Below, piece after piece: positions 1 to 64,000 of a stretch of DNA of 64,000 bases (position 1 is the first letter of the stretch; each line of letters starts with the position of its first letter). The stretch is from Candidatus Latescibacterota bacterium (GTDB lineage Bacteria > Latescibacterota > UBA2968 > UBA8231). A program made the position numbers and the translations under genes. Where the stretch lies: positions 1,568,001 to 1,632,000 of the forward strand of contig OZ242318.1 in assembly GCA_965208105.1 (NCBI GenBank), read 5' to 3'. The notes under the pieces are model-generated. The model had not been told where the DNA came from. It worked only from the letters and a program-made list of their open reading frames with translations, and made no database searches.

Positions 1-497
1 TCCACGTGGTCGCAGACCAGCGCCGGCTGATCCCCCCAGGCCAGGCTGTAGACCAGTCCGGCCGCCCGGGCCCGGCGCGCCAGCAGGGGGCCGGCCACCA
101 CGTCCGCCTCCACGTTAACCATGACCAGGTGGCGGCCCTCCTCGATGCCCAGCAGGCAGTGGCGGATCCCGGCGGACGGGTCGCCGCTGGCCTCGATCAG
201 GACCTCGAGACCGTCGGCTCCGATCAGGTCCTCGGCACTGTCGCAGATGCGGGTGGTCCCCTTGCGCCGCGCCTCCTCGAAGGAGGCGGCGCCGATGCGC
301 TCCGCGGGCCAGCCGCTGGCGGCGCAGTTGCTCCTGGCGCGGCCGGGGTCCAGGTCGACGATGCCCAGCAGGTGGATGCCGGTGGTCAGCCGCGCCTGGG
401 CGAGGAACATGGTGCCGAACTTGCCGGCGCCGACGAGGCCGACGCGGACCGGATTTCCGGCGGCGGCGCGCGCCGCCAGCATGGTGTGGAGATTCAT
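1..497 (-). CDS. NAD(P)-dependent oxidoreductase, homoserine-dehydrogenase-like/SAF-domain family (partial, runs off the window)
   Basis: Manual translation from ATG at 497 gives MNLHTMLAARAAAGNPVRVGLVGAGKFGTMFLAQ..., a Rossmann GxGxxG. Not in the ORF track because it has no stop inside the window. Confidence 0.75.
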   Translation of the reverse strand, partial: MNLHTMLAARAAAGNPVRVGLVGAGKFGTMFLAQARLTTGIHLLGIVDLDPGRARSNCAASGWPAERIGAASFEEARRKGTTRICDSAEDLIGADGLEVLIEASGDPSAGIRHCLLGIEEGRHLVMVNVEADVVAGPLLARRARAAGLVYSLAWGDQPALVCDHV

Positions 498-632
498 GTT
501 CGTCTTCCCCGGACTTGTCTGGCAGAGCGGGTGGCACGGGGTATTGATGCGGATATTTCCCCGCAGTAACTTACCTCCTCACAGCCCAATAATAGGTCCC
601 GGCATCAGGCCGGGCAAATGAGGGAAAGGCCA

Positions 633-1763
633 ATGAAAACCACAGCATCCAGCTGCGTCTACGACGGCCGCCAGGCGCCGGCGCACCAGCGCTCCTGCGC
701 CTTCACCACCGCCTGCCTCATGGGGGACGGCACCCTGCTGGTTTCGGGCCGTTGGGGCAGCCGGCGCGACTCCCCCGACGGACACAGTTGCATCTTCGCC
801 AGCAACGACCACGGGGACACCTGGGAAAAGAGGTACGACGGCTACGGCCGCTGCGACTGGGACGGCGTGGCCGGCGAATTCAAGGGACTCGCCTGCACCG
901 AGCTCGAACCTGGCGAGCTCACCGCCTCCGCTCTCTGGGTGGACCGCTCCAATCCCGGCCTGCCGTTCATCAACCCGCGCACCCAGGGGCTCCTGCCCAT
1001 GCGCATCGCCCATTCCACCTCGGCGGATGGAGGCCGCACCTGGACTCCGCCCCGGCGCATGGACACGGCCCCGCACCGGGGCGCCTCGCACTGTACCTCC
1101 GCCATCATCGAGCTGGAGGGCGGTGTTCTCGCCCAACCCTACGAGCAGTGGAAGGAGTACGAGGACCCCGCCCCCGGACGCCCGCGGGCGCATCTGCGCC
1201 TGTCGCACGACGGCGGGGCCACCTGGCCCGACCACGCCAGCGTTGCCAGGCACTCGGACAACGTCCTCGCCTTCTGGGACCAGCGCCTGGAGGCCCATCC
1301 TGGCAGCGGCCGCCTCGTGGCCATGTTCTGGACTCACGATTTCTCCGCCGGCACCGACGTGGACGTGCACATCGCCTGGGGATCCGCCGACGGCCGCCAG
1401 TGGTCGGCTCCGCGGCCCACCGGACTGCCGGGACAGCATTGCCAGCCTCTTGCCCTGGGAGGCGACAGACTGGTCGCCGTCTACTCCCACCGCCGCCATC
1501 CGCCGGGCATCGCCATGTCCATCAGCGAGGACTTCGGCGAGACCTGGGACCGCGGCCGCGACCTGATGATTTACGACAGCTCGGCCGGGGAAGAGTCGGG
1601 AGCCACCGGTTCCCGCTCGTCGGCGCAGGTCTGGGGGGACATGGAGCTGTGGCGCTTCGGACATCCCCGCGCCGTCCTCCTGCCCACCGGGGAGGTGTTC
1701 GCGGTGTTCTACGCCGGGGACGACGACGTCAAGAGCGCGCGCTGGGCCCGAGTCGAGCCCTAG
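633..1763 (+). CDS. BNR/Asp-box (sialidase-like) beta-propeller protein
   Basis: Repeated Asp-boxes SNDHGDTW, SADGGRTW, SHDGGATW, SADGRQW and SEDFGETW. Confidence 0.8.
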   Translation: MKTTASSCVYDGRQAPAHQRSCAFTTACLMGDGTLLVSGRWGSRRDSPDGHSCIFASNDHGDTWEKRYDGYGRCDWDGVAGEFKGLACTELEPGELTASALWVDRSNPGLPFINPRTQGLLPMRIAHSTSADGGRTWTPPRRMDTAPHRGASHCTSAIIELEGGVLAQPYEQWKEYEDPAPGRPRAHLRLSHDGGATWPDHASVARHSDNVLAFWDQRLEAHPGSGRLVAMFWTHDFSAGTDVDVHIAWGSADGRQWSAPRPTGLPGQHCQPLALGGDRLVAVYSHRRHPPGIAMSISEDFGETWDRGRDLMIYDSSAGEESGATGSRSSAQVWGDMELWRFGHPRAVLLPTGEVFAVFYAGDDDVKSARWARVEP

Positions 1764-1831
1764 CAATCCGTTGATAAAGTTGCTCTGCGGGCGAGGGCGA
1801 GGCAGGTCCCGGGGCAGCTTCTCGAGTCAGA

Positions 1832-2965
1832 TCAACCGGCGGTCAACTGCTCTCTGAGGCGCCGGGCCACGATGCGCTCCTCCCCTTCCCGGAGCGTCAC
1901 CGTAGCCACGAAGAGCTCGTCCCTGTAGCCGCCCACGCCGATATAGATGGGGGGGTCTCCCTGGACCAGGGCCTCCTGGACCTCGGTGGAGGAAGGACCT
2001 TTCCAGGACGGATCGAAGTAGATGATGGGCTGGGGTCCCTGGCGCGGCGGATTGTCCTCTTCCAGGCGCAGGGTGAGGCCCTCGATTCCCTCGAGCGCGG
2101 CGATGATGGTCCGGGCCATGGCGCGCCAGCGCTTCCAGCGCCCCTCGTGGTCCAGCCCGGCGAAGCGCTCCAGGGCGGCGAGCAGGCCGGCGATCTCTTC
2201 CTTGCCCACCTTCGCCGGCCTGCCCACCCCGGCGTATGGCGACATGTTGAGACGGGCGGCCTCGATCAGATCGGCGCGGCCGCAGAGAATGCCGGTGGAC
2301 TGGGGCCCCTCCAGTCCCTTGCCGCCGCTGTAGGTGACCATGTCGGCGCCGGCGGCGACGAAGCGGGTGAGGTTCTCCGGCGGCGGCACCATGCCCGAGG
2401 CGTCCACAACCACGGGGACCTGGCGGGAATGGGCGATCTCCACCGCCGCCGACAGCGGAAGGTCGCCGTGGCGCCAGGAGCGCATGATGTAGGCCAGGGC
2501 GGCGGTCTCGCCGCAGATTGCCTCCTCCAGCTCCCAGGGCTTGGCCGCCCGCGGCGTTCCCCACTGCACCAGGCGGGCGCCGGCGGTGCGGTAGGACTGG
2601 GCGTACTCGATGAGGTGGGTGGAGGGAATGAGCACCTGGTTCCTCATGCCCGCCGTGTCCGGCAGCCGGGCGATCCTGGCCTGGTCGGCCCCGGTCATGC
2701 AGGCCGCCGCCTGCAACTGCATCCCGGCGCAGGCGCTCGCCGTCACCAGGCCGGCCTCCGCCCCGGTGTGCCGCGCGACCACCTCTCCCGCCTTCTGGTT
2801 GAGCTCGTGCATGTCGAGAAAGCACGGGGCCGCATCCGTCATGGCCTGCAGGACCTCGGGGGCCATTATGCTTCCGCCCACGAAGCTCACCCAACTGTAG
2901 CCGTTGATCGCCGGCCTGAGGCCCAGGCGCTCGAAAAACGGCGGGATCCGAAGCTGCTCCTCCAT
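1832..2965 (-). CDS. SelA-like PLP-dependent transferase (aminotransferase class V)
   Basis: Motifs INGYSWVSFVGGS, VVVDAS, YSGGKGLEGPQSTGIL (PLP Lys) and GRPAKVGKEEI. RBS GGAGGAG lies before MEEQ. Confidence 0.8.
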   Translation of the reverse strand: MEEQLRIPPFFERLGLRPAINGYSWVSFVGGSIMAPEVLQAMTDAAPCFLDMHELNQKAGEVVARHTGAEAGLVTASACAGMQLQAAACMTGADQARIARLPDTAGMRNQVLIPSTHLIEYAQSYRTAGARLVQWGTPRAAKPWELEEAICGETAALAYIMRSWRHGDLPLSAAVEIAHSRQVPVVVDASGMVPPPENLTRFVAAGADMVTYSGGKGLEGPQSTGILCGRADLIEAARLNMSPYAGVGRPAKVGKEEIAGLLAALERFAGLDHEGRWKRWRAMARTIIAALEGIEGLTLRLEEDNPPRQGPQPIIYFDPSWKGPSSTEVQEALVQGDPPIYIGVGGYRDELFVATVTLREGEERIVARRLREQLTAG

Positions 2966-3119
2966 GTTCTCCTCCTGTCGGGAAAGTGAGCGGTCCGCGC
3001 CTCGGGACGCACCTGCCTGCGTCGAATTGATCCCGGGGGACATTAACGATATATTAGCCGTTTTCGCGGCGCAAATGCCATTCGATGCCGGCGCCCACTG
3101 GGGCCGGCGGGGAGAATTC

Positions 3120-5027
3120 ATGGCGCTTTCGGGAGCAGTGGACCTGGGGGGGATGGACTCCGAGGAGTTCAGCTACGACCTCGACTTCACCGCGCTGAGT
3201 TCGGACGACCTGGCCCAGAAGCAGGCCGGCGGCCTCTTTTCCTCGGGCCCCGTGCGCGAGGAGTCCCTGCTGTCCAGCTGGACCCCGCCCAACTGGATCG
3301 TCGAGGACGGGCGGGTCAAGCAGCTGCGCAGCCGCTCCCGTGAACGGGAGAGCCGCCGCCAACGGGTGCTGCGCGAAACATCCACCATGAAGCCATACGT
3401 GGTCATCCAGAACCCGCCCGTTTCCATTCTCGCCTGCGGCGATTGGCGCTGGACGGACTGCGTCCTCAGGGGGAGCCTCCGCGGCGGCGTCGACGGCCCC
3501 ACCGGAATCGCCTTCCGCTACCAGGACGCTCGCCACTACTACGCCCTCACCGTGGAGGACGGCAAGGGAATGAGCCTTGTCAAACGCCGGGGGGACGACC
3601 ACCTGGTTCTGGGGCAGGCCCACCTGCAGGCCGCGGCGGAGGAACACCAGGTCTACATCGAGGCCCGGGGGAGCCGGCTGGAGGCCGGAATCGTCGGCGG
3701 ACCCTTCATCCGCGCCACCGACCACAGCTACCGACACGGGAAGGCCGCCCTGGTCTGCGAAGGGGAGTCGGTCTACGGCCCCGTCCACGTCGAGGGACGC
3801 AAGGTATGCGAGTCGTCCCTGCCCCTGCCGCCGGCGCCGGAAATGCAGCTTCTGGACCAGGGCGGCCTCGCCCCACCCCTGCGGCAAGGTCGGATCCTCC
3901 TCATGGACCTGGACGGCGACGGCCTTCCCGAACTGGCGGCTGACGGCGAAGGCGGCAACGAGCTCCACGGCCAGCACCTGCGCCGGGGGCTGCTCTGGTC
4001 CCTGGGGCCCTTCGAGCACCCCCTGAGCCGCGCCGGAGACATCCCGGTGCAGGCCTTCGACATAAACGGGGACGGCCGCCGCGAGTTGGTCCTCGCCGCC
4101 GACTTCGACATCCGCGTCCACGACGCCGAGAGCGGCGCCAGCCTGGCCAGCGTGCCCACCCCGCCGGCCAACCCCTACCGCGAGCAGGCCCCCTACCCCC
4201 ATGAACTGCTGCTGGCCGACGCCCTGTGTCCGCTGCGGACGGCCCAGGGCGCAGCTCCGGGATTCTACCTGAAGGACCGCTACTGGAACCTGTGGGTCTA
4301 CGACTGCAACCTCGATCTGCTCTGGCACCGGGCCCTCAACACCGGACACTTCCCCCTCCCGGTGCAACTGAGAGCGGGGGAGGCGGATTCCATCTTCGCC
4401 AGCCGCACCATGCTCGCTCCCAACGGCGACACCCTCTGGGACCTGGACCTGCCTGACCACGCCGACGCCATCGGCTTCTTCGCCCTGCGCACCCGGCCCG
4501 GATTGTACGTGGCCTCGGGGGAGGAAGGCCTGATGGAGATCGAGCCCCGTAGCGGCGAGATTCTGACCCAGCACCGTCGCGGGCACGTGCAACAATACAC
4601 CGTGGGAAAATTCGTGGCCGACCGCCCCGGATACCAGCTGCTCACGGGGACCCAGTGGCGCGAGCCGGGCATCTGCGTCCTCTACGACGACGAGCTCAAC
4701 GTCCTGGGGCGCTGGCCCGAGATGTGCCTGCACCTGGGCAACCACGCCCTTCCCTGGGGTTCCACCGGGGCCGACCTGGTGGTGAGCCCCGCCGGAATCC
4801 TGGACCCGTTGACGGGCCGCAGGCTGCGCCCGCTGCCGCCCGAGTGCGGCACGATCCGCCACCTGGCCGTGCTCGACCTTCTCCACTATGGTCCGGGCTG
4901 CCTCTTCGTGGTCAACGACGAGAGCTGGCAGGTCTGGGGCCCGGGCGCCAACGTGCCCCCGGTTGCCCGCCGCCAACGGCCCAACGCCCTGAACCCGGCG
5001 GGATACCTGCCGAGCCTGAGCTTCTAG
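3120..5027 (+). CDS. Hypothetical protein: lectin-like N-domain plus FG-GAP (rhamnogalacturonan-lyase-like) propeller
   Basis: Ca-binding motifs DLDGDGLPEL and DINGDGRRELV, plus LKDRYWNLW and TGHFP. Start position uncertain. Confidence 0.55.
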   Translation: MALSGAVDLGGMDSEEFSYDLDFTALSSDDLAQKQAGGLFSSGPVREESLLSSWTPPNWIVEDGRVKQLRSRSRERESRRQRVLRETSTMKPYVVIQNPPVSILACGDWRWTDCVLRGSLRGGVDGPTGIAFRYQDARHYYALTVEDGKGMSLVKRRGDDHLVLGQAHLQAAAEEHQVYIEARGSRLEAGIVGGPFIRATDHSYRHGKAALVCEGESVYGPVHVEGRKVCESSLPLPPAPEMQLLDQGGLAPPLRQGRILLMDLDGDGLPELAADGEGGNELHGQHLRRGLLWSLGPFEHPLSRAGDIPVQAFDINGDGRRELVLAADFDIRVHDAESGASLASVPTPPANPYREQAPYPHELLLADALCPLRTAQGAAPGFYLKDRYWNLWVYDCNLDLLWHRALNTGHFPLPVQLRAGEADSIFASRTMLAPNGDTLWDLDLPDHADAIGFFALRTRPGLYVASGEEGLMEIEPRSGEILTQHRRGHVQQYTVGKFVADRPGYQLLTGTQWREPGICVLYDDELNVLGRWPEMCLHLGNHALPWGSTGADLVVSPAGILDPLTGRRLRPLPPECGTIRHLAVLDLLHYGPGCLFVVNDESWQVWGPGANVPPVARRQRPNALNPAGYLPSLSF

Positions 5028-5161
5028 GCCGCCCGTTGAAAAAGCCCATCCGGGCTGCTAGACTGCCGTCTCCCTGGCCCGAGCGCGCAGGGAAGCGGCG
5101 GCCCGGGGCGGGAAATCCGAACACCATCCCCCAGGGATGCCGAAGGAGGATAATTACAGTC

Positions 5162-7066
5162 ATGTGGAGTTTCGATTCAGCTTTCCTGATGGCCTGGCTC
5201 GTCCTTCCGGCTCTTTGCGCCGTGATCTGGTCAAGCCTCCCCACCGGGGCAAGTTCCCCCAGGGACGGCTGGAGCAACAGCCTCCAGCCCACAGGCGCGC
5301 CAGCCCCGCCGCTGACCCTGGCGCGGGACGGTCAAACCGACTACGCCATCGTCGTTCCCGCCCGTCCGACGCCACAGGAAGCAAAGGCGGCAGGCCTGCT
5401 GGAGACCTGGCTGCGGGAAATCACCGGGGCCACCTTCCCCGTCGTCGCCGACACCGCCGCTCCGGCCCCGCGGGAGATCTGCGTCGGCCGCAGCAGCCGG
5501 CCGCGTCCGGAAGCGCCCGGTCCGCCCCCGGACCTGGGTGAGGAAGGCTACGCCATCGCGGTCGCCGGCGAGCGCGTCTTCCTGGACGGAGGTACCCGGC
5601 GCGGCCCCATATACGCCGCCCTGGCGCTCCTGGAGGAAGACCTGGGCTGCCGCTGGTACACCCCCCGCGCCAGCCGGGTGGTGCGGCGGCCGACCCTGGA
5701 GACAAGCATCGTTGCGCGCACCCACGTGCCCGTCCTCGCCCTGCGCGATCCCTTCTACGAGGACGCCTTCGACCCGGAGTGGTCGCTCATGAACCGCACC
5801 AACTCCCACCAGGCCCCGGTCCCGGAGGACTGGGGCGGGCACCTGGGCTACCCCCCCGGGTGGTTCGTTCACACCGCCAACAAGCTGGTCGGCGGCGAAC
5901 ACTTCGAGGCGCATCCCGAATACTTCGCCCTGATCGACGGCGAGCGCGTCCGCGTCCGTGCCGACGGGCACCCCCCGCAGCTCTGTCTGACCAACCTCGA
6001 GGTATACCGCATCGCCAGCGCCAAGGTGCTGGAGGTACTGGAGGCCAACCCCCGGGCGCGGCTGATAAGCGTTTCGCCCAGCGACGGCGGCGCCTACTGC
6101 CAGTGTCCCCGGTGCGCCGCCATCGACGCCGCCGAGGGCAGCAAGGGAGCCGCGCCGCTGCAGTTCGTCAACAAGGTGGCCGAAGCGGTTGCCGACCGGC
6201 ACCCCCAGGTCCGCGTCGTCCACCTCGCCTACCTGGGCACCGACACCATGCCGGCGACCTTGCGCCCGCGCGAGAACGTGGTCGTCATGTTCGCCGCCGA
6301 CCACGACGCCTGGCGCTGGCCCTTCATTCCCTACACCCGCACGCAGGTGACGAGAGAACGGCTGGCGCCCTGGATCGAATCGGGTTCCCCCGTCTTCGTC
6401 TGGGACTACGTCACCAACTTCAGCCACTATCCCCTCCCCATGCCCAACATGAAGGTGGTGGAGCGGAACCTGGAATTCTTCGTCGAAATGGGGGTCGAGG
6501 GGGTCTTCCTCCAGGGCGCCTACCAGAGCCCCGGCTCGGCCCGGGGCGCCATGCGATCCTGGGTGTGGGCAAAGAAACTGTGGGACCCATCCAGGGACGT
6601 GCACGCCCTGATGCGCGATTTCGCCTGGGGCTACTACGGCGACGCCGCTCCCCCTCTGCTGCGCTACGACGATTTGCTCTGGCAGCTCCACGACGATTAC
6701 TACGGCCACTTCGAGGCGGAATACGCCGGCGGGGTCGAGGGCCTCTACCAGATCCGCTACCGCCCGGACGCAACGTTCCTTTCGCCGCAGTTTCTCGACG
6801 CCGCCTCGGCGTTGTTCAGGGAGGCCGAAGGGCTGGCCCCAGACGAGGAGACCCTGCGCCGGGTCAGGGCGGCCAAGCTCTCGGTCCTCTATGCCAGGCT
6901 CTGCCGCGGTCCGGACTTCGGGCCGGAGGACTACGGCGCGATGATCGACGAATTCGCCGCCATCGCCCGAGTGGAAGGGGTGCAGCACACCAGGGAGGGC
7001 GCGCCCGATATCGAGGAGAAGATTCAACTCTGGCGCGAAATCCTCGCCGGAGAAAAGGAGCCCTGA
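5162..7066 (+). CDS. DUF4838-like secreted protein (GH20/GH67-type N-domain)
   Basis: Signal-like N-terminus and motifs LGEEGYAI, HPEYFALIDGER, QLCLTN, CQCPRC and VWDY. Confidence 0.75.
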   Translation: MWSFDSAFLMAWLVLPALCAVIWSSLPTGASSPRDGWSNSLQPTGAPAPPLTLARDGQTDYAIVVPARPTPQEAKAAGLLETWLREITGATFPVVADTAAPAPREICVGRSSRPRPEAPGPPPDLGEEGYAIAVAGERVFLDGGTRRGPIYAALALLEEDLGCRWYTPRASRVVRRPTLETSIVARTHVPVLALRDPFYEDAFDPEWSLMNRTNSHQAPVPEDWGGHLGYPPGWFVHTANKLVGGEHFEAHPEYFALIDGERVRVRADGHPPQLCLTNLEVYRIASAKVLEVLEANPRARLISVSPSDGGAYCQCPRCAAIDAAEGSKGAAPLQFVNKVAEAVADRHPQVRVVHLAYLGTDTMPATLRPRENVVVMFAADHDAWRWPFIPYTRTQVTRERLAPWIESGSPVFVWDYVTNFSHYPLPMPNMKVVERNLEFFVEMGVEGVFLQGAYQSPGSARGAMRSWVWAKKLWDPSRDVHALMRDFAWGYYGDAAPPLLRYDDLLWQLHDDYYGHFEAEYAGGVEGLYQIRYRPDATFLSPQFLDAASALFREAEGLAPDEETLRRVRAAKLSVLYARLCRGPDFGPEDYGAMIDEFAAIARVEGVQHTREGAPDIEEKIQLWREILAGEKEP

Positions 7067-7231
7067 TCCGGTCGGATGGCGGAGACCGGAGACGGATCAC
7101 GGGATGGTGGAAGCGGGGGCGGATTCTTCCCGACAGCGCGGGGGCGGCGCTTCCTGCCTTTCTTGTTTTGCCCCCTGCATCTTCTTATCCTCTAGGAAAC
7201 TTCACTCACCTCAATCCACGAGAGCAATCCA

Positions 7232-7582
7232 ATGCCGGTAGTCAAGTCCAGTGACCGCGATACCATAAACCACGGCTTCCAGGGCTATGGAGAGCGGGTG
7301 CTGGTGGATGAGAAAGCCGGGTCGCACCTGATGACCCTGGGCGACCTGGTCATCGAGCCCGGGTCCATCGTGCCCAGGCACCACCACGACGTGCAGGAAG
7401 CTTTCTACGTCTTCGAGGGCACCACGACGGTCTGGCTCGGCGACGAAGAAATCGAGCTGGAGCCCGGCGACGGCATGCTGGTGCCGGCGGGCCTCTCCCA
7501 CAAATTCCACAACCGCTCCGGCCGCCCATGCCGCATGGTGTGGGTGTACGAAGAGCTGGGCGCGGCCACCCACTTCGAGTAG
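7232..7582 (+). CDS. Cupin domain protein
   Basis: Cupin motifs PRHHHDVQEAFYVFEG and PAGLSHKFHN. Confidence 0.85.
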   Translation: MPVVKSSDRDTINHGFQGYGERVLVDEKAGSHLMTLGDLVIEPGSIVPRHHHDVQEAFYVFEGTTTVWLGDEEIELEPGDGMLVPAGLSHKFHNRSGRPCRMVWVYEELGAATHFE

Positions 7583-7654
7583 CCCGCGTTTCCCGCCCCG
7601 GGGCCCCGGACCGGCCCGCGGCGCAGGAGCTCCATCGCCGCCAGGAGGAGGAAC

Positions 7655-8623
7655 ATGCACCCAGGACCTGAAAAACTGCTGGACATGTATCGCAAGATGC
7701 GCACGATCCGGGCCTTCGAGGAGCGCATCCACCGGGAGGTGGCCGACGCCACCGTTCCCGGCTTCGTGCATCTCTACGCCGGCGAGGAAGCCTCGGCGGT
7801 CGGGGTCTGCGCCCACCTGGGCACGAAGGACTACATCGGCAGCACCCACCGCGGCCACGGGCACTGCATCGCCAAGGGATGCGACGTCAAGGACATGATG
7901 ATGGAGATCTACGCCAGGAAGGACGGCCTCTGCGGCGGCAAGGGCGGCTCCATGCACATAGCCGACTTCGAGAAGGGAATGATGGGAGCCAACGCCATCG
8001 TCGGCGGCAGCGCGCCTTCCTGCGTGGGCGCCGCCCTTACGGCCAAGACCATGAAGACCGGGGGCGTCGCCGTCGCCTTCGCCGGTGAGGGCTCCACCAA
8101 CCAGGGCGCGGCTCTGGAGTCGCTCAACCTGGCGAGCGTCTGGAAGGTCCCGGTGGTCTTCGTCATCGAGGACAACGGCTACGCCGAGTCCACCGCCAGC
8201 TCCTGGGCCAGCGCCGGCGATCTGCTCGACCGCGCCCGCGGCTTCGCCATTCCGGGGCGCAGGATAGAGGCCGGCCACGACCTGTTCGAGGTGTACGCCG
8301 CGGCGGGTGAGGCGGTGGAACACGCCCGCGGCGGCAACGGGCCTTTCCTGCTCCACGTAAAGGTCCCCCGCTTCTACGCCCACTACGAAGGCGACGCGGG
8401 CACCTACCGCCCCGCCGACGAGGTCGAGAACCTGCGCAGCAACAGGGATTGCCTGCAGGTCTTCCGCTGCCGGACCGCCGCCGAGGGCCTGCTCGACGCC
8501 GCCGATCTCGACGCCATCGACGAGGAGGTGGACCGTCTCATCGACGAAGCCGTGGCCGAGGCCAAGGCGGCCCCGCCGCCGGGCGCCGACGACCTGCTGA
8601 CCAACGTATACACCTCTTACTGA
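7655..8623 (+). CDS. acoA: Acetoin dehydrogenase E1 alpha (TPP-dependent)
   Basis: Motifs GFVHLYAGEEA, STHRGHGH, GKGGSMH, GEGSTNQG and RFYAHYEGD. Confidence 0.85.
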   Translation: MHPGPEKLLDMYRKMRTIRAFEERIHREVADATVPGFVHLYAGEEASAVGVCAHLGTKDYIGSTHRGHGHCIAKGCDVKDMMMEIYARKDGLCGGKGGSMHIADFEKGMMGANAIVGGSAPSCVGAALTAKTMKTGGVAVAFAGEGSTNQGAALESLNLASVWKVPVVFVIEDNGYAESTASSWASAGDLLDRARGFAIPGRRIEAGHDLFEVYAAAGEAVEHARGGNGPFLLHVKVPRFYAHYEGDAGTYRPADEVENLRSNRDCLQVFRCRTAAEGLLDAADLDAIDEEVDRLIDEAVAEAKAAPPPGADDLLTNVYTSY

Positions 8624-8634
8624 GGAGACCTGCC

Positions 8635-9639
8635 ATGCCGCTGAAAACGATGCGCCAGGCGCTCAACGAAGCACTGGCCCAGGAGATGCGCAACGATCCC
8701 ACCGTGATCGTCCTCGGAGAGGACGTCTGCGGAGGCATGGGAGCGCAGGGAGAGGAGGATGCCTGGGGAGGCCCGCTGGGGGTCACCAAGGGCCTCATGC
8801 CCGAGTTCGGACGCGAGCGCGTGCTCGACACCCCGATCAGCGAGATCGGCTTCATCGGGTCCGCCGTCGGCGCGGCGGCCACCGGCCTGCGTCCCGTCGC
8901 CGAGCTCATGTACGTCGACTTCCTCGGGGTCTGCCTCGACCAGCTTCTCAACCAGGGGGCGAAGTTCCGCTACATGTTCGGGGGCAAGGCCGCCGTGCCG
9001 CTGACGGTGCGCACCATGTACGGAGCCGGCCTGCGCGCGGCTGCCCAGCACAGCCAGAGCCTCTATCCCATCGTCACCCACATCCCCGGGCTCAAGGTGG
9101 TCATTCCTTCCTGTCCCTACGACGCCAAGGGACTTCTGACCCAGGCCATCCGCGACGACGACCCGGTCATCTTCCTCGAGCACAAGGTCATGTACGACGA
9201 AGAGGAGGATGTCCCCGACGAGTCCTACGCCATTCCCTTCGGCGAGGCCAACCTGACCCGCGAGGGCGACTGCATCACCATCGTCGCCATGGGGCGCATG
9301 GTGCAGCTCGCCAACCAGGCCGCCGACCGGCTCGAGGAGGACGGCATAAGCTGCACCGTCCTCGATCCGCGCACCCTCTCTCCACTGGACGAGGACAGCA
9401 TACTCGAGTGCGTCGAAGAGACTGGACGCCTGGTGATCGTCGACGAGTCCAACCCGCGCTGCAACCTGGCGACGGATATCTCCGCCCTGGTTGCCCAGAA
9501 GGCCTTCCACGCCCTGAAGGCGCCGGTGCAGATGGTTTGTCCGCCGCACACTCCGGTGCCCTTCGCCCCCCAGCTGGAGGACCTCTACCTGCCCACCCCG
9601 GAGAAGATCGAAGCCGCCGCCCGCGCCATCGCGCCGTGA
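8635..9639 (+). CDS. acoB: Acetoin dehydrogenase E1 beta
   Basis: Motifs GEDV, DAWGGPLGVTKGL, DTPISE, AAAQHSQ and PHTPVPF. Confidence 0.85.
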   Translation: MPLKTMRQALNEALAQEMRNDPTVIVLGEDVCGGMGAQGEEDAWGGPLGVTKGLMPEFGRERVLDTPISEIGFIGSAVGAAATGLRPVAELMYVDFLGVCLDQLLNQGAKFRYMFGGKAAVPLTVRTMYGAGLRAAAQHSQSLYPIVTHIPGLKVVIPSCPYDAKGLLTQAIRDDDPVIFLEHKVMYDEEEDVPDESYAIPFGEANLTREGDCITIVAMGRMVQLANQAADRLEEDGISCTVLDPRTLSPLDEDSILECVEETGRLVIVDESNPRCNLATDISALVAQKAFHALKAPVQMVCPPHTPVPFAPQLEDLYLPTPEKIEAAARAIAP

Positions 9640-10778
9640 ATCCTCCCGGTGAAGCTCGCGTGAATGCGATCAGAATGCCCAAGTGGGGCATGTCCATGAC
9701 CAGAGGCCTGGTGGTGGAATGGCGGGTGGAGGAGGGCGATTCCCTGGAGGCGGGCGACGAGATCCTCGACATAGAGACCGAGAAGATAGTGGGGGTCTAC
9801 GAATCGCCCTGCGCCGGCATTCTGCGCCGCCGCCTGGTGGCCGCCGGTGAGACGGTGGCGGTGGGAACGGTGCTCGGGGTGGTCGCCGACGCGTCCGTCG
9901 CCGAAGCTGAACTGGACGCTTTCGTCTCCGAACTGGGGGAGGATTCCCCGATGGCGGCCGAGGCCGCTGCCGAGACCGCAACCCCCAGTGCGGAAACCGT
10001 GGAGGTGAACGGCCTGCCCTGGCGCTACCTCATGATGGGAAGCGGTGGAGGCACGCCCCTGGTGCTGCTCCACGGATTCGGCGGAGGGCTCGACACCTGG
10101 CTCTTCAACCAGCCGGCCCTGGCCGCCGCGCGGCGGATCTGCGCCCTCGATCTTCCGGGCCACGGCGCCTCGACCAAGGAGGTGGGCACGGCCGACGTGG
10201 ATTGGATGGCGGCGGCGGTCGTGGATTTCCTCGATGCCGTCGGGCTTGACAGAGCCAACCTCGCCGGCCACTCCATGGGCGGCGCCATCGCCCTCGAAAT
10301 CGCCCTCAACCACGGCGCCCTCGCAGCCTCCGTCACCCTGATCGCCTCCGCCGGCCTGGGCCCGGAGATCGACGGGGACTACATCGCCGCCTTCCAGGCG
10401 GCCGGGCGCCGCAGGGAGCTGAAGCCGGTTCTCGCCAAGCTCTTCGCGGATCCCGGACTACTGCGCCGCGAAATGATCGACGAGGTGTTGAAGTACAAGC
10501 GCCTGGACGGAGTCGCGGCTGCCCTCGGCGCCATTGCCGCAGGGTTCTTCGAGAGCGGGCGCCAGGCCTGCGATTTCAGGGGGTTGATGGGCCAACTCCC
10601 GGTCCCCGCACAGGTCATCTGGGGGCGCGGGGACCGGATCATCCCGGTGCGGCACGCCGAGGAGCTGTCCACTACCCTGAGCTGCCACGTCCTCGAGGAC
10701 GCCGGGCACATGGTGCACATGGAGAAGGCCGGCGCCGTAAACAAGCTCGTCGCCGAATTTCTGGAAGGGTGCGGGTGA
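9636..10778 (+). CDS. acoC: AcoC-type E2: lipoyl domain fused to an alpha/beta hydrolase
   Basis: Lipoyl motif MPKWGMSM...ETEK, then LLHGFGG and GHSMGG. GTG start overlaps the acoB stop (GTGA). Confidence 0.8.
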   Translation: MNPPGEARVNAIRMPKWGMSMTRGLVVEWRVEEGDSLEAGDEILDIETEKIVGVYESPCAGILRRRLVAAGETVAVGTVLGVVADASVAEAELDAFVSELGEDSPMAAEAAAETATPSAETVEVNGLPWRYLMMGSGGGTPLVLLHGFGGGLDTWLFNQPALAAARRICALDLPGHGASTKEVGTADVDWMAAAVVDFLDAVGLDRANLAGHSMGGAIALEIALNHGALAASVTLIASAGLGPEIDGDYIAAFQAAGRRRELKPVLAKLFADPGLLRREMIDEVLKYKRLDGVAAALGAIAAGFFESGRQACDFRGLMGQLPVPAQVIWGRGDRIIPVRHAEELSTTLSCHVLEDAGHMVHMEKAGAVNKLVAEFLEGCG

Positions 10779-11062
10779 AGGACGCCCGGGCTTATTCAGG
10801 ATGAAAGACTGCAACCTCGGCCCTGCTGCGAGCAGACGCCGGCGACCGATTCAGCATCAGCCTCCTGGTTTCCCGTCCCACCGGGGAAGTGCAAGCAGGG
10901 GAAGCATACCCCATACCCCGCTGCCGGGACCGGGCCGCGGCAGGGCCCCGCAAGGACCATGGGGCTGCTTGCATGCGGCCGCTCGAGCCGCAGGAGGGTC
11001 CCGGGAAAAACCAGGTCATCCATGCTGACAGCGATTGATACAACCGGCAGAATCCGAACCTC

Positions 11063-11857
11063 ATGATAACTACCAGGACCCACGGCGCCGCCCCCTTCAG
11101 GGTCGCGGTGGTGCACGGCGGGCCCGGAGCTGCGGGAGAGATGGCCCCGGTAGCAAGGCGGCTCGCCCCCAAGCGCGGGGTGCTGGAACCGATACAGACC
11201 GCGGCCAGCGTGGAGGGGCAGATCGAGGAGTTGAGCTCGACCTTGCGGCAACGCTGCGAGCCTCCCGTCGTCCTTCTCGGGTATTCATGGGGTGCATGGC
11301 TCGGTCTCCTGGCCGCCTCCCGGAATCCCCGCCTGGTGGCCAAGCTGATCCTCGTCGCCAGCGGTCCGCTGGAAGAGCGCTACGCGGCCCGGCTGCGAGC
11401 AAACCGGATGAGCAGGTTGACCCCGGAGCAGAGGCTGGAGTACGAATCGATCAGGGAGAGCCTGGGCAATCCCCGGGAAGAGGACAGGGACGGGCTGCTG
11501 GCGCGCCTGGGATCCCTGCTGGGGCCGGCCACCGACAGCTACGCCCCGGTGGACGAGGGCGGCGGATCGGGCGGGGAAGTCTTCTGCGATGGAGCCATCT
11601 TCCAGAAGGTGTGGACCGAGGCCGCCGAGCTCAGGCGCAGCGGCAAATTGATGCTGGAGGCCGCGGCGGTTCAGTGCCCGGTGGTCGCCGTCCACGGCGA
11701 CTACGATCCAGGTCCCTGGGAAGGGGTCAGGGATCCCCTGGCCGCCAGGCTGCGGGATTTCCGCTTCGTGCTGCTGGAAAGATGCGGGCACAAGCCCTGG
11801 ATCGAAAGGTTCGCGCGCGAGGAATTCTTCCGCATCGTCGAGGAAGAGCTTGGCTGA
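11063..11857 (+). CDS. Alpha/beta hydrolase
   Basis: Motifs HGGPG, GYSWG, HGDYD and CGHKPW. Confidence 0.85.
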   Translation: MITTRTHGAAPFRVAVVHGGPGAAGEMAPVARRLAPKRGVLEPIQTAASVEGQIEELSSTLRQRCEPPVVLLGYSWGAWLGLLAASRNPRLVAKLILVASGPLEERYAARLRANRMSRLTPEQRLEYESIRESLGNPREEDRDGLLARLGSLLGPATDSYAPVDEGGGSGGEVFCDGAIFQKVWTEAAELRRSGKLMLEAAAVQCPVVAVHGDYDPGPWEGVRDPLAARLRDFRFVLLERCGHKPWIERFAREEFFRIVEEELG

Positions 11858-11881
11858 CTCGCATGCGCGGATGGGACCGGC

Positions 11882-13069
11882 TCACTGGTTCCATCCCGGT
11901 GGAAATGGGCGGTAGGCGGGATATGGGTAGCTCCTCCGGGGGACAGGTTTGAACGAGGCCCCCCTGCCTTTCAGGGCCGCCTTGGCCGCGGCACCATCCT
12001 CCAGCCAGTCAATGAAACTCCACACCTCGTCCACCCGGATGCCGAACCCGATGTTGCCGCGCCCTATCCGCGCCGGGGCACCCGTGTTCTGGTCGATGAC
12101 CAGGGTCTCGGTGCCGGCGTGGTTCACCGCGACGATCCAGCCTTGGTGGTCGAAGATGGGGCTGCCGCTGGTGCCTCCCGACAGGTCCAGGTTGTGTTGG
12201 ACCACGCGGTTGTTCTCCGGGCTCACGGAGATGACATCGGGGCGAAACGGGCGCAGGGCGCTGATGGTTCCCTCCTTGAAGGTGGCCAGGGGCACGGTCG
12301 TATTGAAAGCCGCGACCTCGCCGGGGAAGCCCATGGTGGCAACGGGCTGGCCCACGCGAAGCCCGGGGGCCATCTCCCGGGGCAGCAGGGACGGCACCCC
12401 GGTGAATTCCCGGTCGATGACCAGGAGTCCAATGTCGGGAGAGAGAACGCTGCCATCGTATGCGGGATGTTCAAACCATAAGTCCAAACTGTAGGTATCA
12501 CTGCCACCGATGGGCGTTCCCGACTTCACCGCAAAGGGCCGGGGATCGAGGTTGGTGTTGCGCAGCGCTTCGAGAACTTCGATCAGACCCATGACTACGT
12601 GGGCATTGGTCCAGATCGCGTCGTTGAAGTGGGCGTTGAACCCGGTCCCGATCAGAAAGTTGACGCCCCTCACCTCGTAGCCGATGGCATAGATCGCCTG
12701 GTCGAGCCCCGACTCTTCGATGACGTCCGCCCAGTTCAGAAACTCACCGGGCTCACCTTGCGGGCCCTCTGGCCCCCGCTCCCCTTCCTGGCCCCGCTCG
12801 CCTGGTTCGCCCCGGGGGCCTCTATCCCCCTGCGCTCCCTCCTCGCCCGGTTCTCCCTGGGAACCCCTATCCCCCTGCGCTCCCTCCTCGCCTGGATCGC
12901 CTTGCGGTCCTTTCTCTCCCCGCTCTCCTCTTTCCCCCTGCTGACCCGCGGGACCTTGCTCTCCGCGCTCGCCCGGCTCGCCTTCCTCCCCCCGCGGACC
13001 CACCGGTCCCTGCTTTCCCTCGCAGGCGGCCAGCAGAATCGCAATACTCAAGAACAACAGAGGTCTCAT
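11882..13069 (-). CDS. Lipoprotein with a collagen-like domain and a trypsin-like serine protease
   Basis: Lipobox LLAAC, 31 Gly-X-Y triplets, and triad motifs TNAHVV, SPDIG and GGTSGSP. Confidence 0.85.
   Translation of the reverse strand: MRPLLFLSIAILLAACEGKQGPVGPRGEEGEPGERGEQGPAGQQGERGERGEKGPQGDPGEEGAQGDRGSQGEPGEEGAQGDRGPRGEPGERGQEGERGPEGPQGEPGEFLNWADVIEESGLDQAIYAIGYEVRGVNFLIGTGFNAHFNDAIWTNAHVVMGLIEVLEALRNTNLDPRPFAVKSGTPIGGSDTYSLDLWFEHPAYDGSVLSPDIGLLVIDREFTGVPSLLPREMAPGLRVGQPVATMGFPGEVAAFNTTVPLATFKEGTISALRPFRPDVISVSPENNRVVQHNLDLSGGTSGSPIFDHQGWIVAVNHAGTETLVIDQNTGAPARIGRGNIGFGIRVDEVWSFIDWLEDGAAAKAALKGRGASFKPVPRRSYPYPAYRPFPPGWNQ
12822..12899. repeat. 45-nt tandem repeat inside the collagen domain
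   Basis: ctatccccctgcgctccctcctcgcc occurs at 12822 and 12867 (GEEGAQGDRG twice). Confidence 0.8.
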
Positions 13070-13264
13070 CCCCTTATCTCCCCTGCAATGGTCGCGTTTC
13101 AACTCAACGAACCTAACGGCCCACCGGGATGGGCGCCATGAGCGAGGTCACCCCGGCTGCGCTTCACACTTTGACCTGGATGCAGGTTTTGGTGAAATTG
13201 TCACTCCGGGTTCACCGGAAATCCGGTCCATCCACTCACCACGAACCCCTCTCAGGACGACCTC

Positions 13265-13930
13265 ATGACCGGCGCCATTCTCGATGCGGTCGAAGTGAGG
13301 GTGTTGGGATCACTGGCGGAAAAACAGCTCACCACCCCCGAGTACTACCCCCTCACCCTCAACGCCCTGCGCACCGCCTGCAACCAGAAATCCAACCGCG
13401 ACCCGGTGCTCGACTTCGACGACCGCACCGTGGTCCGGGCCCTCGAGTCGCTGCGCGAAAAACAGCTCGCGCGCCAGGTCAGCGGCGGCGACCAGAGGGT
13501 CCCGCGCTACTACCACCTGCTCCGGGAGCGCCTGGACCTCGAGGTCCCGGCGCTCGCCGCCCTCTGCGTCCTGATGCTGCGCGGACCCCAGACCAGCGGC
13601 GAGATACGCGGGCGCAGCAGCCGCCTGCACCACTTCGCCGACCCGGCGGCCGTGGAAGCGGTCCTGACCGGGCTGATGGATCGCGACCAACCCCTGGTGG
13701 TGCTCCTGCCGCGCCAGCCCGGCCGCAAGGAAAGGCGCTTCGCCCAACTGCTGTCAGGGGCCCCGGAGGTTCCTCAAGTAGAAGAAGAGAGCTCCGTGGA
13801 GCCGGCCGCTCTCCTGGTGCGGGAAGAAGACCGGCGCCTGGAGCAGGTGGAGAAGGAGGTGGAGAAACTTAGAGCGGAGCTGGAGGCGCTGCGCCGGGAA
13901 TTCGGCGATTTCAGGGGACAATTCGACTAG
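13265..13930 (+). CDS. YceH/DUF480 family protein
   Basis: Signature EKQLTTPEYYPLTLNAL..ACNQKSNRDPV, plus LMLRGPQT.GE. Confidence 0.85.
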   Translation: MTGAILDAVEVRVLGSLAEKQLTTPEYYPLTLNALRTACNQKSNRDPVLDFDDRTVVRALESLREKQLARQVSGGDQRVPRYYHLLRERLDLEVPALAALCVLMLRGPQTSGEIRGRSSRLHHFADPAAVEAVLTGLMDRDQPLVVLLPRQPGRKERRFAQLLSGAPEVPQVEEESSVEPAALLVREEDRRLEQVEKEVEKLRAELEALRREFGDFRGQFD

Positions 13931-14091
13931 TGTCCCGTCGCAGAGATAGGTTGACGAAATTGGGCCGCCGAGGCGCCCGGCTCACCAGGCGCCTGAGCGA
14001 GTCGTACCAGTGGTGTACGGCGAGTGAAGGCAACGCCGTGAGCCGGGATGGATCGGCGGAATAATGGCGACATATTTCTGCGACGGGACAC
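13930..14091. mobile_element. 162-bp MITE, copy 1 (IS630-type ends)
   Basis: Terminal inverted repeats GTGTCCCGTCGCAGA(G/A)ATA, flanked by TA within CTAG on both sides. Matches the copies at 25125 and 26356 in reverse orientation with 1 mismatch seen. Confidence 0.85.
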
Positions 14092-14219
14092 TAGGACCTG
14101 CGCGGGCAACCCCTCGTGACGGAATGCAGCGGCGGCGAATTCAGGAGGAATGGCGCTGGCAGGCGCGGGGATGCAGCGCGGGACCAGTTCCTCCGGGCGG
14201 AAGCCCCGGAATGGCCCGG

Positions 14220-14936
14220 TCAGGTGGGAGAGGTTGGGAGACTGCCAGCCTTGCGGCGGACCCTGAAGGGCAGATAGAGCAGGTAGAACAATCCCAGGGC
14301 AACCGCGTCGAGAATGGGGATGTACCAGGGCCAGGGCGCGAAGAAGAAGGGGGACCTGGTCTCCGGAGGGCGGCAGAGGTACAGGTAGTTGCTCCCCAGG
14401 GTCAGATTGACCCCGACCAGGACGACGGCGAGGAGGTTGAGGAGCAGGAAGGCGCGCCAGACGGACCTGTGGCTGGGACGCATGTTGAGGCCCCAGGTGG
14501 CGAAGAGCGCCGCGGCGACGATGCCCCCGTGGGCGATGAAATATTGAAAGAAGGGGTAGTGGGGAAACCCGGCGTCCAGCTGCGGGGTCACCACGGCGTT
14601 GGTTGCCCCGGCCAGCCCCCAGAAATAGGTGATCTCGTAGGCAGTCCGCCGACGCAGGACGAGGGTGGCAGCGGCGGCGAAGATGGTGATGCCGCAGACG
14701 TGCAGGGGCAGGTTGTAGCGCAGGAACTCCCGCACCCCCATTGTGGGAAGATAGTGGTACCAGTTGAGGAAATCGTTGAGCAGGAGGAGGGCGGCGAAGA
14801 CCACGCAGATGGAACGGGTCGCCAGTTCCGAATCGAGGCGTTTGACCGCCAGGGCCAGGAGGAGAGGCAGAGCGATGGCGGACGCCATGACGGCGATATG
14901 GGGAAAGCCGAAAAATTCGAACGGGCTTGCGGGCAT
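14220..14936 (-). CDS. YwaF/TIGR02206-type integral membrane protein
   Basis: Motifs LPLHVC, YFWGLAGA..A..TP and GSNYLYL..PP..WPWY. Confidence 0.8.
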   Translation of the reverse strand: MPASPFEFFGFPHIAVMASAIALPLLLALAVKRLDSELATRSICVVFAALLLLNDFLNWYHYLPTMGVREFLRYNLPLHVCGITIFAAAATLVLRRRTAYEITYFWGLAGATNAVVTPQLDAGFPHYPFFQYFIAHGGIVAAALFATWGLNMRPSHRSVWRAFLLLNLLAVVLVGVNLTLGSNYLYLCRPPETRSPFFFAPWPWYIPILDAVALGLFYLLYLPFRVRRKAGSLPTSPT

Positions 14937-15207
14937 TGATCAGTGCGAGAAGGCCGGGGAGCCGGGGTTCTGTCTCGTCCGGACCGAGGGGCCGGTACTG
15001 GTTCATAAAAGATACTGCCGCCTGCGCCGATCCCCAAATACCCGACCCTGGCATCTCGAGGGCCTGCTTCGCAAGCAGCCCTCTGAAAGGATGTCCACTG
15101 GACCCGGCCGCGAAGGGCGGTGCTCCCCTCCTTTGATCCACCCGGCCCCTGGATGGAACGGGACCTGGGATGCCTGAGGCCGCCGCCTCGAACCTCGAGG
15201 AGATCCT

Positions 15208-16974
15208 GTGAGCCAGTCGCCCAGAAGCCGCGCTGAATCCCTGGCCGCGGACCTCTACGCACACCAGGTGGAGGGCATCGCCTTTCTCCTGGGCAGACAG
15301 CGGGCCATCCTCGCCGACGACATGGGCCTGGGCAAGACGCGCCAATCGATCCTGGCAATGGCCGAAGCCCGTCCCGGGGGTCCCTACCTGGTAGTCTGCC
15401 CGGCGGCGGTCAAATCCAACTGGGAGCGGGAGATCCGACTCGTCCTTCCCGCCCCCGAAATCACCGTCATCGGTCCGGCTCCCGCCCCGGAGACCGGGTT
15501 CCAAGGCTGGGCGGTGGTAAACTACGACATCCTTGCCCGGCATGCCCTGCGCGATCTCCCCTGGACCGGCCTGGTTTTCGACGAGGCCCACTACCTCAAA
15601 AATTTCCGCAGCCAGCGCCATCGCCTGGCCTGGGAGCTGGTCCGGAGCGCCGGCCCCGACACCGTGGTCCACCTGCTTACGGGAACCCCGCTGACCAGCC
15701 GCCCGCGGGACCTCTTCCCCCTGCTGCAACTGGCGCGCCACGCCCTCGGACGCTCATTCGTCTCCTTCGCCAGGCGCTACTGCGAAGGCTACAAAGGAGA
15801 CTACGGCTGGGTCGCCGACGGCGCCAGCAACATCGAGGAGTTGACTATTCAGTTGCACGGCATCATGTTGCGGCGCACCAAGGGGGAGGTGCTCGATCTT
15901 CCCCCCAAAGTGCGTTCCTGGCTCGAGGTGGAGGTGTCGAGCCGGGTAGCCCGCAGGATGAGCGAGGCAGTCACCGAGATGCTGCGCAGCGTTTCCCGGT
16001 CGGCAAGCCACCGGATCGAGGGGGAGAGCGATGCGCAACGGCGCACGCGCCATGGCCGGGTCATGGGGCAACTGACCCGGGCCCGCCGCAGCCTGGCCAG
16101 CGCCAAGGTCGTGGGCACCCTTCCCTTCGTGGAGAACGCCCTCGAGCAGGGCGAGAAAGTCCTGGTCTTTTCCTGCTTTCTACCCCCCGTCACCATTTTG
16201 AAGAAGCGCTTCGGCGAACAGGCCGTGGCCATCACCGGGGAAGTGCCGGCGGCGCGGCGGCAGGAGCTGGCCGACCGCTTTCAGGAAGACGAGTCGGTGC
16301 GGGTGCTGGTGGCGCAGATCGCCGCCGGCGGGGTCGGTCTCAATCTTACCGCGGCGCGCCAGGTGGTTTTCAACGACCTCGACTGGGTCCCGGTCAACCA
16401 CTGGCAGGCCGAGGACCGGGCCTACCGCATCGGCCAGCAGGAGACGGTCAACGTCACCTACCTCGTGGCCACCGGAACGGTGGACGAGTTCGTGCGCACC
16501 GTGCTGGAGACCAAGTCGAGACTGATCGACCAACTGATCGAGGGCGGGGCTCTGCCCCCGGACCTGCAGCGCGATGTGATGGGAGAGCTGCGGCGCATCA
16601 TGGGCGTCATCCAACCCGGGCTGGAAGCCATGCCCGGCGGCGAAGGTGACGAAGAGCAAGTGGCCGATATGCTGCGCCGGGCGGGAGCGGCCTTCTCGGC
16701 GGAGCAGCCACGGGGCGGCCGGGACGCCCTGGCTAAGCTGCCCTCGGCCGCAGCCATCGAGGTCCTTGCCCGTGTCCTTGCCGGCCCGCAACGGTCGGTC
16801 TACAAGGTCGAAAGCACTTCCAGAGCAGGGTCTTTCTACGAGCTGGAGGTCGAGGGCAGCGACGTGAGCTGCAGTTGCAGGGGGTTCTCCTACCGCGGCG
16901 CCTGCCAGCACGCCAGGGCCCTGAAGAAAGCCCTGGTGAGCGGCGATCTTCCCGAGGGCTACGTCCGCACCTGA
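15208..16974 (+). CDS. SNF2-family helicase/translocase with a C-terminal SWIM zinc finger
   Basis: Motifs LADDMGLGKT, FDEAH, LTGTP, GGVGLNLT and QAEDRAYRIGQ. C-terminus has CSCRGFSYRGACQH. Confidence 0.85.
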   Translation: MSQSPRSRAESLAADLYAHQVEGIAFLLGRQRAILADDMGLGKTRQSILAMAEARPGGPYLVVCPAAVKSNWEREIRLVLPAPEITVIGPAPAPETGFQGWAVVNYDILARHALRDLPWTGLVFDEAHYLKNFRSQRHRLAWELVRSAGPDTVVHLLTGTPLTSRPRDLFPLLQLARHALGRSFVSFARRYCEGYKGDYGWVADGASNIEELTIQLHGIMLRRTKGEVLDLPPKVRSWLEVEVSSRVARRMSEAVTEMLRSVSRSASHRIEGESDAQRRTRHGRVMGQLTRARRSLASAKVVGTLPFVENALEQGEKVLVFSCFLPPVTILKKRFGEQAVAITGEVPAARRQELADRFQEDESVRVLVAQIAAGGVGLNLTAARQVVFNDLDWVPVNHWQAEDRAYRIGQQETVNVTYLVATGTVDEFVRTVLETKSRLIDQLIEGGALPPDLQRDVMGELRRIMGVIQPGLEAMPGGEGDEEQVADMLRRAGAAFSAEQPRGGRDALAKLPSAAAIEVLARVLAGPQRSVYKVESTSRAGSFYELEVEGSDVSCSCRGFSYRGACQHARALKKALVSGDLPEGYVRT

Positions 16975-16982
16975 GCCGCGGC

Positions 16983-18125
16983 TCAGGGAGGGGAAGGGGC
17001 CGGCGCTGGAGCCAGGCGGGTGGCGGCGCTGAGGCGGCGCACGACCTCGGCGGGGTCCCGGGTCCGGTCGAGCAGGTCCATCTGGCGCTGGGACCAGGTG
17101 GGCCGGGAGGCCAGGTCCATGACGCGGTCCAGGTAGGGGCGGCAATCCAGGCGCTCGGAGACCGGCGCGAGGTGGTCCACGAGCTCCCGCACCATATCGG
17201 GAACGGACTTGAGGTCGTGGGTGTTGGAATCCACCAGGCGCGCCTCGAGGCCGTAGCGGGAGGCGTGCCACTTGTTCTGGCGCACGAGCATGGGATGGCA
17301 GTCGTGCTGGTAGGTTCCCTCCTCAACCTGGTCGGAGAGGTCTTTCACCAGGCACTGCACCAGCGCCACCAGGGCGAGAGTATCCTCCAGGGAGCCGGGA
17401 ATATCGCAGATGCGGATTTCCACCGTGCCGAAGCGGTGGTGCGGGCGCACGTCCCACCAGATTTCCCGGATGGACTCGATATAGCCGGTGGCGATGAGGT
17501 GGTTGATCAGCCAGACGTATTCGCTCCAGTTGCGCATGAAGGGGGGCAGCCCGGCGGTGGGCAGGCCCTCCATGACCCGCGAACGCCAGGAGTGCAGCCC
17601 GGTGGTGCGCCCCTCCCAGAAAGGGCTGTTGCACGAAAGGGCGAGCAGGGCGGGCAGGTGGCGCAGGATGCGGTCGCAGATCATGATGGCCTTGTCGCCC
17701 CCGTCCACCCCCACGTGGACGTGGAGCCCGAAGGTGAGAAGCTGGCGGGCGGTGTCCTGCAGCAGGTTGATGAGGCCGTGGTAGCGGTCGTTGGGGGTGA
17801 TGTCCTGGTCCCCCCACCTGGAGAACGGGTGGGTGGCCGACCAGAACAGGCGGGTGTTCGCCGCGTCCGCGGCGGCCTCGACGGCGGCGAGCTTGGGGCG
17901 CAGATCGGCCTCGGCCTCCGAGACGGTGGCGCACACGCCGGTGTTGATTTCCAGGTAGCACTGCATCAGCTCGGGCTTGACGCTTTCCTGCAGGGCCGGC
18001 GGCAGGTGGCCGAGGATTTCCCTGCTGGCGCTCTTCAGGGCCATGGTATTGGCGTCCACCAGGGCCAGCTCGATCTCCACCCCCAGTGTGGGCATGGTGC
18101 TGACGTGGAATTCAAGGTTGCTCAT
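16983..18125 (-). CDS. ybdK: YbdK/GCS2 family carboxylate-amine ligase
   Basis: Motifs TLGVEIEL, FGLHVHVG, SPFWEG and WWDVRP..FGTVEIRICD. Confidence 0.85.
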   Translation of the reverse strand: MSNLEFHVSTMPTLGVEIELALVDANTMALKSASREILGHLPPALQESVKPELMQCYLEINTGVCATVSEAEADLRPKLAAVEAAADAANTRLFWSATHPFSRWGDQDITPNDRYHGLINLLQDTARQLLTFGLHVHVGVDGGDKAIMICDRILRHLPALLALSCNSPFWEGRTTGLHSWRSRVMEGLPTAGLPPFMRNWSEYVWLINHLIATGYIESIREIWWDVRPHHRFGTVEIRICDIPGSLEDTLALVALVQCLVKDLSDQVEEGTYQHDCHPMLVRQNKWHASRYGLEARLVDSNTHDLKSVPDMVRELVDHLAPVSERLDCRPYLDRVMDLASRPTWSQRQMDLLDRTRDPAEVVRRLSAATRLAPAPAPSPP

Positions 18126-18368
18126 GGAGGTCCTCGGTTGAAAATGTGGTGGCAGAAAGAAGCCCTTCGAAGATGCAGGGTCAAGACGGTGCCGGATCTT
18201 TACCCCTACCCGATTCGGAGCCGGTATTGCCGCGCGAAGTTGACAAAATCAACATTTCGCACAACTATGTCGTTTCAAACGTAGAGGGATTGCGGTCGGG
18301 AGGGCTGTAACGGTCCCGGTCCGCTGTGCACAGGTTCCACGCTCGGCTTTTTTATTCTCAAAGGTGCA

Positions 18369-18926
18369 ATGGCCCGCAAAAAGTCTCGCCAAGATCTCAA
18401 CAGACATCAGAAAGCCGCCCGCCGTCCGGGCGAGGAGCGCGTGGGCCGCGAGATGGTCGGGGAGCTGCTCCAGCTTTCCCGCAGCCCCGACCCGGCCGAG
18501 CGCGAACACGCCGCCTCATTTCTGTGCCCCTGCCACGTGCGCCGCCGCATCGAGGAGGTCTGGGACGCTCTCTTTCGCATGATGGAGGACGAAGACGTGC
18601 GCGTGCGCCGCGCCGCCTGGCATACCCTGGAGGATGGCGGCAAGCCCGACGACCCGCGCCTGGACAGTCTCGTCGACCGCTTGTGGCGGACGGAGACCGA
18701 CCGGCGGGTGCGCAGCTTCGTCGACATGTTTTCCCTCCGGCGCCGCAAAAGGGCCGAGGTGGAGTTCAGGCTGGCCGGCCGCTCGGAGTTCGACCAGCGC
18801 GGCAAGTGCGATTTCTGCGGCAGAGACGGGCAGCGGGTCAGGCGCGACCTGGAAACCCTCATCCCCGCCAACGGCAGCAGCCGCGCCGGGCTCATCTGTC
18901 CGGCCTGTGCCCGGGAATCAGCCTGA
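18369..18926 (+). CDS. HEAT-repeat protein with a C-terminal CxxC..CxxC zinc finger
   Basis: HEAT-like segments SPDPAEREHAASFL and DEDVRVRRAAWHTL, followed by CDFC and CPAC. Confidence 0.65.
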   Translation: MARKKSRQDLNRHQKAARRPGEERVGREMVGELLQLSRSPDPAEREHAASFLCPCHVRRRIEEVWDALFRMMEDEDVRVRRAAWHTLEDGGKPDDPRLDSLVDRLWRTETDRRVRSFVDMFSLRRRKRAEVEFRLAGRSEFDQRGKCDFCGRDGQRVRRDLETLIPANGSSRAGLICPACARESA

Positions 18927-19116
18927 ACCTTCCGCGGGCCTGGCCTGCGGCATTGCAGAGGCAGCAGGGCATTCCGGAGCGGTTGCCCAAGCAAGCTGAA
19001 ATTCCCGCAACTCAAGCACCCTTCCCAATTGTCCTCGCGGCGGAACAGCCTGGGTGCTCTCCAAAGTGGGCGCGCCATCCACTCGCCGAGGGTCTCCTGG
19101 ATCCCGGCTCCACGGC

Positions 19117-19890
19117 CTAGTCTCCCTCCAGCGGCACCACGTCCGCATAGACGTACCCCGGTGACGTGGTGGTGCCATCCTCGATCTCGTCATTTCCATC
19201 TTCCGAAAGTGAAGCGGTTTTCCTGCGGACAATGCGGCCCGGCCTCGCCGCCACCGGCGAGCTGAACATGGGTCCGTCGACGACGCAGGTGTGAAACTCC
19301 CCGTTCTCGCCGAGTGGATCCACCCCGTCTGGCAAGTCCTCCAGGAAGCCGTCATCGAACCAGCGGCCCGCCAAATCTGAGGGAACCCTGGCAGGATCGA
19401 GGGCGGTGACGATGGCGCGCAGACCGGAGTCGATCATCCTGCGGGCGAGCAGGGCGGTGTCCTCGCCCCAGACCGGAAAAACCGGGGTGAATCCGGTCCC
19501 GCTCAGCTTCTCCTCGCGGTAGGCGCGGATGTCTTCCAGGAAAAGGTCCCCGAAGGCCAGGTGGAAGGCGGTCAGGTGTCCGGGCAGGGCCTTCACCCCG
19601 GCGAGGAATTCCTCCATGGCCTCCTCGTAGATCGCGTTCGAGCAGGGATAGGGGATCGGAATCTCGTAAACGGGGACTCCGAGTCTCTCGGCCTGCTCGC
19701 TCAGGACCCACCCCGGAGTAGAGTGAATGGAGACCCGCTCGAAGGTGGTGGTGACGGTGGTGAAAATACCGCGGACGTGGTAGCGTTGCGGCTGCTGCCT
19801 CAGGGCGTGCAGCGCCCAGGCGGAGTCCTTCCCCGAGGACCACGAGACCATTACCGGCGTGGGTCCGGGCTCATTGGTTCGTTCTGACAT
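19117..19890 (-). CDS. Adenine nucleotide alpha hydrolase (diphthamide synthase/DUF71-like)
   Basis: PP-loop SWSSGKDS, FGDLFLEDIR.YRE and DPLGENGEFHT. Confidence 0.85.
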   Translation of the reverse strand: MSERTNEPGPTPVMVSWSSGKDSAWALHALRQQPQRYHVRGIFTTVTTTFERVSIHSTPGWVLSEQAERLGVPVYEIPIPYPCSNAIYEEAMEEFLAGVKALPGHLTAFHLAFGDLFLEDIRAYREEKLSGTGFTPVFPVWGEDTALLARRMIDSGLRAIVTALDPARVPSDLAGRWFDDGFLEDLPDGVDPLGENGEFHTCVVDGPMFSSPVAARPGRIVRRKTASLSEDGNDEIEDGTTTSPGYVYADVVPLEGD

Positions 19891-19954
19891 GAAATATTCC
19901 CTCCGGTCTCCCATTACTCATCAAGCGTTGCGGCGGTTTAGAGCATCTGGATTC

Positions 19955-21253
19955 TCACCCGGAACCCTGGCCTACCGCGAAGCGGATGGCGAAGAGCACC
20001 GCCACAACGACCACCGCCGGGTTGAGGTCGCGATGACGGCCTCCCAGGACCTTGACGAGGACGTAGGTGATGAATCCGAGCCCGATCCCGGTGGCGATGG
20101 AATAGGTGAAGGGCATGGCGATGGCGGTGACGATGGCCGGCACCCACTCGGTCAGGTCGTCCCATTCCACGTGGCGCATGGCGCGGGCCATGACGCAGCC
20201 CAGGAACAGGATCGCCGGGGCGGTGGCGTATGCCGGGATGGCGGTGGCCACCGGCGCGAACACCAGGGCCACCAGGAAAAGCCCGGCCACAACCAGGGCG
20301 GTGAGCCCGGTGCGGCCCCCCGACCGCACCCCCGCCGCGCTCTCGATGTAGGAGGTGGTGGTGGAGGTGCCCAGCAAGGCGCCAACCATGGTGGCGGAGC
20401 TGTCGGCCACCAGGGCCCGGCGCAGGCCCGGAACACGGCCGTCGGCGTCCGTCAGCCCGGCCTCGTTGAGGACGGCGACCAGGGTTCCGCTGGTGTCGAA
20501 GAGGTCCACCATCAGGAATGCGAACACGATGGCCAGCAGGCCCACCTCGAGCGCGGCGGCGATGTCAAGATGCAGCGCCGTCGGGGCCAGCGGGGGCGGA
20601 GGGGCCAGCACCGACTCAGGGGCCGGGGACAGGCCTCCGATCCAACCGGCCATTGCCACCGCCAGAATGCAGATCAGCACCGAGCCGGGCACTTTCCAGT
20701 GCTCGAGGGCAACGACTCCGGTGAAACCGAGGGCGGCCAGCACCACGGTCCACCGGGTCAGGTCTCCGAGGGTTACCAGGGTTGCTTCGCTGGCCACCAC
20801 GACCCCGGCGTTGCGCAGGCCGATGATCACCAGGAAGTAGCCGATCCCCGCGGCGATGGCCATCTTCTGCGAGCGCGGAATGCTGTTGACCACCCATTCC
20901 CGCACCGGCAGCACGGAGAGGACCAGCATCAGGAACCCGGAGCAGAAAACCGCGCCCAGGGCGACCTGCCAGGACATGCCCAGGGTGCCCACCGCCACCG
21001 CGGCGAAGTAGGCGTTCAGCCCCATTCCCGGGGCCAGTGCGATGGGATAGTTGGCGTAGAGCCCCATCACCGCGGAGCCGAAGGCGCCGGCCAGGCAGGT
21101 GGCCACCAGCACCGCGCCCGGGTCCATCCCCGCACCCTGCAGGATGAGCGGGTTCACGAAGATGATGTAGGAAAGGGTCAGGAAGGTGGTGCATCCGGCA
21201 AGCACCTCGGTCCGCACCGTCGAGTTGCGCTCTTTCAACCGGAAGTAGCTCAT
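19955..21253 (-). CDS. NCS2/AzgA-type nucleobase permease
   Basis: Motifs TEVLAG.TTF, APGMGLNAYF, DLFDTSGT and YIESAAGV..GGRTGL. Confidence 0.9.
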   Translation of the reverse strand: MSYFRLKERNSTVRTEVLAGCTTFLTLSYIIFVNPLILQGAGMDPGAVLVATCLAGAFGSAVMGLYANYPIALAPGMGLNAYFAAVAVGTLGMSWQVALGAVFCSGFLMLVLSVLPVREWVVNSIPRSQKMAIAAGIGYFLVIIGLRNAGVVVASEATLVTLGDLTRWTVVLAALGFTGVVALEHWKVPGSVLICILAVAMAGWIGGLSPAPESVLAPPPPLAPTALHLDIAAALEVGLLAIVFAFLMVDLFDTSGTLVAVLNEAGLTDADGRVPGLRRALVADSSATMVGALLGTSTTTSYIESAAGVRSGGRTGLTALVVAGLFLVALVFAPVATAIPAYATAPAILFLGCVMARAMRHVEWDDLTEWVPAIVTAIAMPFTYSIATGIGLGFITYVLVKVLGGRHRDLNPAVVVVAVLFAIRFAVGQGSG

Positions 21254-21368
21254 TTTGCCTGCGCTCCTCTCAGAGTGGGGAAATTTCAAGTCGTGGTCCG
21301 TCGTGGACCAGGCCCTGCGCACGGCACCAATCGATCAGAAGGGCCGGAGCCGCCAACGGGCCGGGCCG

Positions 21369-22175
21369 TCAGGGCTCTCGCACCCGCTCCACACCCAGCC
21401 CCTCCATCCGCGCCGCCATCTTCTCGCGCGCGGCACCTCCCTTCCTCATCATCTCCCTGCTGTAGACGAAGGGCTCCCTGTCGCCCAGGCCCGTCGCCAC
21501 CGTCATGCGCAGCTCTTGGATTGCCAGCAGGTCATTTCCGGGGTCCGGCATGTAGCCGATGAACATGGTCCGACGCGGGCGGCCGTCACCGCGCCGGAAG
21601 GCGGAGTGCCACAGCCGGTTGTCCCACAGCACCACGTCGCCGGGCCTGGTCCGCACGGAAACCGCCCCTGGAACGGCGCGGGGATCGAGATGCAGGCGGG
21701 GCCTTCCGCGGTCCCAGTAACCGCAGGAGCGGAACAGCGCCGCGGAGAACTCCCCGTGGTGGCTTCCGGGAATCAGGTTCAGCGACCCCTGGTCCTCGTC
21801 CTGCTCATCGAGGTATATGGCGGTCTTCAGGGTGACCGTCTGGCGCCCGGGATGTCCGTCGGTGTGCCAGGGGGTATCGTCGCGGTTCGCCCACATGTCG
21901 CTGCCGGCGATGTAGATGCACTCCGTTCCCCAGATGCGGCGCATGGCCTGCATCACCCCGGGATGCTCGATCAGGGCCGCGAAGGAAGGGTCGGCCTGGA
22001 CGAAGGGGCTGAGCATCCTGGTGCCGTTCTCTGCGAAATAGTTGTAGACCGGCGCGCCGGCGATGACGCGGTCGTACGCCCGCTCCAGGTTATCCAATTC
22101 GCCTTCGCTCAGGCAATTCCTCAGCACGATGAACCCGAATGCGCGGAACCGGCCAACATCCTGATCGGACAACAT
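21369..22175 (-). CDS. PhyH-like Fe/2OG dioxygenase
   Basis: Motifs FRAFGFIV, WHTD, IPGSH and RLWHS. Confidence 0.85.
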   Translation of the reverse strand: MLSDQDVGRFRAFGFIVLRNCLSEGELDNLERAYDRVIAGAPVYNYFAENGTRMLSPFVQADPSFAALIEHPGVMQAMRRIWGTECIYIAGSDMWANRDDTPWHTDGHPGRQTVTLKTAIYLDEQDEDQGSLNLIPGSHHGEFSAALFRSCGYWDRGRPRLHLDPRAVPGAVSVRTRPGDVVLWDNRLWHSAFRRGDGRPRRTMFIGYMPDPGNDLLAIQELRMTVATGLGDREPFVYSREMMRKGGAAREKMAARMEGLGVERVREP

Positions 22176-22320
22176 GGCTAATTTCCTCCTTCCCGACCCA
22201 GCAAGCAGTATTGGATCCCCGAGGCTTTTTCACCTCGCCGGGAAACCATACATCTCCAATGCAGCCCGATCCACCCCGATTCCCAATCAACCTCGCGATG
22301 AATTCCCCGCCGTTGCCCGA

Positions 22321-23136
22321 CTACAGGTCCAACAGGGAGGGCGGGTCCGCCTCGGGATAGTTGTCGAGATAGCTCTGGATGTACTGCCGCGTAATGGCGG
22401 GCATCTGCCCAAGATGCCCCGGCCGGGTCAATGAATCGCGCTGTCCGTACTCGTGGGTCATCACCGTCGCCTCCGCGTGCCAGAAGGTGCAGTGCATGGT
22501 CCAGCGCTTGCGCCCCTCCGGGTTCCAACCCCGGTGCCACAGGTTGGCGTTGTAGTAGACGATGTCGCCCGGTTCCAGTTCGACGACGAGGGCGTTGGGC
22601 ATCTTCCCCGATTCGCTGCGGGACGCTTCGATCTCCGCCGCGGTCGAAGCCCGCCGGTGACTCCCGGGGACGATGTGAAGAAAGCGGTCCCCGGGAACGA
22701 GCGGTGCGTTGAACTGCGCGAAGCTGCCCTCGTGCCGGAGCAGGTAGGCGGTTTCGTCGGGATCTCCCGGTCTGCCGAGGTCGCGGTGCCATTTCTGGAT
22801 GTACGGGTCCCCGCCGCCCGAGGCGAGCATGCCGAACAGGCTGTGGCGCACGCCCCGGCCGCGGATCAGGGCCGCGAGATGGGGGGCGAGGTCCTCGTCG
22901 ATCCAGTCGGCGAAGGCGGGGTGGTACTTGTCGGGGTTGAGCAGGTGGCTGGTGCGGGACGGCAGACGGCGCGCGCGGTCGATCCATCCCAGCTCGCACT
23001 CTCCCGCAAGCCCCTTGTCGATCATGCCTTCGACCGCTTCGAGAAGCCCCTCCATGCGGGTTTTGGCAAAGGCCTGGCGCAGAACGAGAAACCCCTGTTT
23101 GGCGTAGGTCTCCTTGTCTTTTCCCGAGATCACCAT
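22321..23136 (-). CDS. PhyH-like Fe/2OG dioxygenase
   Basis: Motifs YAKQGFLV, WHRD, VPGSH and LWHRG. Start could extend to 23193. Confidence 0.85.
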   Translation of the reverse strand: MVISGKDKETYAKQGFLVLRQAFAKTRMEGLLEAVEGMIDKGLAGECELGWIDRARRLPSRTSHLLNPDKYHPAFADWIDEDLAPHLAALIRGRGVRHSLFGMLASGGGDPYIQKWHRDLGRPGDPDETAYLLRHEGSFAQFNAPLVPGDRFLHIVPGSHRRASTAAEIEASRSESGKMPNALVVELEPGDIVYYNANLWHRGWNPEGRKRWTMHCTFWHAEATVMTHEYGQRDSLTRPGHLGQMPAITRQYIQSYLDNYPEADPPSLLDL

Positions 23137-23212
23137 CGGAGAAATTGCATCGGGAAACACGGTTATGCCTGGGCCCGATGAGCGCGCGGTCATTCAATCG
23201 AACAGCGGATCA

Positions 23213-23902
23213 TCACCCGGCAGATTCTTCCTCGACAAGGGCGGCGAATCGCTTTTCCACGCGGCCTGTCACCAGCATGACGCCGATGGCGGCGAGCCAC
23301 AACACGAAGGCGGGGCCGGTGATGTAGTGCGCCTCCCTCGCGGCATCGATCCAGATGAGCTGCATGGCTGCGCCGAGGATCGCCGAAACCGGCGCGACCG
23401 GCCGCATGAAGCCACCCGCCCGCCATTGCCGGAGCCCAGCTGCAATAAGCGCCAGGCCAGCCAGGCTGAATCCGACCCTGCCGGTGATCCAGAAGAGGGT
23501 CAGAAGCAGGGTCGTGGTCGGCGCCACCGGGGAAAGGCCATCCACGGTGGAAGGTTCCGGTGCGGCAATCGAGAGAGCTACCCCAATTGCGCCGGACAGG
23601 GCGGTGGCCACTCCGGAGACCCCCAGCAGCACGGGAACCGGCCGCGATCCCAGGCGCCGGCGCATGATCCAGGTGCGCAACAGAAAACATGCTCCCGCGA
23701 ACAGGGTGAGGCCGGAAACGAACCGCGCGGCACCGCCGATCCCGAAGAGCGTCCGGTTGGCCCCGATGGCGGCCAGCGACTGGGCCAGCGCAGTCAGGTC
23801 CGTGGCGCCAACCCGGCCGATGACGGCCACCACGGTGAGGGTTGCGGTAACCAGGAGCAGCCAACCCGCGGTTCGGGCGGCCGGATCGCGTGATGGAATC
23901 AT
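23213..23902 (-). CDS. Hypothetical multi-pass membrane protein
   Basis: About six hydrophobic segments; RBS AAGGG lies before MIPSRD. Confidence 0.6.
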   Translation of the reverse strand: MIPSRDPAARTAGWLLLVTATLTVVAVIGRVGATDLTALAQSLAAIGANRTLFGIGGAARFVSGLTLFAGACFLLRTWIMRRRLGSRPVPVLLGVSGVATALSGAIGVALSIAAPEPSTVDGLSPVAPTTTLLLTLFWITGRVGFSLAGLALIAAGLRQWRAGGFMRPVAPVSAILGAAMQLIWIDAAREAHYITGPAFVLWLAAIGVMLVTGRVEKRFAALVEEESAG

Positions 23903-24035
23903 GATACCCTTCCGTTCATGCGCCTGACGTGAATTCAGCGGTGAACCGCCTCTTCGAGCGCCGATGCCGCTGCGCAATGCCTGCAAAAATAAGGCTCTAT
24001 CTCTACCCCTCTGTCAAGGACTGAACCCACCCAGG

Positions 24036-24116
24036 GGAGATCAGGTTGAGGCGGTCCCCGCCCAGTTGCACCAGGCGCTGGAAGGGGTAGAAATTGCTGT
24101 GGGTGAACTTGACGCC
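24036..24116 (-). repeat. 81-bp orphan copy of an internal piece of the DHDPS-family gene (32715-32795)
   Basis: 78 of 81 positions identical by manual alignment. Confidence 0.85.
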
Positions 24117-24120
24117 CCAG

Positions 24121-25053
24121 CTAGAAGCGCTCGCGGGTTGCCCACGCCTTGATGAGGTGATGGGCGATGGCGATGGGCCCCGGCAGGGTCAGCCGTTGGC
24201 TCCTGCCCTCCAGGGCCTGCAGCACCTCCCTGCGCTCGAACCAGTGGACGTCGGACATCTCCTCTTCATCCATGCGGATCGTCGTCGTCTCCGCCTCGGC
24301 GAGACAGCCTATCATCAGGGAGCTGGGAAAGGGCCACGGCTGGGAGGAGTGGTATCTGACGTTCTTCACGCGCACACCGGCTTCCTCCATCACCTCGCGC
24401 GCAACCGCCTCCTCGATGGATTCGCCCTGGTCCACGAAGCCCGCCAGGGCGGAGTACATGCCCATGCGCGACAGGCGGCCGCGCGACTGGCCCAGCAGGC
24501 AGCGGTCCGCGGCCGAGTCGCCTACCACGGTGATGACCACGGGGTCGGTGCGCGGAAAGTGCTGGGCCTGGCAGGCGGGGCATTCGCGCACCTGGCCGCC
24601 GCGCCTGCTCTCGGTGGGATTGCCGCACACGGCGCAGAAGCCGTGCCGGTTGTGCCAGTCCAGGTGGGCCCGGGCGTGGGCCAGGATACCGGCTTCCCGG
24701 CCTTCCAGCAGGCTCCCGGCGGCGCGGCAGTCCTCGAAGCGCCAGGGCGGGTCCTGCCCCTGGGCCCAGGACGTCACCTCCGGGCAAGCGGTCAGGTCCA
24801 TCGCGAAATGCGCCGCTCCATCCGACAAACCCAATAGCAGGGGCATGGCATCGGGCTCCAGCGAGCGCAGCCGGTCCGCGGTGAGCCAACCCAGCCGCGG
24901 CTGCGGGTCACCGGTCAACAGGACCTCGAGATTGCGAAAGGGAATGAACCTGCTGGAGGAGGCGCGCGCCGCGGATTCGATCCAGGCTTCATCCCGCCGT
25001 TCCTGCTCACCGCGGTCGAGGGGATTGCCAGCGAAGGTATGTAGGTGTCTCAC
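24121..25053 (-). CDS. nudC: NAD(+) diphosphatase NudC
   Basis: Zinc ribbon CAVC..CPAC, FPRTDP, Nudix box AGFVDQGESIEEAVAREVMEE, and SQPWPFPSSLM. Confidence 0.9.
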   Translation of the reverse strand: MRHLHTFAGNPLDRGEQERRDEAWIESAARASSSRFIPFRNLEVLLTGDPQPRLGWLTADRLRSLEPDAMPLLLGLSDGAAHFAMDLTACPEVTSWAQGQDPPWRFEDCRAAGSLLEGREAGILAHARAHLDWHNRHGFCAVCGNPTESRRGGQVRECPACQAQHFPRTDPVVITVVGDSAADRCLLGQSRGRLSRMGMYSALAGFVDQGESIEEAVAREVMEEAGVRVKNVRYHSSQPWPFPSSLMIGCLAEAETTTIRMDEEEMSDVHWFERREVLQALEGRSQRLTLPGPIAIAHHLIKAWATRERF

Positions 25054-25115
25054 CAGGTGGAATCCATCCTTGTTTTCCTTGAAGAGCGATCATCAAAGAC
25101 CAGTCCGGTCCAGCT

Positions 25116-25344
25116 CCGGACCAAGTGTCCCGTCGCAGAAATATGTCGCCATTATTCCGCCGATCCATCCCGGCTCACGGCGTTGCCTTCACTCGCCGTA
25201 CACCACTGGTACGACTCGCTCAGGCGCCTGGTGAGCCGGGCGCCTCGGCGGCCCAATTTCGTCACCCTATCTCTGCGACGGGACACTAACAGGCAACTTA
25301 CAAAATTCCCACCTTGAGGCAATGGAATCGACAATTGCCTGCCG
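25116..25344. repeat. 229-bp direct repeat, copy A (MITE plus flanks)
   Basis: Nearly identical to 26347-26575 (offset 1231). Confidence 0.9.
25125..25286. mobile_element. 162-bp MITE, copy 2
   Basis: Same terminal repeats and body as copy 1, in opposite orientation. Confidence 0.85.
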
Positions 25345-25570
25345 GGTGGCGGCCTTCGGGTGGCATCTGCTTCCTGCTCTTTCCATCCCCGGCTTCCCGT
25401 GCTTGTTTCAGAGGTCCAGAGGCATAGCGCAGATGGACTTCATCAAGGTACTTCGCTTGTGGTCGAGGGGCGGCCCAAGCAACGATAAGAACAGGAAAAT
25501 TGGAAGGGTAGGGCATAGTTGGATCGGGGAACACCTGAGTAAACAAGCCGTAGAAGAGCAAAATCTTCTA

Positions 25571-25599
25571 TTGACACAACTACGGGATTCCCGTATGTT
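25571..25599 (+). promoter_or_regulatory. Sigma70 promoter with an overlapping palindromic operator for the TA operon
   Basis: TTGACA-17-TATGTT with palindrome TACGGGA-T-TCCCGTA (25581-25595). ATG follows 6 nt after the -10, suggesting a leaderless transcript. Confidence 0.75.
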
Positions 25600-25605
25600 C
25601 ACCTG

Positions 25606-25875
25606 ATGGAATTCGAATGGGATGAGAACAAAGCGGCGATGAATCTGGCCAAACATGGAATTCCGTTTGAATATGCCGCGCGAGTTTTTCTCGATCCCTA
25701 CCGTTTAGAAGAAGAGGACCTGATAGAGTACGAGGAGGAAGTGCGCCATCGCGTCATTGGAATGGTCGATGATCGCGTATTGCTTGTAGTCTATGCAGAA
25801 GGTTTTTCACAAACTCGAATCATCTCTGCCCGGAGGGCAACGCGTCATGAGCGAAGAAAATACCACGAAATTTAG
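25606..25875 (+). CDS. BrnT-family toxin
   Basis: MEFEWDENKAAMNLAKHGIPF...RIISARRAT..ER..Y. Confidence 0.9.
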   Translation: MEFEWDENKAAMNLAKHGIPFEYAARVFLDPYRLEEEDLIEYEEEVRHRVIGMVDDRVLLVVYAEGFSQTRIISARRATRHERRKYHEI

Positions 25876-26215
25876 GCTGGACGAAAAGAACCTGCCGCGT
25901 TTGAGCAAGTCCCAAGCGCAACGTCTCGATTCCATGAGTGACGAGGAGATCGAGAAGGCCGCGTTGTCCGATCCCGACAATCCCCCTTTGACTGATGAGG
26001 GACTCGGAGCATTCGAGCGCGTTCCTGACGCCAAGGCGATCCGCAAAGCTCTGCATTTAACTCAGCGCGAATTCGCCATCACATTTCAGCTCTCTTTGGC
26101 GACGGTACGGGACTGGGAACAGGGGCGCTACCAGCCGGATCAGGCGGCCCGTACGCTTCTGCGCGTGATCGCCCGCGACGCCAAAGCGGTCAAGCGCGCC
26201 CTGGAGAGGTCTTAA
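25847..26215 (+). CDS. Antitoxin with an Xre/HigA-type HTH
   Basis: Motifs SDPDNPPLT and IRKALHLTQREFA...TVRDWEQGR..PD..AR.LL. Overlaps the toxin gene. Confidence 0.85.
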   Translation: MSEENTTKFRLDEKNLPRLSKSQAQRLDSMSDEEIEKAALSDPDNPPLTDEGLGAFERVPDAKAIRKALHLTQREFAITFQLSLATVRDWEQGRYQPDQAARTLLRVIARDAKAVKRALERS

Positions 26216-26353
26216 GCCGGTCACGATAACCCACCGACCAGACTCTGGACCTACGCTTCGAGATCGCGGGTCAGCTGTTCCACCGTTTCTCTCTTCAGAT
26301 TCCTGTAGGTAACACAGTCTTCCCGGAGATCTTTCGGTTCACCGACCCGGACC
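26192..26353. repeat. 162-bp block (antitoxin tail plus acyltransferase 3' end), duplicated at 29774-29935
   Basis: About 13 mismatches in 162 nt by manual alignment. Confidence 0.9.
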
Positions 26354-26575
26354 AAGTGTCCCGTCGCAGAAATATGTCGCCATTATTCCGCCGATCCATC
26401 CCGGCTCACGGCGTTGCCTTCACTCGCCGTACACCACTGGTACGACTCGCTCAGGCGCCTGGTGAGCCGGGCGCCTCGGCGGCCCAATTTCGTCACCCTA
26501 TCTCTGCGACGGGACACTAACAGGCAACTTACAAAATTCCCACCTTGAAGCCATGGAATCGACAATTGCCTGCCG
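26347..26575. repeat. 229-bp direct repeat, copy B
   Basis: Nearly identical to 25116-25344. Confidence 0.9.
26356..26517. mobile_element. 162-bp MITE, copy 3
   Basis: Identical to copy 2 as read. Confidence 0.85.
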
Positions 26576-26637
26576 CATGAAGACGGCGCGCAATCGTCCC
26601 ACCGGTAAGCGTCTCCAACTGAGATGTATTGAGAGTG

Positions 26638-26863
26638 CTACGCTTGAAGAAATTCTTCTGCGGTCACCCCGGCTAGCTTCAGAATCGCTACCAGGGTTCC
26701 TTCCGGCAAATCCCCGGGGTGATTTGGGATGGTCGTTCGATGGGAGGGCAGCAGGGTTCCACCAGATCTCGTGGCTGCCTCGCGCTTGCCGGTCAAACGC
26801 GAATCCCAACCGCCGTTATTTGTTCGTCACCTGTCGATAGGCAAAACCTGCCAGTCGCCCCAT
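26638..26863 (-). pseudogene. hicA: HicA toxin pseudogene
   Basis: MGRLAGFAYRQVTNK*RRLGFAFDRQARGSHEIWWNP, then a frameshift to TTIPNHPGDLPEGTLVAILKLAGVTAEEFLQA*. Internal TAA at 26816-26818. Confidence 0.8.
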
Positions 26864-27108
26864 CAGCCCCCTACAGGAACGTCCAGTTCGACCAACTCCC
26901 GGCTCATGGTATGTAATCCGTCTGGCAGAGCGTCCCCTCTTTCCCGGTAGGATTCAATCAGCTTTCTTGCCACATCTTGAGCGATTTCAACTGTTTCAGC
27001 TACCGTTCTCCCTTGTGCTACCAGACCGGGAAAGTCCTCTGCAGTTGCCAGGTGCTGTCCGTTTTCTCCCCGCCTGATATAAAGATGCAGTCTATATTCT
27101 TCTGACAT
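26863..27108 (-). CDS. hicB: HicB-family antitoxin (short form)
   Basis: Motif FPGLVAQGRTVAETVEIAQDVARKLIES..ERGD.LP. TGATG coupling to hicA. Confidence 0.85.
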   Translation of the reverse strand: MSEEYRLHLYIRRGENGQHLATAEDFPGLVAQGRTVAETVEIAQDVARKLIESYRERGDALPDGLHTMSRELVELDVPVGG

Positions 27109-27180
27109 CCTTGGCTCCTTGGATTACTTCCGCCTGAAGACGACGCCGACCTCCACCCACCAAACCGGGTAAACTCCAGG

Positions 27181-28233
27181 TCAAGGTCCCCTCATCTTCT
27201 TCTTCACCTCTCCCCAGCTAGCTCGCTGAACCGGCGTCGCTACATCTGCTCCATAGGATTTGATTTCCGCGTCCAGGAATTTCAGGATTCTTTCCTGCCC
27301 TGGCCGTTTATACCAAACGGCTATCTTGTCGCCCCTGGGACTCCATTTTGGAATCGAATAATAAGGCTCGATGCTTTTCCGATAAATATCTACGGGCCCA
27401 GTCACGGCAGCATCGACTGCGCGGGTGTCCAGGATAAACAAAATCCCAAAACAGGTAAATACCATGAGTTTGCCATTGGGAGCCCAGGACGGATTACCGC
27501 AGGGATAATAATCGCTTAATTTGGTGAGGTTTCCTGAGTCCACGCCGATCATATAGATGCCCGCTTCCGGCTGAGACACCCATATACCTTCATCCAATGT
27601 TGCAGTGGAAAAGACCATGCGGCCATAATAATAATCGCCTATGGCTCTAAGAGATCGAGCGCCTCCCTCCGGATTCAGCACATGATAATATGTCTGGTAG
27701 GTATTCATCAGGCCACGGAAATAGCTGTATACAATCCCTTCCCTCACCCACATATCAATGCCAGCTTCTTCGTTCCATACCCTAGATATTTCCTGTAAAT
27801 CCGATCCATCGCGGTTCATGGTGTAGATGATCGTTTCTACCCAGGCATCGGAATCAGGAGGATCGTATTGCCTGTAAGTAAAGGCCAGGCGTTCGCCGTC
27901 TGGAGACCAATGAGCACAAGGACCATATCTTCCTTCATCTCTATTCTTTCCATGAGTAAAAATCGAACGCCCACCCGATCCATCGGCGTCGAGAATGAAG
28001 ATCTCATTGGTCTCTTGGAAGTTTTCTTTCAGGGAGATCGCATCTCCCTGTGGCGACCATTTCGCGCATCCTGAATAATCCAATACTCGATCTGGCCGAT
28101 CTTCATCGACATAGCGAATCGTTATGAGTCCATCTTCATAGTCATGGATTAGTACCGCATCTCCTGCCGGAGACCAGGAAACAGCCAAAGCCTGGGAGGA
28201 AATTGCAATAATAAGAACAAGAATGAATAGCAT
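27181..28233 (-). CDS. Secreted TolB/PD40-type beta-propeller protein (lower GC)
   Basis: Signal peptide MLFILVLIIAISSQALA, repeated WSP(D/Q/R)G motifs, and tail TPVQRASWGEVKKK. Confidence 0.75.
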   Translation of the reverse strand: MLFILVLIIAISSQALAVSWSPAGDAVLIHDYEDGLITIRYVDEDRPDRVLDYSGCAKWSPQGDAISLKENFQETNEIFILDADGSGGRSIFTHGKNRDEGRYGPCAHWSPDGERLAFTYRQYDPPDSDAWVETIIYTMNRDGSDLQEISRVWNEEAGIDMWVREGIVYSYFRGLMNTYQTYYHVLNPEGGARSLRAIGDYYYGRMVFSTATLDEGIWVSQPEAGIYMIGVDSGNLTKLSDYYPCGNPSWAPNGKLMVFTCFGILFILDTRAVDAAVTGPVDIYRKSIEPYYSIPKWSPRGDKIAVWYKRPGQERILKFLDAEIKSYGADVATPVQRASWGEVKKKMRGP

Positions 28234-28340
28234 GATTTCCCTATATTTCTGATTATCCAGATCAGAATTCACCTTCTTTTTAATTTCCCCCCAGCTCTCG
28301 CCAGGGCATCCCTTACGGCGAACAGAAACGAATACTATCA

Positions 28341-28387
28341 TTGACACGACTACGGGAATCCCGGGTGTCCGCCTTATGAAATTCGAA
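28341..28387 (+). promoter_or_regulatory. Degenerate copy of the TA promoter/operator and first codons
   Basis: 28340-28387 matches 25570-25617 at 40 of 48 positions, with the same TTGACA-to-ATG distance. Confidence 0.75.
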
Positions 28388-29797
28388 AGAAAAGTTTCCA
28401 TGGCACCGCTTTCCACCCGCGTCACCGCCACGCTGTCCAATGCACCGGAGGGCAGCAGCATTTTCGCCAGCTTCCAGCAAACCCCTGTCTACCACAAACC
28501 TGTCACCGTCGAAGCCGCCCTCGACGAAAAGGGCTGTCTGGCGGTGGACCTTCCGCTCACCGAAGCGCACATGGTCTCGGTCAGTTTCGAGGAGGAGGTC
28601 AAGCTCTTCCTGGAACCGGGCGATCAGTTGCACATCGACGCGGATGTGCTCGACCTGCCCCGGTCTCTTCGCTTCTCCGGCAGGAGCGCCGGCAACAACC
28701 AGTTCCTCGCCGCCCTGCGGTCCCGCTTTCCCGATTACCTGCGCATCGGCTACAAGGACCTCGAGGCCGACGCCTTTCGCCTGATGATCGACCGGCGACG
28801 CTCGGAATTGGAGAGCTTCCTGGAAGAGGGTTGCAGCCAGACCCAACTCACTCCGGGGTTTATCGCCTTCTACCGGGCCGAGATCACCTATGAGTGGGCC
28901 ACAGAGGTGGTTTCCTATCCGCGCAACTACGAGAGAGAAAACGGCAGGAAGAACAAAGCCCTCTCCGCGGGCTATTTCGACGTCCTCGATCAAGTCGAAC
29001 TGGTCGACGAAGCGGCCATCGGCACCACCCATTACCGCCGATTTCTGGAGGGCAATTTTCTGCGCCATTTCTTTCGCCTATGGGAAGAAAGGGGAAAGCA
29101 GCGCGACATCGAGCAAATGCCTGCCGAGGAACCCCAGGTCTTTGCCGAGACCTACTCCGACTACAATCAGGCCAAGCGGAAACTGCACGGCAAAGTCCTG
29201 TTCTTCTTTCTCGCCGGTGAAATCGTCCGGGACTTTCTCTACGGGCGATATGACCAGGGGGAACAACGCCTTGCCGGATTCCGCCAGGACAACCCATATC
29301 CAGAATACACCGAAGCCGTAGAGGAAGTCGCACGGGAAACATCCAGGCTCAAACCCGGTGAGCCCGCCCCCGACTTCACCCTCGACGACCTCCAGGGCCG
29401 AAGCGTCTCCCTGAGCGATTTCAAAGGGCAGGTGGTTTTCCTGGACTTTTGGGCAAGTTGGTGTGGTCCCTGCATCGAGGCATTACCCCATCTGGAAGAG
29501 ATCAAACGGCGGACCCGGGACCTGAAGGTGGTCTTTCTGAACATCTCTCTTGACCGCGCGAACGAGTGGCACCAGGAGGTGGAAGAGCACCGCGTGACTG
29601 GAGTCCACGTTCACGCCCCGGACGGCTGGAAAGCCGAAGCGGCTCAGTTGTACCAGGTCCAGGGAATACCCTCCTATTTCCTGGTAGGTCCGGACGGCCG
29701 GATGGCTGCCCGCCCTGAGAATGTCTTCGATGTTGCCGCGGTGGTCGCCCGCATTGAGGAATTGGCATCCAGGAAGCGCGCCCTGGAGAGGTCTTAA
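28376..29797 (+). CDS. TlpA/ResA-like redoxin with a large N-terminal domain
   Basis: Motifs PAPDFTL, LSDFKGQVVFLDFWASWCGPC and GIPSYFLV. Confidence 0.85.
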   Translation: MKFERKVSMAPLSTRVTATLSNAPEGSSIFASFQQTPVYHKPVTVEAALDEKGCLAVDLPLTEAHMVSVSFEEEVKLFLEPGDQLHIDADVLDLPRSLRFSGRSAGNNQFLAALRSRFPDYLRIGYKDLEADAFRLMIDRRRSELESFLEEGCSQTQLTPGFIAFYRAEITYEWATEVVSYPRNYERENGRKNKALSAGYFDVLDQVELVDEAAIGTTHYRRFLEGNFLRHFFRLWEERGKQRDIEQMPAEEPQVFAETYSDYNQAKRKLHGKVLFFFLAGEIVRDFLYGRYDQGEQRLAGFRQDNPYPEYTEAVEEVARETSRLKPGEPAPDFTLDDLQGRSVSLSDFKGQVVFLDFWASWCGPCIEALPHLEEIKRRTRDLKVVFLNISLDRANEWHQEVEEHRVTGVHVHAPDGWKAEAAQLYQVQGIPSYFLVGPDGRMAARPENVFDVAAVVARIEELASRKRALERS

Positions 29798-29802
29798 GCC
29801 GG

Positions 29803-31020
29803 TCAGGATAACCCACCGACCAGGCTCTGGACCGACGCTTCGAGATCGCGGGTCAGCTGTTCCACCGTTTCTCTCTTCAGATTTCTGTAGGCTTGGTAGT
29901 CTTCCCGGAGATCTTTCGGTTCGCCGACGCGTACCGACGCCACCCGCGGTCCGCGCATTTCGGACTCGCCGAAGACTTCCCTTTCAAGACGGAGAATCAC
30001 GTCGAGGAAGCGCTCCGGAGACGGCTCTTCGGCAACGTACCCGTCGGATATGGAAATGAAATTGATCAACCGCTCCAGATCGGGATAGAATTGCTGGAAT
30101 TTCCGGAGCTGCTCTTCATGAATCTTGCGCTCGTACTCCGTCATCTGCTCGACGTCCCTGTAGATCTCCGCATCGACCAGAATCTTCAACGCGCGCGTCC
30201 TCGCGAGAATGTCGGATTCAGCGCGGATGCCCATGATCCCCTCGGCCCGGGACAGGATCGCGTCCTTCAACCTTTCGATGTGCAGGTCAAAGGAAACCGT
30301 TTCGTCCGCCTGGTACTGATACTCCGCTGCGAGTGTCCTGAATAGCGCCACACCGACGCGGCGTAAGCGGTCGTAGCGTTCCACCGGCGTCCGTTCGGCC
30401 GGCGGGAGGATGTTTCGTTCCAACCTGGTGAGGGCCGCGTCGATGGAATTCCACATGTCGCGCGGATAGCGGTATTTTATTCCGACCGGCACGGCAAACA
30501 GCGGTCTGCCGGCCTCCGCTTTTTCCATATCGTCCAGTGCCCAGAAGCACATCTGGACAATGCCTCTCTCGAAGCGCATGACGGTGTCGTTCTGGCGCGA
30601 AATTTCCCCTTCGCCAAAGATGACGATCGGCCAGTCCCCCCTGGACAAAAGCTCCCGCGTCGTGCGGAAGGCATCTCTGTCTGCAGTGCCGCGCACGACC
30701 GAGTAAACACCGGCCCGCTGCATCAGCCAGCAGCGGAAAGCCCCGAACCTGCCCCGGTCGAATGTCTCCCGAGCGGCCATATAGTAGAAGGGTTGAGACA
30801 GCCGCTTCGACAACAGAAACATGACCACGGGATCTTCGTGCGCCGGATGATTGGGAGCCAGGACCGCGGAATGCCCGTGAATGGCCTCCAACCGGGCAAT
30901 GGACTCCGCATCGACATCCAGGGTCAACCCTTTCAGGTAGAAGCGATTCACCAGCGGCATCAGTGCCTGAACAACTCGAATCGTGGTCACACTCGGTTCA
31001 GGTGGTTTGAAATCCTGCAT
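29803..31020 (-). CDS. Phospholipid/glycerol acyltransferase (PlsC-like, long form)
   Basis: NHPAHED (HxxxxD), YMAARE and IFGEG. Confidence 0.85.
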   Translation of the reverse strand: MQDFKPPEPSVTTIRVVQALMPLVNRFYLKGLTLDVDAESIARLEAIHGHSAVLAPNHPAHEDPVVMFLLSKRLSQPFYYMAARETFDRGRFGAFRCWLMQRAGVYSVVRGTADRDAFRTTRELLSRGDWPIVIFGEGEISRQNDTVMRFERGIVQMCFWALDDMEKAEAGRPLFAVPVGIKYRYPRDMWNSIDAALTRLERNILPPAERTPVERYDRLRRVGVALFRTLAAEYQYQADETVSFDLHIERLKDAILSRAEGIMGIRAESDILARTRALKILVDAEIYRDVEQMTEYERKIHEEQLRKFQQFYPDLERLINFISISDGYVAEEPSPERFLDVILRLEREVFGESEMRGPRVASVRVGEPKDLREDYQAYRNLKRETVEQLTRDLEASVQSLVGGLS

Positions 31021-31105
31021 CGCGTCCTGTTTTGGGTCGAACGGGGTGTTGGTCTTTGAGGTGTATCGCCCGTAACCCCGGAGCGGTCCACGAGGGCCGG
31101 CCAGC

Positions 31106-32380
31106 TCAGCGCAGGAAACAGGGGGAGGCCTCGGCCACCGCTTCGGGGTGAATGACGCGCAGGGCAAGCCCGCCTTCCCCGTCGTCCTGCCACTGGATCT
31201 GGAGGCCCTTGAGCGCGCGCTGGGCTCCGGCCTGCCGGTCGCCGAGGGGATACACGCGGAACGGACCCAACACCGTCTCGGTCTCGAGGGCGAAAAGGTG
31301 GTCGCGGATGGCGGCCGGATCGAGCTTCCCGGTGGCCGCCAGCGCCGCTTCAATGGCCTCGGCGAGGAGCTCCACCGCTCCGAACCCACCCGCCGGCCGG
31401 TGGTCCGGGCTCGATTCCTCCGAGGCTTCGTACCTGGCGACCAGGGTCTCGCTGTCTCCGATGAATCCGGATGTGCGAACCGCCGGAATCCAGGGAGCCC
31501 CTCCTGCCACGCAGCGGGCCAACTCCCCCACTCCGGCGACAAACACGGGACTTGCCGGACCGGGCACGCTCAACATCCGGGGCACGTATCCGCTCCGGGC
31601 TACGGCTTTGCGCAATTCGACCAGGTCCTGACCGTAGCCGCCGATCGCCAACAGATCCGCATCCGCCTCCCTGGCGGCCGCCGCAAGAGCTCCATATTCG
31701 GCTTCTCCCACCTCGTAGGCCTGGTCCAGCACGAGGTTGAGCCCGTGCGCCTCGGCGGTCTCGCGCACACCTTTGGCCAGGGAGCGGGGAAATGCGGTGT
31801 CCTCGTAAATCAGGGCGACGGTGTTGTCTCCGGCCTGTGCCGCCAGCTCCACCGAGCCCTGGAGATACGTGAATCCAGGATTCAGCATCTGAACGCTCCA
31901 TTGCCGCTGCTGGTCCACCCAGAGTTCGGGAGCCGAGGCCAATGGGGCGACAAAGGGCATGCCCGCCGCTTCGACCACCGGGAGTACGGACTCGGTGATC
32001 ACGCTGCTGTATGGACCGAGCATGGCGTGGATCGAGTCGGAGGAGACGAACCCGGAGTAGAGGCCGGCGCTCTTCCGCGGATCGCTCTCGTCATCGCGAA
32101 TCACCAGCCGCACCGGCCTGCCGGCGATGCCTCCCCTCTCGTTCAGCAACTCGACGGCCAAACGGTAGCCGAATGCAAGTCCATTGCCCGCGCCGGCAAA
32201 CCTCCCGGTCTCGGCGAGAGCGGCCGCCAGCCTTACAGGTTCCGCTTCCGGCTCCGGTCCCGCCGGATCGTCGCCGCAATGGACTGCCGCCAGCGCTAGA
32301 ACGGCAAGGCCGAGGAGAAAGATCGAAGACCGAAGGGAGCTGCCCGGATTCCGGGTATATCGATATCCATCTTTCATCAT
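31106..32380 (-). CDS. Branched-chain amino acid-type ABC substrate-binding lipoprotein
   Basis: Motifs NERGGIAGRPVRLVIRDDESDP and LGPYSS; lipobox-like AVHC. Confidence 0.8.
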   Translation of the reverse strand: MMKDGYRYTRNPGSSLRSSIFLLGLAVLALAAVHCGDDPAGPEPEAEPVRLAAALAETGRFAGAGNGLAFGYRLAVELLNERGGIAGRPVRLVIRDDESDPRKSAGLYSGFVSSDSIHAMLGPYSSVITESVLPVVEAAGMPFVAPLASAPELWVDQQRQWSVQMLNPGFTYLQGSVELAAQAGDNTVALIYEDTAFPRSLAKGVRETAEAHGLNLVLDQAYEVGEAEYGALAAAAREADADLLAIGGYGQDLVELRKAVARSGYVPRMLSVPGPASPVFVAGVGELARCVAGGAPWIPAVRTSGFIGDSETLVARYEASEESSPDHRPAGGFGAVELLAEAIEAALAATGKLDPAAIRDHLFALETETVLGPFRVYPLGDRQAGAQRALKGLQIQWQDDGEGGLALRVIHPEAVAEASPCFLR

Positions 32381-32387
32381 GAGGCCC

Positions 32388-33287
32388 TCATTCCACAGTG
32401 AATTCGAGGTCGTCGAGCTCCCGGCGCAGGGCGGCGCGGTCGGCCTCGTCGAGCGCTGCGCGGGGCGGGCGCACCGGACCAACGGCCAGCCCGCGCATGG
32501 CGAGAATCTCCTTCACCGCCCCCAGCACGTCGAAGCGCATCAGGAGGGCGATCACCTGGTTCGCCCTGGCCTGCAGGTCCATGGCCGGGCGGATACGGCT
32601 CTCCTCGAAGAGCCGGCGCATCTCGACGAACAGCCTGGGCATGATGTTGTAGGTGGAGCCGATGGCCGCGTCGCTGCCGGCGACCATGCCGCCGAGGCAG
32701 ATCTCGTCCGGTCCGGAGATCAGGTTGAGGCGGTCCCCGCCCAGTTGCACCAGGCGCTGGAAGAGGTAGAAGTTGCTGTCGGTGAACTTGACGCCGCTGA
32801 AGTTGGGGACGGCTTCCATGGCCTCGAGGAACTGCTCGGCCGAAACTCCCCGTGCCGCGGTGCGCTCGATCCAGTAGACGTAGAAGGGCAGATTGGTGGC
32901 GGCTCCGATGGCGGCGTAGTGGGCGACGGCGGCCTCGAGGTCGTTGGGCCGGTCCACCGGGGCCACCGACGCAACTCCGTCGGCCCCCTCCGCGGCGGCG
33001 TGCCGGGCAAGCTCCACCGCGTTGGCGGTCGAGGTGGCGCCGACCTGGAAGATCAGGGGCACGGCACCGGCCACCGCGGCGATGGTCGTCTCGGCCATGG
33101 CCTTGCGCTCGGCCACGCTCATGGAGCCCCCTTCCCCCGTGCCGCCGCAGACGAAGAAGCCGCCTGAGCCGGCGTCGATCAGGTGCCCGACCAGGGGCTC
33201 GACCCGGTCCGGGGCCAGGGCCCCGCCGTCGTCGGTGAAAGGAGTGACGAGGGCGGGCCATATCCCGCGCGCCAGTTTTCCGGCCAT
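32388..33287 (-). CDS. DHDPS/N-acetylneuraminate lyase family aldolase
   Basis: Motifs PALVTPF, CGGTGEG, ERK and GVKFT (Schiff-base Lys). Confidence 0.85.
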   Translation of the reverse strand: MAGKLARGIWPALVTPFTDDGGALAPDRVEPLVGHLIDAGSGGFFVCGGTGEGGSMSVAERKAMAETTIAAVAGAVPLIFQVGATSTANAVELARHAAAEGADGVASVAPVDRPNDLEAAVAHYAAIGAATNLPFYVYWIERTAARGVSAEQFLEAMEAVPNFSGVKFTDSNFYLFQRLVQLGGDRLNLISGPDEICLGGMVAGSDAAIGSTYNIMPRLFVEMRRLFEESRIRPAMDLQARANQVIALLMRFDVLGAVKEILAMRGLAVGPVRPPRAALDEADRAALRRELDDLEFTVE

Positions 33288-33291
33288 AGCA

Positions 33292-34446
33292 TTATTCCTC
33301 CGAAGATTTCGGGCGGCCATCGACCACCTGGCCGCCGCGGATGGTAGTCACGGGCTCCCAGCAGCCGCCGCGCCGCTCCTCGCCGCCGACGTCGCGCAAG
33401 GGCAGGGCCTCCTCGTTCCAGCGCAGCACAGCCAGGTCGGCGCAGGCTCCCGGGGCCAGGGTGCCCACCTCGCCCTGCAGGCCGAGCACCGCGGCGGGGC
33501 GGGCGGTGGCTCGGGCGAAGACCTCCGATTCGGCCATGCCGGCGGCGATGAGCTTGGACATGGTGCGCGGCAGGTCGTGCTGGGGGCTGCCGCCCACGTG
33601 GCGGTTGTATTGGTCGGTGGAGATGGTATCGACGAGAAAGCCCTCGGCAATGGCTGCCTCGGCGATGGGAAAGCTGAAGGAGTTCATGCCGTGGCCCAGG
33701 TCGAAGAGCACCCCGCGGCGGCGAGCCTGCCACACCTCTTCGGCGATGCGGTCGCCGTCCATAAGGTTGCCGGGCAGGGCATTGAGGGAGTAGGTCGCCA
33801 CGTCGCCGGGACGCAGCAGAGCCAGCTGTTCGCCCAGGGGCCAGTCGTGCATGAGGCGGGGGCCAAACAGAATGGGCTTGCCGCTCGATTCGGCCGCCTC
33901 CAGCCCGGCGGCCAGAATGGGCCGGGGGTCGAGGTCGGGGCAGGCTCCCCCGGTGACGGTCACGGCAATGCCCCAGATGCCGCGGTCGTCGGCGGCGATG
34001 GCGCCGGCGCAGGCCCGGGCGTCGGCGTCGTCCGGGTGGTTGAAGCAGCACACCGGATGGGTCTCGCCGTGTTTGCACAGGTTGATCGCCAGCAGCACCC
34101 GGGTGCGCGAGGCCTCCATCACGGTGCAGCGGTAGTCATTCAGGTTCAGCGCCCCGGCGTCGCCCTGGGACATTACGGTGGTGACGCCCCGGGGCAGGAA
34201 GTGAAGGTCGGGGTCGATGCCGAAGCGCGACTGGCCCCGCGCCGGGTGGGCGTGGAAGTCGACCAGGCCGGGAAGAAGGAGGGCGTCGGCGAAGTCAAGC
34301 ACGGTGCGGGCGGGACCCTCGACGCCGGGGCCGGAGGAGACGATGCGGTCGCCGCGGACGGCCACCGCGCCGGGGCCGTCCAGGCCGCTGTCGGCGCAGA
34401 AGAGCCGGGGGGCGCGCACCAGAAGGTCAAAGGCTTCTTCGCTCAT
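33292..34446 (-). CDS. Amidohydrolase (dihydroorotase/deacetylase-like)
   Basis: Motifs PGLVDFHAH, GVTTV, DLGHG..SFSF and TISTD. Confidence 0.8.
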   Translation of the reverse strand: MSEEAFDLLVRAPRLFCADSGLDGPGAVAVRGDRIVSSGPGVEGPARTVLDFADALLLPGLVDFHAHPARGQSRFGIDPDLHFLPRGVTTVMSQGDAGALNLNDYRCTVMEASRTRVLLAINLCKHGETHPVCCFNHPDDADARACAGAIAADDRGIWGIAVTVTGGACPDLDPRPILAAGLEAAESSGKPILFGPRLMHDWPLGEQLALLRPGDVATYSLNALPGNLMDGDRIAEEVWQARRRGVLFDLGHGMNSFSFPIAEAAIAEGFLVDTISTDQYNRHVGGSPQHDLPRTMSKLIAAGMAESEVFARATARPAAVLGLQGEVGTLAPGACADLAVLRWNEEALPLRDVGGEERRGGCWEPVTTIRGGQVVDGRPKSSEE

Positions 34447-34555
34447 GGGCGGGATTCGATCTCCTTTCGTTCCCCCGGATACATAGCAGGTGCCGTGAGG
34501 GGCGCAAATGGATTTGCTGGCCCGGGTTGCCGGGAGACCTGAGGCGAATTCCGGC

Positions 34556-35284
34556 TCAGGCCTTCTCCAGCAGCTCCCTCACCTTCTTGTTGCGCGTCAC
34601 CTCCGCCGGCCGCTTGCCGCCGGCGTTCCCGGCCCGGGGATCGGCGCCGTAGCGCAGCAGCACCTTCACCCCTTTCAGGTCTCCCCTGGCGGCAGCGCCG
34701 TGCAGGGCGGTGGAGCCGGGCGCGGCGGGGTCCTCGACGCCGCTGTCCACCTCTGCCCCGCGCTCGAGCAGCAGATCGAGCATGCCGGGGCAACCGCGGT
34801 TGAAGGAGGTGGCGTGTTTGAGGGCATCCCAGGACACGGTGCGGGACAGGCCCGGTCCCGAGCCGGCAATCCGGGCGCCGTGCTCCAGAAGCCAGGCCAT
34901 GGTGTCGAGGGCGGCGCCCTCGCAGGAGAAGATCAGCGGCGGCCCGTAGTCGTTGCCCACCCCGTCGACGTCCGCGCCGTGGGCGAGGAGCATCTCCATG
35001 GCCGGCACGCAGCGGTTGTAGAGGGCGGCGCGGCACATGGGAAAATTGCCGTACTCCGAGGCGTCGCCGCCCCGGGCAAGAAGGTAGACGAGGATTTCGG
35101 TCCGGTTGAGCACGGCGGCGTAAGTCAACGGCCGGTAGCGCAGAATCTCGGAGCGTTCCCTGGGCGTGAGTCCCTGGGGAAGGGGCTGGTGCAGCAGACC
35201 GGGATGCGAGTCCAGAAGCCGCTTGACCGCGGGCAGGTCGCCGGCTTCAATCGCCGCCTTTATCTCGCGGTTGTCGAGAGCCAT
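34556..35284 (-). CDS. Ankyrin repeat protein
   Basis: Repeats RPLTYAA..LL.RG, PPLIFSC..LLEHGA and TALHGAAARG..LLRYGAD. Confidence 0.85.
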   Translation of the reverse strand: MALDNREIKAAIEAGDLPAVKRLLDSHPGLLHQPLPQGLTPRERSEILRYRPLTYAAVLNRTEILVYLLARGGDASEYGNFPMCRAALYNRCVPAMEMLLAHGADVDGVGNDYGPPLIFSCEGAALDTMAWLLEHGARIAGSGPGLSRTVSWDALKHATSFNRGCPGMLDLLLERGAEVDSGVEDPAAPGSTALHGAAARGDLKGVKVLLRYGADPRAGNAGGKRPAEVTRNKKVRELLEKA

Positions 35285-35333
35285 GGGAGGCTTTCGCTGA
35301 GGGGGAGTCCGGCCACCGCCCTATTTTCCCCAT

Positions 35334-36254
35334 TCACGCCGCATTCGTTTCACGCCGCGCCTGGTGCTGCCGCACCTGGGCTTCCCACTCCTCCCAGGTG
35401 GGTTTGCGGTCATCGCTGAGGACGACGAGGGGTACCTGGCCCGTTGCCAGCGCCCTGTCATGTACGAACTCGGCTGCCTGGCGCTGCTCCGCGCTCATGT
35501 CCGCCCGGCCAGGGGTGGGATAGTAGCGGACGTCGATGCTCCAGCGCGACTCCCGTGTCCTGTTCACCTTGCTGGTATGGACGCACAAATTGGACATGAA
35601 CAGGGCGCCTCCGGGCTCGAGAGGAATGGGCACCGGAGTGCCGCGGGCTTCCACGTCTTCCTCCATGCGCACGTTCAAATCTTCGCCCCGCGCTCCATCC
35701 AGCAGGCCCCAGCGGAAGCTGCCCGGGATGACCCAGCAACACCCGTTTTCGACGGTGGCTTCCACCAGCGGCACCCACACCGTGACCATGTGCAGCAACT
35801 CGGTGTGCTTCTCCTTCCTGCCGACAGCCGACTGGTCGATGTAGAGGCTGTCCTGGTGCCAGGGAAACGAAGTCACCACGCTGCCAGGGAGCTTGGTGCG
35901 GATGGCGGGCATGCAGGTACAGGTAACTTCGGGTCCCAGAAGCTGACGCAGCACCCCGAGGATGGCGGGGTTGTTGTAGAGATCGTAAAATTCGCGCCCG
36001 AAGGAACCGAATCCCCAGTTGCGCGGCAGGATGTCCAACTCCCTGCAGATGGATGCATAGCGCCCCTCGAAAGATTCGTCCGCGTAGGTAGAGGACAGCT
36101 TCCCCTGCGCGTACAGCTCATGGCTGTATCCGTCGACCCCGGCCTTGATGAAGTCGCGCATGGGCTCCAGGTCGCGGTCGTCGATCAGGTCTCTGACCAC
36201 CGCGTAGCCATCGCGTTCGTACGAGGTTTTTATTTCCTTGCCGCTACTTGTCAT
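35334..36254 (-). CDS. PhyH-like Fe/2OG dioxygenase
   Basis: Motifs YERDGY, WHQD, TVWVPL..ATVENGC..VIPGS and RWSIDVRY. Confidence 0.85.
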   Translation of the reverse strand: MTSSGKEIKTSYERDGYAVVRDLIDDRDLEPMRDFIKAGVDGYSHELYAQGKLSSTYADESFEGRYASICRELDILPRNWGFGSFGREFYDLYNNPAILGVLRQLLGPEVTCTCMPAIRTKLPGSVVTSFPWHQDSLYIDQSAVGRKEKHTELLHMVTVWVPLVEATVENGCCWVIPGSFRWGLLDGARGEDLNVRMEEDVEARGTPVPIPLEPGGALFMSNLCVHTSKVNRTRESRWSIDVRYYPTPGRADMSAEQRQAAEFVHDRALATGQVPLVVLSDDRKPTWEEWEAQVRQHQARRETNAA

Positions 36255-36469
36255 TTCCTAAAATGGCCCCCTTTTGAGGAAAATATATTGGGATTCAGGG
36301 TTCGGTAGAATAAGGTCCCCGGGGGGATTCCCTGTCAAGGCGCCGAGCCTCTCGATGGGCGCCGGGCCGGCCCCGGGGCGGCGCCCACTCATCCCTTGAC
36401 CGCCGGAGTCCCGCCGCATATGATGAGACCCTGTCTGCCGCGCACAATCCCCCTTTGAAGGAAGGAACC

Positions 36470-37117
36470 ATGCAAGCAAACCTCGTGACCCTGATCCGCA
36501 TATTCCTGGTATTCCTGGTCATCGGCCTCTACAAGGTCAACACCATCGCCTGCGGTGTGGCGGTGTTGCTGACCATCGCCACACTCTACATGGACGCTCT
36601 CGACGGCATCATCGCCCGCCGCCTCGGCACCGAATCCGATCTGGGCGCCATGTTCGACATCGCCGGGGACCGCATCGTGGAGAACGTGTTCTGGGTCTAT
36701 TTCTCCGCCATCGGCATGGTGAGCTTCTGGGCCGCGGCCATCGTCGTCGCCCGCAGCTTCCTCATCGACTGGCTGCGGACCCTGGCCTTCGTCGACGCGG
36801 GCAAGACCCCGTTCGGCACCAGGACCATGATGCGCAGCCGCTGGGCCAAGGCGCTGGTGAGCTCCCGCTTCAGCCGCGGGCTCTACGGCTTCACCAAGAC
36901 GGTGGTATTCGTCTATCTCGGCGCCGTGCTGCTGATTCAGTCAGGGCAGGCCGAGTACGGCTGGTCGATACGCGTCCCCACCGAGTTCCTGCTGCTGGCA
37001 GGGCATGCCCTCGTCTGGCTGACGGTGGTGATGTGCATCGTGAGGGGCGTTCCCGTGGTGTGGGACAGCCAGGAGGTCCTCTTCCGCAAAATGTTCCCCG
37101 GCCTGCTGCGGGACTAG
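36470..37117 (+). CDS. CDP-alcohol phosphatidyltransferase
   Basis: Signature DALDGIIARR....SDLGAMFD..GDR. Confidence 0.9.
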   Translation: MQANLVTLIRIFLVFLVIGLYKVNTIACGVAVLLTIATLYMDALDGIIARRLGTESDLGAMFDIAGDRIVENVFWVYFSAIGMVSFWAAAIVVARSFLIDWLRTLAFVDAGKTPFGTRTMMRSRWAKALVSSRFSRGLYGFTKTVVFVYLGAVLLIQSGQAEYGWSIRVPTEFLLLAGHALVWLTVVMCIVRGVPVVWDSQEVLFRKMFPGLLRD

Positions 37118-37125
37118 CCGTTGCC

Positions 37126-37764
37126 GTGAAAGCAGCCATATTCGATCTGGACGGCACCCTTCTGCCCGCAACCAGCGCGGAAAGAGAGTTCGTCCGCTTC
37201 GTCCTGCAGACCCGCAGGCGGACCGTTCCCGAGACGGTCGGAGCCCTGCTCTCCTGGATAGTCCACGTCCCCACCCGCGGCCTGCGCGCCAACAAGGCCC
37301 ACCTCCGCGGCGTCGAGGTCGATCTGTTGGAGGATACCGCGGAGGCGTTCTGCCGCCAGCGGCTGGCTCGGCGTATCCCGCGGCAGGCCAGGGACATGAT
37401 CGAATCCCATCGCGCCGCGGGGGATATCCTCGGCATCCTCTCCGGCTCTCCGCAGCTTTTGATAGCTCCTCTGAAGGACCTCCTGGGATTGGATTTCGTT
37501 GCCGGGACCGGGCTGGCTGGCAGGCGGGGCAGTTTGACCGGGGACCTGGAGGGTCCGCATCTCTCCGGAGCGGAGAAGGTCCGGCGGGCGCAGGAAGCGG
37601 CGTGCGCCTGTGATTTTTACCTGGCGCGGTCCGCGGCCTACGGCAACGCCTTCGCAGACCGCTACCTGCTGGAGGTAGTGGGCTGTCCCCGGGTGGTCAA
37701 CCCGGACCGCCGGCTGGCGCGGCTGGCGCGGCGCAAGGGCTGGCCCATCTCCATTTGGTCCTGA
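37126..37764 (+). CDS. HAD-IB family hydrolase
   Basis: Motifs FDLDGTL, LSGS, EK, AYGNAFAD and VVNPD. Confidence 0.85.
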   Translation: MKAAIFDLDGTLLPATSAEREFVRFVLQTRRRTVPETVGALLSWIVHVPTRGLRANKAHLRGVEVDLLEDTAEAFCRQRLARRIPRQARDMIESHRAAGDILGILSGSPQLLIAPLKDLLGLDFVAGTGLAGRRGSLTGDLEGPHLSGAEKVRRAQEAACACDFYLARSAAYGNAFADRYLLEVVGCPRVVNPDRRLARLARRKGWPISIWS

Positions 37765-38080
37765 AGGAAAATCCAGATGTCGCTGCGGGCCCCGGGAGAG
37801 GATGGGGCGGCCCGAAGACTGGCCCATCCCGGTCTGGGCTTGGTGGACAATCGCCTGGGCGCTGCCGGGCCGGGAGCTGACGCCCTCAGCCGCTGCTGCC
37901 CACCCGGGGCATTACCCGTTCGAGTAGCGCGGGCGACGGCAATGGGATATACTATCCCGGTGCAAGCACCAGTCAGCTTGCGGGAGGTCCGGGTGTCCAA
38001 GGCAGCGGTGGCGCAGAACCAGCAGGTTCGCAGCCGATCCTCGGCGCAGCCGGAAATACCAGGCAGGCAGGAGAAGCAGG

Positions 38081-39316
38081 ATGAGTGATCTGAAGATACG
38101 CGACGTCCGCGCCATCGCGACCGAGCCGCCCGGGGCGCGCACCCTGGTGGTGGTGAAGGTGGAGACCAGCGAGCCCGGCCTCTACGGCCTGGGATGCGCC
38201 TCCTTCTTCTCGCGCCCCACCGCGGTGGCCGCGGCCGTGGACGACTACCTCAAGCCCTATCTCGCCGGCAAATCTCCCGACGACATCGAGGACATCTGGC
38301 AGTCGTGCTACTCATCTTCCTACTGGCGCAGCGGCCCCGTGCTCAACAACGCCCTGAGCGGGGTGGACCAGGCCCTGTGGGACATCAAGGGCAAGGTGGC
38401 GGGGATGCCGGTCTACGAGCTCTTCGGAGGCAAGTCCCGCGAAGCCGCGGCGGTCTACGTGATCCCTGGTGGGAGCGACCTGTCCGAGTACGAGGACAAC
38501 GTCCGCGCCCTGCTGGAACAGGGCTTCCATCACCTGAAGCTGGGCTCGATACATCCCGCGATTCCGGGGAACGAGCCCGGCCGGGGGCCGCAGGCCGTCA
38601 GCGCCAAAGCCACCGACCCCTTCGAGCCGGCCCCCTTCGCCCGCAGCATCGTCAACGCATTCGACCATTTCCGCGCCACCTTCGGCCCCGAGCCGGAGAT
38701 TCTCTACGACGTGCACGAGCGCCTTCCTCCCATCCTGGGCCTGGCCCTGGCAAAGGACGTGGAGCGCTTCAAGCCCTTCTTCCTGGAGGACCTCTTTTCT
38801 CCGGAGGACAACGACTACTTCCGCCTGGTGCGCGAGCAGAGCTGCACTCCCATGGCCATGGGCGAGCTCTACAGCAACCCCCAGGAAATGGTCCCGGTGA
38901 TCAAGGACCGGCTCATCGACTTCATCCGGGTGCACGTGTCCACCATCGGCGGACTGACTCCGGCGCGCAAGCTTGCGGCCCTGTGCGAAGCCTTCAACGT
39001 GCGCAGCGCCTGGCACGGCTCCGCCGACGTCTCTCCGGTGGGCCACGCCGCCAACCTCATGCTCGACATGAACGTGTGGAACTTTGGCATCCAGGAGGCA
39101 TCGGCCTACCTGAACACCAACGAGACCCTGAAGGAGGTGTTCCCCGGACTTCCCGAGGTGCGCAACGGCTACATGTGGCCCAACGGCAGGCCCGGCCTGG
39201 GGATAGACCTGAACGAGGAGCTTGCCGCCCGCTTCCCGGTGAAGGACCCGGCGGCCCCCGCCATCAGGATGTGGGGCAATGCCCGGCGCGCCGACGGCAC
39301 CGTGATCAGACCTTAG
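38081..39316 (+). CDS. Enolase-superfamily dehydratase (RspA/mannonate dehydratase-like)
   Basis: Motifs YWRSGPV, DQALWDIKGK, DVHER, FFLED, MGEL and RRADG. Confidence 0.85.
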   Translation: MSDLKIRDVRAIATEPPGARTLVVVKVETSEPGLYGLGCASFFSRPTAVAAAVDDYLKPYLAGKSPDDIEDIWQSCYSSSYWRSGPVLNNALSGVDQALWDIKGKVAGMPVYELFGGKSREAAAVYVIPGGSDLSEYEDNVRALLEQGFHHLKLGSIHPAIPGNEPGRGPQAVSAKATDPFEPAPFARSIVNAFDHFRATFGPEPEILYDVHERLPPILGLALAKDVERFKPFFLEDLFSPEDNDYFRLVREQSCTPMAMGELYSNPQEMVPVIKDRLIDFIRVHVSTIGGLTPARKLAALCEAFNVRSAWHGSADVSPVGHAANLMLDMNVWNFGIQEASAYLNTNETLKEVFPGLPEVRNGYMWPNGRPGLGIDLNEELAARFPVKDPAAPAIRMWGNARRADGTVIRP

Positions 39317-39346
39317 TTTTCACCCTATCGCCCAGGAGGAAAAGCA

Positions 39347-40939
39347 ATGAGCAAAGAGAGAGATCTCAAGGGAACCGGTCCATGGCAGGGGTTCTTCCCC
39401 GGCGACTGGGTAAGGCCGAGGAGCAACCCCGGGACCTGGATTGCACTGGTTGACGTCTCGGAGGTCTTTCCCGGCAACCGCAGCGTTTCGCGCCGGGGAG
39501 AGTACAACCTCTACGACGCCCCGGTTGGAGTAGAGCTCAAGATAGAAGAAGCCGCCAAGGCGGACATGGTCTTCGACGGAGTGGCGGAGTGGGAGAAGGA
39601 GGGTTGCTCGCCCGGCGACGTGTGGTACGAGGACGGCCGCTACCACATGTTCTACTACGCTGCAGAGTTAGGAACCTGCTACGCGGTCAGCGACGACTGC
39701 TACCACTGGACCCGCCCCGTTCTGGGCGAGGTGGAGTACAACGGATCGAAGGAGAACAACCTTCGCGCCAACCACCCGGCGGGAGGCATCTTCGAGGACC
39801 CCTCGGCGCCGCCCGAGGAGCGCTTCAAGGCCATGAGCGCCGGGTCCGGCTGGTTCGATCCCGACTCCTGGGAGAAGCTGGACAATGACGAAGCCGAAAA
39901 GCGCTGGGAGGCCATGCAGTACGAGGGGGCCGAATACAAAGGTCCCAAGGTGGTGCTGCGCGGGTGGATGGAGGGCTGGACCTCGCCGGACCGCTTCCAC
40001 GGCTGGAAGAAGATAGAGGAGCCCCTGGCGGAGTACTCGGTCAACGGGGGCATCGTGGCGGGGTACGATGAGGCCACCGGCACCTACTTCGCCTACCTGC
40101 AGCCCCAGGGCTTCCCCCCGGAGGACCCCAGGGGCATCGGCACCGGGGTCCAGGAGGTGGAGATGGTGCGCCGCGCCAACGGTTTCTGCCGGACCAGGGA
40201 TTTTCGCCGCTGGCCCGCGGCGAAGCTGGTGATGCACCCCGACTCGCAGGACGACCTGGACATCGCCTTCTACGCCCACAGCTACTTCCCCTATCCCGGA
40301 CGCACGGACCTGCACGGCATGCTCACCCCGGTCTTCCACCAGATGACCGGCCAGATGGACGTGCAGATCGCCTTCAGCCGGGACGGCCTCATCTGGTACC
40401 GCCCCGAACGCAAGGCCATCCTGACCCTGGGTCCGCCCGGTAGCGGCGAGGAGGGCATGATCGGCTCCTCCGGTATCTTCGAGCTGCCGGACGGGCACTG
40501 GGGCGCTCCCTACTGGGGCGAGTCCAGGCTGCACAACGTTCCGGGAGAGTACCAGGATTCCCTGTTCCCCCTGCAGCAGCCCAGGAAGATGGGATGGGCC
40601 CTGTGGAAACCGCACCGCTTCTGCGGATTCGAGGCTGGCACCGAGGGGCGCTTCACCATACCCACCATCTACCGGCGCAACAATGAGCTGCGGCTGAACT
40701 ACCGCTGCCGGCCGGGCGGCTGGGTGAGCGTGGAGCTCATGCGCATGATGCCGTCCATGTTCCACGGCGACGTCGACCCGCTCGGCGGCTTCACCTTCGA
40801 GGAGTGCGACCGCCTCTCCGGGGATTCTCCCGACCAGGTGGTGACCTGGAATGGGAAGAGCGACATCTCCGGGGTGGGCGAAATGGTGGCCATCCGCCTG
40901 AAGATGTTCCAGTCCAAGATATTCGCCTACCAGGTGTGA
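39347..40939 (+). CDS. Hypothetical GH32/43-like five-bladed propeller protein
   Basis: Motifs YAVSDD..HWTRP.LG, PPEERFK and FSRDG..W.R, with a C-terminal beta-sandwich-like region. Confidence 0.6.
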   Translation: MSKERDLKGTGPWQGFFPGDWVRPRSNPGTWIALVDVSEVFPGNRSVSRRGEYNLYDAPVGVELKIEEAAKADMVFDGVAEWEKEGCSPGDVWYEDGRYHMFYYAAELGTCYAVSDDCYHWTRPVLGEVEYNGSKENNLRANHPAGGIFEDPSAPPEERFKAMSAGSGWFDPDSWEKLDNDEAEKRWEAMQYEGAEYKGPKVVLRGWMEGWTSPDRFHGWKKIEEPLAEYSVNGGIVAGYDEATGTYFAYLQPQGFPPEDPRGIGTGVQEVEMVRRANGFCRTRDFRRWPAAKLVMHPDSQDDLDIAFYAHSYFPYPGRTDLHGMLTPVFHQMTGQMDVQIAFSRDGLIWYRPERKAILTLGPPGSGEEGMIGSSGIFELPDGHWGAPYWGESRLHNVPGEYQDSLFPLQQPRKMGWALWKPHRFCGFEAGTEGRFTIPTIYRRNNELRLNYRCRPGGWVSVELMRMMPSMFHGDVDPLGGFTFEECDRLSGDSPDQVVTWNGKSDISGVGEMVAIRLKMFQSKIFAYQV

Positions 40940-40967
40940 GGCGCGGGAGACTCCGGCAGGGCAAGCT

Positions 40968-42008
40968 TCAATCGCGCCAGAAGGCGACCCCCATGTGATA
41001 GCGCCGGTGGCCCGGGATGCGCTGGCAGTAGTAGGCGGTGAGGATGGTTCCGTCTTCCAACTGCAGGCTGGAGGGGTATCCGCCGTCGGTGCCCTGGGGA
41101 CCGGTGTTCGACTGGTAGACGTTGGTGTTGAACAGGACCCTCGGGTCGTCCCAGGTGACTCCTCCGTCGTCGCTGGTCATGGCGCAGACCCCCAGCATGC
41201 CGCGCAGGCGCACCCCGTAGGTGAGCAGGATCGATCCGTCCTGCAGCTCCAGCAGGTGGGCCGGCATGTGCCGCGCCGGCGTCACCGGACCGCGGCAGGT
41301 CCAGGTCTGCCCGCCGTCGTCGGAGGCGAAGATCTCGGTTTCGGCGGTCCTGGCGGTGCGGCTCGCGGCCAGCATCCGGCCGTCCCCCAGGGAAAGCAGG
41401 TCGGTCTCGTTGTACCTGTCCGCGCCGATGAGGCGGGCATCGCCCCAGGTGCGCCCGTCATCGTCGCTGAAGTAGACCCAGGCGCTGTCGCGGGTTTCGT
41501 CCTCCAGGTGGCCTTCCGGCGCCGAGTAGCAGGACACCGCCAGGCGGTTTCCCGGAAGCTTCACGATGTCCCCGAACGGCACGGCTCTCGTCACCCCGTC
41601 AGGATAGTTGAAGGACCCTTCCAGGGCCCAGGTCCGCCCCATGTCGGTGGAGCGGCAGACCACCGCTTCCTGGTTGCCCTTCTCCTCCTCTTCCCTGGGC
41701 CGGTCCAGCAACTGGCCCCGGGGCGGGGCGAAGCGGCGGCCGCTGCACAGGACCACGAAGGCGCCATCGTGGGTGAGACCCGCCGCCAGGTCGCCGCGGG
41801 TGCGGCCCGGCTCGTGGTGCACCGGAACGCTGAGAAAGGACCACAGCCTGCCCCCGTCCTTGCTGATCCAGCACTCGGACGACCCTTCCCACAACTGGTG
41901 GCAGGGCTCGCCGAATATGGTGGCCACGATGCTGCCGTCCGGCATTTGTGTCAGGTTTGGCCAGGCGCACTTGTTGTCAACCGCTACGTAGCGTTCGAGA
42001 ATGTCCAT
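40968..42008 (-). CDS. BNR/Asp-box sialidase-like protein
   Basis: Asp-boxes SKDGGRLW, STDMGRTW, SDDDGRTW, SDDGGQTW and SDDGGVTW. Confidence 0.85.
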   Translation of the reverse strand: MDILERYVAVDNKCAWPNLTQMPDGSIVATIFGEPCHQLWEGSSECWISKDGGRLWSFLSVPVHHEPGRTRGDLAAGLTHDGAFVVLCSGRRFAPPRGQLLDRPREEEEKGNQEAVVCRSTDMGRTWALEGSFNYPDGVTRAVPFGDIVKLPGNRLAVSCYSAPEGHLEDETRDSAWVYFSDDDGRTWGDARLIGADRYNETDLLSLGDGRMLAASRTARTAETEIFASDDGGQTWTCRGPVTPARHMPAHLLELQDGSILLTYGVRLRGMLGVCAMTSDDGGVTWDDPRVLFNTNVYQSNTGPQGTDGGYPSSLQLEDGTILTAYYCQRIPGHRRYHMGVAFWRD

Positions 42009-42116
42009 CTCTGCTCCTTCGCTTTAGGGGGAGGGGAGACCGTCAAGAATAACCTGAAGAAACAATAGGCCGCTTCAGGGATTCCATGTCAAGATACTTT
42101 TGTAATGGGCACATTG

Positions 42117-42313
42117 TAATCGTTTTTCTGAAAAACACCGTTTCTTAACTGTTTTTCTTGGGTTTCAACCATTTTTTCGGAAATAAGTAGAAATTTAATC
42201 TTTTTATTCTGGTTTAGCCCTTTTTCTTCATTTTTCCATATGCAATCCCATAAGTAACTGTTTATTTCATAAAATCCGATTTTTAACTATATTTACAGTG
42301 AAATAACGATTTT
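42117..42313 (+). repeat. AT-rich array of eight degenerate 10-mers (TAACNRTTTT-like)
   Basis: Copies start at 42117, 42146, 42166, 42196, 42215, 42255, 42284 and 42304. Confidence 0.6.
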
Positions 42314-42326
42314 ATGAGATAGGTCC

Positions 42327-43838
42327 ATGGAAACAAACGTTTCAGAAATACGGCCCTCGGGATACGCCTGGCTGCTGAGCAGATTCGGGTTGACCGCGAT
42401 GCCTGATCCCCACCGTTCCTCGGTCTCTACAACCGGCGGCCGCCAACAGAAAGTGCAGGGAGGTCACGTCGAAGATATTTACCCTCCCCAGTACTGGCCC
42501 GGTGAAAAAGTCGGGGATCACCTCGAGTTTGCCCTGAAATACGATGGCGTAAGCATGAATTCAATGAAGGTTATTTTCGAGGCCGCGGCGGAAACCGAGA
42601 TTGTGAACTACGTAAAATCCAAACCAACGGGGAAGTATGCCCGGCGAATATGGTTTTTTTATGAGTTTTTAACCGGTCGCAGGCTTCCCATCGAGGATCT
42701 ATCCAGGGGAAATTACCTGGAAGCGCTCGAGCCGGACCTCTACTACACTGTTGCTCGAGGAAGAAGATCCCGGAGACACCGCATCATCGACAACCTGCTC
42801 GGAACCGGAGAGTTCTGCCCTGTTGTCAGAAAAACCGACAAGCTCAAAAAAATGGACCCGGCCAGCTTGCAGAACAGATGCGAAGAGATAATCCAGTCCT
42901 ATCCTCCGCAACTGCTCAGAGGAGCGATAAGCTATCTCTACAACAAAGAAACCAAATCTTCCTTCGAGATAGAGAACATCAAACCCGACGCGGCGCGAAC
43001 TGAAAAATTCATAGCATATTTGACAATGGCGCGACAGCAGGATTTCTGCGCCAAGGAGTTGTTGATTGAACTGCAGAACCACATTGTCGATCCACGCTTC
43101 GCGAACCAGGACTACCGCACCATACAAAACTATGTAGGCCAGACGGTTTCTTACCAAAATGAACTCATTCACTATGTCTGCCCCAAGCCGGAAGATCTTC
43201 CCGGCCTCATGCAGGGACTCCTGACCACTCATCAGCTGATGATGGCCGGAGGCGTCTCTGCGATAATTCACGCGGCTGTGATAGCCTACGGTTTTGTTTT
43301 CATCCACCCGTTTGAAGACGCCAATGGTCGAATCCACAGGTTTCTAATCCACAACATTTTCTCAATTCGAGGCCTGGTCCCCGAAGACCTGATGTTTCCC
43401 GTTTCTGCCGCAATGCTCAACAATCCGGAAGATTACAACGACTCCCTCGAGGCGTTTTCGCTTCCGCTGACGCAACTGGTGAAATACAGTTTGGATGAAC
43501 TTGCCCGGATGACCGTCCACAACGACACCGCGCACTGGTATCGCTATATCGATATGACCGCACAGGCCGAGGCATTATGTGATTTTGTCACTCAAACCAT
43601 TGAAAATGAACTGGTAGAGGAGCTGTCCTTCCTTGCAAATTATGACGGCGCAAAAAAAACGATTCAGGACGTTATCGATATGCCTGACCGTCTGATAGAC
43701 CTGTTTATCCGAATTTGCCTCGAAAACAACGGAACGCTGTCCGCAAGCAAAAGAAAATCCCAGTTCGATTTTCTCAGTGACGATGAACTTTTATCAATGG
43801 AAAACGCCGTCAGAGAAAATTACTGGCGGTCATCCTGA
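42327..43838 (+). CDS. Fic-family protein (class II, lower GC)
   Basis: Fic motif HPFEDANGRIHR with an upstream inhibitory motif SFEIEN ((S/T)xxxE(G/N)). Confidence 0.9.
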   Translation: METNVSEIRPSGYAWLLSRFGLTAMPDPHRSSVSTTGGRQQKVQGGHVEDIYPPQYWPGEKVGDHLEFALKYDGVSMNSMKVIFEAAAETEIVNYVKSKPTGKYARRIWFFYEFLTGRRLPIEDLSRGNYLEALEPDLYYTVARGRRSRRHRIIDNLLGTGEFCPVVRKTDKLKKMDPASLQNRCEEIIQSYPPQLLRGAISYLYNKETKSSFEIENIKPDAARTEKFIAYLTMARQQDFCAKELLIELQNHIVDPRFANQDYRTIQNYVGQTVSYQNELIHYVCPKPEDLPGLMQGLLTTHQLMMAGGVSAIIHAAVIAYGFVFIHPFEDANGRIHRFLIHNIFSIRGLVPEDLMFPVSAAMLNNPEDYNDSLEAFSLPLTQLVKYSLDELARMTVHNDTAHWYRYIDMTAQAEALCDFVTQTIENELVEELSFLANYDGAKKTIQDVIDMPDRLIDLFIRICLENNGTLSASKRKSQFDFLSDDELLSMENAVRENYWRSS

Positions 43839-43951
43839 ACAGGAACACGGACAACCGGTCACACGGCGATGATTCCCTTATCCCCCAGGTTGCCATTCTC
43901 CTCCACCAATAACGCGGAGACCCCGGCAACCGGCGCACCGGGCTTCAGCGC

Positions 43952-44896
43952 ATGAAGACCGACCTGCGCTGCTCCCTCTACGTGCTGGCCTCGGCCGCGG
44001 CCGCGGCCGGCGGCCTACTGTTTACCGAGATCGCCATCAACTTCTACGCGGCCACAACCCTGCAGATCGCCTTCCTGGCCAACATCATCGGCGGCATCTT
44101 CCTGCTCCTTCCCTGCATCCGCGGCAGCCGGCCGTGGCAGGGCTGGCCCCTGCGCGATTGGCTGCGCTTCGCGGTCTCCGCGGTGACGATCTACGCGGCC
44201 GGGTTCGTTCTGCTCTACGCCGCCATCTCCCACGTCGGCGCCAGCAAGGTCATCCTCCTCGGCCGCGTCGAGGCCATCTTCGTCGTCGCTCTCGCGGTGA
44301 TCTTTCTCGGGGAACGCTGGTCCGCCCGCCACTGGTTCGCCACCTTCCTGGCCCTGGCCGGAGCCACCCTGATCAGCTTCGATCCCGCGGTCCTGCAACT
44401 GGCCTTCTCCTGGGGAGACGGGCTCACCCTGCTCTCCTCTCTGGTGGTGGCCGCCGGCATCGTCATCCTGAAGCCCCTCGTGGTGCGCCGCGACCCCCAG
44501 TTCGCCACCGGCCTCGGGCTGCTCGCCGGGGCCGTCTGCCTGGGGCCGTTCCTCCTCCTCGGGATGGGGAAGCCGGAGATCTCGATCCTGGCGGCAGGGC
44601 CTCTCCTGATGGTCCTGATGGTAATCCGCGGCATCCTGCTGGGGCTGTCCTGGGCGGCCTACAACGCCGCCATGAGGCATATCGGCGCATCCCGCTGCGC
44701 TGTGCTCTTCCTGTCGGTGTCCTTCCTCACCGTGGCCCTGCAGGTGCTGGTGGACGCCATCGCCCCCGGCCTCGGCCTGCGGATTCCGGTCAACCTGGAG
44801 ACGGCGGTCGCCGGCGGCGCAGTCATCTCGGTGGCTGTGGCCCTGGTCCAGGTCCAGCGCCATCCCGGGGGAGGCTCGGCCCGCCGAATGAACTGA
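43952..44896 (+). CDS. DMT/EamA family transporter
   Basis: About 10 TM segments, LAVIFLGER, and two GAS repeats. Confidence 0.8.
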   Translation: MKTDLRCSLYVLASAAAAAGGLLFTEIAINFYAATTLQIAFLANIIGGIFLLLPCIRGSRPWQGWPLRDWLRFAVSAVTIYAAGFVLLYAAISHVGASKVILLGRVEAIFVVALAVIFLGERWSARHWFATFLALAGATLISFDPAVLQLAFSWGDGLTLLSSLVVAAGIVILKPLVVRRDPQFATGLGLLAGAVCLGPFLLLGMGKPEISILAAGPLLMVLMVIRGILLGLSWAAYNAAMRHIGASRCAVLFLSVSFLTVALQVLVDAIAPGLGLRIPVNLETAVAGGAVISVAVALVQVQRHPGGGSARRMN

Positions 44897-45058
44897 GGGC
44901 GCCCTCGGCGGACTCCGCCACCGGGAAACGCCCCGGGGATTCCTCTCCCGACATCCGCCTCCAGGAGGCCGGTGTCGGTTTGTCGCGCCAAAACCGATGA
45001 TCTAAATTTTCTCGAGGACGAGTAGTCCAACTTCGACCATTGGTCAGGAGAGGATAAC

Positions 45059-46225
45059 GTGAAATACAGGGATGCAATATCGGCACTAATTTTTTGCCTG
45101 GGATTCACCATTGCCGGTCCCGTGCCGCAAGGGCATGCCGAGACCAACCTGGACGGACAAGTCAGCCGCGAAGCACAGCGGGAGGGCAGATGGAAAATGG
45201 TTACCTCCGCGACCATGTACGGATTCTACCTGTACGGTCCGGGAACAGCCCGTTTGCTCGATATCGATTCAGCGCAGCAGATAGTCGGACTGGAGATGCT
45301 GATAGGCGGCGGCTCCTTTTTCTACTCGCTCAAGGCCACGAAAAACTACCGCCTGGGCGCCGGCCGCACCCAGCTGATTCTCGGGGGAAGTCTGGCCGGG
45401 ACCCTGTACGGATTTGGCCTACCCGTGTTCTTCGAAGAGGAAGACGACAGGCCGTATCTTGCCGCGGCGATGATCGCTACCCCGGCAGGCGGACTGCTAG
45501 CTCACAGGCTCAGTGCGCACCGGTGGTTCGAGAAGGGGGAAAGCGACCTGATCGTCAACGGTGGATTGGTCGGGGCGTTGTACGGAGTCGCCATTCCCTA
45601 CCTCGCCGACATAGAAGACTCGCGTGAATGGGCCCAGGCCAAAATCTATGTTGCCTCCGCGATGGCAGGTGCGCCGGCCGGGGTCTGGGCCACGACGAGA
45701 TTGATTCGCGGCAGACCGATCAACCAGGGGCGTGCCCATCTTCTCTCCCTGGGGGCCGTCGTCGGCGCCTCCTACGCAAGCGGCATCCTCAGCCTGGCGG
45801 ACGTGGAGGCCCCCCGAGCCCACGTACTCGCGGTCATGCTCGGCTTGCCGGCGGGCACCTGTTTCTCCTACCGGTGGACGGGTGCGGAGGAATATCCGAT
45901 CAAGCGGGCGAGATTGATTTCCCTGGGCGCCCTGGTTGGCAGCCTGTTCGGCTCCGGGGTTGCCCTGGTTGCCGAGGCCGAAGACCACAAACCTTACGTC
46001 CTGGCAAACATAATCGGATCGGCCGCGGGGATCTGGTACGCCCACGGTTTCTCCCGGGACAGCGACGGGACATCCGCCGCAGGCAACAACCGGAGTTCCA
46101 TTGCAGACAGGATCACCGTTTCCCTGCCCTCGCTCGGCCACTGGTTCACCATGGGCCTGATGATGCTCGACCAGCGGTCTCCCGGCGGGGGGACACCGGT
46201 GGAGTTGGTGCGCGTCTCGTTCTGA
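45059..46225 (+). CDS. Hypothetical membrane protein with repeated glycine-zipper hairpins
   Basis: Signal-like N-terminus and four GxxxGxxYG-like repeats. Confidence 0.6.
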   Translation: MKYRDAISALIFCLGFTIAGPVPQGHAETNLDGQVSREAQREGRWKMVTSATMYGFYLYGPGTARLLDIDSAQQIVGLEMLIGGGSFFYSLKATKNYRLGAGRTQLILGGSLAGTLYGFGLPVFFEEEDDRPYLAAAMIATPAGGLLAHRLSAHRWFEKGESDLIVNGGLVGALYGVAIPYLADIEDSREWAQAKIYVASAMAGAPAGVWATTRLIRGRPINQGRAHLLSLGAVVGASYASGILSLADVEAPRAHVLAVMLGLPAGTCFSYRWTGAEEYPIKRARLISLGALVGSLFGSGVALVAEAEDHKPYVLANIIGSAAGIWYAHGFSRDSDGTSAAGNNRSSIADRITVSLPSLGHWFTMGLMMLDQRSPGGGTPVELVRVSF

Positions 46226-46340
46226 GCGGATCGGTTAGGAGCAGCGCGGGCATCCCGGCCCCGGTCCGGCTGCCGGTGGTCCACCGCTCTTTATCCCGGG
46301 AAAAGGAAGCGGAGCCGGACCGTCCTCCTACTCTCCGGGT

Positions 46341-48278
46341 TCACCTTTGCAAATATCGATCGAACCACTCCAGGTTGCGTCGCGCAAAGTCGAGCAGCAG
46401 CTTGGGCTCGGTCAGGCCATGGGGGGTGCGCGGGTAGACGACCATTTTAACCGGCACGCCTCGCCGCTTGAGGGCGCGGTAGAATTCATACCCCTGGGAA
46501 ATCGGCACCACGCTGTCATCCTCGGAATGCTGGATCAGGGTCGGCGTCGAAACCTCCTGGACGTGGAATATGGGCGAGCGCGCCAGGTAGATGTCCAGGT
46601 CGTCCCAGAACTCGGCGCCGAGATAGTCGGTGATGCAGGTCGGGATATCCGATGTGCCGGCGTCGCTCACCAGGTTGACCGGGCCCGCTCCCACCGAAGC
46701 CGCCTTGAAACGCCTGGTCCGCGTGATGGTCCACGCGGTCAGGTACCCGCCGTAGCTCCATCCCATCACACCCAGGCGCGTCGGGTCCGCCACACCCATT
46801 TCGATGGCGAAGTCCACCCCCTTCATGAGGTCCTCGTAGTCCCCGCCGCCCCAATCCCGGTAGTTGGCCTCGATGAACTTCCTGCCGTAACCGGACGAGC
46901 CTCGAACGTTGCAGCGCAAGACCGCGTAACCGCGGGCGGCGAAAGCGGCGATGGGATAAGGATTGTCAGGGTCGAGACCGGTGGTGAAGGTCCGGGTGAA
47001 CATGTCCATGGGTCCGCCGTGGACGATGAGCAGGAGCGGGTAGCGCTTTCCCGGTTCGCACCCCGCCGGATAGGTGAGCAACCCTTCGATTTCCAGACCA
47101 TCCGACGACTGGTAGCGGATGACCTCGGTGCGGTTCGAAGGAATGGCGGCCATGTGGCCGTTGACGCGGCTGATCTGCACCGGCTTGAAGCGGTCGAGGG
47201 AGGTGACGTACACCTCCGCGGGCCGGGTGGTACCCTGGGCGACGAAACCCACCATCGACCGGGATGGATTCAGGCTGGCGGAGGAAATCACCATGTCCAC
47301 CCGGTCCAGTTGCCGCGGCGGGCCGCCCTCGAGGGAGACGGCGAAAAGTCCGGTGGCGGTGCCGCGGGAATCGCTGTAGTACAGCGCGCGGCTGTCGACG
47401 GACCAACCGACCAGCTCGGGCCATCTTTCAAAGGTCTCCGCCAGGAGATGGTGGCCTCCACCGGCGGCGGGCGCGACGAACACGTCGGGCGTCGATGCCC
47501 AACTAAGCGGTCCGGTGCCAGCCTGGAACGCCAGCCAGCGCCCGTCAGGTGAATAGAGCGGCGAGCCCGAACCCTTCACCGGAAGCAGCGATTGAATCTC
47601 TCCGGTCTCCACCTCCACAACCGCGATCTCGGCCGAGGACCAGTCGTCGGTCCGCGGAGTCGGGGTGCGGGTGAACGCGATCCTTCTCCCATCGGGAGAC
47701 CAATCGAACATCCGACCGCCGAAGCAACTGCCCACGTTGAAATCTCCGCCCGTAAGCGGCCGGGACCGATCCCCTCCGCTGCCCTCATCTTCCACGGAGA
47801 TTAGCCACAATCGGTTCATCCTGAAGTTCTCGTCCACCACCCTGGCGTCGTCCTTCTCCTTCGCCGCCCGCCTCTCGGAGGGCGCAGGCGCATCGGGCAT
47901 GACGAAGGCGATCCACTTTCCGTCGGGCGACCACCTGAAAGAACCCACCTCCGTCTCGACGTGGGTCAACTGCCGGACCTCCTCGCTATCGGTGTGAAGC
48001 AGAAATAGGTTGGTACTCCCGGACCGGCTAGAGGTGAATCCTATCCACACTCCCTCCGGGGACCATTGCGGATTCCCGCAGGAGCTGTCGCCGAAGGTGC
48101 GCTGAACAACACCTGTGCCGCCGTCGCTGGAATAGATATGGGTGAGGTATTCGCTCTTGTCCGAGGTCATCACCGGCCGGGTCACGGTGAAGACCACCTG
48201 GCGTCCGTCGGGCGCAGGGTGGACATCGCCTACCGCCCAGACCTGGATCAGCTCGTCAAGAGAGGGAGTTGCGGGCAT
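46341..48278 (-). CDS. S9 family peptidase (acylaminoacyl-peptidase-like)
   Basis: WSPDG propeller repeats and motifs VHGGP, GWSYGG, EDDSVV and PHG. Confidence 0.9.
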   Translation of the reverse strand: MPATPSLDELIQVWAVGDVHPAPDGRQVVFTVTRPVMTSDKSEYLTHIYSSDGGTGVVQRTFGDSSCGNPQWSPEGVWIGFTSSRSGSTNLFLLHTDSEEVRQLTHVETEVGSFRWSPDGKWIAFVMPDAPAPSERRAAKEKDDARVVDENFRMNRLWLISVEDEGSGGDRSRPLTGGDFNVGSCFGGRMFDWSPDGRRIAFTRTPTPRTDDWSSAEIAVVEVETGEIQSLLPVKGSGSPLYSPDGRWLAFQAGTGPLSWASTPDVFVAPAAGGGHHLLAETFERWPELVGWSVDSRALYYSDSRGTATGLFAVSLEGGPPRQLDRVDMVISSASLNPSRSMVGFVAQGTTRPAEVYVTSLDRFKPVQISRVNGHMAAIPSNRTEVIRYQSSDGLEIEGLLTYPAGCEPGKRYPLLLIVHGGPMDMFTRTFTTGLDPDNPYPIAAFAARGYAVLRCNVRGSSGYGRKFIEANYRDWGGGDYEDLMKGVDFAIEMGVADPTRLGVMGWSYGGYLTAWTITRTRRFKAASVGAGPVNLVSDAGTSDIPTCITDYLGAEFWDDLDIYLARSPIFHVQEVSTPTLIQHSEDDSVVPISQGYEFYRALKRRGVPVKMVVYPRTPHGLTEPKLLLDFARRNLEWFDRYLQR

Positions 48279-48420
48279 TCGGCGCACCTAAATGGGAGTG
48301 GAGTGAGATGCGGCTCGACGGGGCCTACCTTCGTCACCGGCCGGTCGGTTGCCGTGGAAGGTTCGTCAGGTCAAATTGTGTCGGCGAATCTTCTGAAATG
48401 AGGGTCGGACGGGCAAATGC

Positions 48421-48915
48421 TCATCCCGAGTGCTCGCCGCCGCTCTCGCCACCCTCGCCTCCGCCCGAGTGCTCACCTCCGCCCTCGGCTTCACCGGAGT
48501 GCTCACCGCCTTCGCCGGAGTGCTCTCCCCCGCTGCCGCCTCCCCCAACTTCCGGATGCGCGCTCCAGGTGACGAAGGGTTCGCTCGTGGCCTCCAGGGT
48601 AATCGCAATGGTCTGGCCGGGCGCCAGGTCCACCGGCGGCGTCGGGCCCAGCTCCGTTCCATTCGACAGGTGAACTTCCACCCGGACCTGCGGCAGCGTC
48701 TCCGAGGTCGTGTTCTCCACCGTGCCGGTGAAGCTGTTGGTCTCCGAGTCGTACGACAGGATGAGCCGCGCCCCGGAGCGGGTGTGGTCATAGGTCTCGC
48801 CGATTCCGAACTGCTGGGCCGACTCCTCGTCGCTTTCGGTCGAGGCGGAGGGATTGTCATCTGAACAGGCAGCCAACGAGGCAGCCGCAACGCAGAAAAA
48901 GAAGAAGAGTTTCAC
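48421..48915 (-). CDS. Small lipoprotein with an Ig-like domain and a GGEHSG-repeat tail
   Basis: Lipobox LAAC, GTVENTT..VRVEV, and four GGEHSG copies. Confidence 0.7.
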   Translation of the reverse strand: MKLFFFFCVAAASLAACSDDNPSASTESDEESAQQFGIGETYDHTRSGARLILSYDSETNSFTGTVENTTSETLPQVRVEVHLSNGTELGPTPPVDLAPGQTIAITLEATSEPFVTWSAHPEVGGGGSGGEHSGEGGEHSGEAEGGGEHSGGGEGGESGGEHSG

Positions 48916-48996
48916 CGTAATTCCTTTCCAGAATGGGGTGATGGTCTCCGGCCTGGCAAAGTCACACTAAAGAATCGAGCCGCGGACTCTAAGCCC

Positions 48997-49674
48997 TCAT
49001 TGACGCTTTCGATTAGAAGATGTTTTCCTTGAATCGTCCAGTTGTTCTTCGACGATTTCACTACCCCGCGCGGCGATGCGCATGGCGACCCGCGGGACCC
49101 AGTTGCGCGGGCGGCCCAGCAAGGGGCCGCGGACGACCTCGAAGCCGGCGCGGCGGAACAGCGGTTCGGTGCCGAAGTAGACGTTGTCGTCCCTGCTGCG
49201 TTCTCCGCCGCTACGGGGATAAGCCTCCACCGCGGGCGCGCCATGTTCTTTGGCGAATGCCACCGCGGCGCGAATGAGGGCGAGGGCGATGCCGCGGCCG
49301 CGCCGGCCCTTGCGCACCGTAACGCAGGGAATCACCCAGACGGGATCGGCGTCCACCGGGGGTGTGGCGCGGGAGCGGACGATCCGCGTCAGTTCGCTCC
49401 GGGGAGCCACCGCGATCCAGCCGACCGCCTCGCCGCTCTCATAGGCCAGCAGACCCGGGGCGCGGCGGGCGCCGGCAAGGCGGGTCATCGCCTCCCGGCG
49501 GCGCGGACCCAATGGCCCGGAGCCGGGCAACTGACGCGTCTGCGCCTCGGTCAGGCGCGGAAACATGCACCAGCAGCCGGCGCCCCAGCTCCCCCGCAGG
49601 ACGACCCCCAGATCGTCGATGAGCTCCGGCGTCAATGGTCTGAATTCAATGGTGCCGCATGCTTTGTCGGACAA
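48997..49674 (-). CDS. GNAT family acetyltransferase
   Basis: Motifs CWCMF, RRGRGIA, VEAYP and LFRRAGF. Confidence 0.8.
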   Translation of the reverse strand: MSDKACGTIEFRPLTPELIDDLGVVLRGSWGAGCWCMFPRLTEAQTRQLPGSGPLGPRRREAMTRLAGARRAPGLLAYESGEAVGWIAVAPRSELTRIVRSRATPPVDADPVWVIPCVTVRKGRRGRGIALALIRAAVAFAKEHGAPAVEAYPRSGGERSRDDNVYFGTEPLFRRAGFEVVRGPLLGRPRNWVPRVAMRIAARGSEIVEEQLDDSRKTSSNRKRQ

Positions 49675-49830
49675 GTGTCGCTCCTCGAGGGTATTGCAAC
49701 GTGGACGCGGCAGGGTCGCGCCACGATACCGAGGTAGGAAAATAATCGCTTCCCGAGGGTGTTGGGATGCCGCTCCCGGCAGGAGGCCGGGGCAGCCTGC
49801 GGGAGAACGCCCGGACGCGGTCCAGGGCGC

Positions 49831-50499
49831 TCAGCTGGCGCTCGGCTGCGAAACCCCAATGAGGCTGTCGCGGGTGACGAGCCGCGCCAGCTCCTCCTCG
49901 CTCATGCCTTCGGTCCCCGGCGGCCGCATGGGCAGGACCAGGTAGCGCATGTCGGCGGTGCTGTCGTGGACGCGGATCTCCATCTCCTCGGCGATTTCGG
50001 TCCCGAACTCGGCCAGCACGGCGCGAGGCTCGCGCACCGCGCGGCTGCGGTAGCTGCGCGACTTGTACCAGTCCGGCGGCGGTCCGAGCAGGAAGCGCGG
50101 ATAGCACGAACACAGGGTGCACACCACCAGGTTGTGAGCACGGGGGGTGTTTTCCATCACCAGGACCGGAAACTGTCCGGTGTCAATTCCAAGATCCGCC
50201 GCGGCCTTCGCCGAATCGGCAAGGAGCCGCCGGCGAAAACCGTCATCGACCCATGCCCGGGCGACCAGCCGCGCCCCCTGGACGAGGCTGAGGGAGTCCA
50301 TGCGCTCGACCTGGGCGCGCATGTCGGCGGCCGAGACTATTCCCTTCTCGATGAGGAGGCCAGTCACCGCCATCAGCATCACCTGATGGTGGGACAGGGG
50401 GGTGTCCTCCAGGTCCGGCTGGGGAGGATGGCGATGGTCCTCATCCACCTTGTCTCCATGCCCTTTATGGTGTCCGCCTTGGTGTGCCAATTCTCTCAT
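49831..50499 (-). CDS. Nitrile hydratase alpha / thiocyanate hydrolase gamma subunit (Co-type)
   Basis: Metal motif VCTLCSCY, GPPPDWYKS..YRSRAVREPR and VHDSTADMRY. Confidence 0.9.
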   Translation of the reverse strand: MRELAHQGGHHKGHGDKVDEDHRHPPQPDLEDTPLSHHQVMLMAVTGLLIEKGIVSAADMRAQVERMDSLSLVQGARLVARAWVDDGFRRRLLADSAKAAADLGIDTGQFPVLVMENTPRAHNLVVCTLCSCYPRFLLGPPPDWYKSRSYRSRAVREPRAVLAEFGTEIAEEMEIRVHDSTADMRYLVLPMRPPGTEGMSEEELARLVTRDSLIGVSQPSAS

Positions 50500-50795
50500 T
50501 CCCTTTCTTCCGGCGCCGGCGCAAGCCAGTGCTCGTAGATCTCGATCTCCACTCGGTCCCCGTCGCTTCCCTTGTAGTCCGGCCACAGCGCACGGCTGGG
50601 GAAGCTGACCCGGTACAGCACCTGGTCCTCCGCGTCCCGCTTGCCGTAGGCGAGCTGCTCGGGATTGGGGAAGCTGCCGCAGACCCTTTCCACTTTCCCG
50701 GACTTGCCGCGGCAGTACCACGGGGTGCGGACGTGGCCGGGCGGAAAGCGAGGCCGCACCCGCACCCGGTCGCCCGGCGCGAATCTTGGCTTCAT
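50496..50795 (-). CDS. NHase beta C-terminal (SH3-like) / ScnA-like subunit
   Basis: Motifs FAPGDRVRV, GHVRTPWY.RGK.G, LYRVSF..LWPDY and EIYEHWL. Confidence 0.85.
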   Translation of the reverse strand: MKPRFAPGDRVRVRPRFPPGHVRTPWYCRGKSGKVERVCGSFPNPEQLAYGKRDAEDQVLYRVSFPSRALWPDYKGSDGDRVEIEIYEHWLAPAPEERE

Positions 50796-50886
50796 GTCCC
50801 ATCAGCCTCCCGGGGAAAATCGTCTCGCCACGGCAGTGTTCCAGTAGCGAAGATCGGCTCAATTCCTTTGCCCGAAGTCAGCGCGG

Positions 50887-51204
50887 TCACGGCAACCCGC
50901 CCAGCTTGCCGGCCTCGATCTCGGCCATGCGCTCGCCGAGCTCGCTCACCTCGATGATCCTCTTCTCGAGCAGGAGGTTGGTCATCGACGCCATCCAGCG
51001 CTCGTAGTAGCCCAGGCGGTCGTAGGCATCGGCTCCCAGCTCCTCGATCCCCCGGCGCAGTTCGTCCACGCTGAGGATTTTCCGTCTGCCGAGAAGGACC
51101 ATGAGAGCATCAACCCTCTTCTCCCACGGTGCCCTGTCGTGCTCTTCCCGGTCGATGGGACCGGCTTCGAGCCCGCCCATGTCGTGGTGTCTCCTTGCGG
51201 TCAT
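50887..51204 (-). CDS. NHase beta N-terminal / ScnB-like subunit
   Basis: Motifs HDMGG, WEKRVDA, DELRRGIE and YYERW. Confidence 0.85.
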   Translation of the reverse strand: MTARRHHDMGGLEAGPIDREEHDRAPWEKRVDALMVLLGRRKILSVDELRRGIEELGADAYDRLGYYERWMASMTNLLLEKRIIEVSELGERMAEIEAGKLGGLP

Positions 51205-51305
51205 TGAGGAATCTCTTTTTCTCCCTTTATCCCGGGGATTGGACGCCTGCCGGCAGGAGCAGCCTAGGGCATTTCCCCCCAGCCCTACCTCCCGCCTTGC
51301 TCGGC

Positions 51306-52019
51306 TCACGCAATGAACTTGCCATAATCCAGGATGGTCGCATACACCATGAGACCGATGATGAACAGCCAGCCGGCCAGCGCCAGCGGCGCGTGAAGCC
51401 GCAGTAAACCGGGGTGCAATTTCTCCAGGAGGTAGAGGCAGATCTTGCCGCCATCCAGCGGCGGAACCGGCAACAGGTTGAGGAATGCAAGGTTGAGACT
51501 GAGAACGATGGAAAAGTTCAGCAGCTTGACCGCGTCGGTACCGGCGAACTGCCCTCCCTGAACGACGATTCCGACGATTCCCGACAGTTGATCGGGGCGG
51601 GAAAAAAGCAACGGGATGGCCGCGAAAAACTCCTGGATCGTGTCCAGTGTTTGTGAGACCGGCAGAACAAAGGCGCCGGAGAAGGAAAAGCCGGAGGTCA
51701 GCCAGTTCAAGATGGCGAAGCAAAACAACGGAAGCAGGATGTTCGCCAACGGCCCTCCCAGGGCGAAAAGAATCCGCCTGCCCACAGGAATCCGGAAGAA
51801 TTCGGTCTCGTCAGCGATGTCGGGCAACACATATCCCCCTACGGGAATCCACGAGAGTCGATATTCGGTGCTGCCTCTTTTTATCCCCCACAACTTTGGG
51901 CCCAGGCCTATGGAAAATCTCGCTACGGGCATCCCCACCCATCGCGCCACGAGAAAATGCCCGAGTTCATGAAAGAGAATCAGCAGGCCGACCAGCCAGC
52001 CGGCGATGAGGTAGTCCAT
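51306..52019 (-). CDS. M50 site-2 metalloprotease without a PDZ domain
   Basis: Motifs HELGH, FSIGLG, GGPLAN and NLLPVPPLDGG. Confidence 0.85.
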   Translation of the reverse strand: MDYLIAGWLVGLLILFHELGHFLVARWVGMPVARFSIGLGPKLWGIKRGSTEYRLSWIPVGGYVLPDIADETEFFRIPVGRRILFALGGPLANILLPLFCFAILNWLTSGFSFSGAFVLPVSQTLDTIQEFFAAIPLLFSRPDQLSGIVGIVVQGGQFAGTDAVKLLNFSIVLSLNLAFLNLLPVPPLDGGKICLYLLEKLHPGLLRLHAPLALAGWLFIIGLMVYATILDYGKFIA

Positions 52020-52026
52020 GTGCTCC

Positions 52027-52839
52027 TCAGTTTCGGCCTTGCGAAGTGCCGACCTTCCTGCCGGCGATCAGAAGCATTTGCGGCAGTCCCTCCAAAGGCG
52101 CGCACTCCCACCCCTCGGCGGCGTCGCCGATCTCCTCGAATCTGATCAGCTCGGCCCCCTGCTCGATGACCGCGTTGAGGTACTGGGAAACCGTCCAGTG
52201 AAACTCGTACTGCTTCACGTCGCCGGGTTGATTGGCGAGCAGATCCTCGGTGGCGCTGTATTCATGCGGGCCATTGTCGAAGTAGCTTGCCTGAACCTCC
52301 AGGGAGTCAGCCGAATCCTTCCAAATCCTGCGGAAGGGATGGTACTCGTTGACCAGGAACAGACCTCCCGGCCGCAGAATCCGGATGGCTTCGCGGTAGT
52401 AGGCCCGGAGATCGGAAACCCAGACCCCCACGTGGCCGCCGGTGTACACCAGGTCATAGCCGGAGCTTTCCAGGCAGCTCAGGTCGGCGACGTCCGCCTC
52501 CACGAATCTGATGGAAAGGTCCAGATCGGCGGCGCGGCGGCGGGCTACGCTCAATTGTTCGGCGGAGATGTCCACGGAGGTTACCCGGGCGCCCATCCCC
52601 GCAAAACCGAAGACGGCGAGATTGTCTCCGCTGCCCAGAACGCAGACCTCCCGATTCTCCACCGTGCCGATCAGGTCGAGCTCCTGCGGCAGAAAGATCT
52701 GCTCGGGCTGCCGGTGGGCGATGCGCCAGGTGCCGCGCCTGTCGTGCATGGCCTCCCAGGCCGGTGAACCCAGATTCCAGCGGTCCCTGTTTGCCAGGTG
52801 ATAGTCGTTCACGGCCGGCAAGTCCAGTCTGCGATCCAT
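52027..52839 (-). CDS. Class I SAM-dependent methyltransferase
   Basis: Motifs VLGSGD, VDIS, YDLVY and LRPGG.F...EYHP. Confidence 0.85.
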   Translation of the reverse strand: MDRRLDLPAVNDYHLANRDRWNLGSPAWEAMHDRRGTWRIAHRQPEQIFLPQELDLIGTVENREVCVLGSGDNLAVFGFAGMGARVTSVDISAEQLSVARRRAADLDLSIRFVEADVADLSCLESSGYDLVYTGGHVGVWVSDLRAYYREAIRILRPGGLFLVNEYHPFRRIWKDSADSLEVQASYFDNGPHEYSATEDLLANQPGDVKQYEFHWTVSQYLNAVIEQGAELIRFEEIGDAAEGWECAPLEGLPQMLLIAGRKVGTSQGRN

Positions 52840-52861
52840 GTGCACTCCTCTCGGGTCCCGG

Positions 52862-53338
52862 CTAAATGTACATCTGGATGGAGAACATCCCGTAGCCAAA
52901 GCGCTCGTAGAACCGGTAGGTGCGCGACCAGTCCACGTTGTTCGATCCCACCATGGAGCGCCTGATCCCCTCCGCTCTCGACCTCGACAGCAACGCCTCT
53001 ACAAGCCGGCCTCCAACTCCCCTGTCGCGGTGGTCGAGGTGAACGAAGACCTCGTGAATATGCAGGAACCATTCGCCCTCGGGCTTGAACAGGGTGTGCT
53101 TTTTCACCGCTCCCGCGGCGTAAGCTATGACCACCTCCTCATGCTCGCCCACCAGGAAGTAGCCCCCATCGAGCCAGGACCCGAGCCGCTCGTCGCCTTC
53201 CTTCAGCCCGGGATATCCCGTCGTACAGCCTTCGGCCGACCAGAGTTTCGACAAGCCCACGACGGCCGGGAAATCGCCGGCTCGAGCAGGCCTGATATCA
53301 TAACCATTATCCCGTTGCCTATCCCGTTGCCGGCTCAT
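52862..53338 (-). CDS. GNAT family acetyltransferase
   Basis: Motifs VHLDHRDRGVG and FYERFGY. Confidence 0.8.
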   Translation of the reverse strand: MSRQRDRQRDNGYDIRPARAGDFPAVVGLSKLWSAEGCTTGYPGLKEGDERLGSWLDGGYFLVGEHEEVVIAYAAGAVKKHTLFKPEGEWFLHIHEVFVHLDHRDRGVGGRLVEALLSRSRAEGIRRSMVGSNNVDWSRTYRFYERFGYGMFSIQMYI

Positions 53339-53350
53339 GTTTTCCCCTTC

Positions 53351-53968
53351 TCAGGGCAGCCTCACCGCGACAAGATGGGACTTTTCCAGGGGCAGGATGT
53401 GGGTCAGGTAATCGGGGTCCTCGTCCAGCCCGCGTTTGAATGCCGCCCAATCCGGGTCCTCGTCCCATTGTTCGACCTTGGACCAGCCGTCGACGAAGAG
53501 GAAGGCCCTCGGCGTCATCCGGCTTTGCAGAAGGGGAAACATGGGACCGAACGCGTGTAGGCCAAAATCGACGAAGACGAAGTCCACGCGCTCGGGGAGG
53601 GCTGCGATAAAGGCGTCCCCCTCTCCGGATTGACATTCCACCAGGTGGTCCAGGCCGGCCCGGCGCAGATTGCCCTGGGCAACCGCAGTTTTCTCTGGCA
53701 CCTGGTCCAGGCTGAAGACGCGACCCCCGGTGCGTTGGGCCGCTGCGGCCAGGTGCAGGGTGGAGTAGCCGTGGGAGGTGCCGAACTCCACGAGGACCCT
53801 CGCCGGTTGGCGGATGGCGGCGAAACAGAGGTATCGGGCCACCTGGGGGCTGACCGCCTTGAGGCGCATGGGATCGGTGGAGCCGGCGCGGCGCTCCCGG
53901 CGGTCGCGCCTGTGCAGGCCGTCGACGATGGCTCGTTGCTCCGGCGTGAACAGGTCTTCGATTTGCAT
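53351..53968 (-). CDS. O-methyltransferase (catechol/CCoAOMT-like)
   Basis: Motifs VEFGTSHGYST, A..NLRRAGL and DFVFVD. Confidence 0.8.
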   Translation of the reverse strand: MQIEDLFTPEQRAIVDGLHRRDRRERRAGSTDPMRLKAVSPQVARYLCFAAIRQPARVLVEFGTSHGYSTLHLAAAAQRTGGRVFSLDQVPEKTAVAQGNLRRAGLDHLVECQSGEGDAFIAALPERVDFVFVDFGLHAFGPMFPLLQSRMTPRAFLFVDGWSKVEQWDEDPDWAAFKRGLDEDPDYLTHILPLEKSHLVAVRLP

Positions 53969-54011
53969 GGCAGAATCCTTCGGCTCATCACCCCCCGGCG
54001 CACGGCACCCC

Positions 54012-55049
54012 TCATCGATCGGCGCGCCGGGTCATCTTGAGGGCCTCTACGGGGCGGCCCTCGGGCAGGGCCCGCAGCCAGACGCCGTCGAGAAAGAAAT
54101 CCTCGCCGCGCCCGCTGACCTCGAAGCCCAGCTCCCTGAACAGCCGTTGCTTTTCTTCATCCTCCCCGGATACGGTGGCGACGAACTCGCGGGCATCGCG
54201 CCCCCGCCCCCATTCCATCGCCGCGAGGATGAGGCCGGGCCAATCCTTCAGATAGTAGGGATGGGTGAATCCATCCACCGAACACACCCCATCCGCCTCG
54301 AGCTTCGCGCTGGAAAGGCCGACCACCTTCTGGCGCTCACCGGCCCGCGCCGCGAAGAAGGTGGAGCCGGGCTGCTGCAGCATGTCCACGTAGGCGCCGC
54401 ACTGACCGGCGAAACTGCGGCGCACGGAGTAGCGCGTGGTGAAGATGCCGGCATTGCAGTCCATCACCTGCCAGTCGTGCGGGGTATGCACCAGCGGCAC
54501 CGCCGGAGTCCGGTCTGCCGCTTCCCCTGGAAAAATGGCCGCCGGGCCCAGGCCGCGGAAGTAGTCGGTGAAATACGCCTCGGGGGACTCCCCGGACATG
54601 GCCTGCACCAGGGCGTTGGAGCCGACCAGCTTCGAGTAGCCGACGCGGGCGTAGAGGCGGTCCGCATCCTGGTTGCCGCCCCCCATGACGATGGCCTCAC
54701 CGCCCATCTCGCGGAAATCCCGGACCGGCCGCTCGAAGAGGACGCGCCCGATGCCGCGGCGGCGAAACCCGGGATCGGTGGCCGGCATGCCGAATTCGGC
54801 GAGCTTCGGGTCGCGACGGGAGATCCACAGCATGGAGGTCCCCGCCAACTGCCCCCGGACGCGGGCCAGATAGAGCACCTTGCGGTCCTCCGGCCGGTCG
54901 CGGTCGCTGAGGCACTCGACGTACCAGGACAGGTCCGAGCCCTGGCCGATCTGCTCCGGCACCTTGGTCCACAACTCGTGGACCTCTATGGCCAGGGCCC
55001 GGTCCTCGATCGGGGATTCGATCCGGGTGATCTCGAGCTCGCTCGCCAT
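54012..55049 (-). CDS. Tandem GNAT-fold protein
   Basis: Motifs PGFRRRGIG and LYARVGY; the second domain ends in LFRELGF. Confidence 0.7.
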   Translation of the reverse strand: MASELEITRIESPIEDRALAIEVHELWTKVPEQIGQGSDLSWYVECLSDRDRPEDRKVLYLARVRGQLAGTSMLWISRRDPKLAEFGMPATDPGFRRRGIGRVLFERPVRDFREMGGEAIVMGGGNQDADRLYARVGYSKLVGSNALVQAMSGESPEAYFTDYFRGLGPAAIFPGEAADRTPAVPLVHTPHDWQVMDCNAGIFTTRYSVRRSFAGQCGAYVDMLQQPGSTFFAARAGERQKVVGLSSAKLEADGVCSVDGFTHPYYLKDWPGLILAAMEWGRGRDAREFVATVSGEDEEKQRLFRELGFEVSGRGEDFFLDGVWLRALPEGRPVEALKMTRRADR

Positions 55050-55292
55050 CAGGACCTCACTTCAGGGAAGGTTTCCAGCCGCGCGGGCATCGGGGCCGCA
55101 CCGTCAAGCCGGGCGATACCGGCGAGGGCTGCGGACCCTTCGAGCAAAACCGGGCCGCTGCCAAATGGCGCCGGACGGCGCCAACTTCCAGCCGATTGTC
55201 CGCGGGATGCATTTTCGCTCATGCGGCTTTCGATAACGGCGGTGTCATGCGATTCATGACCAATAGTAAGGGTTCCCCCCGGGCGGGCAAGC

Positions 55293-56792
55293 TCAGCCCC
55301 CGGCCAGGTCCAGGGTCGATCCGCGTTCGTCGCCGGCGACCCGCCAGCGCATGGTGGTCAGCCGTCCCAGGAAGCGCTCGTCGTGGCTGACCAGCAGCAG
55401 GCCGCAGGGGCACTCTTCCAGCGCCTCCTCGAGGCATTGGATGGAGGGAAGGTCGAGATGGTTGGTCGGCTCGTCCATGACGATCAGGTGGGGCAGCCGG
55501 GCGATACCCAGCGCCAGCAGGATCTTGCGCACTTCACCGGGACTGGGCTCGGCGCTCTCGAGCAATCTGTGCGGCCTGGACCCCAGCCGGCTCACCGCGG
55601 TCATGGTGCGGCCCAACTCCGCCGGGGGCAGGGAGCGCAGCTCGGCGAGAACCCGGCGCGCCTCCCCGGCGCTGATTTCCTGGGGCAGGTAGACCAGCCG
55701 TTCGGGCTCGATATTGAGCCGCCGCAGCAGGTGGCGCACCAGGGTGCTCTTGCCGCCGCCATTGGGGCCGGAGAGCGCCACCCGGTCCGCGGGCCGCATC
55801 ACCAGGTCGGGATGCTCGAGGGTCCGGCGGCCTCCGAGATCAATCTTCCCGGCGGCCAGGCGCAGGAGATAGTCGCGCTTCGACCGCTCCCTGCCGAGCC
55901 ATATCCCCATGTCGTAGGTCTTCCTGACCCGGATCTCCTCGGCCTTCCGCCGCGCCTGCTGCAGGCGGCCGTCCATCTGCCGCAGCAGCCGCCCGCTCTG
56001 GCCGTCCTTGCCGCTCACCCGCGCCAGATTGCGCTTGTAGCGTTCGCTGTTGTCCTTGCCCAGGCCGCGCTTGGAGCGGCGCTTGTCCGCGCGCGCCGCC
56101 TCCTCCCGCCGCCGCGCCACCTCGCGCTCGAGCCGGTCGCGCTGCCGCCGCGCCTGCTCGGCTTCGCGCCGCAGGCCTCCCTCCTCCAGGGCCTCCTGTT
56201 GAACTCCCCGGGAATAGCCCCCGGGCCGCACAGTGGCTCCCGGGGGGTCGACGAAGACGCACTGGCGGCAGAGCTGGTCGAGGAGGTCCCGGTCGTGGCT
56301 GACCAGAAGCCCCACACCCCCATAGTCCCGCAACGCCCCCTGCAACAGCCCGCGCGCCGGGGCATCGATGTGGTTGGTCGGCTCATCGACGGCGAGCACC
56401 GGGGGCTGCTGCCACAGCGCCGCGGCGATCTGCGCCCGCTTGCGCTCGCCGTGGCTCAGGCTCTCCCAGCGTTCGATCCAGTCGGACTCCAGCCCCAAGC
56501 GGCCTTTGACCTCCCAGGCCTCGCCGTCCATCGCCTCCAGCAGGAGGCCCAGCAGGGGCGGGGGATCGTCGGTGCGCTGGGCGCAGTAGACGCTCTCCCC
56601 CGGCCCCAGCACCGACCCGGCATCGGGGGGAAAGGCCCCCACCGCCAGCTTGAGCAGGGTCGTCTTTCCCGACCCGTTGGCCCCGACAATGCCCGTCCAC
56701 CCCTGCGGAAAGTGCAGCGTCAGGCCGCCGAACAGCGGATCGCTCATGGTCTCGTAGGCGAATTCCACCTCGCTGAAACGTATCTCGTTCAT
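55293..56792 (-). CDS. ABC-F family ATPase (ARE-like)
   Basis: Two nucleotide-binding domains (GANGSGKT/LSHGE/DEPTNHID and GPNGGGKS/DEPTNHLD), a charged helical linker, and no TM segments. Confidence 0.88.
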   Translation of the reverse strand: MNEIRFSEVEFAYETMSDPLFGGLTLHFPQGWTGIVGANGSGKTTLLKLAVGAFPPDAGSVLGPGESVYCAQRTDDPPPLLGLLLEAMDGEAWEVKGRLGLESDWIERWESLSHGERKRAQIAAALWQQPPVLAVDEPTNHIDAPARGLLQGALRDYGGVGLLVSHDRDLLDQLCRQCVFVDPPGATVRPGGYSRGVQQEALEEGGLRREAEQARRQRDRLEREVARRREEAARADKRRSKRGLGKDNSERYKRNLARVSGKDGQSGRLLRQMDGRLQQARRKAEEIRVRKTYDMGIWLGRERSKRDYLLRLAAGKIDLGGRRTLEHPDLVMRPADRVALSGPNGGGKSTLVRHLLRRLNIEPERLVYLPQEISAGEARRVLAELRSLPPAELGRTMTAVSRLGSRPHRLLESAEPSPGEVRKILLALGIARLPHLIVMDEPTNHLDLPSIQCLEEALEECPCGLLLVSHDERFLGRLTTMRWRVAGDERGSTLDLAGG

Positions 56793-56809
56793 ACCCGTCA
56801 CCATTCAAC

Positions 56810-56837
56810 AAAAAAACCGCCCGGGATCCAGGCGGTT
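56810..56837 (-). terminator. Intrinsic terminator in the ABC-F 5' leader
   Basis: Hairpin AACCGCCTGG-ATC-CCGGGCGGTT followed by a T tract, ending about 17 nt before the ATG. Confidence 0.8.
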
Positions 56838-56947
56838 CGTTGGCTTCGCTCATCTGAAATGTCGACCGGTCTCCTACCGTGAAATACTTCGCCCTGCAGC
56901 CTGCGGTAAAAGACTCGGCTCTACTGCTCGTTCACTCGCTGCGCGGG

Positions 56948-56977
56948 CTATTTCGCAAAAGACCAGATGCGTATCAT
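56948..56977 (-). CDS. Putative leader peptide MIRIWSFAK
   Basis: RBS AGAGG upstream; lies between the promoter and the terminator. Confidence 0.6.
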   Translation of the reverse strand: MIRIWSFAK

Positions 56978-57012
56978 CCTAACCTCTTGTTGGGTTTTGG
57001 ACCATTTATCTG

Positions 57013-57042
57013 AAGGTAAGCCTCGACCCCCCAAGCGGTCAA
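57013..57042 (-). promoter_or_regulatory. Sigma70-like promoter of the ABC-F leader
   Basis: TTGACC-18-TACCTT. Confidence 0.5.
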
Positions 57043-57185
57043 GGACCACCGCAGGCCGGCCGAGGATATGAAGCCTGTGCGGACCGGCTCCCGGTAGCCG
57101 CGGCGCGGGCGGCAGGTGGTGCCCCTCGGCTGGGAACACGTCGATGCAGTTGCCGGGGCTGATGGGATGGGTAATCCTCGCACAG

Positions 57186-59948
57186 CTAGTGCGCCTCGAG
57201 CCAGTTTCTTCCGATGCCTACCTCGACCTCCACCGGCACGGTCAGGGGCAGGGAGCTGCGCATGCATTCCGCTATCAGTAGCGGCAGGGTGTCTTCCTCC
57301 GATTTGTGCAGGTCGAAGACCAGCTCGTCATGGACCTGGAGCAGCATCCTCGTCTTGCACTCCCTCGCCTTCAGCTCCCCGTGTATCCGGTTCATGGCCA
57401 GCTTGATCAGGTCGGCCGCGCTGCCCTGGATGCGCGAGTTTATCGCGTTGCGCTCCTCGCCGCGCTTGGTGGTGTGGTTGCGCGAGTTGATGTCGCGGAG
57501 GTAGCGCCTGCGGCCCGTCATGGTCTCCACGAAACCGTGCTCCTCGGCGAACTGGATGGTTTCCTCCATGTACTTGAGGGTGCCCGGATACTTGGCGAAG
57601 TACTGGTCGATCAGCTCCTGGGCATGGCCCCTGGGTATGTTGAGGCGCTCGGCCAGGCCGAAGGCGGAGATGCCGTAGATGATGCCGAAGTTCACCGTCT
57701 TGGCGCGGCGCCGCATCTCGTCGGTGACCCCCTCGTAATCCACCTCGAAGATCTTCATGGCCGTGGCCGAGTGGATGTCCTCGTTGCGCAGGAAGGTGGT
57801 CATCATGCCCTCGTCGCGGCTCAGCTCGGCGGCGATGCGCAGCTCGATCTGCGAATAGTCGGCGGCCATCAGCAGGTAATCGTCGCTGCGCGGCACGAAG
57901 GCCTTTCTGATCTGGCGCCCCATCTCGGTGCGCACCGGAATGGTCTGCAGATTGGGACCGTAGGACTGGATTCGTCCCGTGGCGATGACCGCCTGCTCGT
58001 AGGAGGTATGCACCCGCCCGGTCTTCTCGAACACCGAGTTCGGCAACTGGCTCACGTAGACGGAGTTGAGCTTGGTGCACATGCGGTAGTGCAGGATCTG
58101 CTCCACGATCTCGTGCCTCGGAGCCAGGCGGCGCAGCACCGCCTCGGCGGTGGAGTACTGCCCGGTCTTGGCGGTGCGCTTGGCGTTGGGATCGATCTTC
58201 AGCTTGTCGAAGAGGATGTGGCCGAGCTGCTTGGCGGAGTTGAAATCGACCGGCTCTCCGGCCAGCTCGGCGATGCGGTCCGACGACCGTTTGATCTCCT
58301 CGTCGAGAAAGGTGGACAGATGCTTCAGTTGGTCCACGTCCATGCGCACCCCTTCGAATTCCATCTCCACCAGGGCCGGCACCAGGGGGCACTCGATGGT
58401 GGCGAACACGGTCTCCTGACCCATCTCCTTGACCCGCGGGCGCAGCACCTCGGCCAGTTGCAGGGTGATGTCCGCGTCCTCGACCGCGTACTCCACCACC
58501 TGCTCGAGGGGGACCTCCTTGAGGGTGCCCTGGTCCTCGCCCTTTTCCCCGATGAGGCTGGTTATGGATATGGGGGTGTAGCCGAGCAGGGCCTGGGAGA
58601 GGTAGTCCATGGTGCGCCTGAGCTCGGGCACGGCCACGTAGGCGGCGAGCATGGTGTCGAAAATCCGGCAGGAAACGGTGAGCCCGTGCCAGCGCAGGAC
58701 CGACAGGTCGAACTTGATGTTGTGTCCTATGAGCTCCTTTTCGGGGTCGGCGAACAACGGGCGGAACTCGTCGATCAGGGCCATGACCCCATCGCGGTCC
58801 TCCGGCATGGGGACGTAGCAACCGGTGTGCGGTTTCAGGGAGAAGGCGAACCCCAGAATGTCGCAGGTCTTCTGGTCCAGGCTGGTGGTCTCCATGTCGA
58901 AGCAGAAGGACTGCGCGCGGGAGAGCTCTTTCAGCAGGTCGCGGCGGGACTCGGGCGTGTCGACACAGCGGTAATCGTGCTCGACGGTCGCGATGGTCTT
59001 GAGCTCATCGGAGGAGAACAGGTCCCCCTGGCTGGCGCCGATCTTCAACCGCGGCACGGCCGAGAAGTCGTCGCCGAAGAGCCGCTTGCCCAGGGTGTTG
59101 AACTCCAGCTCGACGAACAGCTTCTTCAGGTCCTCGTCGTTCATCTCCTTGACCGTCAGCGCATCGGGGGTCACCTCCAGGGGGACGTTGCGCTCGATGG
59201 TGACCAGTTCCTTCGACAGCAGCGCCAGCTCGCGGTTATCCTCGATCTTCTCCCGCTGCTTCCCCTTGAGCTGGTCGGTGTTGTCCAGCAGGTTCTCGAT
59301 GCTGCCGAACTGGGCGATGAGCTTGCGCGCGGTCTTCTCGCCTACCCCTGGAACCCCGGGCACGTTGTCGCTGGAGTCCCCCATCAGCCCCAGCATGTCG
59401 ATGACCTGATCGACCCTCTCGATCCCCCACTTCTCCAGTATCTGGTCCACCCCCATGGTCTCGAGGTTGTCTCCTGTATTGCCAGGCTTGCAGATGAACG
59501 AGTGCTCGGATACGAGCTGTCCGTAGTCCTTGTCCGGGGTCACCATGAAGGTGGTGAAGCCCGCCTCGTCGGCCTGTTTCGCCAGGGTGCCGATGACGTC
59601 GTCGGCCTCCCAGCCGGGGACGCGCAGGACCGGGATGTTGAACCCCTCGATGAGCCGGAACAGGTAGGGCAGCGCCGCGCCGAGGTCTTCCGGCATGGCC
59701 TCTCTCTGGGCTTTGTACTCGGCATACTTCTCGTGCCGGTGGGTGGGTTCCGGGGTGTCGAACACCGCGGCGATGTGGGTGGGTTCGTTCTTGTTGAGAA
59801 TGCCAAGGATGGTGTTGGCGAGGGCGAACACCATGGAGGCGTTCATTCCCGTCGACGTCATCCTCGGATTGCGCAGCAACCCGAAGTGGCCGCGATAGGC
59901 CAGGGCCATGCCATCCAGCAGGAAGAGAGTTTTTTGCGTTTCGGCCAT
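57186..59948 (-). CDS. polA: DNA polymerase I
   Basis: 5'-3' exonuclease (EADDVIGT, GDSSDNVPGVPGVGEKTA), 3'-5' exonuclease (DMET), motif A DYSQIELR, motif B RRRAKTVNFGIIYG and motif C VHDE. Confidence 0.97.
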   Translation of the reverse strand: MAETQKTLFLLDGMALAYRGHFGLLRNPRMTSTGMNASMVFALANTILGILNKNEPTHIAAVFDTPEPTHRHEKYAEYKAQREAMPEDLGAALPYLFRLIEGFNIPVLRVPGWEADDVIGTLAKQADEAGFTTFMVTPDKDYGQLVSEHSFICKPGNTGDNLETMGVDQILEKWGIERVDQVIDMLGLMGDSSDNVPGVPGVGEKTARKLIAQFGSIENLLDNTDQLKGKQREKIEDNRELALLSKELVTIERNVPLEVTPDALTVKEMNDEDLKKLFVELEFNTLGKRLFGDDFSAVPRLKIGASQGDLFSSDELKTIATVEHDYRCVDTPESRRDLLKELSRAQSFCFDMETTSLDQKTCDILGFAFSLKPHTGCYVPMPEDRDGVMALIDEFRPLFADPEKELIGHNIKFDLSVLRWHGLTVSCRIFDTMLAAYVAVPELRRTMDYLSQALLGYTPISITSLIGEKGEDQGTLKEVPLEQVVEYAVEDADITLQLAEVLRPRVKEMGQETVFATIECPLVPALVEMEFEGVRMDVDQLKHLSTFLDEEIKRSSDRIAELAGEPVDFNSAKQLGHILFDKLKIDPNAKRTAKTGQYSTAEAVLRRLAPRHEIVEQILHYRMCTKLNSVYVSQLPNSVFEKTGRVHTSYEQAVIATGRIQSYGPNLQTIPVRTEMGRQIRKAFVPRSDDYLLMAADYSQIELRIAAELSRDEGMMTTFLRNEDIHSATAMKIFEVDYEGVTDEMRRRAKTVNFGIIYGISAFGLAERLNIPRGHAQELIDQYFAKYPGTLKYMEETIQFAEEHGFVETMTGRRRYLRDINSRNHTTKRGEERNAINSRIQGSAADLIKLAMNRIHGELKARECKTRMLLQVHDELVFDLHKSEEDTLPLLIAECMRSSLPLTVPVEVEVGIGRNWLEAH

Positions 59949-60095
59949 GTGAAAGGACCTCCCGGTTTCGGAACCTCGCGCAGGCACCATGCGGTCCGCG
60001 CCGGCGGAGTGTATAGCCGGACCGCCGTTAAATAAGGCACTATTTACCGGTGCTCTGTCAAGGTGCTGGACGCGGGGCAGGTCCCGACGACCTTC

Positions 60096-62243
60096 TCACG
60101 GCGGCGCAGGAATCAGGTCCACCGCCTGCCCGCAGTCTATCAGGGAGGTATTGGTCATGTCGACGCTGCTGGTCTCGTGCATCTGCAGGCAGCTTTGCCC
60201 GCCCAGGATGGTGGCTCCGGACAAATCGGCCCTGCCGGCCCTACCCACCCGGATGCCGTACCAACCCCCGCCGGACGAAGCCCCGGCGGCGTCGGATGAA
60301 CGGAAGGTGACGCTCCCCGCCCCGGCGTCGAGGGCGCCCTCGACGATGAGCTCGGCACGGGCGCCGTCCACGCCGCCGCCGGTCTCGTCGCCGCCGGCGA
60401 AGGCCACCGTGGACCCAGGGGAGAGGGTCAGCTTCACCCCCGCGGGAACCGTCACGTCGCCTCTCAGGACCACGTGGTCGTCCCAGGGCTCGAGGCGGTA
60501 GAGCCTTCCCTCCCCCGGATCGAGGTAGGCGGAAAAGGAGGCGGAAAGGCCGTTGCTGGTGGCCACCATCTCACCGCTGCGGATGTCCTCGACCAAGTAG
60601 GAGTAGTCCGGACCGTTCAACTGCGACGGCTTCAGGGTGATGTCCACCCACCGGGGTGGGTCGGAAGGCCGGCAGCGGCGGTTGACCACCATCAGGTAGC
60701 GCGAGCTATCGTCATGGGTGAAGGCGCCCAGGTGGAAATCGGCCGGGTCGGAGAGGCCCTGCACGAAGGCTGAGGGGGCGTCGCCGGGAAAGACCGCGTC
60801 GGAGGTCAGGCGCAACAGGGTGTCGTCCAGTTCCTGCAGCATGGCGTTGAGGGACTGCACTTCGGTCCATTTGGGGGTGATCCCGTAGTTTTCGTCCACC
60901 AGGCCGTGAATATCGGCTGTCCTATCGTTATCTACAAAGCTGGAATACATGAAGTAGTAAATGCCGGTCACCCCGTGGGCCAGAGCCAGATAGACCTGCA
61001 CCCGGATCTCCTCGGGGGTCGGCTCGCGCAGGCCGAGGGGCCAGTCATGGGCCTGGACAACCGCCCACAGAGGTATGCCGGCCTCCTTGGCCACCTCGCG
61101 GGCGCGCCCATACCAGGTGACGTAACTGTCCAGGGCGCCCTGCAGGCGAGCCGCGTAGCCTGCCTGGCCGGGCTCGGGCACATACAGCCCGAAGGTGTAG
61201 AAATCAACCAGAAACTCCGAGGGAGCCACCGTGCCCACGAAGTGCTGCATGTAATCTTTGCGGGTCCGGTTGAAGGCCACCACGCCGGACTTGCCGGTGC
61301 GCGCCTTGATGATGTCGTTCACGTATGCCACGCTCTCGTCCTTTTCGGTCCACCGGGGCTCGTCGTCCAGGTAGAACCGCCAGGGGGGGTCCACCGGGTC
61401 GCCGTCGTAGGCGGCCAGGTCGTTCTCGATCCCGCGGTCGAAGTCACCGGCGAATAGCCTGTAGCCGTGAGTGTCGTGCGCCCTGATCTCGTCCACCCAT
61501 AAATTCCCCTCCCCGCTCCATTCGATCTGGTAGCGCACCCGGTCGCCGCCGGGGGGCACGAAATAGCGCAGGAGAAAGTCCTGGTAGGTATCGGGGGAGT
61601 GAAACTCCAGCTTGCGCACGTCGCGCGAGCGCAGCAAGGTTCCGTCGGAATGCCTGAGGATTCTCAGGGTGGCGATCCGGTCGAAGCCGCGATTGTCGTC
61701 CGTCTTCAGGCGGAAGACGTGAAGGCCGTATCGACCCCGGGTGGCGATTACCCGCCCCCGGCTGTTCACCTCCTGCTCCACGTAACGCAGGAAAATGGCC
61801 GCGCTCCACCTGGTGGAAGTGTCCAGCATGAGCCCCGGGGCGTGATCGGCCGTATTCACGTGCCAGGCGTCACCGTCCCGCACCCCGACAGGATGGATAA
61901 AGATATTCTCGTTCTCGGCTTCCAGGGTCTTGGTCCAATATCTCCGGCTCTCCGCCCGCCATCCAGGAGGGACATTCCAGCTGTACAATTGAACCTTGAG
62001 TCCCCGCTGGCGAGCCAGGTCCATGAAAACGCCATTGACGGAGGCATTGTTCCTGGTTTCAAGAGCGGCGTGAATGGTGTTGAAGTTGGCGGCGGCCACC
62101 TGGTCGAGCCGGGCGGCAAACTGCCCCGACTGGTTGTTGAACAGGCCAGGGAACCAGGCCCCGATGGGGAACTCCCCGGCGGGACTCGCACTGTGACCAA
62201 GAAGAAGGAAAGCCGAAGCCAGGAGGATACCGGCGGCGCCCAC
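60096..62243 (-). CDS. Secreted GH-A/beta-galactosidase-like TIM-barrel protein with a C-terminal beta-helix stub
   Basis: RBS GGAGG before GTG, signal peptide, and motifs YLDDEP, REPTPEEIRVQVYLALAHG..GI.YF and GDVTVPAG..WYGI. Confidence 0.55.
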   Translation of the reverse strand: MGAAGILLASAFLLLGHSASPAGEFPIGAWFPGLFNNQSGQFAARLDQVAAANFNTIHAALETRNNASVNGVFMDLARQRGLKVQLYSWNVPPGWRAESRRYWTKTLEAENENIFIHPVGVRDGDAWHVNTADHAPGLMLDTSTRWSAAIFLRYVEQEVNSRGRVIATRGRYGLHVFRLKTDDNRGFDRIATLRILRHSDGTLLRSRDVRKLEFHSPDTYQDFLLRYFVPPGGDRVRYQIEWSGEGNLWVDEIRAHDTHGYRLFAGDFDRGIENDLAAYDGDPVDPPWRFYLDDEPRWTEKDESVAYVNDIIKARTGKSGVVAFNRTRKDYMQHFVGTVAPSEFLVDFYTFGLYVPEPGQAGYAARLQGALDSYVTWYGRAREVAKEAGIPLWAVVQAHDWPLGLREPTPEEIRVQVYLALAHGVTGIYYFMYSSFVDNDRTADIHGLVDENYGITPKWTEVQSLNAMLQELDDTLLRLTSDAVFPGDAPSAFVQGLSDPADFHLGAFTHDDSSRYLMVVNRRCRPSDPPRWVDITLKPSQLNGPDYSYLVEDIRSGEMVATSNGLSASFSAYLDPGEGRLYRLEPWDDHVVLRGDVTVPAGVKLTLSPGSTVAFAGGDETGGGVDGARAELIVEGALDAGAGSVTFRSSDAAGASSGGGWYGIRVGRAGRADLSGATILGGQSCLQMHETSSVDMTNTSLIDCGQAVDLIPAPP

Positions 62244-62244
62244 C

Positions 62245-62661
62245 CTATTCCTCCATGTTGTCGAGGCCACCGCCGAACCGGGGCTCGGCAACGGTCGAGA
62301 TGCGCTCCTGCAGCGGAGTCCAGGGGACATCGCAGCAGGGGTCTCCTCCGGGGAGGTAGTCATGTGAACCGCCTCGAGTGGTTCTGGCGCTCCACCTGAA
62401 GAGGTAATACCCTCTTTCCTCGTCTTTCGGGGTGTCCCCGGGATTGCCCAGGGCGTCCCAGGGGACAGCCCCCTCCAGCCACTGGCCCGCAAGGGCGGCC
62501 TCCACCTCGTCCAGGTCTTCTCCCTCGCCTGGGCCGCTGCGGCCCCAGTCCCGCCAGTCGCCATCGACGGCGAAGCTCGAGGCATCCTGACCATGGGCAA
62601 CCCCGGTCCCACATCCCAACGCCAGGGCGCAATGCAAACCGATGCAGACCTTTCTCGCCAT
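62245..62661 (-). CDS. Small secreted hypothetical protein, possibly internally deleted
   Basis: Signal-like N-terminus; VDGDWRDW and E.AVPW..LG resemble DOMON/CBM9-like fragments. Confidence 0.4.
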   Translation of the reverse strand: MARKVCIGLHCALALGCGTGVAHGQDASSFAVDGDWRDWGRSGPGEGEDLDEVEAALAGQWLEGAVPWDALGNPGDTPKDEERGYYLFRWSARTTRGGSHDYLPGGDPCCDVPWTPLQERISTVAEPRFGGGLDNMEE

Positions 62662-62753
62662 CCGCACTACAGGACTCCTTGCCGAAAAATTTCGCTGCGC
62701 CGGCTCCGCCCCGATCATCTCCCGTTCAGGGAGCCGGCGAGCAGCCACCCGGT

Positions 62754-64000
62754 CTACTTGAGGTAGACCAGCCTCCGGGTCTGCACCCCGTCCGGGTAGC
62801 TCAGGCGGACGAGATAGATCCCCGCCGCCACCTCGGCGCCGCGGCGGTCGCGGCCGTTCCAGGATGCCTGGTAGGCGCCGGCGTCCTGGACCTGGTCCAC
62901 GAGCGTATCTACCGGCTGGCCGAGGACATTGTAGACCTCCAGCCGCACACGACCCGGGGAAGCCAGATCGTAGGCGATCAGGGTGCCGGAGTTGAACGGG
63001 TTGGGGGCGTTGGGATACAGCTCGCTGGCAGCCGGTCCCCGCCCCGCGGCCGCCTTGGCCGCCGCAAGCTGTTCCACCGCCACCACGCGCATGCCCCCAC
63101 CCAGGGTCAGCTCCAGGAACTGGCGCCGGCCGCTGTTGAGAGGGATGCTGTTCCACTCGCCCAGCACCAGGCCGTCGGCGCTGCGGGCGCGGGCGCGGTA
63201 ATAGCCGTTGACACCAGGAAAGAGGGTCAGGTCCAGGCGACCGGCCTCGCCGGTTGTGGCGCGCCAGGCGTAGTGGGGCCGGCGTCCGGAGATGGCGCGG
63301 GAAAATTCCACCGTCACACTTTCTCCCGCGGCGCCCGGGACCGCAGCCTCCACCTCCGTCCGCGGCGCAATGTCCCACAGCAGAGCGGTAAAGTACCTGC
63401 TCTCTCTCCCGCTCCTGCTGCTGCTGCCGCTGGCCAGGGTGCGGCCGTCCGGTGAAAAGGCCACCGAGGAGACCCAGCCCGTATGCCTGTTCAGGGTGAG
63501 AGCGGCCTCTAGCCGGCCGCTGTCCACATCCCACAGCCGGATGGCGTCCAGGTGAGCGCTGGCCAGGACCTTTCCGTCCGGGGAGAAGGTCACGGACCAT
63601 ACCCAGTCCCCGGCACCATATTCAGGGGGCCTCTCCAGGACCATTCCGGGTTTGCCCGTCTGCGCATCCCACAACCGCACCGCTCCGTCCCAGCCGGCGC
63701 TGGCCAGGGTGCGGCCGTCCGGGGAGAACGCCACCGACTCCACCCTGCCGTCATGCCCGTCCAGGATGATCCCGGGTTGGCCGCTGTCCACGTCCCACAA
63801 GTGGATGCGGTAGTCGCCTCCGCCTGAGGCCAGGGTGCGTCCGTCGGCGGAGAACGCCAGGGACTCGACCTCGCCCTCATGTCCCTCCAGAGCTGCCCTG
63901 AGCTGGCCGCCGGCCGCATCCCATATGCGGATCTCTCCTCCGCCGGCTCCGGCGAGGGTGCGCCCGTCCGGAGAGAACGCCACCGAGCGCACGAACCCCG
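62754..64000 (-). CDS. WD40-repeat protein with a C-terminal FlgD Ig-like domain (5'-partial)
   Basis: Repeats SVAFSPDGRTLAS..LWD; C-terminus NAPNPFN..YNVLGQ..WNGRD..GIY. Confidence 0.88.
   Translation of the reverse strand, partial: GFVRSVAFSPDGRTLAGAGGGEIRIWDAAGGQLRAALEGHEGEVESLAFSADGRTLASGGGDYRIHLWDVDSGQPGIILDGHDGRVESVAFSPDGRTLASAGWDGAVRLWDAQTGKPGMVLERPPEYGAGDWVWSVTFSPDGKVLASAHLDAIRLWDVDSGRLEAALTLNRHTGWVSSVAFSPDGRTLASGSSSRSGRESRYFTALLWDIAPRTEVEAAVPGAAGESVTVEFSRAISGRRPHYAWRATTGEAGRLDLTLFPGVNGYYRARARSADGLVLGEWNSIPLNSGRRQFLELTLGGGMRVVAVEQLAAAKAAAGRGPAASELYPNAPNPFNSGTLIAYDLASPGRVRLEVYNVLGQPVDTLVDQVQDAGAYQASWNGRDRRGAEVAAGIYLVRLSYPDGVQTRRLVYLK

Follow-up and report, generated by a model that had tools for sequence, protein, structure and literature searches.

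A gene whose first and last codons come from a neighbouring toxin-antitoxin (TA) cassette raises the question of whether the cassette has acted as a device for capturing genes or whether recombination has left its two ends around an unrelated gene. Such a gene, encoding a TlpA-like thioredoxin-fold protein, is found in the window, the 64,000-nt stretch of Latescibacterota DNA that we analysed. The window is part of a single-contig genome of 4.85 Mb (4,846,116 bp; G000), and the public runs that contain it are for the most part sponge metagenomes. A preliminary description had proposed that a duplicated TA cassette was used as an expression shell whose cargo was swapped. Our analyses indicate that the gene is a real chimera and that most likely it is a recombination scar rather than a gene-capture device. 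Between 24 and 32.5 kb, the gene order is a NudC-type hydrolase gene (minus strand), repeat D1, brnT, an HTH antitoxin gene, repeat D2, the second copy of D1, hicA/hicB (minus), a TolB-like beta-propeller gene (minus), the tlpA-like ORF, the second copy of D2 with an acyltransferase gene (minus) and a LivK-type binding-protein gene. The features that the argument requires are the following.

25116..25344: first copy of D1, a 165-nt palindromic MITE-like element (25124-25288) preceded by 8 nt and followed by 56 nt
25570..25617, plus strand: P, the intact promoter/operator block of the brnT operon, with 10/12 promoter consensus matches
25606..25875, plus strand: brnT toxin gene, 89 aa, Pfam BrnT_toxin
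25847..26215, plus strand: antitoxin gene, 122 aa, with a C-terminal HTH, overlapping the end of brnT and ending in AVKRALERS and the stop codon
26192..26353: first copy of D2, made of the terminal 24 nt of the antitoxin gene, a 5-nt spacer and a 133-nt acyltransferase 3' fragment (26221-26353, minus strand)
26347..26575: second copy of D1, with the MITE-like element at 26355-26519, abutting the acyltransferase fragment
28319..28387, plus strand: P', the remnant of a brnT cassette 5' end, defined by the block match and by homology to the relative G010 from 28319
28388..28394, plus strand: seven bases at the 5' junction, between P' and the native tlpA segment
28395..29773, plus strand: native tlpA segment, with its own ATG at 28400 and a CxxC thioredoxin-fold domain in the C-terminal third
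29774..29797, plus strand: antitoxin-derived tail, KRALERS and stop codon, which now terminates the tlpA ORF
29774..29935: second copy of D2, running into the full-length acyltransferase gene
29803..31053, minus strand: acyltransferase gene, 416 aa, convergent with tlpA, the two stop codons being 5 nt apart

The intact cassette served as the reference. P contains a -35 box (25571-25576, TTGACA), an operator palindrome (25581-25595, TACGGGATTCCCGTA) and a -10 box (25594-25599, TATGTT), followed by the ATG of brnT at 25606, a -10 to ATG layout that implies a leaderless message. The toxin matched BrnT_toxin (PF04365) with 87 bits (cut-off 34.5) over profile positions 1-77 of 77. The antitoxin scored 23.8 bits with HTH_3 (cut-off 23) in the Pfam profile search, and its MqsA_antitoxin, HTH_31, Aca2 and MqsA/NadS-type matches were every one below their own cut-offs. 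BrnT/BrnA is a type II TA system of Brucella abortus. The cassette studied here resembles it in that a BrnT-family toxin comes first, its gene overlaps that of the antitoxin and a palindromic operator lies within the promoter. It differs in the implied leaderless layout and in the antitoxin, which has an Xre/MqsA-type C-terminal HTH and gave no match to BrnA_antitoxin, the Pfam family of BrnA antitoxins. The palindrome, present between the -35 and -10 boxes in all 12 promoter blocks compared below, is a putative operator. When G000 was compared with genus g13, dS was 0.21-0.23 for both cassette genes and 0.86 for the acyltransferase gene, and this low cassette dS relative to that of the acyltransferase gene indicates that the brnT cassette is mobile.

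The 5' end of the chimera derives from such a cassette. Positions 28340-28387 are identical to P at 40 of 48 positions without any gap, while the second-best ungapped match to this 48-mer, over all genome positions and both strands, reached 29/48. P' contains an intact -35 box (28341-28346, TTGACA), an operator, a -10 box and the brnT-derived ATG at 28376 with three further codons, and the ATG lies 35 nt from the first base of the -35 box in both P and P'. Its -10 box (28364-28369) reads GGTGTC instead of TATGTT, and its operator (28351-28365, TACGGGAATCCCGGG) has one full half-site and a right arm in which 5/7 bases are left, both outer bases having been lost. Measured against G010, the promoter copy extends upstream to about 28319, and the sequence 5' of this point is unrelated to the region upstream of P. 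The promoter scan found no site at P', and no sigma-70-type promoter was detectable between the TolB-like gene and tlpA.

The ORF at 28376-29797 encodes MKFERKVS-MAPLSTRV...ELASR-KRALERS, in frame across both junctions and intact over 473 codons. Its product carries WCGPC and matched AhpC-TSA (68.8 bits), Redoxin (61.9 bits) and Thioredoxin_8 (55.3 bits) above the cut-offs; its scores with the equivalog models were lower than required (ResA, 73.1 bits against a cut-off of 170; TlpA, 50.1 bits against 230), and the approximately 300 N-terminal residues matched no family. In order to locate the native ends, we aligned 119 TlpA homologues with 63-77% identity. The homologue start coincided with the M9 column (ATG 28400) in 116 of them, and the remaining three had longer called N-termini with at most two identities to MKFERKVS. 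Neither an MKFE/MEFE start nor KRALE near the end was present in any of the 119 sequences, and a native tail of 16-19 residues past the R466 column, found in 104/119 homologues, is missing here. The homologue N-termini read MAPLSTRVTATL and are not hydrophobic-looking by eye. Similarly, DNA homology to the G010 and G016 orthologues was confined to 28395-29773 (G010 covers 28395-29760 and G016 covers 28415-29773). Both orthologues carry GGAG 7-8 nt before the ATG, and the same ribosome-binding site is present in two contigs of co-resident relatives, which diverge just before 28395 and 28398; it is missing in the G000 tlpA. G000 has only one tlpA orthologue in its genome, and its nearest homologues are 76-77% identical.

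At the level of sequence, these comparisons confirmed that both termini are foreign to TlpA. Tails of the AV.RALE type are native to the antitoxin homologues, so KRALERS is of antitoxin origin, except that the AAG codon at 29774 could stem from either parent. The preliminary description had assigned both flanks of tlpA to the brnT/antitoxin cassette, with a copied promoter, operator and first four codons, equal spacing, a damaged -10 box and operator arm, a tail identical over 24 nt and two in-frame junctions, and this picture stands, supported by the unique match of P' and the antitoxin-type tail. Its account of an unrelated ORF lying between the cassette ends also holds, with the added detail that tlpA has kept its own ATG.

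The 3' junction involves a third gene. The genome contains two exact copies of the 24-nt tail, at 26192 and 29774 (next best, 18/24), and the tail belongs to the 162-nt repeat D2 (26192-26353 and 29774-29935; 92% identity). The match had been rightly described as continuing beyond the tlpA stop codon; what needed correction was its nature, since the 138 nt past the stop are coding and contain the final 133 nt of the convergent acyltransferase gene (29803-29935). Divergence within D2 is uneven, the first 31 nt being identical and the remainder about 10% different, and when polarised with four outgroups the derived changes numbered 6 in copy 1 and 5 in copy 2, with 2 ambiguous. Because D2 carries the acyltransferase end, as a fragment in one copy and as part of the whole gene in the other, the antitoxin and acyltransferase genes were joined first and the joint was then copied as a unit. 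In addition, a contig of run X7 with a depth of 17.6 joins 26314 to 29897; it shows 4 differences over 178 nt, and its shorter arm at the joint is 68 nt long. This joint reaches acyltransferase sequence beyond D2, so that a close strain has the antitoxin gene directly abutting the acyltransferase gene. The antitoxin/acyltransferase joint is thus older than the tlpA insertion and is found elsewhere too. The X7 joint itself could reflect a later deletion between the D2 copies rather than the older state.

The brnT unit sits between the two copies of D1 (229 nt, 99% identical), and the joint between the D2 fragment and the second D1 copy shows a 5-nt microhomology, CGGAC. The MITE-like element within D1 has inverted arms that form a predicted DNA hairpin (-48.7 kcal/mol, z-score -6.8), as expected for a MITE. 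It occurs with 93-99% identity in at least 39 other places of G000, a count based on 40 scored candidates out of 167, and is also found in G001. A contig of run X8 lacks the second MITE copy: its joint is 26353>26521, with 26354-26520 replaced by three other letters.

Related cassettes were then used to assess what usually remains of such an operon. The promoter core TTGA....ACTACGGGA.TCCCG was present in 7 of 76 family genomes, G000 included, as well as in three metagenome contigs and one Planctomycetota MAG, and a reversed control pattern gave 0 hits. We aligned 12 promoter blocks, including P and P'. The operator core was invariant in all of them, and the TA that starts the -10 box, whose bases double as part of the operator right arm, was kept in 11/12 and lost in P' only. 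Downstream of the blocks we found an intact toxin-antitoxin pair in six cases, and in one case each a toxin gene with a stop codon and a frameshift (G069), an antitoxin gene with a stop codon (G054), a toxin gene shortened to 19 codons (L071), another first gene (L064), a bare stub beside unrelated DNA (G010) and the tlpA chimera (P'). Erosion is common in the brnT cassette family. Chromosomal TA loci have been described as lying where gene turnover is high and as being lost via deletion or toxin pseudogenisation, with DNA remnants left behind (Belot et al. 2026, PMC13617665). The related cassettes, with their broken toxin genes, truncated toxin and promoter stub, resemble the erosion outlined in that study; the tlpA locus differs in that both cassette ends survive and enclose, in frame, an unrelated intact gene. 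None of the 11 other promoter blocks had foreign cargo between both cassette ends, which lends no support to the suggestion that TA loci offer a route to cargo exchange. As for the G010 stub, the best candidate for an antitoxin tail within 15 kb matched at 27/48, which is chance level.

A co-resident relative provided a further form of the cassette. At position 25837, which appears as a loose end in X1, a joint in X7 and a contig start in X5, its promoter and start codon run directly into the sequence that begins 10 nt 5' of the antitoxin ATG, so that the toxin gene has been almost wholly deleted and the antitoxin gene retained. We also considered whether the X7 joint 28378>25837, with four letters between, represented P' followed by the antitoxin gene. 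This reading was rejected on account of the g13-type promoter letters and of a match to G072 past the antitoxin stop codon, and the joint more likely belongs to the cassette of a co-resident genus-g13-type organism.

On this evidence, tlpA has probably taken the place of the interior of a second brnT/HTH-antitoxin cassette, one formerly arranged tail to tail with the acyltransferase gene, and the locus is probably a scar with a chimeric ORF. The cassette ends that flank tlpA comprise promoter, operator and 4 codons on the left and the last 7-8 codons with the stop on the right. The tlpA piece runs from about 8 nt 5' of its own ATG to about codon 458, without its own ribosome-binding site or native tail. 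The history would have begun with a brnT cassette and the acyltransferase gene facing each other tail to tail. The segment from brnT codon 5 to antitoxin codon 114 would then have been swapped for the tlpA piece by illegitimate recombination that used very short homologies, perhaps by template switching or by double illegitimate integration; no more than the AAG codon is shared at the 3' joint. Later on, an intact cassette together with 133 nt of the acyltransferase 3' end would have been joined upstream of the tlpA allele, by a homologous joint on the left (the MITE-containing repeat) and an illegitimate 5-nt joint on the right, which would yield the collinear block pair. The promoter remnant would have decayed afterwards. 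With its promoter remnant decayed, the present structure is better described as a scar with a chimeric ORF than as a working capture device.

Replacement and joining would differ in mechanism. In T6SS effector displacement, as outlined in one report, incoming modules oust residents and orphan pieces remain (PMC5361080). Homology-facilitated illegitimate recombination is reported to anchor one end by homology and to join the other at a microhomology of a few bases (PMC3240628). We invoke the latter process only for the join between the intact-cassette unit and the tlpA allele, which the 99% identical D1 flank and the CGGAC joint fit; unlike the process described there, the tlpA replacement has a homologous anchor on neither side. 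Tandem duplication followed by divergence would give the same picture and the same topology as this joining step, and may have been the route. A single simple duplication does not fit, since the block identities are unequal (D1 99%, D2 92%, P 83%). Moreover, when compared with 10 other cassettes, P and P' each hold derived changes of their own and each keep consensus states that the other has lost. Together with the derived changes in both D2 copies, this points to diverged lineages or alleles and not to the parent and fresh copy implied by the notion of a duplicated cassette. Deletion-only models were discarded, none of them yielding both junctions, because the end of tlpA joins the end of the antitoxin gene. 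For the site that separates the acyltransferase gene from the TolB-like gene, no intermediate, whether an intact or a half-eroded cassette, was found. The one genome of the same genus, G001, has neither brnT nor the antitoxin gene nor a tlpA orthologue at the locus, so that the ancestral state is not readable from it; its acyltransferase gene is located elsewhere with no cassette adjoining. Run X5 covers 26.5-30.1 kb and leaves 25342-25683 uncovered, which would fit a tlpA-allele strain without the intact cassette; this reading was set aside, as missing cover is not evidence. Finally, the tlpA piece fits the single ORF tightly, beginning about 8 nt from its start, which is rare under random breakpoints and hints at selection or at several trimming steps.

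A rival reading is that the structure has been co-opted, tlpA being transcribed from the remnant promoter and translated without a leader from the brnT-derived AUG, with the intact copy's antitoxin as its repressor in trans. We regard this as unlikely, although several observations are in line with it: P' has retained the -35 box, the spacing and one complete operator half-site, the 473-codon ORF is intact with a dN/dS of 0.29-0.30 relative to its orthologues, and GGAG is missing where two orthologues and two metagenome contigs have it, so that the upstream in-frame ATG may matter for translation. The open frame at both junctions also favours co-option, but it would arise by accident in about 1 in 9 cases. 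Furthermore, the TA of the -10 box that 11 of the 12 blocks keep has been lost, these two bases being shared with the operator right arm, and the promoter scan was empty at P'; both results likewise leave the idea of an expression shell weak. A related strain in run X5 showed 9 non-synonymous and 5 synonymous differences in the native part, which hints at relaxed constraint within the limits of a partial list and small numbers.

Separate grafting, in which tlpA already lay beside the acyltransferase gene and the cassette ends were added in independent events, is in our view improbable. For instance, recombination with its anchor in the acyltransferase homology could have overwritten the tlpA tail with 29 nt of the antitoxin end, the promoter stub being added on another occasion. 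The acyltransferase part of D2 would indeed supply a homologous anchor for a 3' graft, the division of D2 into 31 identical nt and a rest that is about 10% different agrees with it, and a LivK-type gene within 1.3 kb in both G000 and G016 suggests that tlpA may be old in the neighbourhood. However, the 5' side offers no homologous anchor, since the stretch 5' of 28319 shows no relation to what precedes the intact promoter. Both ends of a single cassette would also have had to arrive around tlpA in correct order and orientation through two events independent of each other.

We judge it very unlikely that the locus reflects a dedicated exchange of cassettes, site-specific or integron-like, with the TA ends or the flanking repeats as recombination sites. 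The family does show recurring single-gene insertions with long direct repeats (the acyltransferase gene with repeats of about 85 bp in three genomes, the empty site being present in a fourth), G001 shows an empty site for hicAB, and the 229-nt D1 repeats enclose the brnT unit. Nevertheless, these repeats are copies of unique sequence adjacent to the insertions plus the MITE-like element and not a common site, the microhomology at the junctions amounts to just 3-5 nt, and among the examined blocks no second locus with cargo between both cassette ends was found. An assembly artefact fusing unrelated pieces at repeats, for which the presence of repeats including an element with at least 39 other copies might speak, is hardly credible, as blocks of 83% and 92% identity are too diverged to collapse and contigs of public runs bridge both junctions, which the preliminary description had itself asked to be verified. 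Specifically, the 5' junction is spanned by X1 record 6 (1910 bp, 26519-28428) with 0 differences, X1 being the only run that spans it and possibly the source sample, and the 3' junction by X5 record 16 (29512-30100) and X8 record 31 (29656-29827), which come from two other studies.

Read as a scar, the locus is a clean, dated case of the death of a chromosomal TA cassette, whose ends now supply an unrelated gene with its initial and final codons. A narrow literature search revealed no other case in which the two ends of an eroded TA cassette surround a gene in frame. TA erosion can generate chimeric ORFs and orphan operators before ordinary genes, and both the true start codon and the foreign origin of the termini would escape automated annotation. 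The locus also illustrates allele-level turnover in one symbiont species through short-homology joints and a MITE-like element. It is quite doubtful that the remnant still works, with a leaderless tlpA message from the brnT-derived AUG gated by the HTH antitoxin 2.5 kb upstream, and that cassette ends act as single-gene landing pads in sponge symbionts. If the remnant did work, the TA module would have gained a redox enzyme as a trans-regulated client, and if the remnant operator still bound the antitoxin, this would be a natural route to extra antitoxin targets. The MqsA antitoxin has been reported to act at rpoS and csgD, through operators outside its own operon (PMC4894380). The present case resembles what is described there in having an antitoxin operator-like palindrome upstream of a non-TA gene, and differs in that the predicted site is a damaged copy that would have been delivered by recombination.

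Other genes of the region showed their own signs of turnover. An orthologous acyltransferase gene (about 1.26 kb) lies just 5' of the brnT promoter in genus g13, with direct repeats of about 85 bp on either side, in three genomes (L058 7076-8504, from G074; L060; L062). G072 (L059 8842-8926) has one copy of the 85-bp sequence and no acyltransferase gene, that is, an empty site. The gene has yet another context in G001 and behaves like a movable single-gene unit. Similarly, the hicA/hicB pair (26651-27144) is an insertion relative to G001, which has the joined empty site (L046 1858-1915), and the insert is bordered in G000 by a 10-nt near-repeat (CGCTTGAAGA / CGCCTGAAGA). The family profile matched hicA over its C-terminal half only, and the related strain of run X5 has one base fewer at 26742, indicating that hicA may be frameshifted in G000. 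The TolB-like beta-propeller gene (27181-28236) has a sole paralogue in G000, 47% identical, and a search of 40 relatives gave no match at E <= 1e-30; relatives thus offer no context for it, and it is an accessory gene of the G000 lineage. Across 24000-32000 there were no Rfam matches at E <= 0.1. The tlpA orthologues are split by frame changes, one in G010 (L010) and two in G016 (L011), reflecting either decay or errors of long-read assembly. The LivK-type gene lies less than 1.3 kb from tlpA in both G000 and G016, in equal orientation and permuted order: LivK-type gene then tlpA in G016, and tlpA, acyltransferase gene and LivK-type gene in G000. Comparisons of permuted neighbours (31106-32482 with L048 10250-11470 of G016, and 22321-23136 with L058-L060) suggest repeated duplication-and-loss or translocation in the region.
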